Shown here in pieces: positions 1 through 64,000 of a stretch of 64,000 nucleotides of DNA. The notes beneath the pieces were generated by a model. That model did not search any database and had not been told where the DNA came from. It saw only the letters and a program-made list of their open reading frames with translations. The translations under genes were made by a program, and so were the position numbers. Numbering within the stretch: the stretch's first letter is position 1; the number at the start of each line of letters is the position of its first letter. The DNA comes from Lepidodermella squamata (Eukaryota > Animalia > Gastrotricha). The DNA lies in assembly GCA_047495785.1 (NCBI GenBank), contig JBLDXI010000001.1, positions 2,418,001 to 2,482,000 on the forward strand. Reading direction: 5' to 3'.

Positions 1-1
1 T

Positions 2-190
2 TACGTATCGCAACGTCGCCAGCATTTGGAGCATTGCATAGCTGTTATGCAATGGGCAGTTGACGAATTTGTGAGGGTCTCATGTGGCAACTTCAAAGAT
101 GAGATGATGCAAAACTTCACGTTTGATGACGACTTGGTGCGGTGCTGCTTTCAAGAGGAAACTCCAAAGTTGACCGAAATCACGACATGA
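2..190 (+). CDS. 3' end of an unidentified gene entering from the left edge
   Basis: Frame 2 is open from the window edge (YVSQRRQHLEHCIAVMQWAVDEF...KLTEITT) to TGA at 188-190, with an AATAAA about 80 nt downstream. Confidence 0.45.
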   Translation, partial: YVSQRRQHLEHCIAVMQWAVDEFVRVSCGNFKDEMMQNFTFDDDLVRCCFQEETPKLTEITT

Positions 191-800
191 CATTCATTAT
201 TTTGACCTTTTTTATTACCGCATTATCAGTACTGAGGGATGACCTAGTTGGAACATACGCAATCAAATAATAAAATACCACGAAGTAATGCTCAAGGTAT
301 ATTAACGAATAACGATGGAAATATTAAATATCGACATTTAATATTTCAATATAAGAATTGTGCTCGCCAACTTCGAAACCGAAGCTGCATTTATTTACAA
401 GCCTTTGAATACAAGCTGAATAAGAATGCCTCTGTTTTTTAGCTCTCTGAGACTGTAGAAAACTTGAAGCCCTGCCCTGCTTTTAGAAATGAAAAGAAAT
501 TTCGCCATAGTGGAATATTGCGGAAAATGTGCTTGCTTTCTCCACAAATCTGGCGTGTTTCGATTTACCGGCACGTGTGACCCTGTTTACAACAGCGAAT
601 TATACTGTTTCCAAAACAGGGTGAAAAACAACACCAATTCTGCACGCGATCTTGAAGCCAAGGCAGGTGCTTATTGGCGGCGGCGGCAATTATTCAACAA
701 TCCCATTCATGGTTTTTAAAGAGCGGTTTCGAATCTGCGCAAATCATCAGTTTTTCGAAATACTTATTCAATTTATCTATTTATTTTTCCTACATTCAAA

Positions 801-1424
801 ATGCGTTTCGTTCTCCTAGCGGCTATTATTGCCCTATTTTGCATTGGTAATTGACCCACTTTTTTGTCAATTTATTTCACATTATTTAAACTTGCAGTCG
901 CCAGCTCGGCGAACAAGGGGATTGGCAAGCGTGGACGTGGCAACAATGTTTCCGCCTCGGTGAACAAGAACTCGGCCTCGGCCTCGGCCGGTGACAACCG
1001 TCGTCGTGGCTTCTTCGGCCACAAGAGTCGTCGCGGCAACTTCGCCTCCGCCTCCGTCAACCGCCGCTCCGCCTCGGCTGCTGCCGGCAACAACCGTGGC
1101 CGTCGCGGATTCTTTGGTCGCCGTCGTGGTGGCAACTACGCCTCAGCCTCCGTCAACAAGAACTCCGCCTCGGCGAATGCTGGTGACTACCGTGGTCACC
1201 GTGGCCATTTCTTCGGCCGCCGTGGCTCCCGCTCGTCTGGTTCCTTCTACGGCCGTCGCCATGGACGCGGTTTCTATGGCCGTCACGGTTACGGTCGTCG
1301 TGGATTCTACGGTCGCGGTCGCTATGGCTACGGCTACGGTCGTTTCGGCCACCGTGGTTTCTACAGCGGCTCGTCCTCGTCCGGCGATTTCTATGGCCGT
1401 CGTAATGGCTGGTTCTGGCATTAA
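801..1424 (+). CDS. Secreted Gly/Arg/aromatic-rich repeat protein (possible peptide precursor, antimicrobial or structural protein)
   Basis: Exon 801-846 encodes signal peptide MRFVLLAAIIALFCI. A 51-nt GT-AG intron (847-897) joins in frame to exon 898-1424, which has three ~27-aa SASVNxxSASAxAG..RRGFFG-like repeats and GFYGR repeats. Confidence 0.85.
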
Positions 1425-2144
1425 GCGGTTTCGTGAAAGAACTATAGATAGGACTGCCAAATGCCGATTTTTCGGCGAAATATTTCGTGTATGAGTCATG
1501 CAACGATGAGTGCTACAACGCCTTTATTTATTTCTTCTCTGTGGTATCGAGCAATTGAATGAAAAGCCAATATTTTCGATAAATTTTTAGAATAAAAATT
1601 ATCGATTTTTGATTAAAACTCAATTTTTTTAATTAATTTAATAATATAATTTTGTTGAATAGTATGTAAAGGACGGGGTTTTCACACCATATCAGAGCGC
1701 GCTAGATCAACAAGTGAGATAACATTGGGTGCACCAGGTGCTTTTCTGGCAGCTTCAAAGTTTCGAGATGAAGCAGCGGCTCCGTTCAGATATGAACTCT
1801 TTACTCATGCTATATCATACAAGTATAGATTTATTGCTAGGAGGCATATTCAAGCTGAAGAATCGTCCGCGTTATTCGTTCCCCGTCATTGAGAGAACCA
1901 CCTCTTTTGAGTGTGGGCGCTTGAAAGTTTGGAAACCGATCTTACTAATAAACTTTCCGGCATCCTTATTATTCAACCGCCCCTGATGCTCACATACCTG
2001 AACTAGCAATGATCAATTAATTGCATAACAATTTATTGCGCAGCTAGGTCGCGAGATCCTCCGTGCCGAAGCTAATTAGCCTATATCTGTATAATCTTAA
2101 TGGCTTCTGAGTTTTCATCACTTCTTAGAAATTGAACTTCGACG

Positions 2145-3394
2145 ATGGCACATTCTTCCTTAGTCGATCCAATAAGAACATCATGGGTGCTGGCTGTCCT
2201 ACCTGACCACGGCGATGAGAAACCGAGGCCCTACTTCGTCGGTTGGTTTCATGACCTTGACAAATCGACGGTGAATGAGCGGCTGCCATTTTTCCTAGCG
2301 TTTTCAATATTAGCCCTGCTAGCGTTAACTGCCAGCATTTGCAATGCTATTCTCTATTACAAGCGTTCTGTTAGGCGAGACTTCTTGGTGCTCGTAGCTC
2401 TTGTAGGCGCCGCCAATTCATTGGCAGCCATCATCTGTGCGATTATGATTGGCTTGAACTTGCGAAGCGGTTTCTGGGAAGGTGGGGCTCTGAGTTGCTC
2501 CATACTCTATTTTATGATGTTCACCAGCGGATCTGTTACACCCTGGCTGCATATGCTCATCAGCTACGAAAGAAGACTTTGTCTACTATCAGATGGTTTC
2601 AATTCATCAGCCAACTCGATGCGCGTAAGAAACAATAAGAAAAAAAGCAAATCTAGGTTAAAAATATCATGTTAGGTTGCGATTCTGGCTATCTCAGGAT
2701 TGGCAATCTTCGCGTTAATGTGGGTGACAATCTGTTTTTACCCGTTCCAAGCCCTCAGCATGCAATACATAAGAGTTCCAGTCATCAGCAATGCCACTGA
2801 GCTGGCCTTTTGTGGCGCATTCGGCTATCGAGTTATCGGAAATTATGACACAATGATTTTGGTCGTAGCGTACTACGCTGTTGCAGTTGGCACTCCGTTC
2901 TGTTTTATTGCTATCAACTATTGGTAAAATTCTTCATAATGACCTGATGTTTAGCTTTAATATGTTCGTCATTTTTCAGGAAGATATACTGCCGATTTCG
3001 GTCGATCAAACTTCGGCTAGCCAGATGGGCGGGGAATTTGACAAGGGTTAACACTCTTGACACAAGTTCATCATCATCAACAGTTCGCACAATGGAAGGC
3101 GACTGGAGGACAAGAGAACTATTTTTTGCCAAACAGCTGATTCTCTCATTATTTCTATATACTGTTTCCCGGGTCCCTATTTTGATAGCGTTGATCATTG
3201 AAATATTATTTGACGACCTCGGTCCGCAAGTCATGACTGGTACAATTCATCAGACCACGGCGCTGATTTACATCTGCGAAGCATTTATCGGACCTGCCCT
3301 TCAGAGTGTCAAGCCAGGTTTTACCTATGATCTTTCCAAGTTGAAATCCCGACTAATCGGAAAATTAACCGCGGTTTACCCGTCAAACAATTAG
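2145..3394 (+). CDS. Rhodopsin-like (class A) GPCR, divergent, 3 exons
   Basis: Exons 2145-2624, 2676-2923 and 2980-3394 join in frame through GT-AG introns. About seven hydrophobic segments, with a TM3 Cys and ISYERR at the DRY position. Confidence 0.75.
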
Positions 3395-4430
3395 TAGCTA
3401 ATTAACTCAGTTAAAAACTTGAGAAAAAACCCTAGGATGACATTATTATTATTAATGTTATTTTGATTATTTTATCCGCGAAAGCTTTACGTCGCAATGA
3501 TTTTGATAAGTAAAAAATTCGTGCACGTAGACGTGGTTGTTATGTTTCGGAGATTCCCCAAAGCTATTTCGTAGAAAGATTCTTCACTGCACAAATTTTA
3601 GTAAGAATCGTGACCAAGAGGAGGAGCATGAACGTATCTTCTCGTTTGATCACTGCTGCAGCATGAAATACTCGCACTTCCGCGTTCTTGTGAGCGTCTC
3701 CGACGGCTGAAGTTGCCGCCTACCCTTTTGAGGCTGAAAATGTCGCTAAGGGTCACGACAAAACGTGCAATCATATTTTTCGTGGTAAAAGTATAACGCT
3801 TGATTTGAATGCTCCACTGATGATGTCTAAGCTTAGTATTCTCCTTGTCAGCAAACCGGAAGCGTGGAAGATGTCTATCAACATCGTCGAGGCGTGTTTT
3901 AAGAGTTTTGCTCCGAATTCGGAAAGGACGTTCATGTCTAAAACTGAGCTAGAGTGGCTCGGCGGAATTTACTTCAATGGAAAGCTGTAAGTTTTCCAGT
4001 CGGGAAAAGCATAAACGTCATACCCACGAACTTTCGGTTAAAATCAATGACGAAACGTGTCTATACAATCCACATATTATATGGTTTGAAATTTCCGAAT
4101 TTGTATGGAAATTTGCGAAGTGATGTCACCGAGCTCAGATGTGTATTGCTACCTCATGTGTCTCACCGAAGGAGAATCGGCTCTACTTTGGCCTCAATAA
4201 GTAAGATCGGTCAGAAGAATTCAGCGAGGTTCCTTGCAAGCTGATTCCATCAACATTGACTAGTATCGTCAAAATTAATTTCTAACGTACTAGCGTCCAT
4301 TTTTTACCTGCTGTTTTATTGCATAACAAAATGTACTGATGAACGACCTAATTAAGGCATACAGAGGGGCATACAACCACGCAGTAATGCTAATAATTAA
4401 TTCATTGTTTCGAGCTTTCTGTTCATTCTT

Positions 4431-7400
4431 TCAATAAGCAGCCGCCACCAGCAAGTATAGATTTATAGTTAGGAGGCATATCAGGCTGAAGAAGAAAACA
4501 ATTAGGTCAATCGCCCGAACGAGAGAAACAGGTGGCGAATTCTTCAGTAGAACGATAACAACGTTGCCCCTGACTAAAAACGGCTGGGCCAGGGCGGAGA
4601 CAACAATTTCGTAAGCTGTAATCATAGCTATCAGAGCAGATAGGAGGATGATGTAATTCGCATATAGGATTTGCTGCGAAGTTTCAGGAACGCTTTGCAA
4701 AACAGCTGCCTGAGCAACAATTAGCGATAACATCATCGTTCCACAAAATGCAGGTCTATCAGGCTCGAATGGAGCCATCATCAGGGAGCAAAACGCCAGA
4801 ACGATTATGATGTAACATGGGATCAATAGATTGACAAGGTAATAAGCGGGATTTCTTTGTAATGTGAAACGAATTCTACCATAGCTCATCGATGACAACC
4901 TTCGACTTGGTGAAGTTGTAGTGCCGAACTCCGTGCGAACATTGACCAGGTACCATATTTCGTTCGACAGTCCCCCTGTCGTTCTAGCGTAAATGCCACC
5001 AAAAGTCAGAAAATCAGCTGATTCATCGATGAGGAAAGTGTACTCGCAGGTCTGATGGTCAAATGGAAACTTCGCAAGGTCAAGCTTGCATTTCGATGTG
5101 AACGATCCGATTCGGTTCCAATGGAAAAACAGCGTGCGGTTGGGGCTTGTTGGGTAGTAAACAATCTCCATTTTCTCGCCATAGACCGGATTCGCCAGGT
5201 AGAAATCGGTCGACGTGTTGGCGAAAATTAGAGACGGGCGCCAGATGTCTTGTCGTTTCGCTGTAACAATTCGTTCTTTTTGGTCAACCGCAGGCGCTGC
5301 TACGTCATCCGAACACTCATCAACCATCCATTGCAGAAGGATCGAACTCCAAATTGTTATTTCTTGCGTCGATGGGCTGATGGATTGCAGGCCTTCTGCT
5401 GCGAAAGTCATATAGATTTTCGTGTTGGTGTCAGACGGCGATCTCATGTCGACACTAAGATACGTACAAGGCGCAAGGTCTTCGTACTTCAGAACCGGCC
5501 TTCGGTTCCCATCTATCAAAGGCGGTATGGGGAAGCCTGTCTCAGGATCTGAACCTCCTACAGTAGATGGCGAACTCGTCGATGAATTTGCGATGGTTTT
5601 AGCTATTGAAGTCATAGCCGTTGTCTTAGCTGTAGATTGAGTCGGTGGTGCGACGCCGGGGGTCAGTTGGAACAGATAACTAATAGCGCAAATTTCATTA
5701 AGGAGGACACTTTATAGAGATAATTGACACTCACAATTTCTCAGCAATGATACTTGCGTTGAACCCTAACATCCCATGCAAGTGCCAGATTCCGATGGGG
5801 TCTATGACATCGCTTATACCTGTTGCATCCACGTTGGAAACGCAAACTGCATTTTGGGAGGTCAGACTCAGCGGTAACGTAGCAATCGCCACCTAAATTT
5901 AAGAATGACTGATTCAATTTTGATATCATGCGATGAATGTTACAGTGATAATATCTTCAACGCATTGAACAATCAGTCGGTAGTAAGTTGTGCCAGTCAA
6001 AGGAAGTAAATCTGGAATGCCGCAAGATGGCTGCGACGTGCCAGTATAATTCAGTGGAATCGGCGTCGAATTATAGACAGTTGCGTAGGCTGGAGTGACG
6101 TAAACCTCGCCATAGCCGTAGCCGAGACGCTGCCAAACATGCAAACCATCATAGTTTGTCAACGAATCGAAATTGAGTGCGCCATTAGATTTAGCTAATT
6201 CGTTATTGATAAACAACACTCTTTTCCTTTCACAGAATCAAGTACCTTTTGTCCACGAATACTTGCTGCCAACGCTCAGTCCGAACCATGCATATGAACC
6301 ATCTGTTTTGTAAGTCACTCGCAAATCAACCTCAGCGCGCCATAGCGTATTCAGGATTCCCGGGCCGCCATACTAATTAAAATGTGGCGTTTTACACCTG
6401 AGAATCTTTGGATGCAAAAAATTACATTACTGTCCATTTGCCCATACGCAGTTGAACCCATTTTAGTCAGTTGGTACCCCTGGCTGGTACTTGTGGCCCC
6501 TGTCAAGCTCAGATCCATCGATCCAGTCACACTTGTGTTCACACGATCAAACGAAATAAAACTTCTGTACTTGGGCGTGCCTGAATAGTAAGTAGGCAGA
6601 GGCAGCGATACGGTGTCTGGAACCGGCGATATCGTTTCATTTAAAATCCAGAAGTAGCTATAATTTGTTCAAAAATGAAAAATTACTGATAATGGGTTAA
6701 ACAATCAATCTTACAATTTCTTCAATAGGATATCAGCATTTGACCCATTTGCCCCTATGAAGAAGGGTGAGTCATTGCCTTGTAGGCGTTGATAAGTCTC
6801 GGTCCATGCATTATAGTTTGTAACACACGTCGCTGGTGTGGTTTGTCCGTAGCCAGGGAGCGGGACGACTACAACCTAGAAACAATCCCTAGAATTGAGA
6901 AGGCTCTTTGAGAACAATGATTTTCATACTGTTATCCGTTCGTTAAGAGATTGAACGATCATTTTGTATTCAACTTTTCCTGAACTGTTGAACATGTCCG
7001 GACTGCCGCAGCCTGGCGTCGATATGTCGTTGAATGCAGGGGGTAATTGGGTGTGGAGGGCTCCGTTCTGATGCTTTATGTACAGGGTACCGCCAACTCC
7101 TACCTGTTGCCAGATGACCAAGCTGCCCAGCCATAGAACATAATCGTAAGGCTCAGTGTTTGCCGTTAGATTTGAAAAGTAACCTGGTGTAACATTCGCA
7201 AATTGTTGGTTAAAGCCTACAATGAAATTTTACCAGGTCTAGCATTCCAGCCGTTGATAGAAAAGCCAAACCAGGCACTACTGCCGTCCGTCTTGTAGTT
7301 AACACTCAATTCCATTTCGACTCGGTAATTTCCAGGTACGCGACCTTTAGCAAGATCTCTGCTCTTGAAAAATTAGACAGAAGGGACATTGTATCAACAA

Positions 7401-7710
7401 TTCATTTTTTATCAATTTTTTTTACCACAGCCAATCTGCCGAAAGTTGAGTTGGGCGTGTTAGGATTTGACATCGAAGTGAGTTGGATACCTCCCGATAC
7501 CGACTTTGCGGCATAAGAAGTCGAAGTCGGCGCTGTTGCGTCAATGTTCGCATTCTCCTTGTCAAACGATAGGTCATCAGCGTAAATGGGCGGTGAAGAA
7601 TACGCTGCAGGTAGGGGTAGGGAGAAGGTATCAGGAACGGGTGATACTGCTTCAGCCAACGGTACCAATTGAACCAACAGGCTGACGAAAATTCGCGTAA
7701 AATCTGTCAT
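4431..7710 (-). CDS. Cys-loop ligand-gated ion channel subunit with two tandem N-terminal extracellular domains and a Ser/Thr-rich linker (9 exons)
   Basis: Signal peptide at 7710. Eight short GT-AG introns join the upstream ORF fragments in frame to ORF 4431-5615, which has IWRP, Cys-loop CKLDLAKFPFDHQTC, R-x-P-x-YY-x-x-N-x-x-x-P before M1, and four TM helices. Confidence 0.85.
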
Positions 7711-8218
7711 TTTTGTCTCATTGAAAATGTTCGTAATGACGGATTGTCGCAGAATAACAGAAGCTCAGACATTGGCTCGTCCAAGAGCGCACTTTGGTTC
7801 ACTTCATAGATTGTTTAGCCATTAGTATCCAAGGAATATGAGCCTCGACTGCGCTGCTCAGACCTTATTGCGCCAACAGTAAGTAGTATACGGATAAAAA
7901 TAGTTGAATATTTACCAGGAATTTTCATAACATTAGCATTCTCCATGTCATTCTTTTCGGGAGCATATACTCGGGAGCGCATCATAGTCCACACGAGACT
8001 TTCCTCCTATTTTTCCTCCATATTCCATTTTCTCTCCCTATTGTAGTATCTAGTCCAGCGTTTGTTTACCCTTTTACCCTGCTTTTTTATGTGTCTGTCT
8101 GTATGTGATATAAAAAATCGATTATGAGTGCCCCTTCACTTAGTGTGAATATGCAAAAAAGATGCGTGTCTAGTAATTAGTCTAGTCATAAACACTGCCA
8201 TTTTTGTGATCGAGTCAC

Positions 8219-8390
8219 ATTCGGGCACCACTTTAACCGGTTGTGCCCCACCGGCTCCGTACAGCCTTCACCGGTAGTACCTGCCACAGCGATGAAATTC
8301 GCCCTAAAAAGCGAAGAAACTGAATAAGTCTCCGGTTTCATCCGGAGGTCCGGGGGTTCTCACGAACCTCACAGCGGCTTAGTCCGCAAA
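8219..8390 (+). ncRNA. Candidate structured non-coding element, copy A (family unassigned)
   Basis: Shares ATTCGGGCAC..GTGCCCCA and GGTCCGGRGGTTCTCACGARCCTCACAGCGGC with 16133-16252. Stems are kept despite sequence change. Confidence 0.5.
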
Positions 8391-8615
8391 TGATTAAAAA
8401 ACAAATTTGTTAAAGGTGTGCCAAGTGGTATCGACGATGGACAGCAGATAGCCGTTGCGTTTTTGGACCCTTCCTGCATATTCAAAATATTCCGAGTCAA
8501 AACAAAACAAAGTTTATTGGCTGAAAACTTGAGCAAAAGTTGATGGAAAGCAGAACTTATAACTTATAACAAAAGAAATCTAAATAGTTTACTATATAAA
8601 CCGTTAGATATTTGT

Positions 8616-11585
8616 TCACCAAAACGAGCATTTCTCAGCCGGGTTCATCTTAGCGCCAGCCGGGCACTTGAACGCTTCTGAAAATTTATCGAAATTCGAC
8701 AGTGTCCCAGTTACACGAATCGGCCCTGGCGTGTGCTCATCCTTCAGAACAGCCAATCGAAGCGACTCGGGTAAATAACTAGTACACCACATTTGACCAA
8801 ATGCCACGAAAAACAGCTGGTCATTCGTCAGCTTCAACGCATCGGTTGATTGCTCACAAATTTCGTGATCTTCCTCGCCAATTTCTTCGCCCATACCTTT
8901 GCGGTAGGCATCGAATGCAACGCGAATAGCTGCGTTATCAGCGATATTTTCGCCGACGGTTTGGGCGCCGCGAATGTGCTCGCCGTTAGCCTCGTAAGCG
9001 TCGAACTGCGAGACGATGCACGCGGCGCGCTCGTCGAAGCGTGACGACGTCTCGTTGTCCCACCACAGGCGCAAATGACCCAGTTCGTCGTACTGCTTGC
9101 CTTTGTCATCGATCGAATGTGCCAATTCATGACTTGAAAATAAAAATTATCACAACAAAATTGTATTTTTCAATGTTTTTTAAAATTAAAAAAATCAGCT
9201 TTTCTTCACACAATAATTCTGAAATTTGAAAGATAGGCGGGCCAGGTGATTACTGATTATTCGGTAATTTTTCGGAAATTTTCTGTTTTCCCTGATTTTT
9301 TTGAATATTTTTTTCGACTCAGTGTTCGAAATGAGGTGACCTACTTACCTTATAATAGCACCGATCGCTCCATAATTAATTGACCCTGGCAGATGGTCGC
9401 CCTTGAAGTAGAAGGGCGGGTCGAGAAGCCCGGCTGGCAGAGCAAATTTATTCTGATGAGTCGCGTAATACGCATTGGCAGTCGTTGGCGTCATGTACCA
9501 TTCGTATTTCACGTCCTCAACACGTCGCAATTTCTATAAAAATAAAAATTTTACGCAATTTTTCTAAACTTTTCTGAAATTTCCTACCATTAGTTCTCTT
9601 TTAAAGGAATAATTAAACGCGTGGAATTGATTAAAAGCGTAGTCTTCAGTGACTGTCAGATTTTCGTAACGGTTGTTCAAGTAGGTCGAGTTGAGAATCC
9701 AATCTGGGAAGCCGACGTCGTAAACTAGGGCGTCGAGCTTCTTCAACGCAAACTCCCGCGTGCTGTCCATCATCCAAGTCGCATTTTCCAACCGCCGCCG
9801 GAAAGATGACACGATTTCTTTCGTCAGGTCCAGAACTCGATGCTTGTCGTCGACGGAGAAATATTCGTCGAGAAACAGCGCGCCGAGAGGGAAACCGATT
9901 GTTGAGTCGGTGTCGGTAACGCAGTGGTGCCAGATTTCCGGCTCGCCTTGAGAGCCTTCGAATATTTGCGCGAATTTTGCGTACAGGCTGCGGAAAGACT
10001 CGCCGAAGTACTTGGCGTAGTCGTCAACGGCTCGGTAGACGAAATAATTGTGCAGAGTTCTACGACCCGACCAAGTTTCCAACATTTCGCTAAGAATAAA
10101 TTTCAAAATTTTACATTTTTGCTTCATTTTCAAAATTAATTAATTAACTAATAAATTTTTAATTGTTTATTAATTTAATTAATTCTTTTTTTTTAGTTTT
10201 CGAATTGAAAATTGCTTAATTCATATTTTAACCGCCCGAAAAAATGGAAAATAATTACCTTATCAGCGGGCCCAGGCTCAAGAAGTAGGGTGAGCAATGA
10301 AACGCAATGACCTCATCGTCGTTGATTTCAACGCCAAGACCATCAAAGGCCGTTCGAAACAGCCTAGTCCAGTTGACGAACGACGACTTTTCATTCATAG
10401 CCGCAATTGTCGCAGTCGAGTAGATTTTCGTGTGGTTTCGAATTTCATGCTTCGGTGACTGTAGAGCGGCTAGGCGTTGCTCGAACTCAACAACCTCGCG
10501 AACGTAGTCAACAATTTGCGGAGTGTAAACGATGAAAAGTTGGTCATCATCGTCATCATTTTCAACGCTTTTATCGACTTCGTTCGATTTTTCGTTCGAA
10601 TTGTCGTTCTCGGCCGATTTTTCGTTGACAGCACGTCGTTTGCGCGCTATGACCTCGTTTTGGACAATTTTAGTGTATTCGACCAGGAGATCGACGTAAG
10701 CTGTCAAAATAGTGTCGTTTGCTATGGTTTTGTTGATGTAATAGTCGCGGGTATCGCTGCCGAGGCCGAGGCCACCTTGGAAGATTTGGATCGAGTACAT
10801 GGAAGAATTAACCGTATCAGTGGTCACGCCCCAATAGAACAGGCCGTTAGGCGTGAACGATGACAAAGCAAGCAGTTCCGACGTCAAATCGAATGTTTCG
10901 TTCTGCGAGGTCATAAAATATTTCAAAAATTTTAAAATTTTAAACAAATATTTCCAAATTCAAAATAGTTAAAAAAAATTAAATTTCAAATCGAAAATTT
11001 TAATTTTTGAAATTTTAATAATTTATACCTTTAATTTTTAATTTTATCTAATTTTAATTAATTTTTTAATTTAATTGTTGATTAAATTTGAGGTAATTTA
11101 TTTGTTTTTTTGAATACCTCAGGTGGACTTTCGTAAAACCAAAATCCTCCAAGTTGATTGACCATATGCTGCATAGCAAGGACGCCGTTCCGGTTCGTTG
11201 CATTCACGTCCATGCATGACTGGAAATATCGATGCGCTTTCGCCCTCGCGCTGTTTCTGTCGCCATCAACCATCAGCGGTTTTTCAAGAACAAGCCGCGA
11301 CTTTCGCGACAGGGCCATGTCGTTTTTCGTAAACTGCGAAATTTTGTTGTCGCCGGGGGTGATTTTGTTGTTGGCTGCAAACCGCCCGCAGACGAATTCG
11401 TAGAAATCATCGCATGGATCGATCGATGTGTTCATCAGTTGGTAGATCGACGAAAATTTCGAACATTCCGACGTGGATTTTTGATCATTTATCGCAAATG
11501 ATTTCTCCCGGCCAGTCGGACTGGCAAGAACTACATTCGAGAGTAAAGATATCGCCGAAACTAATGTAACGGCGAATAGTTTCAT
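8616..11585 (-). CDS. M13 metallopeptidase (neprilysin/ECE family), probably secreted, 5 exons
   Basis: Signal peptide MKLFAVTLVSAISLLSNVVLA. Motifs DPCDDFYEFVCG, ANAYY, HELAH (starts just after the last intron), GENIAD, HTPGPIR and terminal MNPAEKCSFW. Confidence 0.93.
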
Positions 11586-12886
11586 TTTCGACACAATTTC
11601 AGCCTGGCAAAATAAGTAAAACCTGAGAGACTACGACGTGATAGCTTGAAGAACTTCGCTATGATATCTAAAGCTTGCAACAGATTGGATATTAGGACCA
11701 TAATGGTAAATATAGACACTTCAATCTGTGGCCCTATGCTGCTTATCAAACTTGAGCCACGTGGTTGGTCACAACAATTACGAGAAAACGCCTTGATTTA
11801 CCGGATTCCCTTGCTGCCAGGTGTAACGTTAAATAATTTATTCGAAAATGATAGTTTTCCAGATTCGAAGCAACTTTCCTCGTAAATAAAAATCCATTCG
11901 CCTGATGTTGTTAATTTAGCCGTAAAAAATTGTTAAATATGTAGTTGTATTTATGGCTTGGCGAATTATTAATTGATGCACAATAACAACTCACATTTTT
12001 AAGTGTTCTCATTTCGAAATAATTTCCAACCATTAATTTTAAAGCCCATTTTCTCTGCAACCATGATGGTAATCAACCTCTTTTGCATATATACCGTTCG
12101 ACATCTTGCTAATTGACCTTGAGAGTGGCATCAAAACCCCACGTTTCACCTGTTAATTAACCTGTTAACTGTTAATTGATTCTGTAACTTCATCTGTAAC
12201 TGTAATCTGTAATCTGTGAGGTTCCGAAAGATCGACGGCGCAATAGTAATTTTCTACCTCCGAAGCAATTTTCCTTGGAAATTAAAGAGGCGGCGAATAG
12301 ACTGCCCTTGACCAGAGCCTGATTTCGCCGTAAAAAATTGTCTTAAAAAGTGAAGACGAAGGTGAAATATTCTGTCGGGATTACTGCGATGATTCATCGA
12401 GCGTGTGTTGAAAATCCCTTGTTTTTATTATTATTTTAAAAGTTATCACATTTTTTCAAGCCATGAAATAATGAATAAAGGGGCAATAAAGGCGCAATTC
12501 TGATAATACAGCCGCTGTTACAGAAAAAACAACTGGCCAATTTCTCATTTTGGTTCACTATAGACGCAAATATGTTCGTGAGTTTTGCCTGCTACACCTG
12601 ACTTCACCGATAGGGTCCAATGGACCACCCATTGTGCCTTTTTAATTTTTTTTTCGAAAAACTGTTCAACTGAAGAATTCTATAAATTCATCCAGATGAA
12701 TCTATATATTCAAAATAACTAGCGGGATTGAAGTTTCAGTGAAATCAGATAGGAACAATTGAATCAGTCCCGGGCGCCGATTTCCCATCTCACCCTTCAT
12801 TTGCTTGAAAATTCGAAAATTCAAAGTTTTTGCTCCGCTGAAAAAAATCACGCCAAAGTGATGTTGCAAAATTACATAAAATTATT

Positions 12887-13762
12887 GAGTTAATCTAGTT
12901 TCGTCAGCTAATTTTTGCGTTTTGTCAGCTAATTCCTGTTTTTGTCAGAAGCATCGTTTTCTGACAGCAATGACTCTTTTTGACAGCAGAACTGCAATTT
13001 ACCAGCTAGTTTAATTTTAATTGAGTTTCTAACCATATATCGCTAGCCAAGATCATATAAATGCGAATTATAAATTTTTCTAATAATTTCAATATTCGGG
13101 TTGGAATGAATCCATTGCCAGTTTCAACGAATAGTACGCGCGCAAAATCAGTCAAAAATCTGTTGAACCCGCACTTTTGGCACTTTCGACGCGACATAAC
13201 AGCACAAATATGAATCTCTTGGGCAGCGAACTAGTCAGGGTTAGAGGGTTAGAAAAAGGCGCTATACAAGACTGGCAAGTTTTCATCCTGGGGGTTTCGA
13301 CAAGAGTTCGACACGACGATAGAAGCGTGGTAATTCCTTGTTATTCTGTAGAGTGATGGGTGTGGGGGTAGTAGAGAGGGAGTTCGAGTAGTTACAGGCA
13401 ATCAAGCCAAATTTTCCCTTCTTGCTAATATTTTCCTACTTTCTGAGCACTTAATGTTAAAAGATGAAGCTACGGTAATTACTACGGTAAGACTAAGGAA
13501 AAAATCGGCTGACTTGGCGGCCGGACATTGCCGAAGCAGGGCGATTACGGCAATGACCTCTAATTGGCATTTTTCGCGATATTACCCAGCAGTTCGCAGT
13601 AAACGTTTAACATTTTAGATAATTTTAATTTTATTTAAAATTAGCTGATAAATAGTAGTTCTGCTGTCAAAAAGAGTCATTGCTGTCAGAAAAAGATACT
13701 TCTGACAAAAACAGGAATTAGCTGACGGAACAAGGAATTAGCTGACAAAACAATATACACCC
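12887..13762. mobile_element. Non-autonomous DNA transposon with ~120-bp TIRs
   Basis: 12887-13010 is the imperfect reverse complement of 13640-13762 (GTCAGCTAATT sub-repeats). It is flanked by the direct repeat AAATTATT(G) at 12879 and 13763, an 8-9 bp TSD. Confidence 0.8.
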
Positions 13763-13900
13763 AAATTATTGCATCTCGATAAAGAAAGCTTTCATTGATA
13801 AAAAACGTTTTACGGCATTAAAAGCGAGTCAAGCTTTCTTGTTGACTACTACTGGTACTACTCAACATCTAGACAAAGTCATATTTGGCAGGATCGTCTT

Positions 13901-14641
13901 TCACTTTTTCTTGTTGAATGGCCAGTTGTTGCCCCATGGAAGTGGCGGCAAAGCATTCCAGTTCCAAGTAGGCTGCGGCACCCAAGGTAACGGCCACTGG
14001 GGCGGCGCCACCGTAGAAGGAGCTTCCCATCGAATCACCGGTAGCTTGATCGGTGGCGGGAGAAGAGGGCGAACCATCTCAGTATTGCCCCCAGTCGTAG
14101 GACCAACTCCATGGGAAACCGTCTCCAGATTGCTCGAGGAGATGCCCCATCGTCCCAGAAGTTGCTTGGCGTAGTTGGCTTGAGAGCTCGATAAAACACT
14201 GGTGCGTGAAAGCACCCAACCGTAACGCCATATAAACCCGTTTTGGACAAGTTCACTGTAACCTACAGCAACATTGTCGTAGTCGGTGTACAAAATGCGG
14301 AAGTCGTTGTCCTTATCGCCGAAATTGACCCATCGAATCGCCCACCAAGCTGGTTCGTCACTGGATTTCACCCTAGCCTGGCCGATACTTAGGGCCCATG
14401 TGTTTCTCGCCGCGAGCCATTGACGATCGTAGACCGTGACTGTTCCGTCGCCGTTGGCTACGTACGTTTTCGTGGCATCGGAGCCTGATTCCTGGGGGGT
14501 GGCCCTCGTTCGATAGATGACGTACCAGTTGCCAACAAATCGAGAGGCGTCGAAATCAGCCTGCAGGCCTGGCCGGCCGACTGACGTTTGGCCGTTAACT
14601 GAGGCTACGAAAAAAGCCGCCGCTAAAATTGCGACAAGCAT
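13901..14641 (-). CDS. Lipocalin (apolipoprotein D/Blc-like) with Pro/Trp-rich C-terminal tail
   Basis: Signal peptide MLVAILAAAFFVASVNG. Lipocalin motifs FDASRFVGNWY, ILYTDYDN and WVLSR. Single coding exon. Confidence 0.9.
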   Translation of the reverse strand: MLVAILAAAFFVASVNGQTSVGRPGLQADFDASRFVGNWYVIYRTRATPQESGSDATKTYVANGDGTVTVYDRQWLAARNTWALSIGQARVKSSDEPAWWAIRWVNFGDKDNDFRILYTDYDNVAVGYSELVQNGFIWRYGWVLSRTSVLSSSQANYAKQLLGRWGISSSNLETVSHGVGPTTGGNTEMVRPLLPPPIKLPVIRWEAPSTVAPPQWPLPWVPQPTWNWNALPPLPWGNNWPFNKKK

Positions 14642-15001
14642 GGCAGTTATTTTTTGTTTTTCAACTGTAAAAAAAATTGGTTGAAAAATTGAAGCTTGTC
14701 GATGTTTTAGTTGCTTAAATAGTCGCGTCGACAACAGCTTCCTTCCCATACCACGCATTTTTTAAGCTTTTTTTTGTAGATGAGCGCAACGTGACGAGAT
14801 TCACGTGTGAAAAAACTGCTGCTCTTGTCGACAATCGGCTTGTCGACGTGTTGCTTGTCGACAATAAGATTGTGGAAAGTTTTATATGATAACAGCCCTT
14901 GTACTTGAATAACATCCGGATTTGACGATTTTTGTTAAATTTAGGAAAAAATGAGTATAAAGAGAAATGATACGTGGAATTTTAATTTTAGAAAATTAAA
15001 T

Positions 15002-15487
15002 GACCGTTAACAACTGAGAAGTGGGGTTTGGCGAATTTTTTGTATTTTTCAGCAAATGGCAAAACGTGTGTTGACCTGAAGGGGACGATTCTTGCATTCC
15101 TAGATGATCTCACCCAGTTTTTCTTGAGTATTTTGATTTTTCAAAATTCAGACCTCGAGGAAGGTCCCATTCACCTCAAAAGACGAGAGACCCTAAGGTG
15201 TCGCCGAAAAGGCTTATCGATTTAGGTTGACGTAAAAGCACTAGCTTGATTCCAAACAAATTTTTGAATACCTCAGATTATCCCAAAACATCTCGGGTGC
15301 GCATGAGAAATTTTGATATCGTTCGACTTCTCGTTGATTGATCTTGAAGGCGACAATATTATAGCACCAGTATTATCAAATTCGATTGTAATACACTTTC
15401 TATAGGAAAATTCTATAGGCATTAACGGGTTAAAATATCACGATGTAAAAAATTTCGCCAAAGCATACTTCTCACTTGCTAACGGTA
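15002..15487. mobile_element. MITE family 1, copy 1 (GACCGTTAAC.. TIR, 4-bp TSD AAAT)
   Basis: ~38-bp imperfect TIRs with AAAT on both sides. The internal sequence is homologous to 20032-20579 and 39074-39621. Confidence 0.85.
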
Positions 15488-16132
15488 AAATGATAAAGAA
15501 ATGACAATTGGTTATTTTTATTTGGGTCTTTTAGACAAGCGTCGCGCAAATTAATTCGAAACAAAACATTAAGGTGTGCGCAAATTAAACAAAGCGCGAC
15601 ACTTGATCCGCATACTTGCGCGACATTTCGAATTAATTTGCGCGACGTTTTGGGTTTATCTCTTTTTATTTTTATTTTCAGCAGAACATCTACGGGAATG
15701 AAGAAACGCGCCTTATATCCTTTAGCCCTTTAGCGAGCTATTATTCCGGCCTTCGGGTCTGCTTATTTTTGCCTCTTGATTTTCATTCGCAGTACTTAAA
15801 AGGATGGTTGATTAGGAAGCTGAGCAAATCTAGGTGGTAATTTTTTATTAACTTTAGCATTAGGAGATTTAATCTCCTTTTCTCATGGAATTGGGAAGCA
15901 TTTCGAATTTTTCTGGCAATTGGATGTTAACTCGCCTCTCGTGCCAGACTTTTTGGTCTCTTTTCTGTTTTTTTATTTCGCAAAAAAATTAGCATCTCAT
16001 TTTTTATATTGACGTTGCACTTTTTTTGCAAGAAATCGCCGTCTCGTATGCATATTCTGATTAATTTTCTGGCTTGAGGTTTCTCATCTACGCAACCGGG
16101 CCAATTCGCCATTTCATCACAAATTCGGGCAC

Positions 16133-16252
16133 GGCTTTCGGGTCGTGCCCCAAATCAAATGAAAGCAATTGTGAAAATTGATCAGTCATGTGCGTCGGTG
16201 TTTCACCGGCGGTCCGGAGGTTCTCACGAGCCTCACAGCGGCGAAAGCCGTT
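16133..16252 (+). ncRNA. Candidate structured non-coding element, copy B
   Basis: Hairpins with TTCG and GAAA tetraloops and G-T wobbles on the + strand. Motifs shared with 8219-8390. Confidence 0.5.
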
Positions 16253-16329
16253 ATCATTCAATAAAAAAAACAAATTGCGAAATAAAACCTGGATGATTTA
16301 CTGAAATCGATTAATTTTTCGAAAAATAT

Positions 16330-16875
16330 TCAGTCGAACACTTCCCAAATCGCAAACCAATCGGAGAGACGAATCGCAATTTCACCGAAAATCATGCCAC
16401 TTGTTACCCCACAGATCAGCAGTACAATAGGCGCCGTAAAGATTTTTCTTGCCATCGCCAATCCGATTGAGGATCCTACCAAGCTGAATAGCACACAAGC
16501 CGTAGTGTCCACGACATGCCTTTTCGCGGTCGTCTTCAAAATTTCGCCATTTACGCACCGCCACGTTGTCCCGCAGATGTTAATGCCAAGTAGGGTAGAC
16601 ACGAAAATAACATTCGAATAATTTCCACTTCGTTCGAAGAGCTTTGAAACGCCCAACAGAACAACATGCAATAAAGCTTTATCCTCACGCGACTTTGCCT
16701 TCTCCGCAGCGTTCATTAGCAGTTGGCGGAAAATCTTTCCTTGGTCGCCATGAAGCTTCGATAAAGTGTATACGAGAGACGTATGGAGAGCTACAAAAGT
16801 CTGTTGCGGGTTAAATGGGACATAGCTGAAGTAGTTTTTCGAGGCAAGATTGCCGGACTCAACTGAGTCGACCAT
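16330..16875 (-). CDS. Unknown 181-aa protein with C-terminal Gly-rich hydrophobic helices
   Basis: Single ATG-initiated ORF preceded by a TTTCAG acceptor. The C-terminus has two hydrophobic small-residue helices (LVGSSIGLAMA, ICGVTSGMIFG). Confidence 0.6.
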   Translation of the reverse strand: MVDSVESGNLASKNYFSYVPFNPQQTFVALHTSLVYTLSKLHGDQGKIFRQLLMNAAEKAKSREDKALLHVVLLGVSKLFERSGNYSNVIFVSTLLGINICGTTWRCVNGEILKTTAKRHVVDTTACVLFSLVGSSIGLAMARKIFTAPIVLLICGVTSGMIFGEIAIRLSDWFAIWEVFD

Positions 16876-17224
16876 ATTGCTGAAATTAAGGAAAAAATGA
16901 AGAGAGGTAGGTATAGTTTATATTCGAGCTTTTCAACGAAATAAATGACTGTGAATGAGCCTTTCAGTTTCACTTTCTTTCAGGTACTGTTTTATTGAAT
17001 ACTTATGAATGTATTAATCTTTTCATTTGAACAGTAATTAGCGTCGACTCGACATGAATTAAAACCGTTGTATTGATTCAATTTCATTTTTGGAGTTTTA
17101 AAAGGCAGTAGAAATGGGTAGATATTGTTATATTAATAAACGACCAGTGCATTTCGAAATTTCTCGAGTGAAAAAGCGCAACAGGAACCGGTGATTATAA
17201 AAAGCGGGCGGCGGGTTTTTCAGG

Positions 17225-19352
17225 TCATTTTCCCCATGAAGATGCGTACTGAAACGATGAAGTCGGCGAATCGCCACGCGGGCAGATGTCACGTCCGCAG
17301 CATCGAGCCTGAAAAATTAATAAAATTGTGAAACTTTTATTTTATTTTTTAAATTTTAATTTGAGGTCTAAAATGATATGAACAATATTTTTCGTAATTT
17401 TCGAAAATTTTAAAATTTATGATTTGAATCTCTATTTTGAAGTACCTAAGCCTTTTCTTCCGGGAATTTCATGAATAATTAAAAAATCTGAAAAAATTCA
17501 GAATAAATAAAAAAGGGGTGCAGCTATTTTTGCATAATTATGTGGTATACTTTTCCCAATTTTACATGAATTTTTTCGAAACTAACCCTAACCCTAACCT
17601 CAACCCTAAAAATAACCCTAACTCTAACCAGGATATCCGAGTTATTTTCACACCAAGAACCCGAGCATTTTACGATCTTGGAAAAGTCTTGGAAATTCGG
17701 AAATCGAACTGGCGCTCTTCTTCTTTAAACCAATTGAAGTCGAATGGTAGCTTTTTCGACCACCCTATATTGAAAAAAATCCTGCAGGGTGACTACAACC
17801 GCAGGGTGTCTAAAAGGCATGTCTCCGAGATGGGAAATCGTATGAATTCGGTTAAAACGGATAAATGACCAGTGTCTCGTCGGCTTGGCGATGAGCTAGG
17901 ACCAGTTTGTTGGGACTTTCACTAAATTGCATAAAAGTGTCATCAAAATCGATTTTGCTCGAAGTATCACCTGTGACCCAACCGTCCTTGAGAAAACCCA
18001 GAATATTAGCACAGCATTAGGAATTAGGACATCTATCCGGATTTAAAAGATATTGGTGAATTATAGGATTATGGAATTTGATTATGGGAATAATTTTTAC
18101 TATAATTATCCCCGAGTACAATTTTTCCGGATTTTGTTCACAGCAATTTTCCAGATTTTAGGGGGTAAAATCGGCCTGCCAAAGGGTAATAGTGGGTAAA
18201 ATCCCGATAATTAAACTCTGTATGTCGCTTGGCTTTATATTTTAGGAACATTTTTATCTGAACTCACCCAATCTAGATAGTCGATGTTGATCCACTGCTG
18301 CTTGCCGTTACAAGTTATCAGCCCCTCCGGTCGGCGATTCAACGAATTTCCACTCGGATAAACCTGGTTATCAATGCAGTTCTCCCGCGCGTAATTGAAA
18401 ATGGTATCCCCACAACAGCCCCACGTTTTGCGCTCAGCACTTGACAACAAATACCGCCGATTGGCGCAAACCGTGAACGCGAACCCATTCGACAACGCCA
18501 GGCTCAAATTCGTCCGACCCTGAAGATTGCCATCAATGCATAAATATCCATCAGGGTTGTAAATCGCCGAATTGCAGCACTTGTTGTTGTCTGTGGAGAT
18601 GTAAACATTCGTATCGCATTGAATTGCGACTAAAGGACGGGGGGTGGGAGGTACCGGGACGCCAGGGGGTAGTAACGGAACAATCGACTGGCTACGGCAG
18701 CCTTGAAATCGCGAATCGAAGGCCGTCATACCGCAACACGTGAGAAATCCATCGTTAGGATAAACGACCGTACCGCAGCATAGGAATCCAGTTGGGCAGG
18801 TTCGATTACCAGCGGAAAACGGGCCGTAAGCTCCGTTTAAATCAGGCCTCATCGTATTCGCCCGCGGGCCTGGTTCGGAAGATGGGCCGGAGCTTCGGCT
18901 TTGAATCTCGCCCTGGATGCAAATGTTCGTCGCTGGGTTGAAAACCTGTTCCCCGCAGCATCGATTCGCCTTGAATGTTACGTAATCAATAGCGCCGCAT
19001 GTCATTAGGACCAACCGCTCGGGCTGGGGTGGGTCGGGCTGGCCGGAGATTGATGGTAGGATGAAGTTGCGATTGCAGACCTGAAAACGGGTGTCGTAGG
19101 CATTCGACCCGCAGCAGTCTAATATGGTGTATTGGTCCTTATAGTATTGGTCATTACAGCAGAGAATTCCGGCAGGGCATTCATCTAGTCGGCCATTAAC
19201 GAGGGGGTAACCAGGAGGGTAGGACGCAAACACTCCTTAAATTTAGCAAAATTTTAAACATTTTTTAAATATTTTCTAAAAATTTTACTCTGTGCTGTGA
19301 CGTGTAACGAGCTGCTAGCTATGAGAGCTCCAATAAGTAGCAGTGGCACCAT
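17225..19352 (-). CDS. Galaxin-like secreted Cys-Cys repeat protein, 3 exons
   Basis: A signal-peptide exon from 19352 (MVPLLLIGALIASSSLHVTAQ) splices in frame to ORF 18235-19233, which has repeated CC(G)xxx(Y/F)(D/N)xxxxxC units. The last exon reads ARCCGRDICP..WGK* and ends at 17225. Confidence 0.8.
17581..17630. repeat. Degenerate (CCCTAA)n telomere-like tract in an intron
   Basis: ACTAACCCTAACCCTAACCTCAACCCTAAAAATAACCCTAACTCTAACC. Confidence 0.7.
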
Positions 19353-20031
19353 TTTTCTAAGGCTGAAATATTATGATGTAAGACGGGGTCAATTTAAAGT
19401 AAGAAACTTTTTAGTAAGATCTCGGGACTTGTTTTTAAATGCTTGCGCACAAGATAACGTGAGAAAAATCTGCGGCCTCCGTCATTCCAGAAAATTTGCT
19501 TGTTCCCTAATGAACTTGAGAGGCTTATTATCAGTTTCAAGTTGTTGTTTTCAAGCGTAAGCCTTTTAGTTGCCATATCTCGTAATGCGTGATGCGTTTT
19601 TTTTTTCATCCCCAGCGGCGTGTTTTGCTCATCTTCAATTGTAATGAAATGAGATGTTGTAGAGTTCAGGTGGGAGCAGCCATGAAAATGCGTGCCAACA
19701 GTGGTTTAATCGAAAAAGTTGAGTTCAGCTGACGTCTTTCCAAGCGTTTTTTTACCAAGCAAAGTATTGTCGACGTGTTTCTGTCTGAACATCAGGTAGA
19801 ACAGGTTCGAAGAACTCTCCAATTCTCCAGTATTCGTTACCAATCCGCAAAAGTATCATTGAATTCGAAGTTTTGATAGAAGTATCAGCTATCAACAGGG
19901 TGAATGTATTTCTAGGTAGATCTCATCATACAGAATGACTTATTCTTTGAGAGCAGCGTCCTAGCTATCACCGTTCTTGAGATAATCGCCCAGGTGAGAC
20001 AGTGGGTAAGGTCACGTGACCAACTTGATGC

Positions 20032-20579
20032 GACCGTTAACAAGTGAGAGGTGGGATTTGGCGTATTTTCTGTAGTTTCCAGCAAATGGCAAAACGTGTG
20101 TTGACTTGAAGTGGGACGATTCTTGGATTCCTAGATGTTTTTTGTCGGTTTTTCTGGAGGAGTTCGAATTTCAAAATTCAGATCTCTAGGAGGTTCCCAT
20201 CCACACCAATAGACGGGAGACCCCAAACTGTCTCCGAAAAGGCTTATCGATTTAGTTTGACGTGGAAGCACCAGCTTGATTCCATCCAAATTTTCGAATG
20301 TCTTGGAAGATTCCTCACCTCAGATTTTCCCAAAATATATCGGCTACAAAATGAAAAGGACATCATAATTTATAGCGCGACGAATTATTAATTGATGAAA
20401 TAAAACCTTAATTTTTTAACCGCGCATTTTTTCGAATTTCACCCGTACACTTTAAAGCCCATTATCTCAGCAACCCTGATGACAATCGAACTCTTTGAGA
20501 TATCGTTCGACTCCTCGCTCATTGATCCTCAATTCGGCATCAAAAATGTCGCCAAACCCCCCTTTTCACTTGAACGGTT
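20032..20579. mobile_element. MITE family 1, copy 2 (TSD ATGC)
   Basis: GACCGTTAACAAGTGAG..CACTTGAACGGTT with ATGC on both sides. Internally homologous to copies 1 and 3. Confidence 0.85.
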
Positions 20580-20896
20580 ATGCATCAATTTTAAATCGGT
20601 GAAGTATAAACAATTACCTAAATCCCAACATTACGTGTCAAAATTAAATCAGAACTCGAAACGATTAGTAGCAAAAATTGGCCACTGATATACTAACTTA
20701 GAAATTTTGGTAAACCTTGAGACTGGGTCCAACAGGGTCAGATGTAAGATGCGGCCATCGGTTAACTATCTATCCAATCGTTTTGTTGCCTTGTGCGATT
20801 TTATATATTTTAATTATAATTTTTTGCTTGAATAAGGAGGACAAGAATCATTCGGGAAAATCACATTTTCTAGAGTAAGTTCAGTTTTGTTTGCTG

Positions 20897-23161
20897 TTAA
20901 GCCAAAGGACATTGTGCAGGGTTGGCAATTCCTGGAACAGCGCACGCGATCGTTTTTTGAATCCAATCAGTATACGCCGAAACCGGGACAAAAATTGCCG
21001 GCTTTTGGGCAGCGCAGTCTGCACCCCGGCGAAGGTATATGCCGTACTGGATGAGAAAAATAATCATGGCTAATATCTGCAAGTTAGGACTCTCATACCT
21101 GAACCAAGCGCTCTCCAAGACCCCGCTTTTCATTTCCAGGCGCCTGAACAAGAAGGGGACTACCTTCGTCGCCCTTGCAGGGGACCGTTTTATCCTTATT
21201 GCTACTCACAAAGCACAAGTCGAATCCTGCTCTAAATTCGTCCGAGCTGTAGGCTTTCAAACAGACATCATCGTTTGGTCTCAATCCGTTGACATAACGA
21301 GGCAGGCCTGCACTAGTCATAGGCGAGCGGCCATTTTCACCCCAGCCTGGCACGAACTCATATTCGTCGAGGTTAACATCCTGCCCGGAGATGCAAATGT
21401 CGGAAACATAGGGATTGGTGAAGTCTGCAGGTAGCTTGAGTTGAACAAGTATGACTTGGCCATCGGCTGATTTGACGACATCCTGAATAGCATGAATTCG
21501 CTCGTGGCTCTCTACCACCATTGTGTCATGTTCACCGACGTAAGCTAAATAATGGGTAAAGTCGTAGTCCCCAGCAAAGCAACTCGCTGCTGTCAGGAGC
21601 CAATATTGGTCAATTATTGTTGCAGAGCAAATATGACGTCCGTTCAATCTCAAACTGACCAAGTAGGGGAATTGGCCTGGTTGAGGAATAACCGGGCTGG
21701 TTACGACCTTCGGGACAGGGGTCAAAGGCACCTTAGGGCTACCACATGGCGCGGAACTTTGGACAATGCGACACGCCTCAATCGCTTGCATGACTTCACT
21801 CTCGCTTAGAACGTCATTCCAGATCATCAGGCAGGACATGGCAATGCTTTGATTCTGACCGAGCCAATGTGAAGCTGATCCGGCTAGAAGGCCATTTCTG
21901 TTATAGACATTTGACGCCCAAATCAGTGGCTGAAGAGCTGGGGTTTTGAACAGGCCATGACGACCGAATACGCTAAACATCCCAGTCATTCCGTTGAAAG
22001 TAAAAGCCGCGAATGTCCAGCCTCCACCTTGCTGTATCATTTCGTACTTGGCAATTTCCATACTATTCGCCCGGAGGAAAATTTTTGTCCTTTCTTCGTA
22101 CCCAATCTGGAAACTATTTGCAGTCTTCCCAAACTGAAATAGGCCGCCACGATCCTGCTTGTCGATTTTTGCGAAGAATGCGACTGTGAACGAAGCTTCG
22201 ATGGCTAGCTTTGTGTTACTGACTGACAGCAATGTTTCCCCTTCTTGACTTTGCAGGGCTGTTTTCGGGTCACCGAATGGTCCTGCTACCAGGTTGGTAC
22301 CGCTTGCCTTTCCCTCGCCATTGAAGCTGTTCGGTCCAACATCTGATTGACTCGAAAGGGGCCAAAGTCCCACCAGATTTTGCGGTCGTGGCCAAGCATT
22401 TATTTGAGGAGGCTTGAGCCTGCCCGATGAGCACATCTCTGGGATTTTAGCGATATCTTCAGGGCTCAAAATGCTGTCGTATGCACTCAAGCATGAAATA
22501 GCATCTCCGTTGTACATATCTTGGTTTCCATTGTTCTGAAAAAGGAAGAAGCACGAATTTGAAAGCTATAAACTATAAGTAAATATTAACTCACGTTTGT
22601 GTAGCGACCAACAGTGATTACAATATCTGAAAACTGTACTTTCGTCTCAGCAGAAATTCGGAAATGCTGATTACCGGTTTTGCCAAAAACCGTAATGCTA
22701 TTTTTGACCTCGGAATATGTAATGGCGAAGAAATTCCACTCGTATGCTTTAACAATTTGCACAGCATCCTGTTTTACGGTGTAAACATAGAAAAACTGGT
22801 TCTTTTCAACTGAAATCGTCATCAGCGTCGCAGCAGTGCTTTTTAAGCTTAATTTCAAAGTCATTCTTTCGCGGGGGTAAGCATAAAATGCAACTGTCAA
22901 CTCTTGAGTATTTTTGATCTCGTATGTGCACATCCATTTGTTTGACTCAGCAACGGTGTAACTGGTATCCGGCTTCCCAAATGGTCCCAAGATTGAAGCG
23001 GGCTTATAGCTGTAAGTGTCTGTCGGAGGGCTGCCATCCACAATGTTGTTCAGCCGAGTGACATTGTCGAATGCTACCCACAAAACAGGCGAAGGATCTC
23101 CCGACACCAATCCGACCGAAAGCGCAAGTAGGGCGTGACACAAAAAATACGAAAAACTCAT
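20897..23161 (-). CDS. Secreted protein with two LamG/pentraxin-like domains and a trypsin-like domain lacking catalytic residues
   Basis: Signal peptide MSFSYFLCHALLALSVGLVSG. Two domains with GPFG..(F/L)TVAF..W(N/T)F.A.T(Y/F) patterns. Trypsin fold motifs FPYLVSL, HICSATII, LTAASC, CKGDEGSPL and YTDWI. Confidence 0.85.
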
Positions 23162-23404
23162 GTTCAAGTGAAAAACAAGAAATGTAGCGTCACCAGGTAC
23201 CAATGCCCTTTTTATAATCTCTTTCAATTCTGCCAGGATTACTTTTTATTTTATCTGCCCGCAATATATTGCGTTTCCAAGGAAAATAACTCGTTTTTCC
23301 GTGGTAAAGTTTTCTGCCAATAATTGTTGTGCATTGACGAGTAGTTATTATTATCGCGCATTCCGAATTTCGAAGAAACTGCCATGTTTTCTTAAAAATG
23401 GTAG

Positions 23405-25021
23405 CTAATCATAGTGTTTTTTCGCTACGTCGCCGTGATTCCGCTTAATGCCCAGGCTTTTAGAACGACTGAGAACTTCGTAAAACAAGACGCCAGATAA
23501 AATGCAGCCAGCCCAAACAATCGTGATGTACTCGGCTCGGTTGGGAAACGCAGTGCCACAAATAGTATACCAACTACGTGGCTCCCCTACGCCGTTGCCT
23601 ATCGCCATTAATGCGTCGTAGTCTTTCTTTGGTAGGCAATCGAAATTAAACAGCTCACTGGATCTGAAATCGCTCGGACAAAGATATTGTGCTCTGGTCA
23701 TTGGCTTTAAATAATCAAAGCTATTAGGGTTCTAGTCCGGAAAATTGAAGTAGACCTACCCCAACAACAGTTTGCACAACCATCGTGGCATTGCATGGCC
23801 CTATCGTTTGGTAGTAGCCGGTTGAGGAAATTTTGCTAGGGTCCACCAGACACACCAAAATCATGTAGAAAGCACAGTTGACGAACGCTAGTAAAGCTGT
23901 AGCATCCAACCAGCCTGATTCTTTGAACCCTCAAAATTATCTCTTATATTAGCTTCTATCACCGCAGTCTTGTAGATCTTACCTGGTTTTGAAACCGACT
24001 CATTTGCACGGACAGCTTTGAACACGATAAGGGCATAAAGACTAAGCAGGGTGACGCAAATTATCTCGGTGTGAATTCCGTGAAAATCGTGAAGAGGGTG
24101 GTATATAACAAGGAAGCACATCACCCCGATTGGGAATGTGAGTATGCCAGTGAAAAAGGAAACCAGAGTCTCTTTCACGACCCCTCGGCGCTGACGATAA
24201 TGTCCTCCGGCAATTAATTTATGAAGACCATTGAACAGAAACCAGTTCGAAGCCGTAAAGCACGCATGAAACACGAAGGAACTGTATGAATGCTAGAATC
24301 TAATGAAATAATTTTACGAAACTGTCTTACTTCCATGGAACCCAATAGAATCGGTCAAAAATAGACGGGTCGGTGTCGTGGAAGGTCCACCAAAGCAACT
24401 TAGTACCGAGAATGTCCATCGGATAGTCGACAATAACGGTCATCAAACCAGCCGCGAAAGGTTCCGCCCATGGTTTCAGGTTCATTCGTCTGGCAATCGC
24501 ATTTCCCAATTGACTCAAATAGATATCTTCAAATAATGATAAAATGGCGTTGTTAGTCGAATTTCAAATGACTCACATAGGCATATCGTGTGCAGAGGAT
24601 ATCGACGGCCAAAGAAAATGATGGTCGAATGGCTCTCCCAGAAATTATCAAGATCTGGTACCAAAAAGCAAAGCAGCTCAACCCACAAACCATTGATTAA
24701 AGCCGATAGCCAAAGATAAGGAATCCGACCACCCTCGCGAAAAGCTGCGAAAAATTGTGGTTAATCCTCTATCCTCTTTGAAAATTGCGATTGTTACATT
24801 GATAAAGCGTTCCGAGAGCACAAAAGTAGAAGAAGTATTCGAATGCTAAAAATGATGGATGATTCTTGAGAATTATTGCTGGGTCACGAAATTGAATGAG
24901 CCATTCGGACCATGAGTCTATTACACGCCAATCCTAATTTGGGATGTTAATTATTTGGAATCTGTAACTCAGGAAATAAGCCCACCTGATTGATCGGAAT
25001 ATTCATCAAATCAACCTCCAT
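23405..25021 (-). CDS. Multi-pass membrane protein, DUF7802-like, multi-exon
   Basis: The spliced protein includes FRDPAIILKNHPSFLAFEYFFY, DNFWESHS, DYPMDILGTKLLWWTFHDTDPSIFDRFYWVPW, YHPLHD and WYTICGT. The family name is recalled from memory, not searched. Confidence 0.7.
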
Positions 25022-25388
25022 TATTGAACCTCTGTAAATAGACGCTTTTTGACTAATTACACCGGGGACAATTCAAGAAAGATAGTTAAGTGGATAACCA
25101 CTATCTCTCCAAATCTCTTATCTCGTAAAATAGCCATTTGATTGAGACCTTAGTATATCGCTCATTTTAGCTTGGGATTTATCAACCATGTCAATATTTT
25201 AGATAGCTGGAAAGAGCTAAACAAAAGATACGGGCCAGCAGGAAGGCCAAGAGCTCAATGGCTACAATTATTCTCAGTTCTCATGATAATCTCATGGTAC
25301 TTTACTCTCAAGTTTCCGAGTATTAATGATGTTTTATTGCTTAGCCTTCAGAACCATTTCGAAGAATGTAATCTCTGCCGTTCACATT

Positions 25389-26700
25389 TCAGCGAGGAAA
25401 GATTGCCATGGCCCACCTTGTGCCACCACGATAAGAACCATCCTGGCATTCATTAAAACTGGTGCATCGAAACCACACCGCATTCGGGTTTCGTTCCATC
25501 CCTTCAGCTATTTGATCACTATGATCCTTGTGGCCTGGTTTGTACATGTTCAACCTCGCCCATTGTTCCAATTCGTCTGTTTCTACATCAGGCATGTGGT
25601 AACCAGCATGAGTTGTCCTAACAACGCTGAATTGCTTAACATTCGTTTGAGAGTGGCCAAAAATGATTCCTTGCGTTGAATAAGCCGTCCCGCTCGGGAA
25701 AGGCACGGGTAACATTATAGCAGCCCAGGTAATACCAAATTCGGTTAGAATCAGACACCAAGTAACTCGACCGATTTTATTGGGAACGTAAAGCCTTCCC
25801 CCGGCCATTTGAATACGCAAGTTCTCAAATTGGTGCCAAGCAGTAGCAAATGTCAGATTCTTGCGCGACACCCAATCGCGCTGTTTCAGTTGCTGCTCGA
25901 TGACATTTAGACGCGGGATAACAAGCAAATGGGGCTTGTCAAAAGGAATGTCGAAGTAAGAGGCGAATAAATAGCGGTCGAGAATGCCTTGGGTAATTGA
26001 ACGCTCGTTGAATCTATTGAAAATTTCAACAACACTGTCGTCGTGATAATCGTATTCTAAATCATGCTCAGAGCAGCGGAAATGTCGATAGCTATCTATC
26101 AAAAAGTCTCTCGCCACACGTTCCAAATAGTCAACATCCAGCCGAGGAGTGCTTAATTGGAGATTTTCACGAAACTTTGGCGGTCTGTAAAACTTTATTT
26201 GCGGCTCCCATCTCGTTAATCCAGTGATGTATTGAGTCTGTGGATTTTCAATATCTTGTAAGAGCCTCGTCCTGGCAGTAATTCCTAGGCATCTAGGCAC
26301 CGACTCCCCAATGTAAGCCATGTAGACTCGCTGAAATGCCAACATGTCGGCGCGGTTTTTGAACGTAAGGTTTAAAGCTGGTAAAATACCCCTGGAGTAT
26401 CGTAGGTTGAAGAAGGTGAGGTATCCTGGAGTTTCTTTTGGAGGTTTTGGAGTTTCTTCATGCGATGCCGTGTGAGATTGATTTGTCAAAAAGTAGGAAT
26501 ATACGCGATATCTCCTTCGAGCAATGATGTTTATGCTTCGGCTGTATTCGTTGTTCTTAACACTGACTTTGTAGCGAACACGTATTGCTGGAATTGGCTC
26601 ATTTCCAAAGTCAAAGCTACTCACGAGAACTTCAGCCACTGTCTGAAAAAGTTTCATTTTAAGCAAGCCCAACTGATTACAGCCTCACCGATAAAGCCAT
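25389..26700 (-). CDS. Uncharacterised protein, family X paralogue 1
   Basis: A 12-nt first exon (ATGGCTTTATCG, 26700-26689) splices to one long open exon. Homologous to 29698-30900. Confidence 0.8.
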
Positions 26701-26889
26701 ATAATATCGTGGTTGATGGAAGCCTGGATATCGATCAGAAATCATTTTCGAGTTTCGTTGAGAAGATATAAGCGTTGAAATTGATTGGCAAAAGGAAAGT
26801 AAACTTATTACGAATACAGCCTTCTTAAGGTGGATTTTTACGAAATTCCGATTTTTAGTTTATTTGTTACAATTTTGAAATTTCTAATT

Positions 26890-28200
26890 TTATGAAACCA
26901 TTTTGATCCCATAGTAAGCTAGCGTAAAACAGCCGCAAAGTAGAGTACCCACTCCGACTATGAGATCTGCAAGTCTCACAATCCGTATTCCTCCTCTGTC
27001 GTTAAACCGCAACACAAGAAGCCTGCCGAACAGCTTCTCAGAGACACAACACGCCACTAAAGTGTACAAAGTGATCAGCAAGCAAATTATACTGAAAACC
27101 ATGACAATATTGATTAGGTACACCTCCTGCGCACTTTGAGGTATGAGTTGGAAAATCAACGTCAGTACTACAACCATTGCCAGATTAACAGTTACGCAGA
27201 ATGAAGGTCTATCGGGGTGCTGGGGATCCATTATTAGTGCTGAGATTTGTAGCAGAAACATGGAAATAGTCGGCAGAATCACATTTCCAACGTAATACTG
27301 GTACTTGCGCCGAATTGTTAGTGTCGCGGTAACATGGTGAAATTTTCCGATATTGTAGGTTGATCCGTTGTAGCTAACGAACTCCCAAATATCATCGTCT
27401 TGCAAAGGTACGTAGCCTTCAGAAATTCCGATTCGTTCGATATTAATGGCAACTTCGTTACTCAGATTTTCGTTTTCGAATTCGAAGGTGCAATAAGCGG
27501 TGTCAAATGGGAATTTCAAGTAATTAAAACCGAAGCACAGCGACGTGAATAAGCGAACGCAGTAGATTAGGAATCGAGGGCCTGTTGCCTGGAACGGTCT
27601 AACTTTAATAAGTCGTTCACTGCGGAAATCGAACAAAAGATTAGTTTTAGCTTGAGACTTAAGAGAGGATACCTTCTCAAAGGTCGTGATTCGGTGATAG
27701 AATTCAAATACTGCATATCAGGCCACCATACGGAGTCCGACGGAATCTCGAACTGGATTCTGTCGAGAGTTGACTGTGGAATCCTTTCATAATCATTCAT
27801 CAGTTCGTAGCGAATGTCTCTGCCACATGGGATGAGCCAATAAACCCGAAAGGCCATCGTTACTGTCATGCTGTTACCAAACCCATTTTTAGGTAATTTG
27901 CATTTGAAATCAATCTTACGTCATCGAAGCATCGCTGATGTCGTTGATTTGGTTGATGTCTGAAAGTAGGTAAGTTTGGATAGGACTGCTGTGATTCCCA
28001 CTTTGAAGGTGCCACTCTGTCGGCAGATTACTCGCCGTCGCTATCGGGCAAAGCCGAAAGAATGTATCCCTCATCTCATCGGTCTTGAGAGAAGATGGCT
28101 TAATCTCGAAAGCCGATGGCAACTCGTCCCAACATCTCACATCGATTACCAAAGTTAGGAGGAATGCACAGGGAAAAAGTCGTAGTTTCCAGTTACTCAT
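26890..28200 (-). CDS. Divergent Cys-loop ligand-gated ion channel subunit, 3 exons
   Basis: Signal peptide, VWWPD, Cys-loop CFGFNYLKFPFDTAYC, RRKYQYYVGNVILP and four TM helices. Confidence 0.88.
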
Positions 28201-28433
28201 AATTATTTTTAGCACCAAGTAAAAATAATAAAGAAAGATATACAAGTGGAGAGTAATGCGACATGTCCCTATGTGTATAACTGTGCCTTTGCACGATGAC
28301 ACTTGACAGACATTCCCACTTTACTTTTTACTACCGTGCCGCACCTTGATCCGTTGTAAGAGGACCAAAGAGAACCATTGTAAGAATATAGGTAGATACA
28401 TTCATGTTATTCTATCACTTTATTTTCTCTAGT

Positions 28434-29566
28434 TCATGACTTGATGTAAAAACTGGCCAAAGACCATTGATAGCACGTAAAAACGTTAGCTGAAGGCAAT
28501 GAACACATTTGGGCACAATCGGACAAGCAATTCAATTTAGCTCTCGGGCCTGTATTTCGCTTCTTCATATTGCAGACTTCCTTGAACCTCTCGCGATCGA
28601 CAACAGCATTCGGGCAGCAATAGCAATTCGCGGTTGACCAGTTGAAATCGTGACAGAAGCAGGATTTAGCGTCTAGTGGAACTCTGCGAGTTGGCAAGGT
28701 TCTCAAAGTCGTCGTTATTGGTAGGGTTAGGGTCATTGGCAATGGTTCCAGTGGCGGAGTAGGCACTGATCCCCCGATATCCCAAATACTATAGGGTCCC
28801 GAGCAGTAGTGAAATCTTTCACACTTCCAGGCCGATATTGTCCGATTTCCTTCGGCAATTTCTAGGCCAAGAATCGCTTGATAAATGCATGAAGCTACAT
28901 TCACGCAGTAATTGTCGACCGATGTGACAGAGCATAGCCATGACAGAAGCAAATCTACGCCTCTAGCCATAATAGGGAAGTTGTTGTAGATTGAATTCGA
29001 CGAAGGAGGTGATGGAGCAGTGCAAACCGCCTGAAGTTGCATGGTTGACCAAAGTGGGCAAGAGGTCGATAGCATCTCGCTAACAGGCCGCCATGAGTCG
29101 GAATACTGCTTCTCGCAATCCTCTCTGCATATTTTGGAAGAATCATTTTGAAACCTGTAAAAGCTACTTTAACAAGCTGTCTTCATGAATTTTGCGTATT
29201 TTACCTGTTTAGGAAATTCTGTCTTAAGGCGCCACTTGCAATAATAAATCGAGGTGCCACATCGCATAGAAGCTTAGTAATAGCGATTTCCGTTTTATCC
29301 GTCATTCGGACCGTTCGACTGAACCCTTGGCATTGCTGTGTTACGATTCTAGCATGTGTCAGTAGGAAAGAAGCGAAGTGGGCCAGATCATCTTCATCGT
29401 AGAGAATACTGCAGTAGGTTCGAATCGGCTTTTCCTTCGGTTTCGGCAGCTGAATTTCATCTGGCTTAGCCTCTCGATCTTCGCCACATTTGCATTGCAC
29501 AGTTTTAGCGCCGAGCACTAAAACAATGTTGATGAATAATAGCTTGATTATAAACAAATAATGCAT
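28434..29566 (-). CDS. Secreted Cys-rich protein (N-terminal part weakly Frizzled-CRD-like), 2 exons
   Basis: ORF 29201-29566 (with signal peptide) splices in frame at about 29153 into ORF 28434-29075. It has the pattern LLC..AP..ICREDCE..CP.W..C and a Pro/Thr linker before a second Cys-rich domain. Confidence 0.7.
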
Positions 29567-29697
29567 CTTGTAATTGAAGTTTATGGCGAGGGTCGTTGCT
29601 CATCATCATCATCGACGCTGTGTAGCAAAAAACAAACAATGCGCGAAAAACAGGCCGCTAATTAGTGAAAACAATTTTTTATTTGCGAGAGTTTTTT

Positions 29698-30900
29698 TTA
29701 TGAAATTACTAGAGCCCAGTTTGTTTTAGCGCCTTCTTCGACCATGGCTGCTTCTTCAGGATGCACATTCAACTCAGTGCAACGAATCCAAAATGCAGAA
29801 CCCGATTTGTAGCTTGGAAGCGAAGTTCGCACAACGCCGAAGAATTTAGCATCAGCTTTTTTACCATCAATTTTGATTCCTTGAGTGTAGAAAGCTTCCA
29901 GACGCTCGAAAGTTGTTGGCAGCATAATCAAAGCCCAACTGACCTCGTTATCGCTTCCGAAGATTGCGCACCACTTCAATTGGCCTAAACCCTTAGGGAC
30001 AAAAGCGCCGCGTGTTGCCATCTTGCGACGCAAGGCCAGAAATTCCGACCAAGCTGATGACAACAAGCGATTATCGGGCGAGTCGGAGCTTTGAAGTTCC
30101 AGCTTTGGCACGGCATGCAAATGCGGCCTATTGAAAGGAGCAGAAACAAACGTTGGCATCAGGCTGCCTCTCAGAAATCCATTAGTGATCGTCTGCTCGT
30201 TGAACTTATTGAACAGTTTCACCGCTGCTTCATCGTCGTGTAAATCAATCAGGTCGCGATGCTTCGCACAACGCGTTGCTTGCAACATACTGCGCGTGCT
30301 TTCGATCAACATTCGATTGATGTGGCTGAAGTCCGCTGTTGGCAACTCAAGTCGTGATTCCGAGTCCGATCTTGATGGGTGGTATCGCTTGATAGTTATA
30401 GGTCTTTCATCAAACTTCGCTGGAGTTCTTCCGATGTGAAGGGCATCTCGGTCAGATGAGTTTCGCAAGTTGCCTGTGAATTTGTTCTCGCCAAGACAAT
30501 CGGGGAAAGCAGTTTCACCAATGTAATGATGAATCGCTCGATAAAATTGGGCTAAATCGCCAGCATTCCAGAATTGTAGAGTTATTTTCGGCAGTCGTTG
30601 ATTCGTTCGGCCAAAAGCACGAGTTTCGACGTGATGCACTTCCAGCTCCTTCCCAACAGGCAGCAAGAAAGAGTGTTCAGTTAGAGTAAAGGCCAAATCG
30701 CGCTGACCTTCCTGTGAGATTTCAATCATGCGATTGTAGCGACCTTTTACGATCTCGATGCTGTACGTCGCCATTACTCGACCCGGTTTATTCGCCATAT
30801 TTGTCACAGTAATTCCCACGATTTCCACATGAGCCAGTGCCTGAAATCAGAATTTGAGATAGCTTTTCAAGATAGCGAGTCAACTTACCCTGCGCTCCAT
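29698..30900 (-). CDS. Uncharacterised protein, family X paralogue 2
   Basis: A 12-nt first exon (ATGGAGCGCAGG, 30900-30889) splices in frame to ORF 29698-30828. Shares motifs with paralogue 1. Confidence 0.8.
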
Positions 30901-31057
30901 GTTGAATGGAAGCTGCGCCGAAAAGATGGTGGTATGAGCCATGACAGCAGTTTTTATTTCGAGAAAAAAGATTTTGAATGATTGAAAATGGAAAAGAGAA
31001 ATTCGGATTGCACAAAATTAAGCTAGATTTTTTATAATTCCGAAGCATTGAGAGGTA

Positions 31058-32320
31058 TCATTCCCGGCTTAGCATCACCTGCCAATAGTCATTCTCGTCT
31101 CCAAGAAAAAAAGATTTGGATGGAAGGCACAATAGGTAGTTGCCAAGAATCTCCGGATATTTCTCAGAGTCAAGGCATTGCCTTATTTTTGCAAGCATTG
31201 CTTTGTTATTTTTGCCATAATCGTAGCGAAAGTCCTTTCTCGCGATATACTTTGGGGCAATTTGATCTCGCCGCATCACTTCAACAATCTTGTGCCAGAA
31301 AGCTAGTCTAGATCTTTGCTGCAACGACAAAGCCGGCCGACTCGGAAATTGGACTCCGCAGCTTTCCAGAAAATGTATCGTCGAATCCTTGTCATAAAAC
31401 TCTTGCAGCCGGTTCACGTCCGCGATAATGACATTCAAGTCCAAGTTCGATGTTCCGAAATGGCTTAGGAGTGTCAGAGTCAGGGGCAAGTCCCCAGTTC
31501 TAGCAGACCATAACACCGCCGGTGCTACGTCGCTTTCCTCAATTCGGCTGGTAATTTTCGTTTTCACAAATTCAAGGCACTCTGAGAATGCCGTAGGCGC
31601 CAGGTATGATTGGTATCCCGGTTTGAAAAAAGCTCCCCGCTCGATGAAAAACTTCGCTGGCCCGTAATAACGATCCTCATCGCTGTAAATTGAGCATAAC
31701 TCAAGTGGAGTTCGGCCGTGAGCAATCTCTTCATCTAGCTCTTCGACACTCAAACCGGCGTCGTAAATCACTTGAAAATACTCCAGCGGAGGAAAATCAT
31801 AATGACCACAGCCAACATGGTAGAACGGCCACGATAACTTTGCCCCATTATTAACCAAAGCTTTAAAGGTATTAAAGCTCTCGTAAGCTGCAGCCGCGAC
31901 TAATAATGACCTGGTGTCATTGAATCTATCGGGGAAGGTCATATTTGGATCCGCTCCGTAATTTTGAATCATCTTTTCAGCGACATCAGGCAGATCTTGC
32001 GCGACGCAAACGCGTAGTGTTTCCTGCCTCAAGAAATCGTGCGATTCTTTGCTTCGGTTGAAGAAATTGTCAAACAAATCGAAGAAGCCGCTTATTGCTG
32101 CCAGAGCTGCGGCTTCGAGCTGGCAGCCCGTTGTTAGCCATCCTGTTTCATCGCGGAATGTATCGGATGTGCTGCCAATGATCGCTGTTTCAAGGACGTG
32201 CCTGAAGTAGTTGGATTTTATGATGGCGTTTATTCTCGTTTGACTTGTTTCCTCCTGCTGTTGGCGTTCTTCGTCCCAGTACAACACCTCTGATCTCGGA
32301 GATCGTGTGATGACAGCTTG
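31058..32320 (-). CDS. Ankyrin-repeat protein with possible SOCS-box-like C-terminus
   Basis: 409-aa open frame with ankyrin-like units (YGADPN..SLLVAAA..LVNNGA, GRTPLELC) and LSLQQRSR..YLL near the C-terminus. The start exon was not resolved. Confidence 0.65.
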   Translation of the reverse strand, partial: QAVITRSPRSEVLYWDEERQQQEETSQTRINAIIKSNYFRHVLETAIIGSTSDTFRDETGWLTTGCQLEAAALAAISGFFDLFDNFFNRSKESHDFLRQETLRVCVAQDLPDVAEKMIQNYGADPNMTFPDRFNDTRSLLVAAAAYESFNTFKALVNNGAKLSWPFYHVGCGHYDFPPLEYFQVIYDAGLSVEELDEEIAHGRTPLELCSIYSDEDRYYGPAKFFIERGAFFKPGYQSYLAPTAFSECLEFVKTKITSRIEESDVAPAVLWSARTGDLPLTLTLLSHFGTSNLDLNVIIADVNRLQEFYDKDSTIHFLESCGVQFPSRPALSLQQRSRLAFWHKIVEVMRRDQIAPKYIARKDFRYDYGKNNKAMLAKIRQCLDSEKYPEILGNYLLCLPSKSFFLGDENDYWQVMLSRE

Positions 32321-33417
32321 GAAAATAAATCCAATAACGCCAGGGCTGTGATTGTGTCATCATTTGAAAGTGACATTTTCATGGCTGAAAAAACTTACAG
32401 ACAAACTCTGCGTTGAGTTCCAGGAGTAGTATTTTTAATTGGATTTACTCTAGATTCGTATTCTCGCACCGCGAATTCGATAGCTTGCAAATAGTCAGGA
32501 ATTTCCATCACGTTGCTTTCGTTATTAGCTTAGCTATCCAAATCATGAACACAGAATTGGTTGATTATAAGCCAAAAGTTACGTCAGCTGTCTTTATGAT
32601 GACGTGTTTTATTCTTGGAATATGAATCATCACTTCATGCGAGAGCTTGATTTATTGTTATCTGGTAATTTGCTTATCAGCTCTAGTTTCAAGATTTAGC
32701 TAAGGCCATTCGTGTTACGGTTAAATCGGTGGGATTATCAAACTTTGCAGAAGCATCCTGAAGACTTGTAAATCTTGAGACTTGAATGTAGATAATGCTG
32801 TGACTGGACTTAATTCAGTTGATTGGTGTTTACTTGTGATATGATTTACGATAAGGTTCCATATCAAAACCAACCAGATAGAAAACTCTAATATGTACCT
32901 AGAAATGATCCGATAAATTCAGCAGATGCAAATATGAGACGCAAAACAGCAAGAAGTGGGACTTTTTGGGCTTCATTGTCCTCTGGAAAGATTTCCTATC
33001 GTCATGGGTCTCGATATATGCGTATTTGTCAATCCAATTGCCATGACTTATTTACAATGCAATTTTCATCGAGGTTTCTGAAAGGCTTGCAAATTGGATA
33101 TAACATCAGCGAACGTGGTAAGTATTCATCGATGTATCTCCTTCCGATCTTCTTAATAGGAAGAAAGAAATAAAAGTTAGTGTGCAGCAAAAGAGGTTGA
33201 AGTGTACTATACTACCGATTTGAAGTAAAGCCAATACTGCCACCGTGCGATGTTCATAATTAGGTAAGTTGTCTAAATGGTGTTATTCAGCTAGGGCAGT
33301 GCGCAGCTGTTCAAATGTGCAAATTTCAAATGAACCACATAAGATCAGAACAGTCACCAATTATAGCCTAAATATTAATGGTCAGGGTATACTTATCTTT
33401 GCGGCAACCATAGTTTT

Positions 33418-35077
33418 ATGGAGCGAATAATTCGGTTCGCCGTGCTTAAAAGATGGGAAATCTACGGATTCGTTGTTACAATTTTACTGCTTAAGATCTG
33501 TTGGAATGAGCGCCCATTAACTGCCCCCGAATCGCCCTCTTTCACCTCTATTGAAGTTCCTCCTAGTAATTTCGTCACAGACGGACCTGTGGACGATGTT
33601 CAATGTGACCCTGCCGAGTACTATCATGTCAGCCAGGATGAGTTTACGAAAATGGACCCGAAATCTCAATTCGCAGCTTGTCGCCAGCTCATTGACGCAG
33701 AAATGCATTGCACGACCGGAAAAGATAACGCCAGCAAGATTGCGTACTTCTCAAAGAATCAAGTTCCGATTCCTTTCAACGTTTTCGTTTCGAAAGGCCG
33801 CAATGACGCTGCGGAGGACGATCCTTGGTACGTCTACGTCATAGTCATGCTCTACGGAACTTGTTACGAACATGTATGGTACCTGGAGGGCTGCCGCTTC
33901 GGAAATCTCCGCCTTCCTGGCGAGTATTCGCAATGGTCTTACTATACTCAATGGCGAGCTATTTTGACGCTGCGGACAAATCAGCTAATGTTTCAGGAGT
34001 GTCAGCCCGTCCTAGATGAGAAGGGCTATGGGGATGAAAATGGTTATGACTCGATGTGGGTTATCGCTTTGAGATGCAAACTCCCCGCCACTATCCATAA
34101 GGTATGATTTATAGCATGATATTTCCGAGAGATTCTAACTTGGGAAATAGGACGACCTTCAAAGAGTTACTGTGCAAGGTTACTACACAGACGACGGTGC
34201 TTTGAGGTTCACAAGTTCTAACTTGCGAGTATGCAACCACGACAAGGTTATTCCTAATCGACTGAAACTGGCATCTTGCGCGCTGATAGACAACACCCAT
34301 CCATTCCACCATGTCATTGAATGGATCGAGTACCACCTCCTGCTTGGGATTCAACACTTTGTTTTCTACGTTAATGAACCGCCTGCTAGATATCGCGAAT
34401 TCGCCGCTCTGTTCAAAAAGCATGGCTATGACGACTTGGTGACCCTGGTGCCGATGTATGTCGCATTTCCAGAGTTACCTAAAGCGAGCGGATTCTTCCT
34501 ACAGGCAGTTATCAACAATGAATGCCTCTACCGAATGAAAGTAAGTTCGATATTGAAGAAAAGGCTATACAATTGCCTGTTTGAATATCCCAAGGATCGA
34601 ACTGACTGGCTGGCAGTTATGGACATAGACGAGTTCTTTCAGGTTTACGAAAGCCCGACTCTAGTCGATTTTGTCGAGCAGATACGTAATGGGTTGCCAG
34701 ATGTTGGCGCCATCATGTTCAAGTCGTGGTACTTCGGTCCCGATAACAAGAGCCATCCTGTCTCATTGGAAAAGCCATATTCCAAAATTACAGATTTCAC
34801 CCTTCGAATGGATTCGTTCATCGCGATTACTCGGGAGAAGAACATTTTTCGGACAGATAAAGCTCTGTACATGACAGTCCACTACTTGTCAGCTGGCGGC
34901 GAGTCGGTTTCGGTCGATACCATTGAGGAGGGCCGATTAGTTCATTATCGCGTTCCGACCATGGACTTTTTCGAAGAGGAGCGTTCTAATGGAACGCTAA
35001 AAATGGATAAAACCATGGCGGAAAAATTTGGTGAATCTGTGAGACGGAGGATGATGGACAGAGGCGTCAGGTTTTAG
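33418..35077 (+). CDS. Glycosyltransferase family 92 (DUF23) protein, copy 1
   Basis: N-terminal type II membrane anchor. Motifs EWIEYHLLLGIQHFVFY, INNECLYR and DWLAVMDIDEF (DxD). Two short introns. Confidence 0.85.
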
Positions 35078-35755
35078 CGTTAAGAGATGATTAGGACATG
35101 ACAATAAACAACAATATTCCACCTAATAATCTCGATTTACTTTATTTACCAGGTAGTTGGTCTAAGCACTTAGCGAAAGGAGTGATCTTTGTCTAAGCAT
35201 TTTCGAAGCCTGATACACGGCAGTTTATGGAAACTATATCGTTTTATACCGAAAACGAACCTAATTAAATCTGTAAAATGAAATAAATTGGAAATGAGAA
35301 GCTTGTGATAAGTTTTAATCGACATAGACTTAAGACCCATATTTGTTATAATCAAAAGCTAAAAGCCTCAAAATATGAGTATCCGAGTTGCACACCTTCG
35401 ACATGAACTTGTAATTGGCATGCCTAGCCGATAGTTCTCACTATGAATAGTATGCGGCCAGTCTACGGGTTAACTTCAGCCTGAAAATCTGATATCGATT
35501 CCAAATATTCGTTTTTCTGATATTTCAGCAGTTTTCGAAGCCATTGCAATAAACGTTTCTCGATTTGAAATCATATACAGTATGCAAGTGAGATTTTTAA
35601 TCAGCTTGTTCTGGAAAAATAATATTTTAGAATGAAATTTAGAACAACTGAAAATAGGATTAATACCTAATTAATAGGCATCTGTTTTACAATTTTCCAG
35701 AAAATATAACTTATTAAAAGATTTATTCAAATAACAATGACGGTTTATCATATAA

Positions 35756-37635
35756 CTACGCGATCATTTTAAGTCCGTAAACCAAGAGTGTAACCAGTCC
35801 GCAAATAAACGAGGCAATCGCAACAACCAAATCCGCCAATCGAATGATGCGAATGGCACTATTTTTGTGGTCATTAAGCCAGACAAGTCGCTTGGCGGTG
35901 CGCATATGTGCAATCGAACACGTTGCGAGTGTGTAGATGGTAATTAACACGCAAATGACCATAAAAGCGACGACGATATTAATGAGATACACCTCGGTCG
36001 CTGTTTGAGGAATCAGGTCGAAAATCAAGGTCAACATGACTGCAATTGATAGGTTCACTGTAATGCAAAACGTCGGCCTATCCGGGTGTTTCGGGTCCAT
36101 GATCAACGCTGATATTTGAAGTAGAAATAACGAGATGGTCGGTATGAAAACATTTGAGACGTAATATTGGAATTTTCGCTTCAAAGTCAACGTCGCGGTG
36201 ATGTGGGGATACCCGCCAGCAATGCGCTTTGAAGCGTTGAAGCCGATTAGATCCCAAATTTCGTCCCCTCTCAGAATTTCGAACCCTTCCATAGCGGACA
36301 TGCTTAGGACGTTTATCTCAACTTCTTCGTTTTGATTCTCATTTTCGAACTCGAACGAGCAAGATGAAATGTCGAAGGGAAACTTGACGTAGCTGAAGCC
36401 GTAGCAGAGGGCTTGAAGTAGTCTGAAGCTGTAGATCAGAAATCTGACTCCCAATCGATGAAAGGGCTGCACTTTGATGAGCCGCTCACTATTATCCCGA
36501 AAATAAAAATAAAATAAAATGGTTAAATACTGTAACGTCTGTCAAAAGGACATCAGGGCAACCTTAGACACTTCAAATTATGTTACTTCATCATCTTCTG
36601 TTTGATCGATTTTTTAAAATCCAAAGATCATCAGAATATCTTTCAGCGGAACCACTTTTCAAAATTTGGCACCGAATGCAACATTTTCGAATATTTTTAT
36701 CAATTTATAATTATGCGGTGTTCTCAATAATTCTGAAAATTATGATGAGAATTTGTCCAGAATATCGCGAAGAATTTTTATGATTTTATGAAAAATTTGG
36801 ATTATTTACAATTAAATCAGGAAATCCCCGAGCAAAAAATATTGAAAATTCAATTCAAATTTGGTTACGCTAAAAGTAAAACAGTTCCAAAATTAGAGTC
36901 TTCGAATCTTGAAATTCAGGGGTCCGTTGAATATGCAAATGAGCTTCTAAAATCAAAGCCAAAAGTCAACCATTTTTCGGTAAAAAATGGAAAAATTTCC
37001 AAATTTTGCAGGAAATTCAGGAAAATTAGTTTTCCCAAGTTTGGGTTAATTTTTTGATTTTCAACTGATTTTTGAACTTTGAAAAAAATGGTTATGTTCA
37101 AAGTTACGGTAACAAAATAGTAAGCAAAAGACGAAATCTCACTCTCTAAGGGGTCGCGACTCAGCCATTGTGTTGATGAACTGCATGTCTGGCCACCAAA
37201 CATCCACTGCTGGAATTTCAAATTGAAGCCTATCCAGCTTTTCTTGCGAAAGGTTCTGGTAGCCAGGGTACAAAGCTGATCTTATATCTCCATCGCAAGG
37301 TATTACCCAAGAAATTCGCAAATTTACCATGGCGGTCACGCTATCATTTATTATGAAAATAAAATTGACTAAAATTCATGGTAATTTTACCTCATAGATT
37401 CGTCGCTAATGTCGTCGATTTGGCTGATTCCAACCTCGATGTAACTCTGTATGGGGTCGTTGAAATTGCCAGTTTTCAAGTGCCACTCTGTCGGCAAATT
37501 GTTCGCCAAGGCGATCGGGCATAAATTGAAGAATCTCTCCTTCATTTCACCAGTCAAAGTTGTCACGTCATGGCTGGAAATTTCCGGGAAGAATGAGCTC
37601 AGAAGCAGCTGAGATACTATGAGAAAAGCAGCCAT
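35756..37635 (-). CDS. Divergent Cys-loop ligand-gated ion channel subunit, paralogue of 26890-28200
   Basis: Same exon structure. Motifs NLPTEWHL, VWWPDMQF, CYGFSYVKFPFDISSC and MDPKHPDRPTFCITVNL. Confidence 0.88.
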
Positions 37636-38381
37636 TTCAAAAATATGAATATTCGACTAGAGTTTCGTGTTTGTTCCGCCCGAGAGACGGTTTTTTAATT
37701 TGCATGACGAGTAAGAAAAATCGATAAGGTTCAAGACAAAAATTTCTCTGTGAATCTTCGCTTTGTTTGAACAGAACGGGGTGTTTTGATTAAAAGTAAA
37801 TGATTTTTCGGGCGTGGTAAATACTCCGGAATCGCTACCGTTTTTCACTGATATAGAAGATACACTGGTTTATTTGATTAACAAAAAACAAGGAGAAAAA
37901 TCAATTTCCGACAATTTCTTGCTGCGTCAGGAAATGGCGGAAATAAAAATATAGCTTGGCGATTCTTATGAAATTGCAGGAATTACTTCAAAAATGTCGA
38001 AAATTTATTGAAACTCATGGGAAAAAATTCGGGCTGCTGTTCCGATAATACCGAGTAAGTGTAACCACGGGGAAAAATTGAACAAAATTCAAGCAACACA
38101 CCTATGGTAGAATTTACATTAGGGGCTATTATGCTGAAGTGTTTGGTGAACGTAAACTCAGCCCTCTTAGAATGTAGTAAAATGCTAACGCTAAATTACA
38201 CAAGTAACATTTTGTTCGGTGCGTCGCATTAAAAAACTTCAATTGTATGAGAGTTAATACACGCTTTCCGGCAAACAGTATTGTTCTACTTCTCATTTTC
38301 AAGGTGGAATAGACATCACAGCATCACATGGAAAGTCCTGCAAAATCATTGACATTTCAGCCGTGAAAGAATTGGCCAACG

Positions 38382-40605
38382 ATGCGACGGCCCGGCTGGC
38401 ATGTGGCTTCGAAAAAATGGGAAATTTACGGCATCGTGATGACTATTTTGCTGCTAACTATTCTCTGGAAAGATTATTTTATGCAACGAAAAGGTTACAA
38501 TTTAGTCTCCACCTCTTCCTTTGGTTCGAAGGAATCTGGTTATCTAGACGATGTTCAATGTGACCCTGCCGAGTACTATTATGTCAGCCAGGATGAGTTG
38601 AAGAAAATGGACCCGAAATCCCAATTCGCAGCTTGTCGTCAACTCCTCGATGCAGAAATGCATTGCACAACCGGAAACGACAACGCCAGCAAAATTGCGT
38701 ACTTCTCAAAGAATCAATTTCCGATTCCTTTCAACGTTTTCGTTTCGAAAGGTCGGAATGACGCTGCGGAGGACGATCCGTGGTACGTTTACGTCATAGT
38801 CATGCTGTACGGAACTTGTTACGAGGATGTTTGGATAGAAGATGGCTGCCGAAATGGGAATCTTCGCCTTCCTGGTGAGTATTCGCAATGGTCTTACGAC
38901 ACTCGGTGGCGAGCTGGCTTGTTGTTCGAGGACAACAGACAAGTTTATCAGGAGTGTCAACCTGTGCTCGACGAAAATGGCAAGGGTGATGAAGTGGGCG
39001 ACAACGATTCAGGATGGGTCATCACTTTAAAGTGTAAACTTCCAAAAAGTAGCAACAAGGTACAAGCTATTCTGACTGTTAACAAGTGAAAAGTTGGGTT
39101 TGGCGCATTTTTTCTATTTTCTTTCAAAAGTGTGGGACGATTCTTGGATTCCTAGATGTTCCTACTCAGTCTTCCTTGAGAATTTCGAATTTGCAAAATT
39201 TAGAAATCTTGTAGGCTCCCATCCACCTCAAAAGATGGGAGACCCTAAAGTTTCGCCGGAAAAGCTTATCGGTTCAGGCTGAAGTAGAAGCACGAGCTTG
39301 ATTCCATCAAAAAAAATTAATATCTGGCGGGATTCCTCACCTTAGGTTACCCTAACAAAATTTCGAGTGCGCATAAGAAAATAACATCAGAATTCATTGC
39401 GCGACGAATTATTAATTGATGCAATAATAATTAAAACTTTTAAGCGCGCGTTTTCAAAATTAGAACCCGTAAAATTTGAAGCCCATTTTCTCAGCAACTC
39501 TGATGGCTATCAGCCTCTTTTTGATATCGTTCGATTCCTCGCTCATTGATCTTGAAAGCGGCATCAAAATCTCACGATTTCGAAAATTTTGCCGAACCTC
39601 ACTTTTCAGTTGATAACGGTTCTATATTGGATATCTCTTTAATATTGAAAAATTGAGTAGGACGACCTTCGAAGAGTGACTGTTCAAGGCTTCGACAAAA
39701 CTGATGGCACCATGACACTTACAAGTTCGAACTTGCGAGTATGCAATCACGACAAGGTCATTCCTAATCGACTGAAACTGGCATCTTGCACGCTGATTGA
39801 CAATAGCCATCCATTCCACCATGTCATCGAATGGATCGAGTATCATCAACTACTTGGGATTCAACACTTTGTTTTTTATGTCAACGAACCGCCGGCTAGA
39901 TATAGCGAATTCGCCGCCTTGTTCAAAAAGCATGGTTATGACGACTTGGTCACCTTAGTGCCGATGTATGTCGCATTTCCAACGTTACCTAAAGCGAGCG
40001 GATTCTTCCTACAGGCAGCTATCAACCATGAATGCTTCTACCGAATGAAAGTAAGTTCGATATTAAAGAAAAGGCTATACAATTGCCTGTTTGAATATCC
40101 CAAGGATCGAACTGACTGGTTGGCAGTTATGGACGTCGACGAGTTCTTTCAGGTCTACGAAAGTCCGAATCTAGCTGATTTTGTCGAGCAGACACGTCAT
40201 GACATGCCAGATGTTGGTGCCATTATGTTTAAGGCTTGGTATTTTGGCCCTGGGAACGAAACTTACGATGTTTCATCAGAAAAACCGGGATTGAAAATCG
40301 CTGATTTGACCCTCCGGATGGATTCTTTCATCGAAAACGGCCGGGAGAAGAACATATTTCGGACGGATAAAGCTCTGTACATGACGATTCACCACTTGTC
40401 GGCCGGCGGGAGAGTTCACATTGTGGATGCGGTTAAAACAGGCCGTTTAGTACATTATCGCATTCCGACTATGTACTTCTTTGACGAGGAGCAATTTTAC
40501 GGCAAGCTGAAAATCGATAATTCTATGGCGGAGAAATTTGGCGAATCTGTGAAACGGAGAATGATGGATAGAGGCGTGAATCTTCAGCTAGATGCGAATT
40601 TCTGA
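38382..40605 (+). CDS. Glycosyltransferase family 92 (DUF23) protein, copy 2
   Basis: Close paralogue of 33418-35077. Intron 1 is enlarged by a MITE. Confidence 0.85.
39074..39621. mobile_element. MITE family 1, copy 3, in GT92 intron 1
   Basis: GACTGTTAACAAGTGAAAAG..CTTTTCAGTTGATAACGGT, homologous to copies 1 and 2. Absent from the matching intron of GT92 copy 1. Confidence 0.85.
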
Positions 40606-40823
40606 AATTCAAAAAAAACGAGAAAAAACATTCCGGATATGGCAGTGAAGCCGACATTTCAGCCACGACAATTTGGCGAAAATTCAGCATTCAGCTTCAA
40701 TTGGCAATTCAATTTTCAAAGCGTTTCCCCATCATATTATTGTTATCAACTGTGATAAAAGATGAATTTTCCAGAAATATATATTTATTATTTTTGTGCC
40801 ATAAAAATAACAATTTGAAATTT

Positions 40824-43800
40824 TCATTTTTCGGCGAGAGCAGATTTTAACATTTCCGAAATCGATTCATTTTCGGAAGGAGTCGAATTTATCGAAGCTT
40901 TGATCAAAGCAGTACGTTCGTCTTGACTGACGGCTAAATTGGGACATTCCAGCAAAAATGCCACAATATCCTCATTTTCATTCGAACAAGCCAAATGCAA
41001 AGCATGCACGCCATCTTTTGTCCTCGTCGATATGGCGGCGCTATTCCGAGAGTAGAGCATCTTCAAAATTTCGAACTTACCCTCACTCACCGCGAATAAA
41101 AACGGTGTTTTCCCGGTAGCATTATCGGTTTGATCAATCAGCTGCGGATAGCGATCGGCGAGAAATTGAGCAATCTCTAAATGATTATTTCGCACGGCTA
41201 TTGTTAGATTGTTACAACCATTTACGTCCTGCAACTTCGCGACTTCACTCGGTGATTTTGAATGAAGAAATTTCACGATTTCAATAGAGCCGGATCGACA
41301 CGCATAAGTGAACGCTGTTTGGCCTGATTTGTTCCGAGGTGCGAAATCATCCGGTTGTAGTTTAGCCGCTAGAAATTTGACTATCCCAACATCGCCATTA
41401 CCAGAAGCAGCCATTAAAGGAGTGAAGCCGGCCGAATTCGGTAGATTGATCGATTCAGGCCATCGATCTAGCAGCAGTTCGACCAGTTGTTGCAGGCCAC
41501 TTTCCAAGGCAAATAAAATAGCTGTTTGGCCTTTTTTATCTACAACCTTAACGGTATCGGGCGATTTTTCGCATAAATATGCGCAAATTTCAAAATGGCC
41601 CTTTTCCGCAGCTGCCATTAAGGCGGATTTTCCATTTTTATCGACTTGATTAACCAGATCCGAATTTTTCGCGAAAAATAACTGAACAAGAGGTAAATGG
41701 CCATTTTCAGCGGCTAGGTATGGGCTATTCGCCCCGTTCGAATCGACCGATCTCAACATTTCAGGGCAATTTTCGAGGAAAAATTCCGCAAGTGGAAAAT
41801 GGCCGTTTTTAGCCGCGTGCATTAGGCAATTCTGCTGTTTCGCATCGACCAATTTAGCCGCCTGATTGTTTTCTTTGAACAGCCAAGTGGCGATGTCGAG
41901 ATGCCCGCCGATCGTAGCATGACTCATCGCAGTTAATCCATCTGAATCTTGAAGTGAAGCTGAGTCAGGCTGCGATTTATATAGCTCGCGAACTATTTCG
42001 AAATGGCCATTCATCGCCGCGTAAATCAGCGGCGTTTCGCCGAAAAAGTCTTGCAGAGCAATCAAGGTGCGATCGATTTTCGGTAGGAGAAATCGAACAA
42101 TTTCAACATGGCCGTTTTCCGCCGCGTAGCTCAAAGCACTTCGTCGTTCGAAGTCCAATAAATCGACGCATTTTGGGCTCGATTTCGATAGAAATTCAAC
42201 AATTTCACGATGGCCGTTTTTCGACGCGTAAATTAAAGCTGTTCGGCCTTCTACGCCCTCTCGGCAGATCGATTCGCCACGGTTCGGTGATTTTTCGAGT
42301 AATTTCTGTAAAATTTCGAATTTTCCCAACCTAGCTGCGATGATTAGAGCTGAATCTATGCAGTTTTCCTCGCAACTATCAGCCGTAATTTCTGCAATTT
42401 TTCCGGAATTTTCTAGAATTATTTGAATAATTCTGTTGTTAGGTGTTTGATTCGCCAGCCATTTCTCCTCGTCATACTCGAATTTCCAGGGGTTAATTAA
42501 CCGCTTAATAGGCTTCCTTTCGTCGAAATAAGCCGCTCCTCCGTCGTAGATTTCAAAAATCAGCGAATAATTCTTCACCGGATGCTTTTCGCGAAGAATC
42601 GAGATGAAATTCAAATTTTCAGCTTTCAGCTTCGTCAGCAGTTTCGCAACCAGCCGATACGAATGATTGACCCCGCCATACATTCGCTTGACATCTTTCG
42701 ACGTGACATTATCGTCCCATTCAGCGTTGTAAAGATGATGAAGCAAAGTCGCGCCATTCGTCAATTCCTTCGATTTTGAACCGAAAATCTCCAATAATTC
42801 ACAGCCACGTAAATTTCGAATTATTCGCTCGAGTAAAATTCGACTCTGGTGTTTTACCGCCTCGCAAATTATCGAAATTCGATTAATTGATGGGTTCTTA
42901 GTTTGAACGACAAACATTTCTCCAGTTAAAATTTTAAGGCGGATAAAATTCAAAAATTCGTGATAATCCGTTGTAGCTTCGTCGATTTTGTACTGTTTCC
43001 TGGAAATTTCCAACGCAGCTTCGTGAAGTAATTGATGAACAACGAAACGAAGACCTTCCTCAGCTGAATCGTTGGTTGATTTCGAAAATTTTCTCGCCAA
43101 GCATTTTTTCTCGAACATATTGCACAAAGCGGCGCCTTTAATTTTGAAATCACTGCCGGTAAAGCCCCACAAAATTGCGAGATCTTCGACTGGAACAGGT
43201 TCGGCTGGTTCGAAAAATAGGAAGGCTAAATAACTTTGCCGTAATTTCGGCTCCAATCTCGAGACTCCAAGCTCGAAAGCTTGCATCAAGGCTCCGAGCT
43301 GGTTATTGTCTATATCTGCCGCCAAACTGCTGATTTTTTCGTTCATAATCGCTTGAAATTCGCCGTCAATGTCCCAACATTCTTCGAATCTAGCCGCGAT
43401 AAGACTCGCAATCAGCGGTAGCCGGCAGCTTCGTTTCGCTAATTCGTCGATTTTCGAATGGCTTAATTTGTTTGATAATTCAAAAGTTTTCGCCAGCATT
43501 CGGGCGATTTCGCCGTCGGTCATTTCTTCGATGGCGTGGATTTTCCGGACGACTCGGCGCGCTGCCAAATCACGAGCTATCGCCAAGTATGCAGCATTCG
43601 GGCACTGTTTAAAGATTGATTCGAGAATTTTCGGGTTGTAAACGTCGTCCAATATGAAAATCAGCCGCCGTTCTAGTTTACTTTCAATAAAATCGACAGC
43701 GCTGTCGAGTTCAAAAAATTTCGTTGCCGAATCTCCGATTGCTTTCTGAGTTAGATTGAGCAGTTTTGAGGTAAAGGCTTGTTCCGCCGTTGAGTCGAAC

Positions 43801-44895
43801 GCGTTTGGGTCGTGCCATTCGAAACAATTTAGCCAGATTGCAATGCTGATTTGGCACTCGCGTTGGAGAAATTCTTGATGGGTATCGTCCATAAAAAGTC
43901 GAGCGATTAGGCTGGTTTTGCCACTCCCACCCCCTCCAGTTACAACCACAATTCCTATCACAGAGAAAAAATCGTATCTGTTATCCAGTAAGCCCAATAA
44001 TTGGGTAAAAGGGTCTGATCTACAATATTCTACAAATTTTAAAAAATTTAGTAAATTTTAAAAAATTAAATTTTGAATTTTAAAATTTTGGTACCTAAAT
44101 ATAATTTTTGAAAAATTAAATTTTGAATTGAAAAATCTGCTAAAATTGAATTATCCCCAAATAAGATCCACTGAAACTCCAGTGAATTTTTTTATTTTTT
44201 TCCAATTTTCTAAAAATTGTTCAAATTTTTTTTTTAAATTAATGCTAAGTCACATACCATCTTTTGGCTTGGCTGAAATTTTTTTGATTTCTTCCAGAAT
44301 TTTATCTTCCTCGTCCTTTCGAGGGAAGTATCTCGCAAAACATGGGACATCGATCGATTTAAATTTGAAAATGTGTCTATTATGTTGAACTGAGCTGGGC
44401 CGGTTCGATTGATCTTCGGATGAATCAGGCCTCGCGCCTCCGAGTAGCAGCTGAATTTGTTGAAGAATCATCACCGCAGACCGGTCAAAGTCGGTGTCTT
44501 CGGAAAAATCGACCCAAAGCCTAGGGCCTAGAACCATACCGAGCCAGCCATTCACTGCGGTGCTTTTCTGAACTCGAATCGGGAGTAGATTTTTCTTCTG
44601 CATAGCTGCGTATTCAGCCTCACGCTTGCAATTTTCACTTGATTTGTAGTCATCGGAGAAAAATATTAGAACCAGGTCTGATTGATCGATTCCCTATTCG
44701 AAAAATCAAAGGATGCAAATCTCGAGAAATTAAAAGGATTATTTTTACGTTTGCCATAGCTTCAAGTGTGGAACCAGCCATTTCATTCGTATCTATCCAT
44801 ACGTTGTAGCCTTTTGTGGCTAAAAATTCAGCCATTTTTCGGACATTTTCGACTCGTTGTTTCCAACTGTAGCTGATGAAAAGCTTGGCTGACAT
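40824..44895 (-). CDS. TIR - NB-ARC (STAND ATPase) - ankyrin repeat protein, NLR-like, 3 exons
   Basis: TIR motifs LFISYSW, VWID, FSDDYKSSENCKREAEYA and GWLG. NB-ARC motifs Walker A GGGGSGKT, Walker B IFILDDV, RLPLIA and VHQLLH. About 14-15 ankyrin repeats. Both introns join in frame. Confidence 0.9.
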
Positions 44896-46423
44896 TTCGG
44901 CTCAAGATGGATTGTAATTTATCATCGGCAAATTGGTCTTTTTTGGCTATATTTTGCAGTAGTTCTGTCAGCTGAATAGCCTGCCATAATCCATACTACT
45001 ACTACGTGTTGTTTATGCAAATGCCATTGCTTATTCATCACTAGGATACCGCATGATTAATTCATAAAATAAAACGCATGCTTTGCAATTTCAGCTATTG
45101 ACTATTGACCGGCAGCTGCTCGGAGGCGATTGAAAATTAATTTTTCAATTTTTTTTAAATAATAGGTATAATAGTAGTATTAGCTAACATGACCCATATA
45201 AATTGCAACTGAACTGATAATATTTTTTCAATATTTTAATTGAGCTCATTTATCGAGTCTTTGCCCTCTCAAAGTTTCATGAATTCATCTTTCTTGGTTC
45301 CGAAGCACCATAAACAGCTGAAACACGAGCGAGAATATAATATGAGTGAAATATTTGATCAGGAGACTTGGTGCATGAGTTTTGTACTCATATGTACGCG
45401 TTCATCTCAAGCTTTCATCGGTGTGGTGTTAGCTGCAGTACAAATGTATAAGGTCGTTTCAAATAAAGACCAACTCGAGCGTGTTTAAAACTTAACTGCG
45501 TTACTCGTGGTATAAGTATAGCTCACGATTCTTAACCATTTTTCGAATAAAAATATGCTGCAAAACGCCGTTTCCCTCCTTATGATTTTGATGGTATAAA
45601 GCTGATTTTTCTAGCTAATTTGTATCTTTTTTATCTCGTCTTTTCGCACAGGTTGTAGCGACAATTATCGGAATTTCTCCCGTCACAGGCGAGCTACAAC
45701 AGCCTAGTAAGGATGCGGAATTCTGCCTGTGGGAAGACGGCAAATGGGTCTGCAGGAACGAGTTGTAACAATAAAATCGAGCAGAATTGCTTAAATTATT
45801 GCTTCAATGAGCATGGCTCGAAAAATCCTTGGAACAGAACTCAGAAATTTTCAAATAAAAATGAAAAAATCCGACTTCAAAAGCTCAATCGTGAGAGTTG
45901 TTTGAAAATTCTCAGCAAAATATTTGTTGTAATTTACAAGTTATTCAATTTTTTTATTTTTTTCCTGAAGTCGATTCGAGTTTATTAGAAATGTTTAGGT
46001 TAAATAATGCCGGGCTTAAGTTCCGCAAACATGACCGACGCCTATACTGCTTGGCTTATAAATAGCAGCAGCTGAAACTCCATCACCATCATCATCATCA
46101 TCATCATGTAATCATCAACACTGTTGACCGCACATATTTGTCGCCGGTGAGTGTAGGCGCACGCTCAACAACCGGAAATACAGCCCGCGTTCGGCGTCAA
46201 AAATTATACCCACACTAATAACAATAATAATAATAATAATAAGTATCGAAAATAAATGAGCAAAGTGTAAAATCACTATGGACGCTGCAAGCACACACTC
46301 GTAAACAAAGCGCCAATTATATACCTATATGAAATGAACTTCGTTTTATTTCCCTTGAAATTTCAATATACAACATTTTAGCTCCCTTGTGTTGCCGATC
46401 ATGAGATATTAATTTTGCACTCG

Positions 46424-46778
46424 ATTCAAATCCTGCGCATATATAGTTTTTTCATCCGCATGATAAGCCGACAGAAAAAATGCGAAGGTGAGTACATTTT
46501 TGCGTAATATCGTTAACGTCGTTGAAAAACTCGAATTCCGGCTCAGTTTCAAGGTGACAGATGACAAGTTAAAAGTGGCGTTTTTTGGCGTTGTTAAATG
46601 AAGCGGCAAAAACAAATGACTATTAACTTGTCTACCTGTCACCTTGAAACTGACGTAAACAAATTAAGCCAGAATCCGAGATTTTAACGATATTACGCAA
46701 AAAATTGCACTCACCTTCGAATTTTTTCTGTCGGCTAATCTTGCGGATGAAAAAACTAGATATGCGCAGGATTTGAAT
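46424..46778. mobile_element. Palindromic (foldback/MITE-like) element
   Basis: ATTCAAATCCTGCGCATAT.. pairs with ..ATATGCGCAGGATTTGAAT. The inverted arms extend over most of the 355 bp. Confidence 0.8.
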
Positions 46779-47842
46779 TTAATTCCTTCCTCACCGGTGC
46801 ATTTGCAATTTTATTGTACCGCGCCCAATAACTTGTTGCCGTATTATTATTATTAATATTTTTAAGGTGGTATTTTGTTTATTTTGATTTAGAAAGTTGG
46901 AAATATTCGCGCGTTATTATTTATAGCCGACAGATGTCGTGCGATAAACACACCGCAGATTTTAAGGCGGATGTGCGCAAAAAGCTGTGATGCAGCGCGT
47001 CGAATTAATTGTCAATTTGCACCGGTCAGCGGGCGGTAAAAAGCGTAACTACACTGAGACCGCGGGCATTTCAGCGTTTTCGGGCATGTGCGCGCGCGCT
47101 GGGCGGGGGTGACTCGCAAGGTGCGCACAAGGCCACGTCACGCAAATAAACAAATAAATAAACAAACACGCAACAAATTTGCGCGCGTGTAAAACCGCGC
47201 GCGCTCGTGTATAAATATTATAAGACACTAGTTTTACTTAATACCTATACACAAAAAATCAATCGATAACCTCGAGCGCGCGCCGAAATTTTGCGAATGC
47301 GCTTCGCTGGCCAAGTAAGTATGTATCTAGGAGCAAAAGATGCAAAAATTGGCCTTGTAAAAACACGGTAAACGATTACAATATTTTATTATTATACTTT
47401 AGCATTATCATCATTACAAATTCGCGTTTTTAGCCGCGCGCAAAATAGTGAGCGCGTATGTGTGTGTGCGCGCGCAAATGAGAACAATATAATAAGCGAT
47501 ATACCAGCATCAGCAGTTATTATAGGCTGTGCAATAAAAAGTGGCGATGGGCCTTTTTCCGAATAATATAACAAATAATAGCCCTCTCAAGACCACCACT
47601 GTCGACACAAATTATTGTTATTGTCGTTTGGACCGGTGGGCCCGGCGGCGAAATTAAGGCGCGCATTGAATTTTTTCGCCCTAATAGTCACGCCACAATG
47701 CCCGGTTGACTGCATTCATTAGTGTTGTAGGCAGGTAGAGCGCGGTGAAAAATTAAATTTTCGAGCTTGTTTACTCAGCGAAAAACGCTTTGTAACTAAC
47801 AACCTGACATTTTTCTATTTTTAGACTAGACGCAAAACAGTT

Positions 47843-50800
47843 ATGAGATTTTTAAACTATTTTTTCATAATTTTACTATTTTACTCCGCCCAAGTCGATG
47901 CCGCTGGAAAAGTTGGGTCAGGTGAATCTTGAAAAATTCTACCCCACGATTTTACAAACATTTCCCCATACAGTTTGCTCGTCAGATAGCGATTGCGGGA
48001 CAAATGAAGTTTGCAAAAAGGCAACGAATATTGTCGAGCCGTGCAAGTTGGGAAAATGCTACTGCGCCAAGTGTTTCGATTTGAACGCGGAAGAAGATTG
48101 CGTGCCAGGTAAAATTAACCTATTTAGCCACCTTAATTTTACGCATTTTTCAACAGTTGTCCGAGTTAACATTGGAGATGCGTGTAATCAGCTGAATATG
48201 CACGTTCGGTACCCGGCGAATGCGATTTGCTCACCTAACAACATTGTATCCTGCGCTTGGGGATGGATGGTAAGTCAATTTTAGGCGCCTCCAGAAATTC
48301 ATGAATTTATAAAATTTTAATAGAAATTTCAGAATAAATCGGAAAGTTGAATATTTCACCTTCTGCGTTGCAAATTTTCCAACTTGCAATCTCTTATAGC
48401 TTTTAATTAAAATTTTCCAATTTCATTAATGTTCTGCGTCTTCATTTTACAGCAATTCGGTAATGTTTGTGTTCGGAATGCATCGGCTTCTTACGGCTCC
48501 GAGTGCCGCTGGAGTTCGGACTGTTCGTCGGATATGTGGTGCAATGATAAAATGATCTGCAGTTGCTACTACGCCTACGACAAATACGACCCTGTTCTGG
48601 AGACGTGCATAAAAAAAGACTTTCAGGACACGTGTGAGACGAACAACGAATGCCGCGTTTACGGCCAGAATTGGAACGGATACACGTACAGCACTGGCGA
48701 GTGTCGAGACGGCCGTTGCGAGTGTAGCTCGAATGGGAAACTAGCGGTTACTGGCTACATTGAAGAACGGACGGGCGCGTTTAAAACGAAACCAATCTGC
48801 GTCATATCAGGAGCCCGAGTGAATGCTTCGGTCGGCGAACGCTGCACTGGTAAGAAGGATATTTTGCTTATTTTATTTTGCTATTTTAATGGCTTTGGCC
48901 ACTGTGGGACTGATTTGCCCCCGATAGATGATGATGATGATGATGGTGAGCTCACCCCCCCCCCCCCCCCCTAACCTACTGGGGCATTTGGCTCAGAAGA
49001 GCCACGCCGATCGGACCATCAAGTCGGTCCCTACAGCGTCACTGCAATCGGAGGATCACAGTCGACCTGATGCATAAAATGGATCAGACGGGCATTCATC
49101 CTGTAGGCTTTCGCCATGCCAAATTTACTGTCCTTAACCAAATATATGTGTTTTATTCGACGTCCGTTGCGTGTTGAGTGTGTTGGAAAAAATATCAAGC
49201 CTTAAACGTCTAAGTGGGCAATATCAAGCCTTAAACGTGTAAGTGGGGGATGGTGAGCTCAACAGAGGGTTCTGCTGAGCCAAACTTGTTGACCTCAAAT
49301 TTACAATAGGGCAATTTATTTCCTAATTCTTTACACTTGGCAATAAAATTAGCATATGCGCGCACTTTGAGTAATGAGTGGACGCTAATGACTGCTTTCA
49401 AAAGTAGGTCACGCTCGACGTTAAACGTGAATAAATTATGATTAAATAATAATTTTCCGCAAATTTTTGAAATTTTATCCAGGGCTGAAGGTTTTTATAA
49501 TATAAAGGTTAGATTTTCTGGCAACTTAATTTAGATCGCACCGTAAAATTTCTTTCATGCCCAGATTATTTAATCTTGACTATTTTGATAAATTGTTTTT
49601 TAGTCGACCCGTTGTATTACGGTGACACCCCAACAACAAGCGTTTGCGGCCCCGATTCTATGTGTTACCAGTGCCCAGAGGACAGTAACATCGCCGGTTA
49701 CGGAAGCTTCGACGGAAGATGCCGTGAGTCCCAATTTTCTAAAATTCCTAAAATTTTTAAACATTTTCTTAAAATAAAGGAATTTTGATTCAACCTGAGC
49801 CTCCTGCAAGTGAGTTGATATGAAGTTAATATTTTAGGTGAAAATGACTCCTTTTCCAATGGTAGAATGTCCCTTGGATGATCCAATGTTTTCGACAGCC
49901 GAAACAACTGAGATACCTTATTTCGATAATGATCAGGATGAATTGGCCGAAACTAGCCCGGGCTCAACCGAAGCTCCTACTGAGCCGTCGTCTTCTGTAC
50001 CTGAATTAACATCTTCGAATCCTTCCCCGTCCACCCTGTCCGCATCGACCTTGCAACCCTTGGAAAAGCAATCAATTGAGACTGAAACTAGCGAACCAGT
50101 TGTTGTAGACAGCCCTGTTTTAACATCTCAGGATCTAAGGGTCCAACCTGTCCTTAACTCAGGAATCTCCTCATCAATTGAAGAAAATGTTCTGAGCAAC
50201 ATCGCGAATGGTACCTTCTACTCATCAGCCCCACTAAGACGCTGCTCGTCGACTTCAGACTGTTTACTGAATGAAAATTGTTTGATATCAGCATATTGTG
50301 GCCATGGGGTATGCGCTTGTATGCCTCCTAACGAGGAAGACCAGTATGGGACGTGTCTTCAGAGCGAAGATGAGGCCAGCAACTCAACTTGGCCTATCGA
50401 TGCCGAGACGCGATACGATTATGAAGAAGCGTTACTCTTCACCTTCCTGCAGAAACAAGACGAGGCAACACAGCGGATTACGCATGTTTCAACGAAAACC
50501 GGGAAATTTAACAGGATGATCCTTAACAATTCAATTGCGAGAGCTTGTTTTGTCGATGAGGATTGCGGTGAATTTCCGGGTGCGATTTGCCGAAATCTTA
50601 CAAGTTTAGCCCTAGCTTTCTGCGATTGCCCCACTGGGATGTTTTGGCACAGGAATTCAAGCTGCAAAACAGGTGAGAATTCCTTATTGAAAATTCCTCC
50701 TTAAAATTTATGAAAAATTAAGCTATTTTTCCACTATTATTATTTTTGGATTGAGATTTAATTTCTGATTGCTAGAAAAATTGTTGATCAAATGAGAAAA

Positions 50801-52114
50801 AAAATTATTTCGATTATTTGATATTTTTCGGACGAATTTCTGACGAAATTTAGAATTTAGCGAAAAATTGATATTTATTTACCTGGATTTGACCTAATTT
50901 AGACCATCGCTAAAAAGAGGTCAAAGTTATCAAATTTACCTAAAATCTGTTCTGAATTGGACCGAATTAAATATTTCAATCAATTTAAATTTAATTAATT
51001 TATTTTTAATTTGCAAATAATTATTGAAAATTGTATTTCAGCATCCTACGGCGATCCTTGCGAAGAAGATTCAGATTGTAGAAGAACAAACGCTGGTTAT
51101 CACTGCATAAGAAATCACTGTTCATGCTCTGATGACCACAACCCCTTGAATGTCTCATTAGTTCGCGCCCTATGGGGTTCAAGAGCCACCCGATCAACCT
51201 GGGCAGCTTTGAAAGCTCAATCCTTGCCAACCGTGCATTGCATCCCGAAATCGTCGCCAGTTTTCATGGTTAAACAAAACGATACATGTACAGCTAACAT
51301 CGCGAAACACGCCTCAGATGGTTCGAAATCGCTCTCGATTTGCTCAACTGGTCTTACCTGTCTATTTTGTGCTGGAGATACCGATTATGGAACTTGTACA
51401 GAGATTCATGAGCCTAAATTGGAGATCCTACGACTGCCAGCTAGTTTCGAACCGAAAACAAGTGAGTTTCAATTTTATTATTTATTTCTAGACCTGCTTT
51501 GCTTTTATTCATTTCTTTTCGCTTTTCATCTCTTTCTAAAACTTCAGGTTCCTGGATGTTTTTTAGCCTATTAGTCGCTTTTCCTATTCTCACCGGAGTT
51601 TTCAGCCTTATTATGAATTTAATTTAGTTCCCTGTATGACTTTTCCCTTCTTTTTTCATTGCAAAAAGGTTCAACCCCTGCTGTCGTGTCGACTGTACCC
51701 CATAATTTCGTAGTAGAAACTACATCACAAAATTTGGTGACAGGCTCGTTGTCATCATCAACAACAACAACAATCGAAACAACAAGTAAAGGACCAATCA
51801 TTCAGACCACTGAATCGATCGAAGAACTTTTAACAACGACGCCTGCTTTCAGCGGGTCTATAGTCACTCTGGCTAGCGATTTCAACGCTTCAAATTCTTC
51901 ATCATCTACTATTACTACGGTTCCTTCGACCGTTGCTACGTATGCCGCTGCTCATAATGTTCGAAAGGTCGGAAATTCGCAAAGTTTCGATGATAGCAAG
52001 GGGAAAAATAGAATGGAATCGAACACTGCTCAGCCTATTTCCCTATCAATCATTTGCCAGGTGTCTTTTCTACTGTTATTACCAGCACTACTACCTCTTT
52101 TGAATCAGTTGTGA
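47843..52114 (+). CDS. Cell-surface EB/EGF-like Cys-rich, mucin-like protein with a hydrophobic C-terminus (GPI signal or TM)
   Basis: Signal peptide MRFLNYFFIILLFYSAQVDA. Repeated C-x3-(S/D)-D-C..C..C.C modules and Ser/Thr-rich tracts. The reading frame is continuous if a 30-nt exon at 49780-49809 is included. Confidence 0.75.
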
Positions 52115-53097
52115 ACAAATTTCTTTTGTTATTATATCTCGAAAAATTGCCATTCTATATATTTACCATTCAAAGTCATAATTTTTTGTTCCGTGTTGTG
52201 ATGTAAACAAAATTTTGATCTCGCGAAAATAATTCAGTAAAAAAGAATCCTGATGTTGCTTCAATACGTGTCTTGATTTGTTTTCGGGGTCTGGCAGTCC
52301 CAGACCGGCTCAAAAATTTCGATTTGGGACCCCCTCATATCTCTCAAACCATCATTAAAGTGATCATTAAAGTTCAGGTTAATAAATCCCGAGCAATTTT
52401 GAAACGAATATACATAATATATTAGTAATATATAGGTATGCGGCTAAATTTTCAAATGAATTTTTCTCGATTTCTTCGGAAAACAGATGAATGGCTTGCT
52501 AATTTTTTGACCCAAATTTGACCCAGAGCTGAAAAGAACTGAAAATTCGGAATGAATGCCATTCCGTATGCAAATGAGCGTATGCAAATTGCCCGCTAAT
52601 TGTCCAACGTTGGCATAACTGTTTTTGATCGCCAAAAATCAAGGAAATATTGTAAAATTACCAAATTTTACCGATAAATCGGGGCTCACCTTGCACACTT
52701 GCACACTTGTACCAAAAAGCATCAATTTCTGAATTCTGACTGATTTCAATCACCGAAAAAACATTATTTTGTCTAAAATTACGGTAAATTTTCGGCTCTC
52801 AAAATTTCAGGATTTTGAATGAAAAGTCCTATACCTATGGCCAGAGAAGTACAGAAATTTGCTAAAAAGAATATATTTTCCTCTGGAACCTCTAGCCGAA
52901 ATACGCTGGAAAAACGGTATACGCTGAAATCCACTGAAATCATTTGCCAGCTTATTCTAGCTTACTTCGTGCCAGTCTGGGGATTAATCCTATACCGCCT
53001 ACCGCCATTCATGTCGTGCTCGGAATATTTTTGCAAGCCGCCTCTAATTCCTAATACAGCGCAGTGTTGAAATTTTATTCCACCTTAATACCCGAGC

Positions 53098-55689
53098 ATG
53101 GATAAGCCATTATTCGCCATTGTTCTACTGGCAATATTTTTATATGGAGCTAAGGCTGAGCTATCAACTGCTGATACGGAGGTTGTTATATTGCTCAACT
53201 CGACAGATAGCACCAACTACACTGTCAGTTCGGTCGAAGTCCTACCCCAGGGCACAAGGATAGTCCTGAAACGTCATGGCGTCAAGGCGAAATCTGAAAG
53301 TTCGGCAGCGAAAACTACGACAATTCCCCTGAATAAATTGATTCAAAACGATCCGCTCTTCTCTCCGGCCCAGACGACCAACAAATCGGATCCTGCAAGC
53401 TCGACTACAACGGCAAAAACAGAAAGTCTGAATTGGCGCTCTGGATCCCTCGAGAAATTTATCAAAAAGGACCCACCAGAATCGTCAACAACAACAATTG
53501 CCGTAAAAACAGAGAACTCAAGCGGTAAAGAAAGTCTCAAGAAGCTGATCGAAAACGATCCACTATTCGCGCCTAATACAAATGCTACAACCGAAAAATC
53601 TCGAACAACTGTGGAGATTGTTAGTTCAACAACTCGGCCAGCGCCTTCTACCACGAAATTCGACGGGGTTGAAGTTGAATTGGACGAATCTGATTGGGAT
53701 AGCTCGGATGATAAGACGACGAAAATGTCTTCAGGTAGCTCTAAGAAATTGAAGACTCGAAAGGTAACTGCTGTGAAGAAAACAACGACTTCTACGCCAG
53801 ACAACGCGAAAACAGCTTCTACGGCCGTTGCATCTACTGCTGTGTCGAAAACTACGACTGAATTGCCTGGTTATATCAGGCCCGTGACGAAATTGGGCGC
53901 GGAGAAAGGTCCTGGAACCGTCATTTCCCGCGCTGAGGAAACAGCTCGTCGGACCGAGTATTTGGATCGATTAGAGTCCGATTCGAAGACTACAACGAAG
54001 GCTGAGAAGAAGCAGCAAGTTGTGACTGAAAATCCTAGAGATAAGACCAGCCTTGTGACTAATATAACGACGGAGTTTACAACGCCTACGACTACGACGA
54101 CTACGACTACGATTGCTCCTTATGTCAAGTTCGTGAAGCTTTGCACCGAAGCCTCGCCGGAGAAATGCGAGTGCAGCTCCAATGCTGATTGTAAGGGCGA
54201 GAATCAAGAGTGTAGGCCTTGGATTACTGGCAAGCAATGTTTCTGTAAGCAAGGCTTCAGAGCTGGTGGCAATATGACGTGCAAACCGAGTATGAATCCT
54301 TGAAAGATGAATTTCCTATAATTTATGATTTTTTTCCTATTTTAAGGAGTTTGGTTGAAGCTGAACGATGCTTGTGATCCGGAGGCGCTATACCAGCAAC
54401 TTCCGCCGCATACTGTCTGCAAAAAGTCGATTGTTGTTTGCAACTCATATCACATGGTGAGATCCTTACTAATTACAATTTCTCTTGAAACTGAAATTCT
54501 CAGGTTTTCAATAATTTTTACATTTTTTTAAATCTTAGATTTGAGATGCAGCTTCCTTATTGATCGTAATCAGCTTGGTGATTCTTTCTTTCAAATATTC
54601 GGAACATTAGGAAATGCTTTTCGTACTCGAATGGGCATATACTTTTTTGTGCACAAAATTGAAAATCCTCCTCAACCTATTTTTTCCATGGGACTCACTA
54701 TTAGCTAGGTATTAGCGAAACCAAAATTGCCTGTTGCGGAATCCGAATTCTCACTTTTAGCAAAGGTCAGGAACCTTTCATGAGTTTGCCATTAGGTTCC
54801 GCCAGAGTTAATTTTGTTTCGCTAGGGTTCATTTAGGTTGCGAAACTGACAAATTTTGTTCCGATCAAAGTTTTCTGTTTTTTGTCAATTTCAAATTGAA
54901 TTTCCAAATTTAAATTTAAATAATTTTATTCGATCAAAATTCTAATTCGAAAATGGCGAAAAATAATATGTGAATGTTTTTAACTTCAAATTAAAAATAG
55001 TTGAATTAAAATTCTCAAAATTAAAACACTGGCTTAAATTCCAGTTAATTCCACAGCTTCGATTAAATATTGATTGCTGTATTTCTGCCATTTTATAGCA
55101 AACTCCAGCTGGCTGTGTTCCCCATGAACGAGGTGCTTTCGGCACTTTCTGTGACGGCCGAAGGAACAGATGCCTCAAGGGTCAATTCGGCAGTTTGTGG
55201 TGCGATACAACCCGCCAAGTATGCCGCTGCCCAGAATCGTTAGCCTCCCATTGGAATCCTAACATCGACCGCTGTGAAAAGCGCGAATTCAACTCAACCT
55301 GCGAGATGAACGCTGATTGCCACGTTTTCGGCGACATCCTCACCGGCGGTTATACCTACCGCGGCGGGGCTTGTTTCAAAGACTCGCTGAATTCAACGAG
55401 AGGCCGTTGTGGCTGTTCGGACGGCTTCAAACCGGCTCGCTTCACTTTCTTCAACGCTCATTCTAACCAAGTTCATGTGAAATCGATTTGCGTGACCCAG
55501 GCTGCTAAAATCGACCTGGCAGCCGGTGAGGCGTGTTCGATGGATCCGATTCGATTCGGGGCTAGTTCAAACACTGCGATTTGTAGAGAAAACCTAGCTT
55601 GTGTTCGCTGGGAGAGAGACACGCAGGCGAAAAAACTACTGGCTGATTTGCCGAAACATCGAGGCATTTGTACGCCTGTGCAAGAATAA
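53098..55689 (+). CDS. Secreted Thr/Lys-rich, EB-module protein, paralogue of 47843-52114
   Basis: Signal peptide, mucin-like N-terminal half and Cys modules. Intron positions match the upstream paralogue (..HM|Q vs ..WM|Q), and both carry the GYTY.xG.C motif. Confidence 0.8.
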
Positions 55690-55720
55690 ACGAAGAATAA
55701 ACCAAAATTGATTTCAAACT

Positions 55721-55765
55721 GACCGTTAACAAGTGAAAATTGGGGTTTGGCGAAATTTGGCGAGA
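55721..55765. mobile_element. MITE family 1, isolated left TIR
   Basis: GACCGTTAACAAGTGAAAATTGGGGTTTGGCGAAATTT matches the family 1 end. A matching right-end sequence lies at about 60465-60501. Confidence 0.6.
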
Positions 55766-55949
55766 TTTTGATACAAATTAACGAAGAGTCGAACGATATT
55801 AAAGCGCGGTTGATCGTCATCAGGTTTACAGGTTGAAAGTTTGCGGGTGAAAATTGCAAAATTCGAAAATTGATTTTGTATTGCACTAATTAATAATCCC
55901 CCCTTCCTCCGCCGCGGTTGGCTCATCCGGAAAATTATTAAAAATTCTA

Positions 55950-56239
55950 AGAAAAATAGTTTGTCCATGTTGAGAATTTTCTCTATCCAACGATATAAAA
56001 TTTGTCCGGTAACTATTTTGTTTTGATTTTCCGATATTTTATGATCGTTGTTAACTGTGTCAACAAAGTCAACTTGGACTTTGAATTCTCTCGCTGCGTA
56101 GCTTCATTCAGAGAGATATCATCAGCAAAAAATAATGTTTCGACCCCAAAAATATCGGAAAATCAAAATAAAATAGTTACCGGACAAATTTTATATCGTT
56201 GGATAGAGAAAATTCTCAACATGGACAAACTATTTTTCT
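55950..56239. mobile_element. Young MITE with ~90-bp near-perfect TIRs
   Basis: 55950-56040 is the near-exact reverse complement of 56149-56239. Confidence 0.85.
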
Positions 56240-56598
56240 GTTGCGATATCAGGTGTGATGATAGCCCATCTGCACATTAGATGTCATTTAATGATAGCCA
56301 AACAGTCCTAAAGAGGTAGGCGAGACGAGACGGGCTTATTGCTTTTAGCTTTCAATTCGAAACTTCATCCGTTGGAGACAATCCTTCATTGCCCGAGTCC
56401 CCTAAGCTGAACTTTATCGGAACATCGGAACCCAAGGACTTATCTCAAAAAGTCTGCAGCTTAACGGACTGGCGCCACACATGTTTCTCAGGTTATTCAA
56501 CGCCATCGAGCTGGCTAATTTTCTTGGAATGGAAATTCTTACCTACAATACATGCTAAGACTTGGCGTTAGCTTTCTAATATCATTTTGCATCCCATA

Positions 56599-59427
56599 AT
56601 GAATTATTGGAGCCTTTTACCCTTGGTACTTTATCTTAGTAGCTTCGATGTTGTGGCTAAACTAGCTCTAAATTCATCCATGCCTGACTTTGAGGCATCA
56701 TTCGACTATCAAAATCTCACAACGAACCGAACGAAAATTCATGTCATGATGTCGCTTTCTTTCACTGGAATTCTACCTATGGGACCTCCGTGCACCGAGG
56801 CGGAAGGTGTCGCGCTTGACCAACTTAGGTCAGATTCAAAATGGCTCCCGAAATATGAGCTCATCCTTGACCTTATTGATGACGAATGCCTCGATGCTAC
56901 AGCCATAAACAGTTTCACGCGGAGAATGAGGTCCAGCGAAGACGAGGAATTTCTTCTCCCGATTATTGTTGCGCCGGAATGCGAAGAGCAAGTCGCGCAG
57001 TTGATGTCCGCATCGCTAGTCAAACACTTCAATTTCTTCGGCGTGAGTTAAACAATCATCCTAATTCGTGCATTATGATTTCGCTTCGCAGATGACTCTA
57101 GCTCAAGGCACGAACAGAATGTATCTTGAAAGGCAAAGATTCCCTAATTACCTGAACTTCGGCCAGCGAGGGGATATTCAATACATAGCTCTTGCTAAAT
57201 TTATCTCAAAAATGGGCTGGAAGAGAGTTGCGATCGTATCAGATCTTCTTCACTACGCAAATATGGTGAGCAATATCCATATTAATAAAATAAATTCTAA
57301 ACGCTTTTTCAGATGGATCCAGGTCTTGTGATGGCCTTGGAAGATGAGTACATCTCGATAGCCTACTTTGGGAAAATTGAAATACCATACGATGATATAC
57401 CAGAGGTGAGAAACGAGTTCACCGCGCTACAGCAATCGGATGCCAGAATTATCATATCCCAATCGGGAGGCCCCACGGCCGTAGCATGTTGGCTGTACAT
57501 GATGGGTATGTATGGCCCTCAATATGTCGTTTTCAGCCTATCCTGGTTCCCATGGCTTTACCCTGGGGTCACCATTGTGCCGGAAGGGAAAGACTGGTGC
57601 ACCGAGGACGTTGTACTCCAAGTTTCGCCAAGTTTCATTTACTACGGCGATACAGGTCTTGGTCAAATTCTTGGGTCTGAAACTACTGATTCAACAGGAT
57701 TGTCTGAAGTGGCGATGCGGGAGAAGTTGAAAGAAAGGATCGATAGACCTGAAAAGCATCCCAACTGGGAGTATTGGCCTGTTATATGCTACGACAGAGC
57801 GCTTACTTTGGGATACCTTCTACATGAGACAGAGCAGGTCCTCAACGAGAGGAACGAGACTTTGATCGACTGGGTAACATCAGGCCAGAATTTCAGGACT
57901 AGAGGTGACGAGATAGTAGAATTAATCAAAGAAGCTTCGTATAGGCTCAATATCACTGGTTTGAAGGGTGAGTATGGTATTAGCCACGAGACTAACCTCA
58001 CTAAAGGATACGTTCCGATTACCTTCACTCGAACCTTCGCTAACAATTCTGGATTCGCAACCGCAGCTTATCTAAAGCAAAACGAGAAGAACCCTATTAA
58101 AATTCTTGACGTGGATTGGGGGACTCAAGATGGCCAACCACCACCAGATAAGATCAGAAGGATTGACTTGAAAGTTCCGATGATCTCGACATCGACCAGT
58201 TGTATTCTTCTTTGGCTATCCGGGGCGCTGTTTTCATTCATACTCACTGTTTTGCTCATAGTTTACTTGAAACATCGAGGCCAAGTATACAGATTCAGGA
58301 AGCTCCTATTCAACAGCGGGGATTACGCAATTTTGCTGGGTGATTTGTTACTTCTCGGCTTTGTGTTCCTTTTGCCAGTTGGGCTGACCAATGAAACGAT
58401 AGCAATCAACTGCAATTTTGACACTTTCCTGATAGTGGTTGGCATTTCTCTCGTTTTCTCAGGAATTTCGACGAAGCTTAGTGTCAGCAGCAAACAAGCG
58501 CTCGATTCAACGAGTGTGCGAAGTGCGCCTTTTCTCCTTAATCCGTCTTCAGTGTATCATTATAGAAGGTTGCCACTGATAAGAAGAATCTACGACAAAA
58601 TTCGTACGAACTCGGTGGCATCGTTTCCATGTCTCTGGGCTCTTCAGCAGGCCTTTCTGATGGCTGTTGCCATAGGAAACGAGCCACTAGAGTCAACAAT
58701 TATCTTCGGGCCTAAATTGGATGGCAGCGACTCGAGTACCATCTATTGGCCTTACTACAACGCATGCAAATTTTCCGAGACGTTTTTCAGCGATTCTTTG
58801 AGTCCGGTGTTTCTAGCGCTTGCTTGCCTTCTACAACTTTGTCTTCTCATACGTATTTGCATCCAGGTGTATAAAGTTCAGACGACCAAGGTAATTAATT
58901 TTAATTGTATGTGGTCCTTGAAATATCTCGGTTTTGTCTTTCCAGCGATTGATTCGATCGATTCGAGGCAAGGACGTGCGTAATTTGTCAAAATTTGTCT
59001 ACTGCAAAATTACTCTCATTGCGGCTGGGATTGCACTGGCTTTCATGAAACCGCAAAATCGATCCGAGTACATGCCCGTTTTACTAGCTTCTTTCGCTCT
59101 GACGTTTACGACGGCTAATTTGATTCCTGTGGTACTAATGAAGGTGCGAAACAATTATTTTGTCTCATTTAAATGTTCACCTTTTGCTTGTAGATGCTGA
59201 ACAGCAATCGCAGATTGGTTACAATTGTAGGCTAGGTCAGACCATTGATGTTAAAGTTTGATGAGAAAGTTTTTTTATCATGTCCGATGATTCATTTCCA
59301 GGTTTTAACAGAGTCCCCGAAGTTTTCAGAAATAAAGACTCGAACATGTGCATACCAGCATATATATGACCATGTTATTCCAGCCGTTCAGGATACAAAA
59401 TTGAAAGCCCATTCCCATATACAGTAG
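56599..59427 (+). CDS. Class C GPCR, GABA-B receptor-like (Venus-flytrap domain plus TM domain)
   Basis: Signal peptide. Motifs YELILDLIDDEC, RFPNY, MGWKRVAIV, DARIII, GMYGPQYV and PPPD, then multiple TM helices with no Cys-rich linker. The last exon is uncertain. Confidence 0.8.
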
Positions 59428-59930
59428 AAGCTGTATAATCCGAACCCCAGCAATGCGGACAGCGGGCTAGTCCGGACAATTTTATGGCGACGGACAGAGT
59501 TTACGTTATAATATGCGGACATCGCGCTCTTCAAGGCGGACAGCCCCTTAATGCGGACGCGAACTAATACGGCCAGTTTTCTAGCTACAGTAGCACTGCC
59601 CATATGGGTATTTTAGGCTCTTTAATGCGGACACTGCGGACATCCCCTAACTCCATGTCTCTGAGTGGGTTCTAGATATTGTCACATTTATTCACTTACT
59701 TAGCCTCAAGTTGCAAAACCATGCGTAAAAACCACTCCAATCTAATTAAAGAGCGCGCTAATTAGAAAAGCAAACAGTACCTGCGCGTTGCGCGTAAAAA
59801 TGAGCTTAATCCTATTCGCTGAAGCCGTTTCAATGAGCGCCTCGGAATATGGGCGATCGCCCAATGCGGACAGCGCGCTAATGCGGACTTATCCGCGACC
59901 GATGGTGTCCGGATTATACAGCTTCTACTG
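59422..59930. mobile_element. Tc1/mariner-pogo type MITE
   Basis: TA|CAGTAGAAGCTGTATAATCCG..CGGATTATACAGCTTCTACTG|TA, a perfect 21-bp TIR with TA duplication. Several internal ATGCGGAC repeats. Confidence 0.9.
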
Positions 59931-61491
59931 TAAGTATATAGTATGGTATGTATGGATATGTATGGATTCCCTGTTCCCATGTCATATAGAATTCGCTCTA
60001 GAGCCAATCACGGATAGTAGCATAACAAAATCTAACTTGAACACAGAGTTAACAATTCAATCATAATGGATAAAAAATGAGCTACTATTTGAGATTGAAC
60101 TATATTCAAGATGCTCTTATATACTAGAAAGCACAGCCGACAGTCGAGTAATGTTTTGGCCGCCGCCGTTCAAATCAAGTTATGCATTTCTTTAATCAAA
60201 ATCTTTGAAACGGTTCCGCCTTCTTCTTATCACTTGTCACATGCCCTGAACAAACCTGACAAAACTCGAGGCGGACCTGACTCCCGCAAAGGTCGAGCAC
60301 CACCAATGTGGCGATTGTTAGATCAGAAGGCGTGACCCGAACAATAAATTTTTAAGTCTATGAGGTCTATGTAATCGCACCGAGGGCGCCGTAGCAGGCG
60401 ATGGTTGTAAAATAAAATCAGAAATATGCCAACACACTTTTTGCGATTTGCTGGGAAATGCAGAAAATCCGCCAAACACCACTTTTCACGTGTTAACAGT
60501 CACTTTATTTTCAGAATTTTTTTTTTAATTCTTTGATTTTATCGTGTTCGATTTTAAGCCGAATAAACAAGGCCATATAGTTTGCCGGCGTCAATCGAGG
60601 TGTTTGGCTACCACCCAGAGCGGCCATCGAGACGTGAACAAACAACCAGGTGCCGCTGCAACGTGTTTTATATACATCGCGCATTTAATAATTATTATTG
60701 CCGAATGCGCAAAAATAATAGCCGATGGTGAGCGTCACCTATTGTAATAATAATAATAATCGCCACGAAATGACAGGCGCGATCAAACAAGAGGAAATTG
60801 TCGTATAAAAATTATCACAATAAAACAGCAACAATGTATTGTATATTTTGCCAATTATAATACCCATCAAAATATATTGAATAATGATCGCAATGCGTAC
60901 TTATTGCGACGACCGCAAAAAGATCTTTTTTATTATTATTTCAGGAGGCTATAATAATGCCTATGCATGTATAAAGGTGCTTCAACGTACGCGTTTTGAC
61001 CAGCACTCACTTCCGCTAAGGCGCGTCTCAATACGCGTGTGCTCAGGTATGACAGCAGACGCAAATTATTATAGGCCATCGTCAATAATATTGAACTGCA
61101 ATATATAAGCGCGCTGTTATTATAATTAAACATCGCGTATTTATAGATTTTTTTGCGTAATTTTTGCGTGATGTTGATTTGCGTTTTTTGTACTACTATT
61201 ACTATTCACATCGTGTGTTTTCAAGTCGACGTAAAAAAACGTGAAAGCAGCGCGCCTCATTTTATGCTACAGTACACCTTTTCGCTCAATCAAATGTGTG
61301 TGTATGCGCGATTTTTTCCGTCGCATGCTTGTATATTTACACCTCAATTTTCGGTGCAAATCGTTTTTCGCCCAGGCCCCCAGGAAATCGATAATAAACC
61401 TGCCCGTGGGGCAGCTTTTTATTAAATTATTGCTATATAATTCATTGCGTTTCAATTTTAGACTGGATTTATTTCTCACCTTTAACTCTGA

Positions 61492-64000
61492 ATGATTCGA
61501 GCTATTGCTAATGCTGCAGCTCGAGATAACCTCGAAGACTGTACGCTGATAAAATGGCTAATAAAAGGCTGTGAGTTGACAATTGTTAGCAAGAAAGGCA
61601 ACGAGAAGAAACGGCTCGTCTACGTCGATGAAGAAACTGGAGTTTTGCGGAAACAAAGCGTCGGATTTCTCGCTGCTGATGGAACTAAACCAATCATTCG
61701 TAAGCTTCAAGAAATGTTCTCGATTTTTCTATAGGTCTTAAAATATATTTTAACCGCTGAAATTGAGGTTCTAGCACTAAATTGTTTCGATTCTGAGTTT
61801 TTTTCTTTCTTGATCGATATTGATGCCCTGCAATTTTAGCTTCCAAGACTTCTGATATCGGAAAAAATCACTGATTTGCGATATCGATACGTGGAATCGA
61901 TATCGGCAGGGTGGATAATAATTCGTGAAATTATCGCCGCTCATTTTGCATTTCAATAAAACTTTTTCAGGAAAATTTAGGGCTTGAGCCCTTAAATTTA
62001 GTACTGGAACTCTAAATTAAATGTGTTCACTTGGTGCAAAATTTTTCAAATTTTTCTTTATTTATTCAGCCTTGAGTCAAGTAAACAATGTCATCGATGG
62101 CTCGTTAGACGACTCGCTGCCTCACGACTGGTTGTACGATGTTCAAGACTGCTGTTTTTCACTGACTTACGCTAATGGAACGAAATCGAAGCAATTCATC
62201 GCTCATAACGCGGTCACAAAATGGGCCTGGGTTCGAGGCCTTACGCTACTCGTCGCAAAGTTGTCTGGATCCTCGCGACATGTTCAGAGTTCAGACGAGT
62301 AAATTATAAAAAAATTCATATTTTATTTAAAAATAAATGTTTCTCCTAATTTAGCATAATAAATTTTCAATTCCATATGGCTGATACAAATAAGGATGGA
62401 CTCATAAGCAATGATGAAGCAGTAATGGCCATGAATCAGCTCCATCTTCACATAAATGATCGGTATTCAGACCGGCTATTTGCCGAAATTTCGAGAGACG
62501 GCGACAACAACAGCGATGGCTATTACTTGGATCGGAAACAATTTTTACACCTGGTGAAAAAATTATCGCAATGCCCTGAAATTCGACGGCTTTATGAACA
62601 GTAAATTTCGGCTGAAAAAATGAATTTTTATTATATTTTTATTTTTTCAGGGCTAAAGCTCCTAGTGCCCAATATTTGAATGGAAACCGGTTCAGCTCGT
62701 TCCTGCAACATACCCAACAAGAAAATTTGCTTGATTACGCCCTGGTCGGCAATTTTGTGCGTAAATACGAGCTTAGTTTCGGCCTTCGAGGCAGCGACAG
62801 TTTCAGCTATGAAGGTAAATTTCGGATATTTCAAAAATTACCTATGATTAAACCGCCCTTTTTCGATCAGGCTTTCGAGCATTCGTCTTGTCGGATGATA
62901 ATTCAATTCAAGTCCCCGAGTCCTTAACGGATATCTATCACGATATGACGAGGCCGTTGTCTGATTACTGGATCTTTGCTTCTCATAATACGTAAATATA
63001 AAAAAGCAATAATATTCGAATGTTTTATTATTTAAAAAAATTCCAGGTATGTAAGCGCTAGCCACTTTTCCGGTCAATGCAATGTTAATGCCATCTCGAA
63101 TGCTCTGAAGAAAGGGTGCCGATTAATCCAAAGTGAGTTCGAAAATTTTTCAAACTTTTCAAAATTTCAATATGAAAAAGTTATTATTTTTTTGACAATT
63201 ATTTAAAATTTGAAAATTGAATTTTCTAATTCCAAAATAATTTTTTTTCTATTTTTAGTCGACACCTGGGACGGCCATGACGATGAGCCAATAGTGACAA
63301 TAAACGGCCAAAATTACACATCGAAAATATATTTCCGCGACATACTTCGAACTATCAACGAGGAAGCTTTTATCACATCGCCGTATCCTGTACTAATTTC
63401 CATCGAAAACCACTGCTCGCCGCCTCAACAACGCCGCATGGCCTTTTACCTGAAAACAGTCCTTGAAGACACCATATGCACATCGGCAGTCGACCCGAAA
63501 AACCCGGATCAACTACTCTCGCCTGAAGAACTGAAATTTAAAATTTTAGTGAAAAGCAAATCGATAGCTGGAAATTACCAGCAACAATCGAGTAATTATC
63601 TGCAGCCAAGTTTTAGCAATCAAACCTTGTCAAGACCTTCCTCGGGCCTATCATCAAATAGCCGAAATTCAAACTACAACGGCTCGTTGGAGTCGCAAAT
63701 GGTATCATCGTCGTTGAACGATTTAACAGCTCGGAAGGTCTGCCCAGAATTGTCGGAAATTATCGCATTCCCCTCTGTTCCAATGCCAAAATTTCGTAAG
63801 CAAGGGAATGTGAATCAGAAAATGCCGACAAATGGCATTGCGAGTTTGGTCGAAAGTGAGGCGATGAGTTTGGCTGAAAATGCTGCGGTTGAGGTTCGGA
63901 ACCATACCAGCCGGCATTTGGTTCGGGTCTATCCAACAGCGATTCGAGTCGAGTCGAGCAACTTCGATCCCATTCCAGCTATGATGGCTGGCTATCAAAT
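61492..64000 (+). CDS. Phosphoinositide phospholipase C family protein (PH, EF-hand, X and Y boxes), truncated by the window end, possibly inactive
   Basis: EF hand ADTNKDGLIS. X box DMTRPLSDYWIFASHNTY, GCRLIQIDTWDG, AFITSPYPVLISIENHC and SPEELKFKILVK. Y box LVRVYP..RVESSNFDP. Confidence 0.9.

Follow-up and report, generated by a model that had tools for sequence, protein, structure and literature searches.

A minus-strand gene for a Cys-loop channel subunit with two tandem N-terminal head domains in Lepidodermella squamata

The window analysed here, a stretch of 64,000 nucleotides of contig JBLDXI010000001.1 of the gastrotrich Lepidodermella squamata, carries a minus-strand gene running from position 7710 to 4431 (Table 1). 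In the gene model, eight small exons and one large exon form an open frame of 948 codons, which encodes a protein of 948 aa; all eight introns have GT-AG ends and are 50-62 nt long. The protein consists, in this order, of a signal peptide, two paralogous head domains, a Ser/Thr-rich linker and a full Cys-loop channel. An earlier note on this DNA had described six ORF fragments that are spliced into a single gene with a signal peptide, a Ser/Thr stalk and a complete pLGIC. The number of fragments has to be corrected to nine exons. The single spliced gene stands, with a frame that stays open through the eight introns at the coordinates given, and so do the signal peptide with its AEA-VS cleavage motif, the 45-aa stalk in front of the channel and the complete pLGIC, with a ligand-binding domain, a Cys-loop and four hydrophobic helices. 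The gene at these coordinates is real and the earlier observation is confirmed, with corrections. Neither tRNAs nor Rfam families were found in the window.

Table 1. Positions of the features of the channel gene in the window (aa, residues of the predicted protein)
Feature	Position	Strand	Basis
Exon 1: start codon, signal peptide, first part of head domain 1	7426..7710	-	model, hydropathy, X1 RNA contigs
Signal peptide	aa 1-21, in exon 1 (7426..7710)	-	AEA-VS cleavage motif; hydropathy
Exon 2: head domain 1, YKTDGSSAWFG motif; phase 1 at end	7234..7363	-	model, X1 joints
Exon 3: head domain 1, conserved Cys197, GCGSPD, YKMIVQ	6930..7183	-	model, X1 contig
Exon 4: end of head domain 1, conserved Cys240; phase 2 at end	6715..6875	-	model, X1 contigs
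Exon 5: final residues of domain 1 (KKFYF), start of head domain 2 (SPVPDTVSLPLP)	6426..6657	-	model, domain alignment, X2 variants
Exon 6: head domain 2, YKTDGSYAWFG	6246..6372	-	model, domain alignment
Exon 7: head domain 2, SCGIPD, YRLIVQ	5944..6194	-	model
Exon 8: end of head domain 2; phase 2 at end	5735..5892	-	model, X1 coverage and joints
Exon 9: final residues of domain 2, linker, entire channel, stop codon	4431..5679	-	model, Pfam, PDB matches
Ser/Thr-rich linker, short mucin-like stalk, aa 537-581	5535..5669	-	composition
pLGIC extracellular ligand-binding domain, aa 582-808	4854..5534	-	Pfam PF02931, PDB matches, alignment of relatives
Cys-loop C730-x13-C744	5046-5090	-	translation
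Transmembrane domain M1-M4, aa 809-948	4434..4853	-	hydropathy, Torpedo nAChR alignment (M1-M3), AF2 secondary structure
AATAAA polyadenylation signal, 111 nt past stop codon	4315..4320	-	sequence

Direct evidence of splicing was provided by one X1 RNA contig that skips exactly positions 6876-6929, corresponding to intron 3. Five X1 joints straddle intron 1 (two joints), intron 2 (one) and intron 8 (two, tying exon 8 to exon 9). These five are 145-192 nt apart, compared to 83-118 nt for nine joints within exons, and their spacing becomes 90-130 nt when the intron is subtracted (p 0.0005). Reading the 'opposite strands' joints as mate pairs from one cDNA fragment, the spacing fits intron removal and points to the splicing out of introns 1, 2 and 8 in RNA. 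Coverage by X1 RNA was very low, and exons 5-7 had none.

The X2 DNA run contained a diverged copy of the gene, differing at 33 listed exonic sites. The differences were synonymous at 25 sites and non-synonymous at 8, and this synonymous bias includes the head exons. Without selection, the synonymous share is expected to be about one quarter; the share found is far above that, which argues for purifying selection.

The channel part of the protein was recognised by the Pfam profile Neur_chan_LBD (PF02931) with a score of 38.3 bits, where the curated cut-off is 26; the channel scan did not report Neur_chan_memb. It matched 173 PDB sequences at E ≤ 0.001, with nAChR as the best match, and chains of nAChR, GlyR, 5-HT3 and ELIC aligned through M1-M3. 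The Cys-loop, C730-KLDLAKFPFDHQT-C744, has the C-x13-C spacing with FPFD and is invariant in the relatives. Four hydrophobic segments lie at aa 809-948, M1-M3 of which were aligned to Torpedo by HMMER, and an AF2 monomer of the channel exon, based on a 4-sequence alignment, contained four helices at low confidence (pLDDT 44.8). By its ligand-binding domain, Cys-loop and four transmembrane helices, the channel part is predicted to be a member of the Cys-loop pLGICs. Within M2 we find P-2', D-1', R0', T6' and L9', the 9' Leu being placed by counting back from the PETS motif. Three residues suggest that the pore prefers cations, because the acidic -1' residue adjoins R0'.

With the canonical receptors (nAChR, 5-HT3, GlyR and GABA-A) the channel shares the beta sandwich, C-x13-C with FPFD, M1-M4, the 9' Leu and the WxP motif of loop A, at approximately 20-25% identity. 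It differs from them in its M3-M4 loop of approximately 20 aa (70-250 in canonical receptors) and in an N-terminal extension of 560 aa; moreover, its loop C lacks vicinal Cys, and near the beginning of the binding domain there is an additional pair of conserved Cys. The linker between heads and channel contains 40% Ser plus Thr and 11% Pro over its 45 aa.

The two head domains, about 255-257 aa each, are 34% identical over 261 aa (E 1e-37), and all the motif pairs that the earlier note had quoted for them are present. Both have intron phases 0, 1, 0 and 2, and the intron positions agree within 0-2 alignment columns. With this similarity and four introns matching in phase and position, the internal tandem duplication proposed before holds; the heads evidently derive from one unit of four exons that was duplicated within the gene. 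Each head has a beta-biased composition, contains numerous N-glycosylation sequons and has one pair of Cys that is conserved; no internal repeats were detected within a single head.

Searches for relatives of the heads returned little. The eight head exon pieces of 42-95 aa, used instead of the whole domain, matched no Pfam family at E ≤ 10, including the ConA-clan profiles (Lectin_legB, Lectin_leg-like, Laminin_G, Pentaxin and others) and the families CLECT, Pentaxin and LDLa (PF00059, PF00354 and PF00057). Profiles of all four exon pairs gave only noise against PDB sequences. The exons 3/7 profile matched nine of 1.84 billion representative proteins, which were rejected as composition artefacts because they are long and repeat-rich and match many unrelated Pfam families. 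A metagenome scan with the exon 1/5 motifs produced 169 pattern matches, none of which was confirmed, and the exon 2/6 motifs were absent from the bacterial and archaeal genomes scanned, which gives no hint of a prokaryotic donor. The window contains a LamG_3 domain of its own (21093-22517), which showed no similarity to the heads in blastp or in hhalign (probability 0.2%). For the exon-3 piece alone, AF2 predicted strands only (pLDDT 40.6); its match in the ESM Atlas was methyltransferase noise, probably caused by a GxGxG-like motif. The language-model Atlas search with the exon-1 piece listed DUF3047, Calreticulin, DUF1349 and DUF1961, all with scores ≤ 0.80 and low recognition, to be read as leads only. 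We take these four families to be ConA-like by Pfam clan. The head domain is without detectable relatives in these searches and may represent a new family.

For the channel part, word-based homologue searches found only four relatives, in a collection that does not hold the window's own protein. Its nearest relatives are stalked metagenome pLGICs (P0001, P0002, P0013; L001, L002, L020, L021) with 30-33% identity, which share PNRTLFF-W, the TGFP motif preceding the domain, a short M3-M4 loop and P-(D/E)-R at the entrance of the pore. In L001, L002, L020 and L021 the frame continues upstream of the binding domain, at the position homologous to the linker, for 136-217+ aa, composed of 60-78% Ser/Thr/Pro, and the contigs end inside this region; the stalk is thus considerably longer than the 45 aa found here. 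A tblastn search with the 575-aa N-terminal part against 19 relative loci found nothing; L020 and L021, additional to these 19, were judged by eye only. The gene probably falls within a lineage-specific subfamily of stalked pLGICs that is also represented in environmental samples.

The earlier note had regarded N-terminal add-on domains as unusual for animal pLGICs and better known from prokaryotic ones. The novelty was overstated, since crustacean examples were published in 2021 and annotated clusters exist in the ESM Atlas, where arthropod proteins pair Pentaxin, LDLa or Lectin_C with Neur_chan_LBD. In the American lobster genome, Polinski et al. (2021, PMC8221624) reported 66 Cys-loop channels to which C-type lectin, pentaxin or LDLa domains are added. 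They consider this class restricted to lobster and related crustaceans; it forms an expanded but functionally uncharacterised gene family. As in the gene described here, these 'immune-LGIC' chimeras carry recognition-type domains ahead of the ligand-binding domain of an animal Cys-loop channel. The crustacean add-ons are CLECT, Pentaxin or LDLa, whereas here two tandem copies of one orphan domain are followed by a mucin-like linker. A hit in the ESM Atlas puts the channel domain into the structural neighbourhood of that class, though only indirectly. N-terminal add-on domains are said to be absent from eukaryotic pLGICs (PMC9897478), and the lobster observation, made in a genome paper without functional follow-up, is the only published eukaryotic exception that we found. 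In bacteria, DeCLIC of Desulfofustis carries a tandem pair of jelly-roll lobes, which affect the kinetics of gating (PMC9897478). It resembles the present gene in having two tandem N-terminal domains per subunit, beta-rich in DeCLIC, and a short or absent intracellular domain. In DeCLIC, a Pro-loop that lacks the Cys pair takes the place of the Cys-loop, and the lobes are packed directly on the extracellular domain, whereas the gene described here is split by eukaryotic introns and encodes a signal peptide, a Cys-loop, a flexible Ser/Thr stalk and glycosylation sequons. Between the DeCLIC lobes and the heads, no sequence similarity was found. Apart from the gene described here, the layout is so far known only from bacteria and, with other add-on domains, from crustaceans.

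We consider it probable that the locus is one gene for a type-I style subunit, in which two heads serve as a binding or tethering module and are connected by a stalk to a Cys-loop channel. As read from the sequence, the subunit has a cleaved signal peptide, two heads, an O-glycosylation-type linker and a channel with almost no intracellular loop. A pentamer of such subunits would be topped by ten heads, held on flexible stalks. These heads could bind or tether an extracellular macromolecule or a glycan-rich surface. Through such binding the channel might be concentrated or anchored, or its gating altered from above, analogous to the N-terminal lobes of DeCLIC and the amino-terminal domains of glutamate receptors; opening itself would still depend on the channel's own binding pocket and the 9' Leu gate. 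The glycan- or matrix-tethered sensory channel proposed in the earlier note is a reasonable hypothesis, and the protein may function in this way.

The gene is a fresh example of a known but barely studied architecture of channel plus add-on. A second, unrelated set of add-ons would show that recognition modules have been joined to Cys-loop channels repeatedly in evolution. In the present gene, the add-ons are duplicated, under purifying selection and mucin-stalked, in a subfamily that also occurs in environmental samples. With its minimal intracellular loop and single large channel exon, the gene would be a compact test case for whether such heads tether, capture ligand or gate.

Several other readings of the heads were weighed. 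They could be carbohydrate-binding ConA-like jelly rolls of the L-type-lectin, pentraxin or LamG type, in which case the gene would be a divergent counterpart of the crustacean chimeras. This is possible, although we find it somewhat doubtful: a size of about 255 aa, the beta bias, the lack of an internal repeat, the strands in the exon-3 piece, the presumed ConA-like families listed for the exon-1 piece and the arthropod clusters all agree with it, but the low Atlas recognition, the lack of any Pfam or PDB sequence match and the failure of the window's LamG_3 domain to align do not. It is unlikely that the heads form an autoinhibitory or modulatory cap, packed on the binding domain and tuning gating as in DeCLIC. 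The two lobes per subunit of DeCLIC, with their effect on gating kinetics, offer a parallel, but a Ser/Thr linker of 45 aa here, and hundreds of mucin residues in the relatives, fit a flexible tether better, and a flexible linker of this length argues against rigid allosteric coupling of heads and channel. We give a similarly low probability to a eukaryotic family of pentameric channels, of an origin independent of the crustacean lectin-LGICs, in which the primary sensor is a new-fold head borne on a mucin stalk; the channel would be gated when the head binds a surface, a particle or a glycan, or when the tether is pulled. If true, the protein would be a contact- or glycan-gated ionotropic receptor.

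Two further readings question the gene itself. The fusion could be an artefact of the model, with exons 1-8 encoding a secreted two-domain protein and exon 9 an adjacent channel gene. No read or contig directly spanning the junction of exons 8 and 9 was observed, a retained intron 8 stops at once and would leave a tidy secreted protein, and even a contig spanning two genes would not show a single transcript. We nevertheless regard this arrangement as very unlikely, since exon 9 has neither a signal peptide of its own nor a plausible start (its first Met precedes a polar Ser/Thr stretch), the 55 nt between exons 8 and 9 have GT-AG ends, a compatible phase and no polyadenylation signal, two RNA joints are spaced as if intron 8 had been removed, and the nearest relatives also run in frame upstream of the binding domain. 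Least probable of all is a decaying lineage-specific duplicate, a pseudogene in the making. It would account for the very low RNA coverage and for a 2-nt insertion within exon 5 in one X2 contig (45/170 depth), but the intact 948-codon frame, canonical splice sites, synonymous-biased variation and presence of spliced RNA all oppose it. Under the favoured single gene, a secreted form of the heads may also be made: retention of intron 8 leads to an immediate stop (…EKL, then stop), which would give a secreted two-head isoform.

The gene was modelled as one open frame of 948 codons on the minus strand, running from 7710 to 4431. The earlier note had described a gene joined from six fragments; the single spliced frame was upheld, but the number of exons is nine, eight small and one large (see table). 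All eight introns are 50–62 nt long with GT-AG ends, and every motif cited previously was found in the sequence or its translation. An AATAAA signal lies 111 nt past the stop codon, and an M13 peptidase gene, the upstream neighbour on this strand, ends approximately 900 nt ahead of the start codon. At 7711–7725 on the minus strand, a five-codon upstream ORF (ATG AGA CAA AAA TGA) overlaps this start codon.

Exons of the channel gene and other features of the window
Feature	Position	Strand	Remark
Exon 1	7710-7426	-	gene model
Exon 2	7363-7234	-	gene model
Exon 3	7183-6930	-	gene model
Exon 4	6875-6715	-	gene model
Exon 5	6657-6426	-	gene model
Exon 6	6372-6246	-	gene model
Exon 7	6194-5944	-	gene model
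Exon 8	5892-5735	-	gene model
Exon 9	5679-4431	-	gene model
ORF (474 aa), Laminin_G_3 (ConA-like) and trypsin domains	21093-22517	-	
Paralogous ORFs (376-427 aa), putative orphans	25389-26672, 29698-30828	-	interleaved with pLGIC genes
pLGIC gene, short-loop type	26890-28302	-	own signal-peptide exon
pLGIC gene, short-loop type	35756-37635	-	own signal-peptide exon
Two near-identical ORFs, putative glycosyltransferase family 92	34172-35077, 39676-40605	+	by eye
Intronless ORF (1057 aa), weak NB-ARC/NACHT-type NTPase match, then long ankyrin array	40824-43997	-	

The head-stalk-channel architecture of the gene is well supported. The order proposed earlier, of a signal peptide, two internally duplicated domains with equivalent introns, a Ser/Thr stalk and a complete pLGIC, was recovered in full. 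Residues 1–21 form a typical signal peptide with the cleavage motif AEA|VS. Head domains 1 (residues ~22–279) and 2 (residues 280–536) are copies of one domain (34% identity over 261 aa, E 1e-37), each retaining one Cys pair (197/240 and 454/497, respectively); within either head no internal repeats were found. Each copy carries four introns, with phases 0, 1, 0 and 2 in both and positions agreeing within 0–2 alignment columns, therefore the duplication was an internal tandem one of a four-exon unit. Residues 537–581 (40% Ser + Thr, 11% Pro) are, judged by composition, a short mucin-like linker, and 11 of the 13 N-glycosylation sequons are located within the residues up to 564.

The complete pLGIC occupies residues 582–948 and comprises a Neur_chan_LBD domain (Pfam; 38.3 bits, cut-off 26), a canonical Cys-loop (C-x13-C with FPFD) and four hydrophobic helices, with an M3-M4 loop of only ~20 aa. 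It matched 173 PDB sequences at E ≤ 0.001, nAChR subunits being the best, and the alignment extends through M1-M3. Numbered backwards from the conserved PETS motif that follows M2, the pore residues are P-2’, D-1’, R0’, T6’ and L9’; in the nearest relatives the pore-entrance pattern recurs as P-E-R. An acidic residue at -1’ of the selectivity filter is associated with cation preference, which would be predicted on this basis for the present channel.

The locus is a genuine gene and is under selection. A second copy, 5–10% diverged, is present at the same depth in the DNA run (X2), pointing either to very high heterozygosity or to a duplicate that was retained. Of 33 listed exonic differences from the window, 25 are synonymous in the modelled frame; they are distributed over both the channel exon and the head exons. 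The signal peptide accounts for four of the 8 non-synonymous ones. Five indels were listed; four lie either within introns or ahead of the start. The fifth, in exon 5, is a 2-nt insertion at 6445 in a minority X2 contig (45/170 depth), and may represent a frameshifted allele or paralogue.

Transcript continuity from heads to channel is indirectly supported. In the RNA run (X1), 23 of 28 contigs were at least 99% alike, with thin coverage of exons 1–4 and 8–9; one contig omits exactly 6876–6929, which is intron 3. If its “opposite strands” joints are read as two mates of one cDNA fragment, a reading on which the spacing argument depends, the nine joints within exons are 83–118 nt apart (mean 104, SD 10) and the five straddling predicted introns 145–192 apart (Mann-Whitney p 0.0005), or 90–130 after subtraction of intron length. 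Two of these five span intron 8, linking head domain 2 to the channel exon; among the thinly covering X1 contigs, none was seen to cross the exon 8/exon 9 junction. Exon 9 has neither a signal peptide nor a plausible start, its first Met beginning a polar Ser/Thr stretch, and it lies a mere 55 nt from exon 8, across a gap bounded by GT-AG and compatible in phase. Retention of intron 8 would bring an immediate stop, and therefore a secreted two-head isoform is conceivable from the sequence. Three X1 contig break points (7426, 7234 and 5679) lie exactly at predicted exon ends, which fits spliced templates.

The head pieces gave no Pfam family at E ≤ 10 and no match in PDB sequence searches. A profile of exons 3 and 7 against 1.84 billion representative proteins yielded composition artefacts only, scans for the head motifs confirmed nothing among JGI metagenomes or the genomes of bacteria and archaea, and the heads showed no similarity to the LamG_3 domain of the window. 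A language-model search started from the exon-1 piece gave weak matches (0.80 or lower, at which level scores are leads only), including DUF3047, Calreticulin, DUF1349 and DUF1961, which we take to be ConA-like from their Pfam clans. AF2 placed strands only in the exon-3 piece (pLDDT 40.6). A ConA-like fold of the heads is a tentative reading, which we consider somewhat improbable.

Word-based searches, in a collection lacking the window's own protein, retrieved just four relatives of the channel part (30–33% identity); two ENA metagenome assemblies supplied all of them. On their contigs the frame runs on upstream of the called start for 136–217+ aa (60–78% Ser/Thr/Pro), lengths that are lower bounds where the stalk runs off the contig end; no head-like sequence was found there. 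The stalk-plus-channel layout therefore belongs to the subfamily and not to one gene. Minus-strand “genes” called on these contigs (L001 3–332, L002 1–558, L020 1–378 and L021 3–533) were rejected as artefacts of the stalk repeat; read on the plus strand, these spans encode the Thr/Ser/Pro stalk in frame with the channel. Six of 17 more distant metagenomic pLGICs have the 5’ region present (L003, L004, L006, L009, L013 and L018); in all of them a hydrophobic, signal-peptide-like stretch immediately precedes the binding domain, and a stalk is seen in none.

The subunits would assemble into a pentamer, in which flexible stalks carry ten glycosylated heads. Such heads could hold the channel to a surface or matrix, or they could raise the local concentration of a ligand that is glycosylated or particulate. 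The main alternative is that the heads would be modulatory, by analogy with the lobes of the bacterial channel DeCLIC or glutamate-receptor amino-terminal domains; the gene is itself not a DeCLIC-type channel. The flexibility of the linker in this gene, and the great length of the stalks in its relatives, lead us to favour tethering or capture over rigid allosteric packing.

Add-on domains had been called unusual for animal pLGICs. The structural literature agrees, N-terminal domains not having been seen in eukaryotic pLGICs (PMC9897478), but 66 Cys-loop channels that carry C-type lectin, pentaxin and LDLa domains were reported from the lobster genome, a class the authors considered confined to lobster and its crustacean relatives (PMC8221624), and arthropod Atlas clusters show the same combinations. 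Since the present gene has none of these defining domains, it falls outside the crustacean class. It is best placed among the animal Cys-loop channels that carry extracellular add-ons of the recognition type, as a new form with an orphan duplicated head and a mucin stalk.

The two other pLGIC genes of the window have a C-x14-C loop in place of C-x13-C and no add-on or head domains. A weak match would suggest an NLR-like architecture for the ankyrin ORF. The two putative glycosyltransferase ORFs flank the second of these pLGIC genes, and the segment containing them seems to be a local duplication.

Follow-up and report, generated by a model that had tools for sequence, protein, structure and literature searches.

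The window (the whole stretch of Lepidodermella squamata DNA that we analyzed, 64 kb) contains two diverged copies, A and B, of a structured element that the first-pass annotation had recognized by its modules; both are present on the + strand at the positions in Table 1. Their modules follow the same order, that is, a GGGCAC...GTGCCC hairpin, a spacer that cannot be aligned between the two, hairpin 2, GGTCCGG, hairpin 3 (GGTTC-TCAC-GARCC, whose stem extends to 7 bp), TCACAGCGGC together with the terminal hairpin, and AAAAAACAAATT. The 32-nt core shared by A and B has exactly two matches in the 121-Mb genome at ≤3 mismatches, and its reversed control has none; the likeness between A and B is thus not due to chance. 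Both copies lie shortly beyond the 3' end of a gene on the minus strand, as the annotation had pointed out; the two neighboring genes are unrelated, and we regard this position as incidental.

Table 1. Parts of copies A and B and of their flanking boxes; positions are those of the window.
Feature	Position	Strand	Description
Copy A promoter box, PSE-like TGAATATGCAAAA	8146–8158	+	1 mismatch to the U1-gene 13-mer; ATATGC at −74, counted from the RNA's first G
Copy A predicted RNA, 166 nt	8223–8388	+	5' hairpin, 81-nt variable middle, 61-nt 3' domain; start is promoter box + 74 nt
Copy A 5' hairpin, GGGCAC...GTGCCC	8223–8248	+	92.9% of cells paired across 8 paralogs
Copy A hairpin 2, CTCCGG/CCGGAG	8330–8347	+	4 of 6 pairs changed on both sides
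Copy A hairpin 3, 7-bp stem, UCAC loop, preceded by GUCCGG	8353–8370	+	6 of 7 pairs changed on both sides, 18 genes
Copy A terminal hairpin, GCGG/CCGC	8374–8387	+	94–97% of cells paired
Copy A 3' box ATTAAAAAACAAATTTG, outside the RNA	8393–8409	+	A-rich ...ACAAA box as after U1/U2 genes
Copy B promoter box TGCATATTCTGAT, weakest of the family	16049–16061	+	4 mismatches; ATATTC at −75
Copy B predicted RNA, 126 nt	16127–16252	+	four hairpins, UUCG and GAAA loops
Copy B 5' hairpin	16127–16150	+	
Copy B hairpin 2	16193–16211	+	
Copy B hairpin 3	16217–16234	+	
Copy B terminal hairpin	16237–16252	+	
Copy B 3' box TAAAAAAAACAAATTGCGA, outside the RNA	16262–16280	+	same box type as after U1/U2 genes

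The two copies are not a pair. A covariance-model search places nine diverged paralogs, including A and B, inside 110 kb of the contig and about 21 related genes in the whole genome, in four tight clusters; the other members are located on three other contigs (C19, C32, and C38). The model built from A and B only (R1) finds 10 loci in the genome, model R2 finds 13, and model R3, which describes a two-hairpin module, finds 21 and recovers all of the groups; further members are present on C19 (seven genes on that contig) and C32. The 3' domain of copy A reaches 86.4 bits under R1 and 72.9 bits under R2. In a BLAST-type DNA search of the genome, copy B matches only itself, because its paralogs are too diverged for such a search to see them. 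Members occur on both strands, and each gene is a self-contained unit of ~300 bp that consists of an external promoter, a predicted transcribed region, and a 3' box.

The predicted RNA folds into four hairpins, is 96–175 nt long, and starts at the GGGCA of the stable 5' hairpin. This hairpin is followed by a middle that varies in length and sequence (9–81 nt; wholly absent in member m2414) and then by a constant 3' domain in the order hairpin 2, G-Y-C-M-G-G, hairpin 3, C-A-C-N, and a GC-rich tetraloop hairpin.

The copies found genome-wide bear out the annotation's proposal of a new non-coding RNA family under selection for its fold, with covariation across 10–18 paralogs. In the 3' domain of 10 sequences, 91.8% of the cells are paired (34–54% when the partners are slid), and nine pairs change on both sides (0–2 in the slid controls). 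The MAFFT alignment of the two-hairpin module in 18 genes has hardly any gaps, and its G, G, A, C, C, and G columns are invariant; here 88.9% of the cells are paired (31–49% slid), 41 cells are double changes (0–6 in the slid controls), and none of 500 shuffles attains the observed score. For hairpin 2, the compensation that the annotation saw between A and B is ambiguous from those two copies alone (their ungapped stems are one base out of register); it becomes convincing with ten copies, in which both sides are changed in four of the six pairs. Hairpin 3 is changed on both sides in six of seven pairs among the 18 genes, and the terminal stem passes from GCGG/CCGC to GCGA/UCGC. The 5' hairpin is mostly conserved, with one pair changed on both sides.

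The fold also identifies the strand. Copy B, whose G-U wobbles and whose UUCG and GAAA loops on the + strand the annotation had read correctly, has a minimum free energy of −54.3 kcal/mol (z = −4.70, equaled by none of 200 shuffles), whereas its complement has z = −2.0. In four genes, the sense strands have z-scores of −4.7, −3.0, −2.4, and −3.1 and the antisense strands −2.0, +0.9, −2.1, and −2.0; G-U pairs are confined to the strand defined by the promoter.

Searches for relatives in other genomes returned no homologs. Of two pattern scans of metagenomes, the first was blank and the second picked up a single contig, GC-rich and apparently bacterial, whose hairpin is a chance one and which lacks the 3' module; the proteins of neighboring genes (a 181-aa membrane ORF, a 285-aa lipocalin-like ORF, and a 394-aa Cys-loop exon, the last at E ≤ 1e−20 only) gave no usable matches as a route to relatives. 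All of the covariation thus comes from paralogs, which share ancestry.

The compensatory changes also bear on the reading of the predicted RNA as a short mRNA for a peptide of ~47 residues that contains RRSGGSHEPHSG, with AATAAA/ATTAAA poly(A) signals at its end. Copy B does have an ATG-initiated ORF of 47 codons, ATGAAA is in frame in both A and B with AATAAA or ATTAAA downstream, and in that frame both of the A/B differences in the 32-nt block are synonymous, as are several of those in hairpin 2. However, copy A is interrupted by an in-frame TAA upstream of the block, the other eight copies would encode unrelated residues while retaining the base pairs, the 5' hairpin is conserved in different frames, and several members have no AATAAA yet retain ...ACAAA. 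Coding of RRSGGSHEPHSG fits A and B alone and fails in the other copies; we rejected it, and the mRNA reading is scarcely credible.

Upstream of the family genes is a TGAATATGCAAAT-like box, in which ATATGC (ATATTC in copy B) precedes the first G of the 5' hairpin by 73–75 nt. The 13-mer of the U1 genes is found with ≤3 mismatches in seven of eight cluster genes, starting at −76 to −78 from that G; the background for ≤3 mismatches at this offset is 0.16%. In the U1 genes of this genome, ATATGC is located at −74 or −73 and the 13-mer starts at −77 or −76; one U1 gene (L017) also has the ATATTC variant, at −74. The position 74 nt beyond the proximal element (PSE) is at most 1 nt away from GGGCA; for the genes on C19 and C38, it coincides with the base that opens the 5' stem. 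Most cluster copies, like the U1 and U2 genes, also have a GC-rich box near −35. Downstream, the cluster genes have an A-rich ...ACAAA or ATAAA box 6–17 nt past hairpin 4; the U1 genes have an A-rich ...ACAAA box 10–12 nt downstream, and in the U2 genes it is located farther downstream. Because AAAAAACAAATT, which the annotation had counted as part of the element, matches the box after the U1 and U2 genes, we assign it as a 3' box outside the RNA. The unit is that of an snRNA-type (PSE-dependent) gene, that is, a proximal element at a fixed distance and a 3' box without an oligo-T terminator, and copies A and B are probably two independent genes of a lineage-specific, snRNA-type family of small non-coding RNAs.

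Because this promoter and 3' box are common to the U1 and U2 genes of the same genome, the family RNAs are most likely made by RNA polymerase II in the snRNA pathway; we infer SNAPc-type initiation and 3' box-dependent end formation, with no polyadenylation. The proximal element is common to Pol II snRNA genes and type-3 Pol III genes, so a type-3 (U6-like) external promoter that recruits RNA polymerase III might instead drive the same genes; T4–T6 after a few C19 members and AT-rich stretches near −25 in some cluster genes are consistent with this. Two patterns from the metazoan U6 5' consensus have no exact match in the genome, so the choice of polymerase turns not on a comparison with U6 promoters but on the 3' box and the missing T-runs: a run of at least four T is absent at and beyond the 3' hairpin in all nine cluster genes, their predicted RNAs contain no such U-run internally or at the end, and each gene has the U1/U2-type 3' box instead. 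The promoter-box spacing equals that of U1, and the cluster genes have no consistent TATA box at −25 to −30. Synthesis by Pol III is, on these features, quite unlikely.

The boxes also bear on whether the genes are relics, that is, once-functional small-RNA genes that are now silent, or DNA-level elements with incidental hairpins; the weak promoter box of copy B is in keeping with such decay. However, the spacers between paralogs are saturated, while the linkers, the promoter spacing, the 3' box, and, through compensatory changes, the stems have been retained, which calls for continued selection on the RNA. Copy A is present in a single public run, which has the behavior of heterozygous genomic DNA and whose contig has no heterozygous site over 8143–8509 although the flanks are ~3–4% heterozygous. 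On both counts, that is, the retained features and the zero heterozygosity across copy A in so heterozygous a sample, we consider a relic very unlikely.

The annotation had also offered a SINE or retroelement RNA domain and a ribozyme. Multiple diverged copies on both strands, their compact, stable hairpins, and an inverted 15-nt match that flanks copy A could be those of a mobile element (a SINE or retrozyme-type repeat) or of a self-cleaving ribozyme carried by one. The copies, however, number only about 21 in four tight clusters, with their own external snRNA-type promoters; the inverted match at A is a second promoter-like box that is missing at B, and terminal inverted repeats are not a general feature. 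The genes have no internal A/B boxes, internal U-tract, poly(A) tails, or target-site duplications, and the A-rich stretch is a fixed box common to U1 and U2. Models of known self-cleaving ribozymes have no match around A and B (E ≤ 10) or the other members (E ≤ 1), so that the ribozyme candidate has no support from them. A mobile element, or a self-cleaving ribozyme carried by one, is highly improbable. Of the annotation's overall reading, the fold-selected non-coding RNA is what stands, and the SINE and ribozyme proposals are not supported; the promoter, the 3' box, and the further paralogs had been overlooked.

Comparison with Rfam by cmscan, which the annotation had recommended, gives no confident match for any member. 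In the 64-kb window no family member is matched at the gathering score, copies A and B have no match at E ≤ 10 and seven other members none at E ≤ 1, and 118 kb of related loci contain just the expected U1, U2, and tRNA at the gathering score. Two sub-threshold matches are ascribed to chance: SNORD24 scores 20 bits where 41 are needed and lies mainly beyond the RNA, and a trypanosomatid H/ACA model scores 25 bits where 50 are needed, ~920 nt from the L006 member gene. A telomerase template was considered and rejected, because on direct reading copy A contains just one CCCTAA.

The RNAs nevertheless might belong to a known class (U7, SmY, SL RNA, 7SK, Y/sbRNA, or a C/D or H/ACA snoRNA with its own promoter) that is so divergent in this poorly sampled phylum that Rfam misses it; the snRNA-type promoter and 3' box are common to such genes. 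A regular expression for the Sm site (A-U3-6-G-R) finds Sm-like strings in only three of 11 members, at non-homologous positions; in the control, U2 scores as expected and the U1 of this genome fails, its Sm region being atypical, so motifs may be shifted in this genome. No conserved C/D or H/ACA boxes are seen in an 8-gene alignment and no paired GAUC motifs on reading the copies. In the cluster genes, the 5' hairpin is not followed by a GU at a constant place, as would be expected of an SL-type 5' exon with its donor, and an SL-like gene beside 5S is unrelated in sequence to the family.

Among known RNAs, U1 and U2 of the same genome are close to the family in several respects. Their genes have a TGAATATGCAAAT-like element at −74, the GC-rich box near −35, and the A-rich ...ACAAA 3' box, and the RNAs are of similar size and end in a GC-rich tetraloop hairpin. 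However, the U1 and U2 covariance models show no similarity to the family, whose members lack sequences for recognizing a splice site or branch site as well as a conserved Sm site; by covariance model and Sm site, the family is outside the Sm-class spliceosomal snRNAs (U1, U2, U4, U5, U11, U12, and U4atac). The U1/U2 copies (42–47) are nearly identical, whereas the family paralogs are highly diverged. U7 is an RNA of ~60 nt with a single 3' hairpin, a guide to the histone downstream element, and the Sm site AAUUUGUCUAG. Like U7, the family has snRNA-type genes, and two members carry AUUUGUC/AUUUGUU between hairpins 2 and 3, which resembles AAUUUGUCUAG; most members, however, lack this U-rich string and none matches Rfam.

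The nematode SmY RNAs are 70–90 nt long, with two hairpins that flank a canonical Sm site, and are encoded by diverged, clustered paralogs (about a dozen, mostly in one cluster). The ‘snRNA-like’ RNAs (snlRNAs) of C. elegans also have snRNA-type promoters (PMC1474057). SmY RNAs and snlRNAs thus resemble the family as lineage-restricted small RNAs with snRNA-type external promoters and clustered, diverged paralogs; four hairpins, a larger size, and the absence of an Sm site and of an Rfam match separate the family from SmY. With no Rfam match even at E ≤ 10, and with none of the conserved features of these classes (Sm site, 5' exon with GU donor, C/D or H/ACA boxes, paired GAUC), a divergent known class is unlikely. 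The sequences instead probably define a new gene family with no catalogued counterpart.

The last two hairpins and their invariant linker also occur in the three small gene groups on C19, C32, and C38, which have other 5' parts; these genes have both the 3' module and the promoter spacing, with the box + 74 nt falling on their 5' stems, and they belong with the cluster genes to one superfamily. The C19 genes share with the cluster the promoter box and its spacing, a 5' hairpin at the RNA start, and the module GG-R-R[stem]CC-AC-N-[GCGGC-loop-GCCGC]-U. Their 5' hairpins differ from those of the cluster (CUGCGGAG...CUCCGCAG against GGGCAUGGCUUUCGGGCCGUGCCC), their hairpin-3 loop is ACCGGR (UCAC or UAAC in the cluster), and their middles are longer, with predicted RNAs of up to ~265 nt. 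By these features the C19 genes are a different subfamily at a different locus.

This arrangement suggests how the RNAs might work. The two-hairpin 3' module would be the common protein-docking and stabilizing platform of a family of small RNPs, and the 5' part and middle would be the working part specific to each subfamily; because a conserved Sm site or other known protein-binding motif is absent, the proposal is by analogy. Tentatively, the genes may encode a new class of Sm-less, Pol II-made small nuclear RNAs of gastrotrichs or their near relatives, in which the 3' module (with its invariant GG...AC linker) docks a dedicated protein and each paralog recognizes a target or partner of its own by its subfamily-specific 5' hairpin and variable middle, perhaps for spliced-leader trans-splicing as with nematode SmY; we hold this as a possibility that is more doubtful than not. 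The complementarity of the variable middles to SL RNA, U1, and U2 has z-scores between −2.4 and +2.0 and thus gives no signal.

Gastrotrichs are almost unexplored at the molecular level. The promoter of the snRNA genes of this genome (an ATATGC core at about −74) and the downstream ...ACAAA are now defined and can be used to find all genes of the class. Because the gene set is well defined, that is, about 21 genes with a clear promoter, an end signal, and a fold with compensatory changes, and has no Rfam counterpart and no Sm site, the family is a ready target for the discovery of a new small RNP. Should its RNAs prove to act in trans-splicing or in some other nuclear process, the family would join nematode SmY as a second case of snRNA-like cofactors made by a single lineage.

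Copies A and B, the pair of look-alike elements singled out by the first-pass annotation, contain the modules claimed for them, and both are on the forward strand. The order is the same in each: a 5' hairpin (hairpin 1), a middle, hairpin 2, GGTCCGG, hairpin 3 (GGTTC-TCAC-GARCC, with a stem that can be lengthened to 7 bp), TCACAG, a terminal hairpin (hairpin 4; GCGG/CCGY) and, farther downstream, AAAAAACAAATT; the middle (81 nt in copy A, 41 nt in copy B) cannot be aligned between them. AAAAAACAAATT had been described as the last module of the element; instead, it is a 3' box located outside the RNA, that is, the ...ACAAA or ATAAA found 6–17 nt 3' of hairpin 4 in the family genes, as at U1 and U2. 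The conserved ATTC directly before GGGCAC is promoter-proximal DNA.

Coordinates of the elements and neighboring features (window positions unless a contig or locus is named)
Feature	Position	Strand	Remark
Copy A	8223-8388	+	from GGGCAC to end of terminal hairpin
Copy B	16127-16252	+	
Copy B ORF	16169-16312	+	ATG-initiated, 47 codons
Promoter-like box TATTTTGAATATGCA	8475-8489	-	~90 nt past copy A, facing back into it
Second exact TGAATATGCAAA promoter-like box	36928-36940	+	TTTGCAGGAAATTCAGG... 74 nt downstream
Segment lacking heterozygous sites	8143-8509		public run
Segment compared between haplotypes	7400-9400		public run
Deletion allele	7958-8083		124 bp, public run
Lipocalin-like ORF	13901-14758	-	285 aa, Pro/Trp-rich tail
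Multi-pass membrane ORF	16330-16875	-	181 aa
Weak 3' module match	C1:2529533-2529576	+	good hairpins 3 and 4, no clear promoter box
Weak 3' module match	C1:2533595-2533637	-	
Weak 3' module match	C19:2109470-2109510	-	
TGAATATGCCATT box and spliced-leader-like small RNA gene	L032:984-1250		beside 5S rRNA, rDNA unit, contig C2

A 32-nt core occurs at exactly two sites in the 121-Mb assembly when up to three mismatches are allowed (the reversed core, used as a control, has no matches), and a BLAST-type genome search with copy B retrieved only copy B itself. We then used covariance models. R1, a model of the 61-nt 3' domain (hairpins 2–4) trained on copies A and B alone, identified ten loci. Seven more copies are located at 2.325–2.415 Mb on the contig of the window (C1); the nine cluster genes occupy 110 kb, with both strands represented. 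R1 also has one match on contig C38 and one on contig C19. R2, built from the ten R1 loci, added weak matches, and a scan of excised loci identified a cluster of seven related genes in ~10.5 kb of C19 and at least three genes on C32. R3, a model of the last two hairpins only, trained on 18 genes, gave 21 matches in the genome, all within these few places (C1, C19, C32 and C38); three weak extra matches of the 3' module model are listed in the table. The element is, therefore, not restricted to two copies but is represented by ~21 genes in four clusters; these are independent genes that form a family. Judged from the shared 3' module and promoter spacing, the genes of the C1 cluster, C19, C32 and C38 belong to one superfamily in which the C1 cluster is a larger subfamily than that of C19.

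The hairpin-2 stems of copies A and B had been offered as an example of compensatory change; the A/B pair alone is not decisive because, in the ungapped alignment, the two stems are in registers one base apart, and more copies were required. In the ten-sequence alignment of the 3' domain, 91.8% of the cells are paired (34–54% in controls that slide the 3' partners one to three columns), and nine pairs are changed on both sides (zero to two in the slid controls). Because this alignment was fitted to the model, we repeated the count on the two-hairpin module of 18 genes, aligned with MAFFT alone: pairing is kept in 88.9% of the cells vs 31–49% when slid, with 41 double-change cells vs 0–6. The covariation score of the 18-gene module was reached by none of 500 shuffles. 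All of the covariation is among paralogs of one genome with a common ancestry; the shuffle counts should therefore not be taken as probabilities, and the slid controls are the fairer comparison. The pairs in hairpin 3 include GGUUC/GAACC, AGUGC/GCGCU, GGCUU/GAGCU and GGAUG/CAUCC, and those in hairpin 4 include GCGG/CCGC and GCGA/UCGC; the 5' hairpin is largely conserved and, besides wobble and one-sided changes, has a single compensatory pair. The G-U pairs and the UUCG and GAAA loops noticed on the forward strand were confirmed; these, as well as GCAA loops, are absent from the complement. The given strand is the one that folds better, with z-scores of −4.7, −3.0, −2.4 and −3.1 for this strand and −2.0, +0.9, −2.1 and −2.0 for the complement. 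The proposal of selection on an RNA fold is thus upheld: four hairpins are held by paired changes, and selection maintains this fold on the strand defined by the promoter.

The predicted RNAs of the eight delimited cluster genes are 96 (m2414), 113, 125, 126, 126, 132, 158 and 166 nt in length; those of the measured C38, C19 and C32 genes are roughly 135–175 nt. In m2414, the shortest, only nine bases separate the 5' hairpin from hairpin 2, so the middle is dispensable for the core architecture. The 44-nt 3' module (hairpin 3, an AC-N linker and a GC-rich tetraloop hairpin) is common to four subfamilies with unrelated 5' parts, and its G, G, A, C, C and G positions are invariant.

As an alternative, the conserved block could encode a peptide: copy B contains an ATG-initiated ORF, copies A and B share an in-frame ATGAAA, and, read in the frame of this ORF, both of the A/B differences in the 32-nt block and several of those in hairpin 2 are silent. 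This reading fits only copies A and B; in the other copies, where the base pairs persist, the block would encode unrelated residues (e.g., SGSAHALHSG and SGGFNQPHCD). Since the peptide is not retained among the remaining paralogs, we take the ORF to be a coincidence.

Every copy has a TGAATATGCAAAT-like box ~75–80 nt 5' of the first hairpin. For comparison, we located the U1 and U2 genes of the genome with Rfam models and read their flanks. The box recurs upstream of the U1 genes, five of which, out of six, have ATATGC at −74 and the sixth at −73; the U2 genes have a looser form, mostly at −75 to −80. A GC-rich box (GAATGCGG-like) is present near −35 in most of the U1 and U2 genes, and shortly past the mature 3' end both have an A-rich box that reads ...ACAAA or ...AAAAACAA. 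In the cluster genes, a count of 74 nt from the box ends no more than one base from the G that opens GGGCA; in the C38 and C19 genes, it ends at the base of their 5' stem. A match to the U1 13-mer with no more than three mismatches is present at that offset in seven of the eight cluster genes (background rate, 0.16%). The promoter and 3' box are thus the same in kind and spacing as those of U1 and U2. No run of four or more U occurs in, or ends, any cluster RNA; this absence, the U1-type spacing and the 3' box jointly favor transcription by Pol II in the snRNA pathway over a Pol III gene of the U6 type.

Several other promoter-like sequences were encountered. A GGTGATTCATC motif (AP-1-like TGAnTCA) is located ~30 nt 5' of the promoter box in the cluster members m2413, m2414, m2411 and m2325b (loci L007, L012, L026 and L034) and may serve the subfamily as a distal enhancer element. 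The second exact box in the window could mark another snRNA-type gene or could be a chance occurrence. U1 genes number at least 42 and U2 genes at least 47 in the genome (loci L014–L025 on contigs C3, C7, C10, C15, C29, C32 and C42), many in arrays and often adjoining tRNA genes; the U1 RNA starts with AAACUUACCUG, and its Sm region, AAUAUUUCACUUGG, is atypical. A TGAATATGCCATT box precedes the spliced-leader-like gene beside 5S rRNA, which has AAG|GUACGU, AACUUUGG, then a hairpin and a T-run.

Rfam searches gave no family match for any member, whether at the gathering score or at permissive E-values, so the new ncRNA family suggested by the first-pass annotation is supported. The family lacks the conserved Sm site that an Sm-class snRNA would have, with the caveat that the same scan finds the Sm site of U2 as expected but that of U1 is odd in this genome. 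A spliced-leader RNA would have a fixed GU donor and a constant 5' exon, neither of which is present, and the spliced-leader-like gene next to 5S is unrelated. Direct reading of the copies and an eight-gene alignment revealed neither conserved C/D or H/ACA boxes nor paired GAUC motifs nor a telomere template, which argues against a snoRNA, 7SK or telomerase RNA. The earlier suggestion of a SINE or other retroelement, like that of a transposon, is not supported: the ~21 copies are few and clustered, each has its own external promoter, and there are no general TIRs. The 15-nt inverted match at copy A consists of its own box and the second, minus-strand promoter-like box (TATTTTGAATATGCA); copy B has no counterpart. 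The variable middles have no significant complementarity to SL RNA, U1 or U2, which argues against a guide role toward these RNAs. The family is, then, a new one that is absent from Rfam; the kind of gene (snRNA-type) is known, and the lack of an Sm site sets the family apart from the classical members.

The sole public run that contains copy A is genomic DNA: it covers intergenic and intronic DNA alike and includes two haplotypes. That no RNA run appears beside it is as expected for RNAs that are short and non-polyadenylated, and carries no information on expression. These differ by ~3–4% in the neighboring peptidase exon and intergenic DNA; the absence of heterozygous sites across the segment that includes copy A is a small hint of constraint. 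A deletion allele was seen in the same run. Two metagenome scans for a relative yielded nothing real, and three neighboring ORFs used as protein queries gave no usable matches; the membrane and lipocalin-like ORFs had no match in a word-indexed protein search and may be orphans.

The feature is real and well delimited; this analysis adds the larger C1 cluster, the identity of the promoter and 3' box with those of U1/U2, the 3' module common to the subfamilies and the grounds for rejecting a peptide product. The nearest analogues are the nematode SmY RNAs and the C. elegans 'snRNA-like' RNAs, and the family is like them in the following traits. SmY RNAs are lineage-specific, clustered, diverged paralogs with snRNA-type promoters; the family differs from them in Sm site and architecture and is not a member. 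Lineage restriction, clustering, divergence among paralogs and snRNA-type promoters also characterize the C. elegans 'snRNA-like' RNAs (PMC1474057).

We propose that the genes would be transcribed by Pol II via the snRNA machinery from GGGCA, with 3' box-dependent end formation directly past hairpin 4, and that the product would be a stable nuclear RNP. Because it accompanies unrelated 5' parts, the 3' module may be read as a common protein-binding, stabilizing platform, the counterpart of the Sm site and 3' hairpin in classical snRNAs; the 5' hairpin and variable middle would then be the specific working part of each RNA.

Follow-up and report, generated by a model that had tools for sequence, protein, structure and literature searches.

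Gene structure and coding unit

The window, a stretch of 64,000 nucleotides from the gastrotrich Lepidodermella squamata (contig JBLDXI010000001.1), was analysed and a single gene was followed on its minus strand at 40824-44895 (read 44895 to 40824). The gene is real and intact. It has three exons and two GT..AG introns, and its predicted product of about 1237 aa runs from a TIR domain through an NB-ARC switch and a helical linker into an ankyrin array (Table 1). An earlier note had read an effector-STAND-sensor layout from the DNA, and the matches to TIR_2, NB-ARC and ankyrin families bear this out. An in-frame TGA lies 9 nt 5' of the ATG of exon 1, the donor of this exon is GTAAAA, and AATAAA is found about 45 nt 3' of the TGA stop. 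The GC content of the introns is 0.22-0.27 against 0.44 for the exons, the latter being equal to the window average. The adjoining genes of the same contig are of animal type (GT92 genes and pieces of a Cys-loop channel), which, together with the two low-GC GT..AG introns, agrees with the spliceosomal introns and animal gene context claimed earlier.

Table 1. Coordinates of the gene and of the predicted elements of its product
Feature	Position	Strand	Residues	Details or basis
Exon 1	44749..44895	(-)	1-49	ATG at 44895; TIR strand A (FISYS), helix A, strand B, BB-loop
Intron 1	44694..44748	(-)		55 nt, GT..AG, GC 0.27
Exon 2	44258..44693	(-)	50-194 + base 1 of codon 195	
Intron 2 (favoured)	43955..44257	(-)		303 nt; GTATGT..pyrimidine tract..ATAG; GC 0.22
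Exon 3	40824..43954	(-)	195-1237	TGA stop 40824-40826; NB-ARC, helical linker, ankyrin array
Glu74 codon, candidate TIR catalytic Glu (CKRE, in CKREAEYA)	44619-44621	(-)	74	Alignment column
NB-ARC module	42978..44327 (intron 2 inside span)	(-)	~172-520	Family profile, Foldseek, motifs
P-loop GGGGSGKT	43914-43937	(-)	201-208	Motif
Walker B IFILDDV	43641-43661	(-)	293-299	Motif
Sensor-1-like AIARD	43569-43583	(-)		Motif
GxP-like CRLPL	43413-43427	(-)		Motif
MHD-like VHQ	43026-43040	(-)		Motif
Helical region, winged helix to ankyrin array, HD2-like	42378..42977	(-)	~521-720	AlphaFold all-helical, pLDDT 45-88
~14 ankyrin repeats, 34-35-residue period	40827..42377	(-)	~721-1237	Pfam and repeat register

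Excision of intron 1 gives a TIR that aligns without gaps over the junction of residues 49 and 50 with the TIRs of the bacterial proteins P0026 and P0041. Exon 2 codes for the rest of the TIR (its C-terminal half), then for a linker of low complexity and a conserved pre-P-loop helix (DVPCF..RK.EEDKILEEI). Eight relatives align with the motif of this helix, and in them it is directly continuous with the P-loop strand. As exon 2 holds both the C-terminal half of the TIR and the helix preceding the P-loop, these alignments show that TIR and NB-ARC belong to one coding unit. For intron 2 other in-frame acceptors are present, and a first gene model took exon 3 from 44029 (1262 aa); it was replaced by the model starting at 43954 (1237 aa). 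The downstream acceptor was favoured because the 25 extra amino acids produced by the upstream one form an insertion missing in all eight relatives, so that the most likely start of exon 3 is 43954 rather than the top of the long open reading frame (43997/44029). We infer the splicing of both introns from homology and reading frame; the sequencing run with the locus (X1) is genomic DNA, whose contigs span both introns with no joints at the splice sites.

The variants of the coding sequence in this genomic DNA run were counted as 26 synonymous and 11 non-synonymous, in a set which may mix in a close paralogue besides the second haplotype. About 65-78% of the variants would be non-synonymous without constraint, and the excess of synonymous ones has a p value of about 1e-8. 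These counts therefore indicate that the reading frame is under purifying selection. The ratio of non-synonymous to synonymous variants is 6:4 for the ankyrin part and 5:22 for the rest (Fisher p = 0.04), a contrast based on ten ankyrin variants.

TIR domain and its catalytic position

The TIR domain extends over residues 4-126. Exon 1 by itself scored 28.6 bits with Pfam TIR_2 (cut-off 28), and residues 4-126 of the spliced TIR aligned with the corresponding domain of a TIR-NB-ARC protein from Bryobacteraceae (P0026). When exon 2 was searched by itself against the PDB, the sole match was a designed protein obtained by chance, and profiles were used instead. Two profiles, one broad and one restricted to the family, placed Glu74 in one column with the Glu residues of SARM1 (KE), RPS4 (RELEK), Cat1 (WDE) and PdTIR (KEL), while MyD88 has Gln in this column. 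The earlier proposal that the Glu of CKREAEYA aligns with the NADase catalytic Glu thus holds in both profiles. Five of the six family TIRs have Glu at the catalytic position and the relative P0010 has Gln; enzyme status is therefore not necessary for every family member. Four residues before the Glu (Glu-4), the window protein has Asn70 where SARM1, Cat1, PdTIR and RPS4 have Trp, and the family consensus is likewise devoid of Trp.

The structural evidence on the TIR comes from a model of the relative P0007, which stands in for the spliced TIR of the window, and the flavodoxin-like TIR fold is demonstrated for P0007 alone. This model has a pLDDT of 88.9, and its best structural matches were SARM1, C. 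elegans TIR-1, the N-glycosidases MilB/BcmB, RPS4 and the TIR of SPARTA. Along with the Pfam score and the profile matches, these matches are in accordance with the TIR_2/SARM-like type named in the earlier note. An enzyme-like TIR of the TIR_2/SARM1/bacterial type, with Glu present at the putative catalytic position, is supported by these comparisons.

NB-ARC switch

With Pfam the single sequence of the switch scored 23.1 bits for NB-ARC (cut-off 23.5) and 21.3 bits for NACHT, which is also below its own cut-off. The HMMER check suggested beforehand for TIR_2, NB-ARC and Ank was hence passed by TIR_2 and Ank, and the single-sequence NB-ARC match fell just short. A PDB search with the single switch sequence gave Apaf-1 at 12.7 bits only, and because this score is so low the assignment to the NB-ARC family rests on profile and fold. 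The word-indexed protein search with residues 1-520 of exon 3 returned nothing at E<=0.001 from a collection without the window's own protein, and no defence-system family of PADLOC matched the window's switch or exon 2. The family NTPase profile matched residues 135-469 of Apaf-1 at 5.7e-16, followed by NRC1, ADR1, ZAR1, Sr35 and CED-4, and Pfam NB-ARC was found in 52 of the 54 remote matches of the switch. The AlphaFold model of the switch, which includes the extra N-terminal residues of the first gene model (44029 start), has a pLDDT of 76.5 and a pTM of 0.70. Among its best 50 Foldseek matches were Apaf-1, NRC1/2/3/4, CED-4, ZAR1, Sr35 and Dark (TM 0.71 for the NRC1 NB-ARC), and Apaf-1, the NRC1 NB-ARC and CED-4 ranked on top, in agreement with the profile search. 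NACHT proteins were found neither among the significant matches of the family NTPase profile nor among the Foldseek matches. Profile and modelled fold together show a switch of the NB-ARC and not the NACHT type, with a predicted NBD-HD1-WHD fold, and the Apaf-1/plant-type assignment made earlier is sustained by the 5.7e-16 match and the Foldseek ranking.

The P-loop, LDDV and LPL motifs that had been pointed out before were all located (GGGGSGKT, IFILDDV and CRLPL). In the family profile 'itrd' aligns to 'TTRD' of Apaf-1 and 'CrglPl' to 'CKGSPL' of Apaf-1, the window protein having AIARD and CRLPL at these places. The MHD site reads VHQ, with His present and Asp replaced by Gln; this site is variable among the relatives, most of which have His. 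The motif comparison shows the predicted Walker A and B, sensor-1 Arg, GxP motif and MHD His to be intact.

Helical linker and ankyrin array

The Foldseek alignments with residues 1-586 of Apaf-1 covered about 520-540 columns. No Pfam family matched the helical region at residues ~521-720, where the model is less confident. In exon 3 Pfam gave Ank_2 at 354 bits (5.2e-108, ten stretches), and Ank, Ank_3, Ank_4 and Ank_5 were far over their cut-offs. After the NB-ARC nothing but ankyrin families was matched, with no Pfam match to LRR, and the Ank_2 score confirms the description of the sensor as ankyrin, neither LRR nor WD40. The array is presumed to serve as both the sensor and an autoinhibitory arm.

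Relatives and phylogeny

Close relatives were found only on animal-like metagenome contigs, and their identity in the switch is about 19-32%. In one of them, P0010, one open reading frame of 1142 aa spans TIR_2, NB-ARC and Ank, and genes for tetraspanin, anoctamin, septin and Fringe share its contig. Outside the ankyrin family, bacterial TIR-NB-ARC-WD40 proteins are among the nearest, at about 22-27% identity; of these, P0041 adjoins ScpA/ScpB and sigma-70 genes and P0026 is from a Bryobacteraceae MAG. Amphioxus, sea urchin, Nematostella, placozoans and corals, all animals with expanded sets of NB-ARC proteins, are absent from the 64 matches. A quick tree separated the ankyrin family from the bacterial TIR-NB-ARC-WD40 proteins with an SH-aLRT of 99. 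As the tree is unrooted and does not include named Apaf-1, plant or fungal sequences, it shows no more than that the ankyrin family is a separate group with long branches, and does not speak to its origin.

Comparison with known systems

The plant TNLs (RPS4, ROQ1, RPP1) resemble the window protein in having an N-terminal TIR with Glu at the catalytic position, followed by NB-ARC and a repeat sensor, and the TIR of RPS4 and the plant NB-ARCs were matched by the family profiles. Their sensor is, however, LRR with C-JID, whereas that of the window protein is ankyrin; the window protein further differs from them in its VHQ at the MHD site, its lack of Trp at Glu-4 and a very low identity, and its gene lies in an animal genome with introns of its own. 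The bacterial TIR-NB-ARC-WD40 proteins (P0041, P0026) are among the nearest detectable relatives for TIR and NB-ARC outside the ankyrin family, and they share the spacing of the window protein, with the TIR at ~1-140 and the NOD from ~160-175. They carry WD40 propellers and APAF1_C and are devoid of introns, in contrast to the ankyrin repeats and introns of the window gene. Apaf-1, CED-4 and Dark are, by profile and fold, the solved structures most closely related to the switch, but their effector is CARD and their sensor WD40 or none, where the window protein has TIR and ankyrin. SARM1/TIR-1 is an animal TIR NADase to which the family TIR model (P0007) is structurally closest, and its Glu is aligned. 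SARM1 is regulated through ARM and SAM as a preformed octamer and has Trp at Glu-4; the window protein has a STAND switch and Asn70. Unlike the NACHT-LRR type of animal NLRs, the window protein has neither NACHT nor LRR.

Fungal NLR-like proteins (NB-ARC/NACHT with ANK, TPR or WD40) likewise belong to the STAND class and pair ankyrin sensors with N-terminal effectors of varying kind (PMC4986451). They come from another kingdom, and none of the matches was identified as fungal. In amphioxus a TIR-headed NB-ARC protein was recorded in 2007 (PMC2246300), so that TIR-NB-ARC has a precedent in an animal, and still the design of the window protein is unusual for one. Placozoans have 39 NB-ARC genes (PMC6321704), with tails of WD40 or TPR in contrast to the ankyrin of the window protein. 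The NACHT/NB-ARC proteins of corals may bear ankyrin repeats (PMC4083563). A described animal family uniting TIR, NB-ARC and ankyrin was not found.

Proposed function and alternative explanations

The combination of a STAND switch with TIR-driven NAD+ cleavage is at the core of immunity in plants and bacteria. To our knowledge SARM1 is the sole well-studied animal TIR NADase, and it is not a STAND receptor. We favour, with only a slight lean of confidence, a function as a cytoplasmic receptor of the STAND (NLR-like) kind, about 1237 aa long and built as TIR, NB-ARC, helical linker and about 14 ankyrins, that would act by NAD+ cleavage. For the steps, Apaf-1, plant TNLs, SARM1 and bacterial TIR-STAND proteins serve as analogues. 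At rest the protein would be closed, held by the ankyrin arm and bound ADP. Binding of a ligand to the ankyrin array would lead to nucleotide exchange and NB-ARC oligomerisation, and the oligomer would gather the N-terminal TIRs into composite active sites. These sites would cleave NAD+, and the resulting depletion or ADP-ribose-type signals could end in cell death or in defence signalling. For SARM1 the catalytic Glu is essential and the activity needs self-association of the TIR (PMC8635717).

If a multi-copy TIR-NB-ARC-ankyrin family is indeed maintained in an animal, a plant/bacterial design would be used or re-invented in Metazoa, and the family would offer a tractable test of NAD+ chemistry as the signal output of animal STAND receptors. 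It also bears on the movement of modules between bacteria and animals. A wider scenario, tentative and rather doubtful, is that a microscopic animal lineage kept or gained a bacterial-type TIR-NB-ARC module of death and defence, swapped WD40 for ankyrin and expanded it into intracellular receptors in which ligand, oligomer and NAD+ cleavage would follow one another, as an animal counterpart of TNL immunity independent of NACHT-LRR.

The same receptor and switch could instead carry a TIR that is a non-enzymatic scaffold, the oligomer recruiting TIR proteins such as MyD88-/TLR-pathway-like adaptors with no cleavage of NAD+. This is the classical mode of animal TIR signalling (PMC8635717), and the match of the family TIR profile to the MyD88 TIR (E ~0.007), the Asn70 in place of the Trp of the aligned enzymes and the Gln of P0010 are in line with it. 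The scaffold is nevertheless considered unlikely, given that the Glu is kept by the other five of the six family TIRs, that MyD88 itself has Gln and not Glu in the column, and that the top sequence and structure matches are enzymatic (Cat1, SARM1, TIR-1, RPS4, SPARTA and the MilB/BcmB glycosidases). A housekeeping role outside immunity, in which the protein would regulate cell death or stress in the manner of Apaf-1 or SARM1 and its ankyrins would bind an endogenous ligand and no pathogen molecule, would suit a switch that among solved structures is closest to Apaf-1 and CED-4 of the apoptosome, and SARM1, as an animal TIR NADase, works in axon degeneration (PMC8635717). The family is, however, highly divergent, with the switch identity of about 19-32% given above, and the ankyrin part seems enriched in non-synonymous variants. 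High family divergence and multiple copies are typical of receptor repertoires and not of single-copy core death machinery. Such a housekeeping role thus appears quite improbable.

The choice of in-frame acceptors for intron 2 leaves some room for TIR exons that form a separate small gene, or for an unexpressed pseudogene. Both are very improbable in view of a frame open over 1237 codons, the strong excess of synonymous variants, the polyadenylation signal after the stop, relatives with TIR and NB-ARC in one open reading frame, and the pre-P-loop helix, which runs from the TIR exon into exon 3 free of gaps as in the eight relatives. The place of bacterial TIR-NB-ARC-WD40 proteins (P0041, P0026) among the nearest non-ankyrin proteins could point to contamination by bacteria, or to a bacterial TIR-NB-ARC gene gained by horizontal transfer so recently that it is not yet domesticated, but taken together these two are scarcely credible, and contamination is effectively refuted. 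Two AT-rich spliceosomal introns interrupt the gene, its identity to the bacterial proteins is about 22-27%, its exons have the GC content of the window, GT92 and Cys-loop channel genes of animal type adjoin it on the same contig, and its relatives lie on further animal-like contigs.

Gene structure and coding continuity

The receptor gene was read on the minus strand, where a long ORF (40824-43997) is preceded upstream by two short ORFs bearing the two halves of the TIR. The start ATG at 44895 has an in-frame TGA 9 nt on its 5' side. The GC content of the exons is 0.44, compared with 0.27 for intron 1 and 0.22 for intron 2. Several in-frame acceptors are available for exon 3 in the minus-strand reading. 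A start at 44029, giving 1262 residues, was set aside in favour of 43954, because its 25 added residues form an insertion relative to 8/8 relatives, while 43954 gives a gap-free junction in the alignment with the same eight (..EEDKILEEIKKISAKPKD-GIVVVTGGGGSGKT versus, for example, ..EDEIRILGRLKNMCKAPES-GALVISGNPGSGKT). The favoured model encodes a protein of 1237 residues ending at a TGA, with an AATAAA about 45 nt 3' of the stop. The gene at 40824-44895, with the domain layout described in the earlier note, was recovered on the minus strand, with the start of exon 3 after intron 2 corrected to 43954. Past the TGA (40824-40826), 12 further codons precede a TAA. Two near-identical AT-rich units (ATTCAAAATTTAATTTTT..), about 60 nt apart, lie in intron 2 at 44040-44175 and are probably a simple low-complexity duplication.

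Features of the receptor gene and sequence motifs of its NB-ARC region
Feature	Position	Strand	Description
Exon 1	44895-44749	-	Starts at ATG; GTAAAA donor after 44749
Intron 1	between 44749 and 44693	-	55 nt; ends ..TTTTTCGAATAG
Exon 2	44693-44258	-	GTATGT donor at end, phase 1
Intron 2 (favoured model)	43955-44257	-	303 nt
Exon 3 (favoured model)	43954-40824	-	Acceptor ..TTTTTTCTCTGTGATAG, then GA
Walker A			GGGGSGKT
Walker B			IFILDDV
Sensor-1 Arg			Present, in AIARD
GxP-like			CRLPL
MHD-like			VHQ; His retained, Asp substituted

Exon 2 comprises the C-terminal half of the TIR, a linker and a conserved helix (VPxF..[YF]..R..E..IL), which enters the P-loop strand directly in all relatives aligned (n=8). 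The spliced TIR (residues 4-126) aligned to bacterial TIRs with no gap at the 49/50 junction. The matched protein P0010 contains TIR_2, NB-ARC and Ank within one unbroken ORF of 1142 residues, and a single ORF also holds TIR and NB-ARC in the matches P0007, P0009 and P0028. The only sequencing run with the locus is genomic; its contigs pass through both introns, with no joints there. From the comparison with relatives, rather than from cDNA, the TIR and NB-ARC are taken to form one unit.

Selection and haplotypes

The reading frame is open through all 1237 codons. Relative to the window, the contigs of the DNA run, some of which could stem from a close paralogue instead of a second haplotype, carry 37 coding differences, of which 26 are synonymous and 11 non-synonymous; the non-synonymous share expected without constraint is 65-78% (binomial p ~1e-8). 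The ankyrin part showed 6N:4S against 5N:22S for the rest (Fisher p = 0.04; small numbers). These counts are consistent with a frame under purifying selection throughout and a sensor that is less constrained or diversifying. No paralogue of the receptor gene was found within the 64-kb window. The contigs also diverge from the window upstream (at 45138) and in intron 2, where loose ends lie at 44053, 44117 and 44209. One contig connects 45158 to 44189 through 17 other letters, and the sequence at either end is AT-rich and of low complexity. The other haplotype may differ structurally around the TIR exons, or the breaks may be an artefact of the assembly graph.

Domain assignment

The switch was compared with both NB-ARC and NACHT. 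In Pfam, the single sequence scored 23.1 bits for NB-ARC, just below the cut-off of 23.5, and 21.3 for NACHT. Exhaustive searching with HMMER against 1.84 billion representatives gave 64 proteins at E<=0.001, with a top identity of 29%. The best ten were all NB-ARC; ankyrin repeats were present in most of them and TIR_2 in some. The remaining 54 carried NB-ARC (52/54), APAF1_C (29/54), WD40 (24/54) and TIR_2 (22/54). A 13-sequence family profile matched Apaf-1 residues 135-469 (5.7e-16), followed by NRC1, ADR1, NRG1-type proteins, CED-4, ZAR1 and Sr35, and NACHT proteins were absent from its significant matches. In Foldseek, the AlphaFold model of the switch (pLDDT 76.5, pTM 0.70) came closest to Apaf-1, the NRC1 NB-ARC (TM 0.71), CED-4, NRCs, ZAR1 and Dark. 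The family profile and the model agree with the earlier reading that the switch is an NB-ARC of Apaf-1/plant type and not a NACHT.

The TIR had been placed in the TIR_2/SARM-like class, with the Glu of CKREAEYA at the NADase catalytic position, and both statements held. A broad profile of family and bacterial TIRs matched Cat1, PdTIR, SARM1, AbTir, Hydra TRR-2 and SPARTA TIR-APAZ, as well as MyD88, TLRs and plant TIRs; in it the 'CraE' Glu shares a column with the Glu of SARM1 'vhKE', Cat1 'CWDE' and PdTIR 'QKEL'. The family-only profile, whose best matches were Cat1 and RPS4, aligned the Glu with RPS4 'VRELEK' and Cat1 'WDELEQ', MyD88 having Gln. Glu74 (CKRE, 44619-44621) occupies the catalytic column in both alignments. 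A reservation is that Asn70 replaces the Trp found at Glu-4 in SARM1, Cat1, PdTIR and RPS4. The TIR of the relative P0007, modelled from an alignment including the two TIR pieces of the window, folded with pLDDT 88.9 and best matched SARM1, C. elegans TIR-1, MilB/BcmB N-glycosidases, RPS4 and SPARTA TIR. In SARM1, NADase activity needs the aligned Glu and also TIR self-association (PMC8635717). The Glu is retained in 5/6 family TIRs; P0010, on an animal-like metagenome contig (L002:8001-11429), has Gln at this position, and some family members may, judging from this residue, be non-enzymatic.

The proposed ankyrin tail was matched very strongly (Ank_2 5e-108, Pfam), with about 14 repeats of 34-35 residues from residue ~721 to the C-terminus. 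Residues ~521-720, between winged helix and repeats, are all-helical with lower AlphaFold confidence; Foldseek aligned them inside Apaf-1 1-586, and the segment is therefore HD2-like.

Comparison with known receptors and origin

The protein belongs to a known kind, STAND receptors whose effector is a TIR. Amphioxus was recorded in 2007 to have a TIR-NB-ARC protein (PMC2246300), the 39 NB-ARC genes of placozoans carry WD40 or TPR tails (PMC6321704), and ankyrin repeats are possible on NACHT/NB-ARC proteins of corals (PMC4083563). Literature searches gave nothing specific on gastrotrich NLRs or on animal TIR-NB-ARC proteins with ankyrin. The earlier interpretation is supported in part: its domain layout, its classing of the individual domains and the conservation of the Glu hold, while it is inferred that the gene is expressed, that its TIR cleaves NAD+ and that it serves immunity.

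The close relatives (P0001-P0012 and P0017) all lie on metagenome contigs, and named animals were absent from the 64 HMMER matches. Their adjoining genes (among them tetraspanin, ANTH, I/LWEQ, Fringe, anoctamin, septin, Band_7, 7tm_1, C2 and Neur_chan_LBD) are of animal type, so these relatives come from small animals too. Bacterial proteins are among the next nearest: P0041 adjoins genes for ScpA/ScpB, sigma-70 and a tRNA synthetase, the source of P0026 is a Bryobacteraceae MAG, and P0014 adjoins phage integrases. In about 30 of the remote matches the distance from TIR to NB-ARC is the same as in the window. In a quick, unrooted tree, a group of 15 rows that includes the window and all proteins with ankyrin repeats was split from 43 canonical rows (SH-aLRT 99). 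The origin may be ancient inheritance or transfer from bacteria.

The receptor gene has animal-type neighbours in the window: two genes for GT92 glycosyltransferases, Cys-loop channel pieces and an ORF with an EB module. These fragments include an ORF at 35756-36472 (-), with a weak match (4.7e-4) to the membrane region of neurotransmitter-gated channels, and one at 49838-50704 (+), with a weak EB module match (9e-5). Two similar ORF pairs (33418-35077 and 38382-40605, both +) lie immediately downstream of the receptor gene; in each, the first ORF has no match in Pfam and the second matches Glyco_transf_92 (1e-18 and 3e-17). The pairs look like tandemly duplicated GT92 genes.
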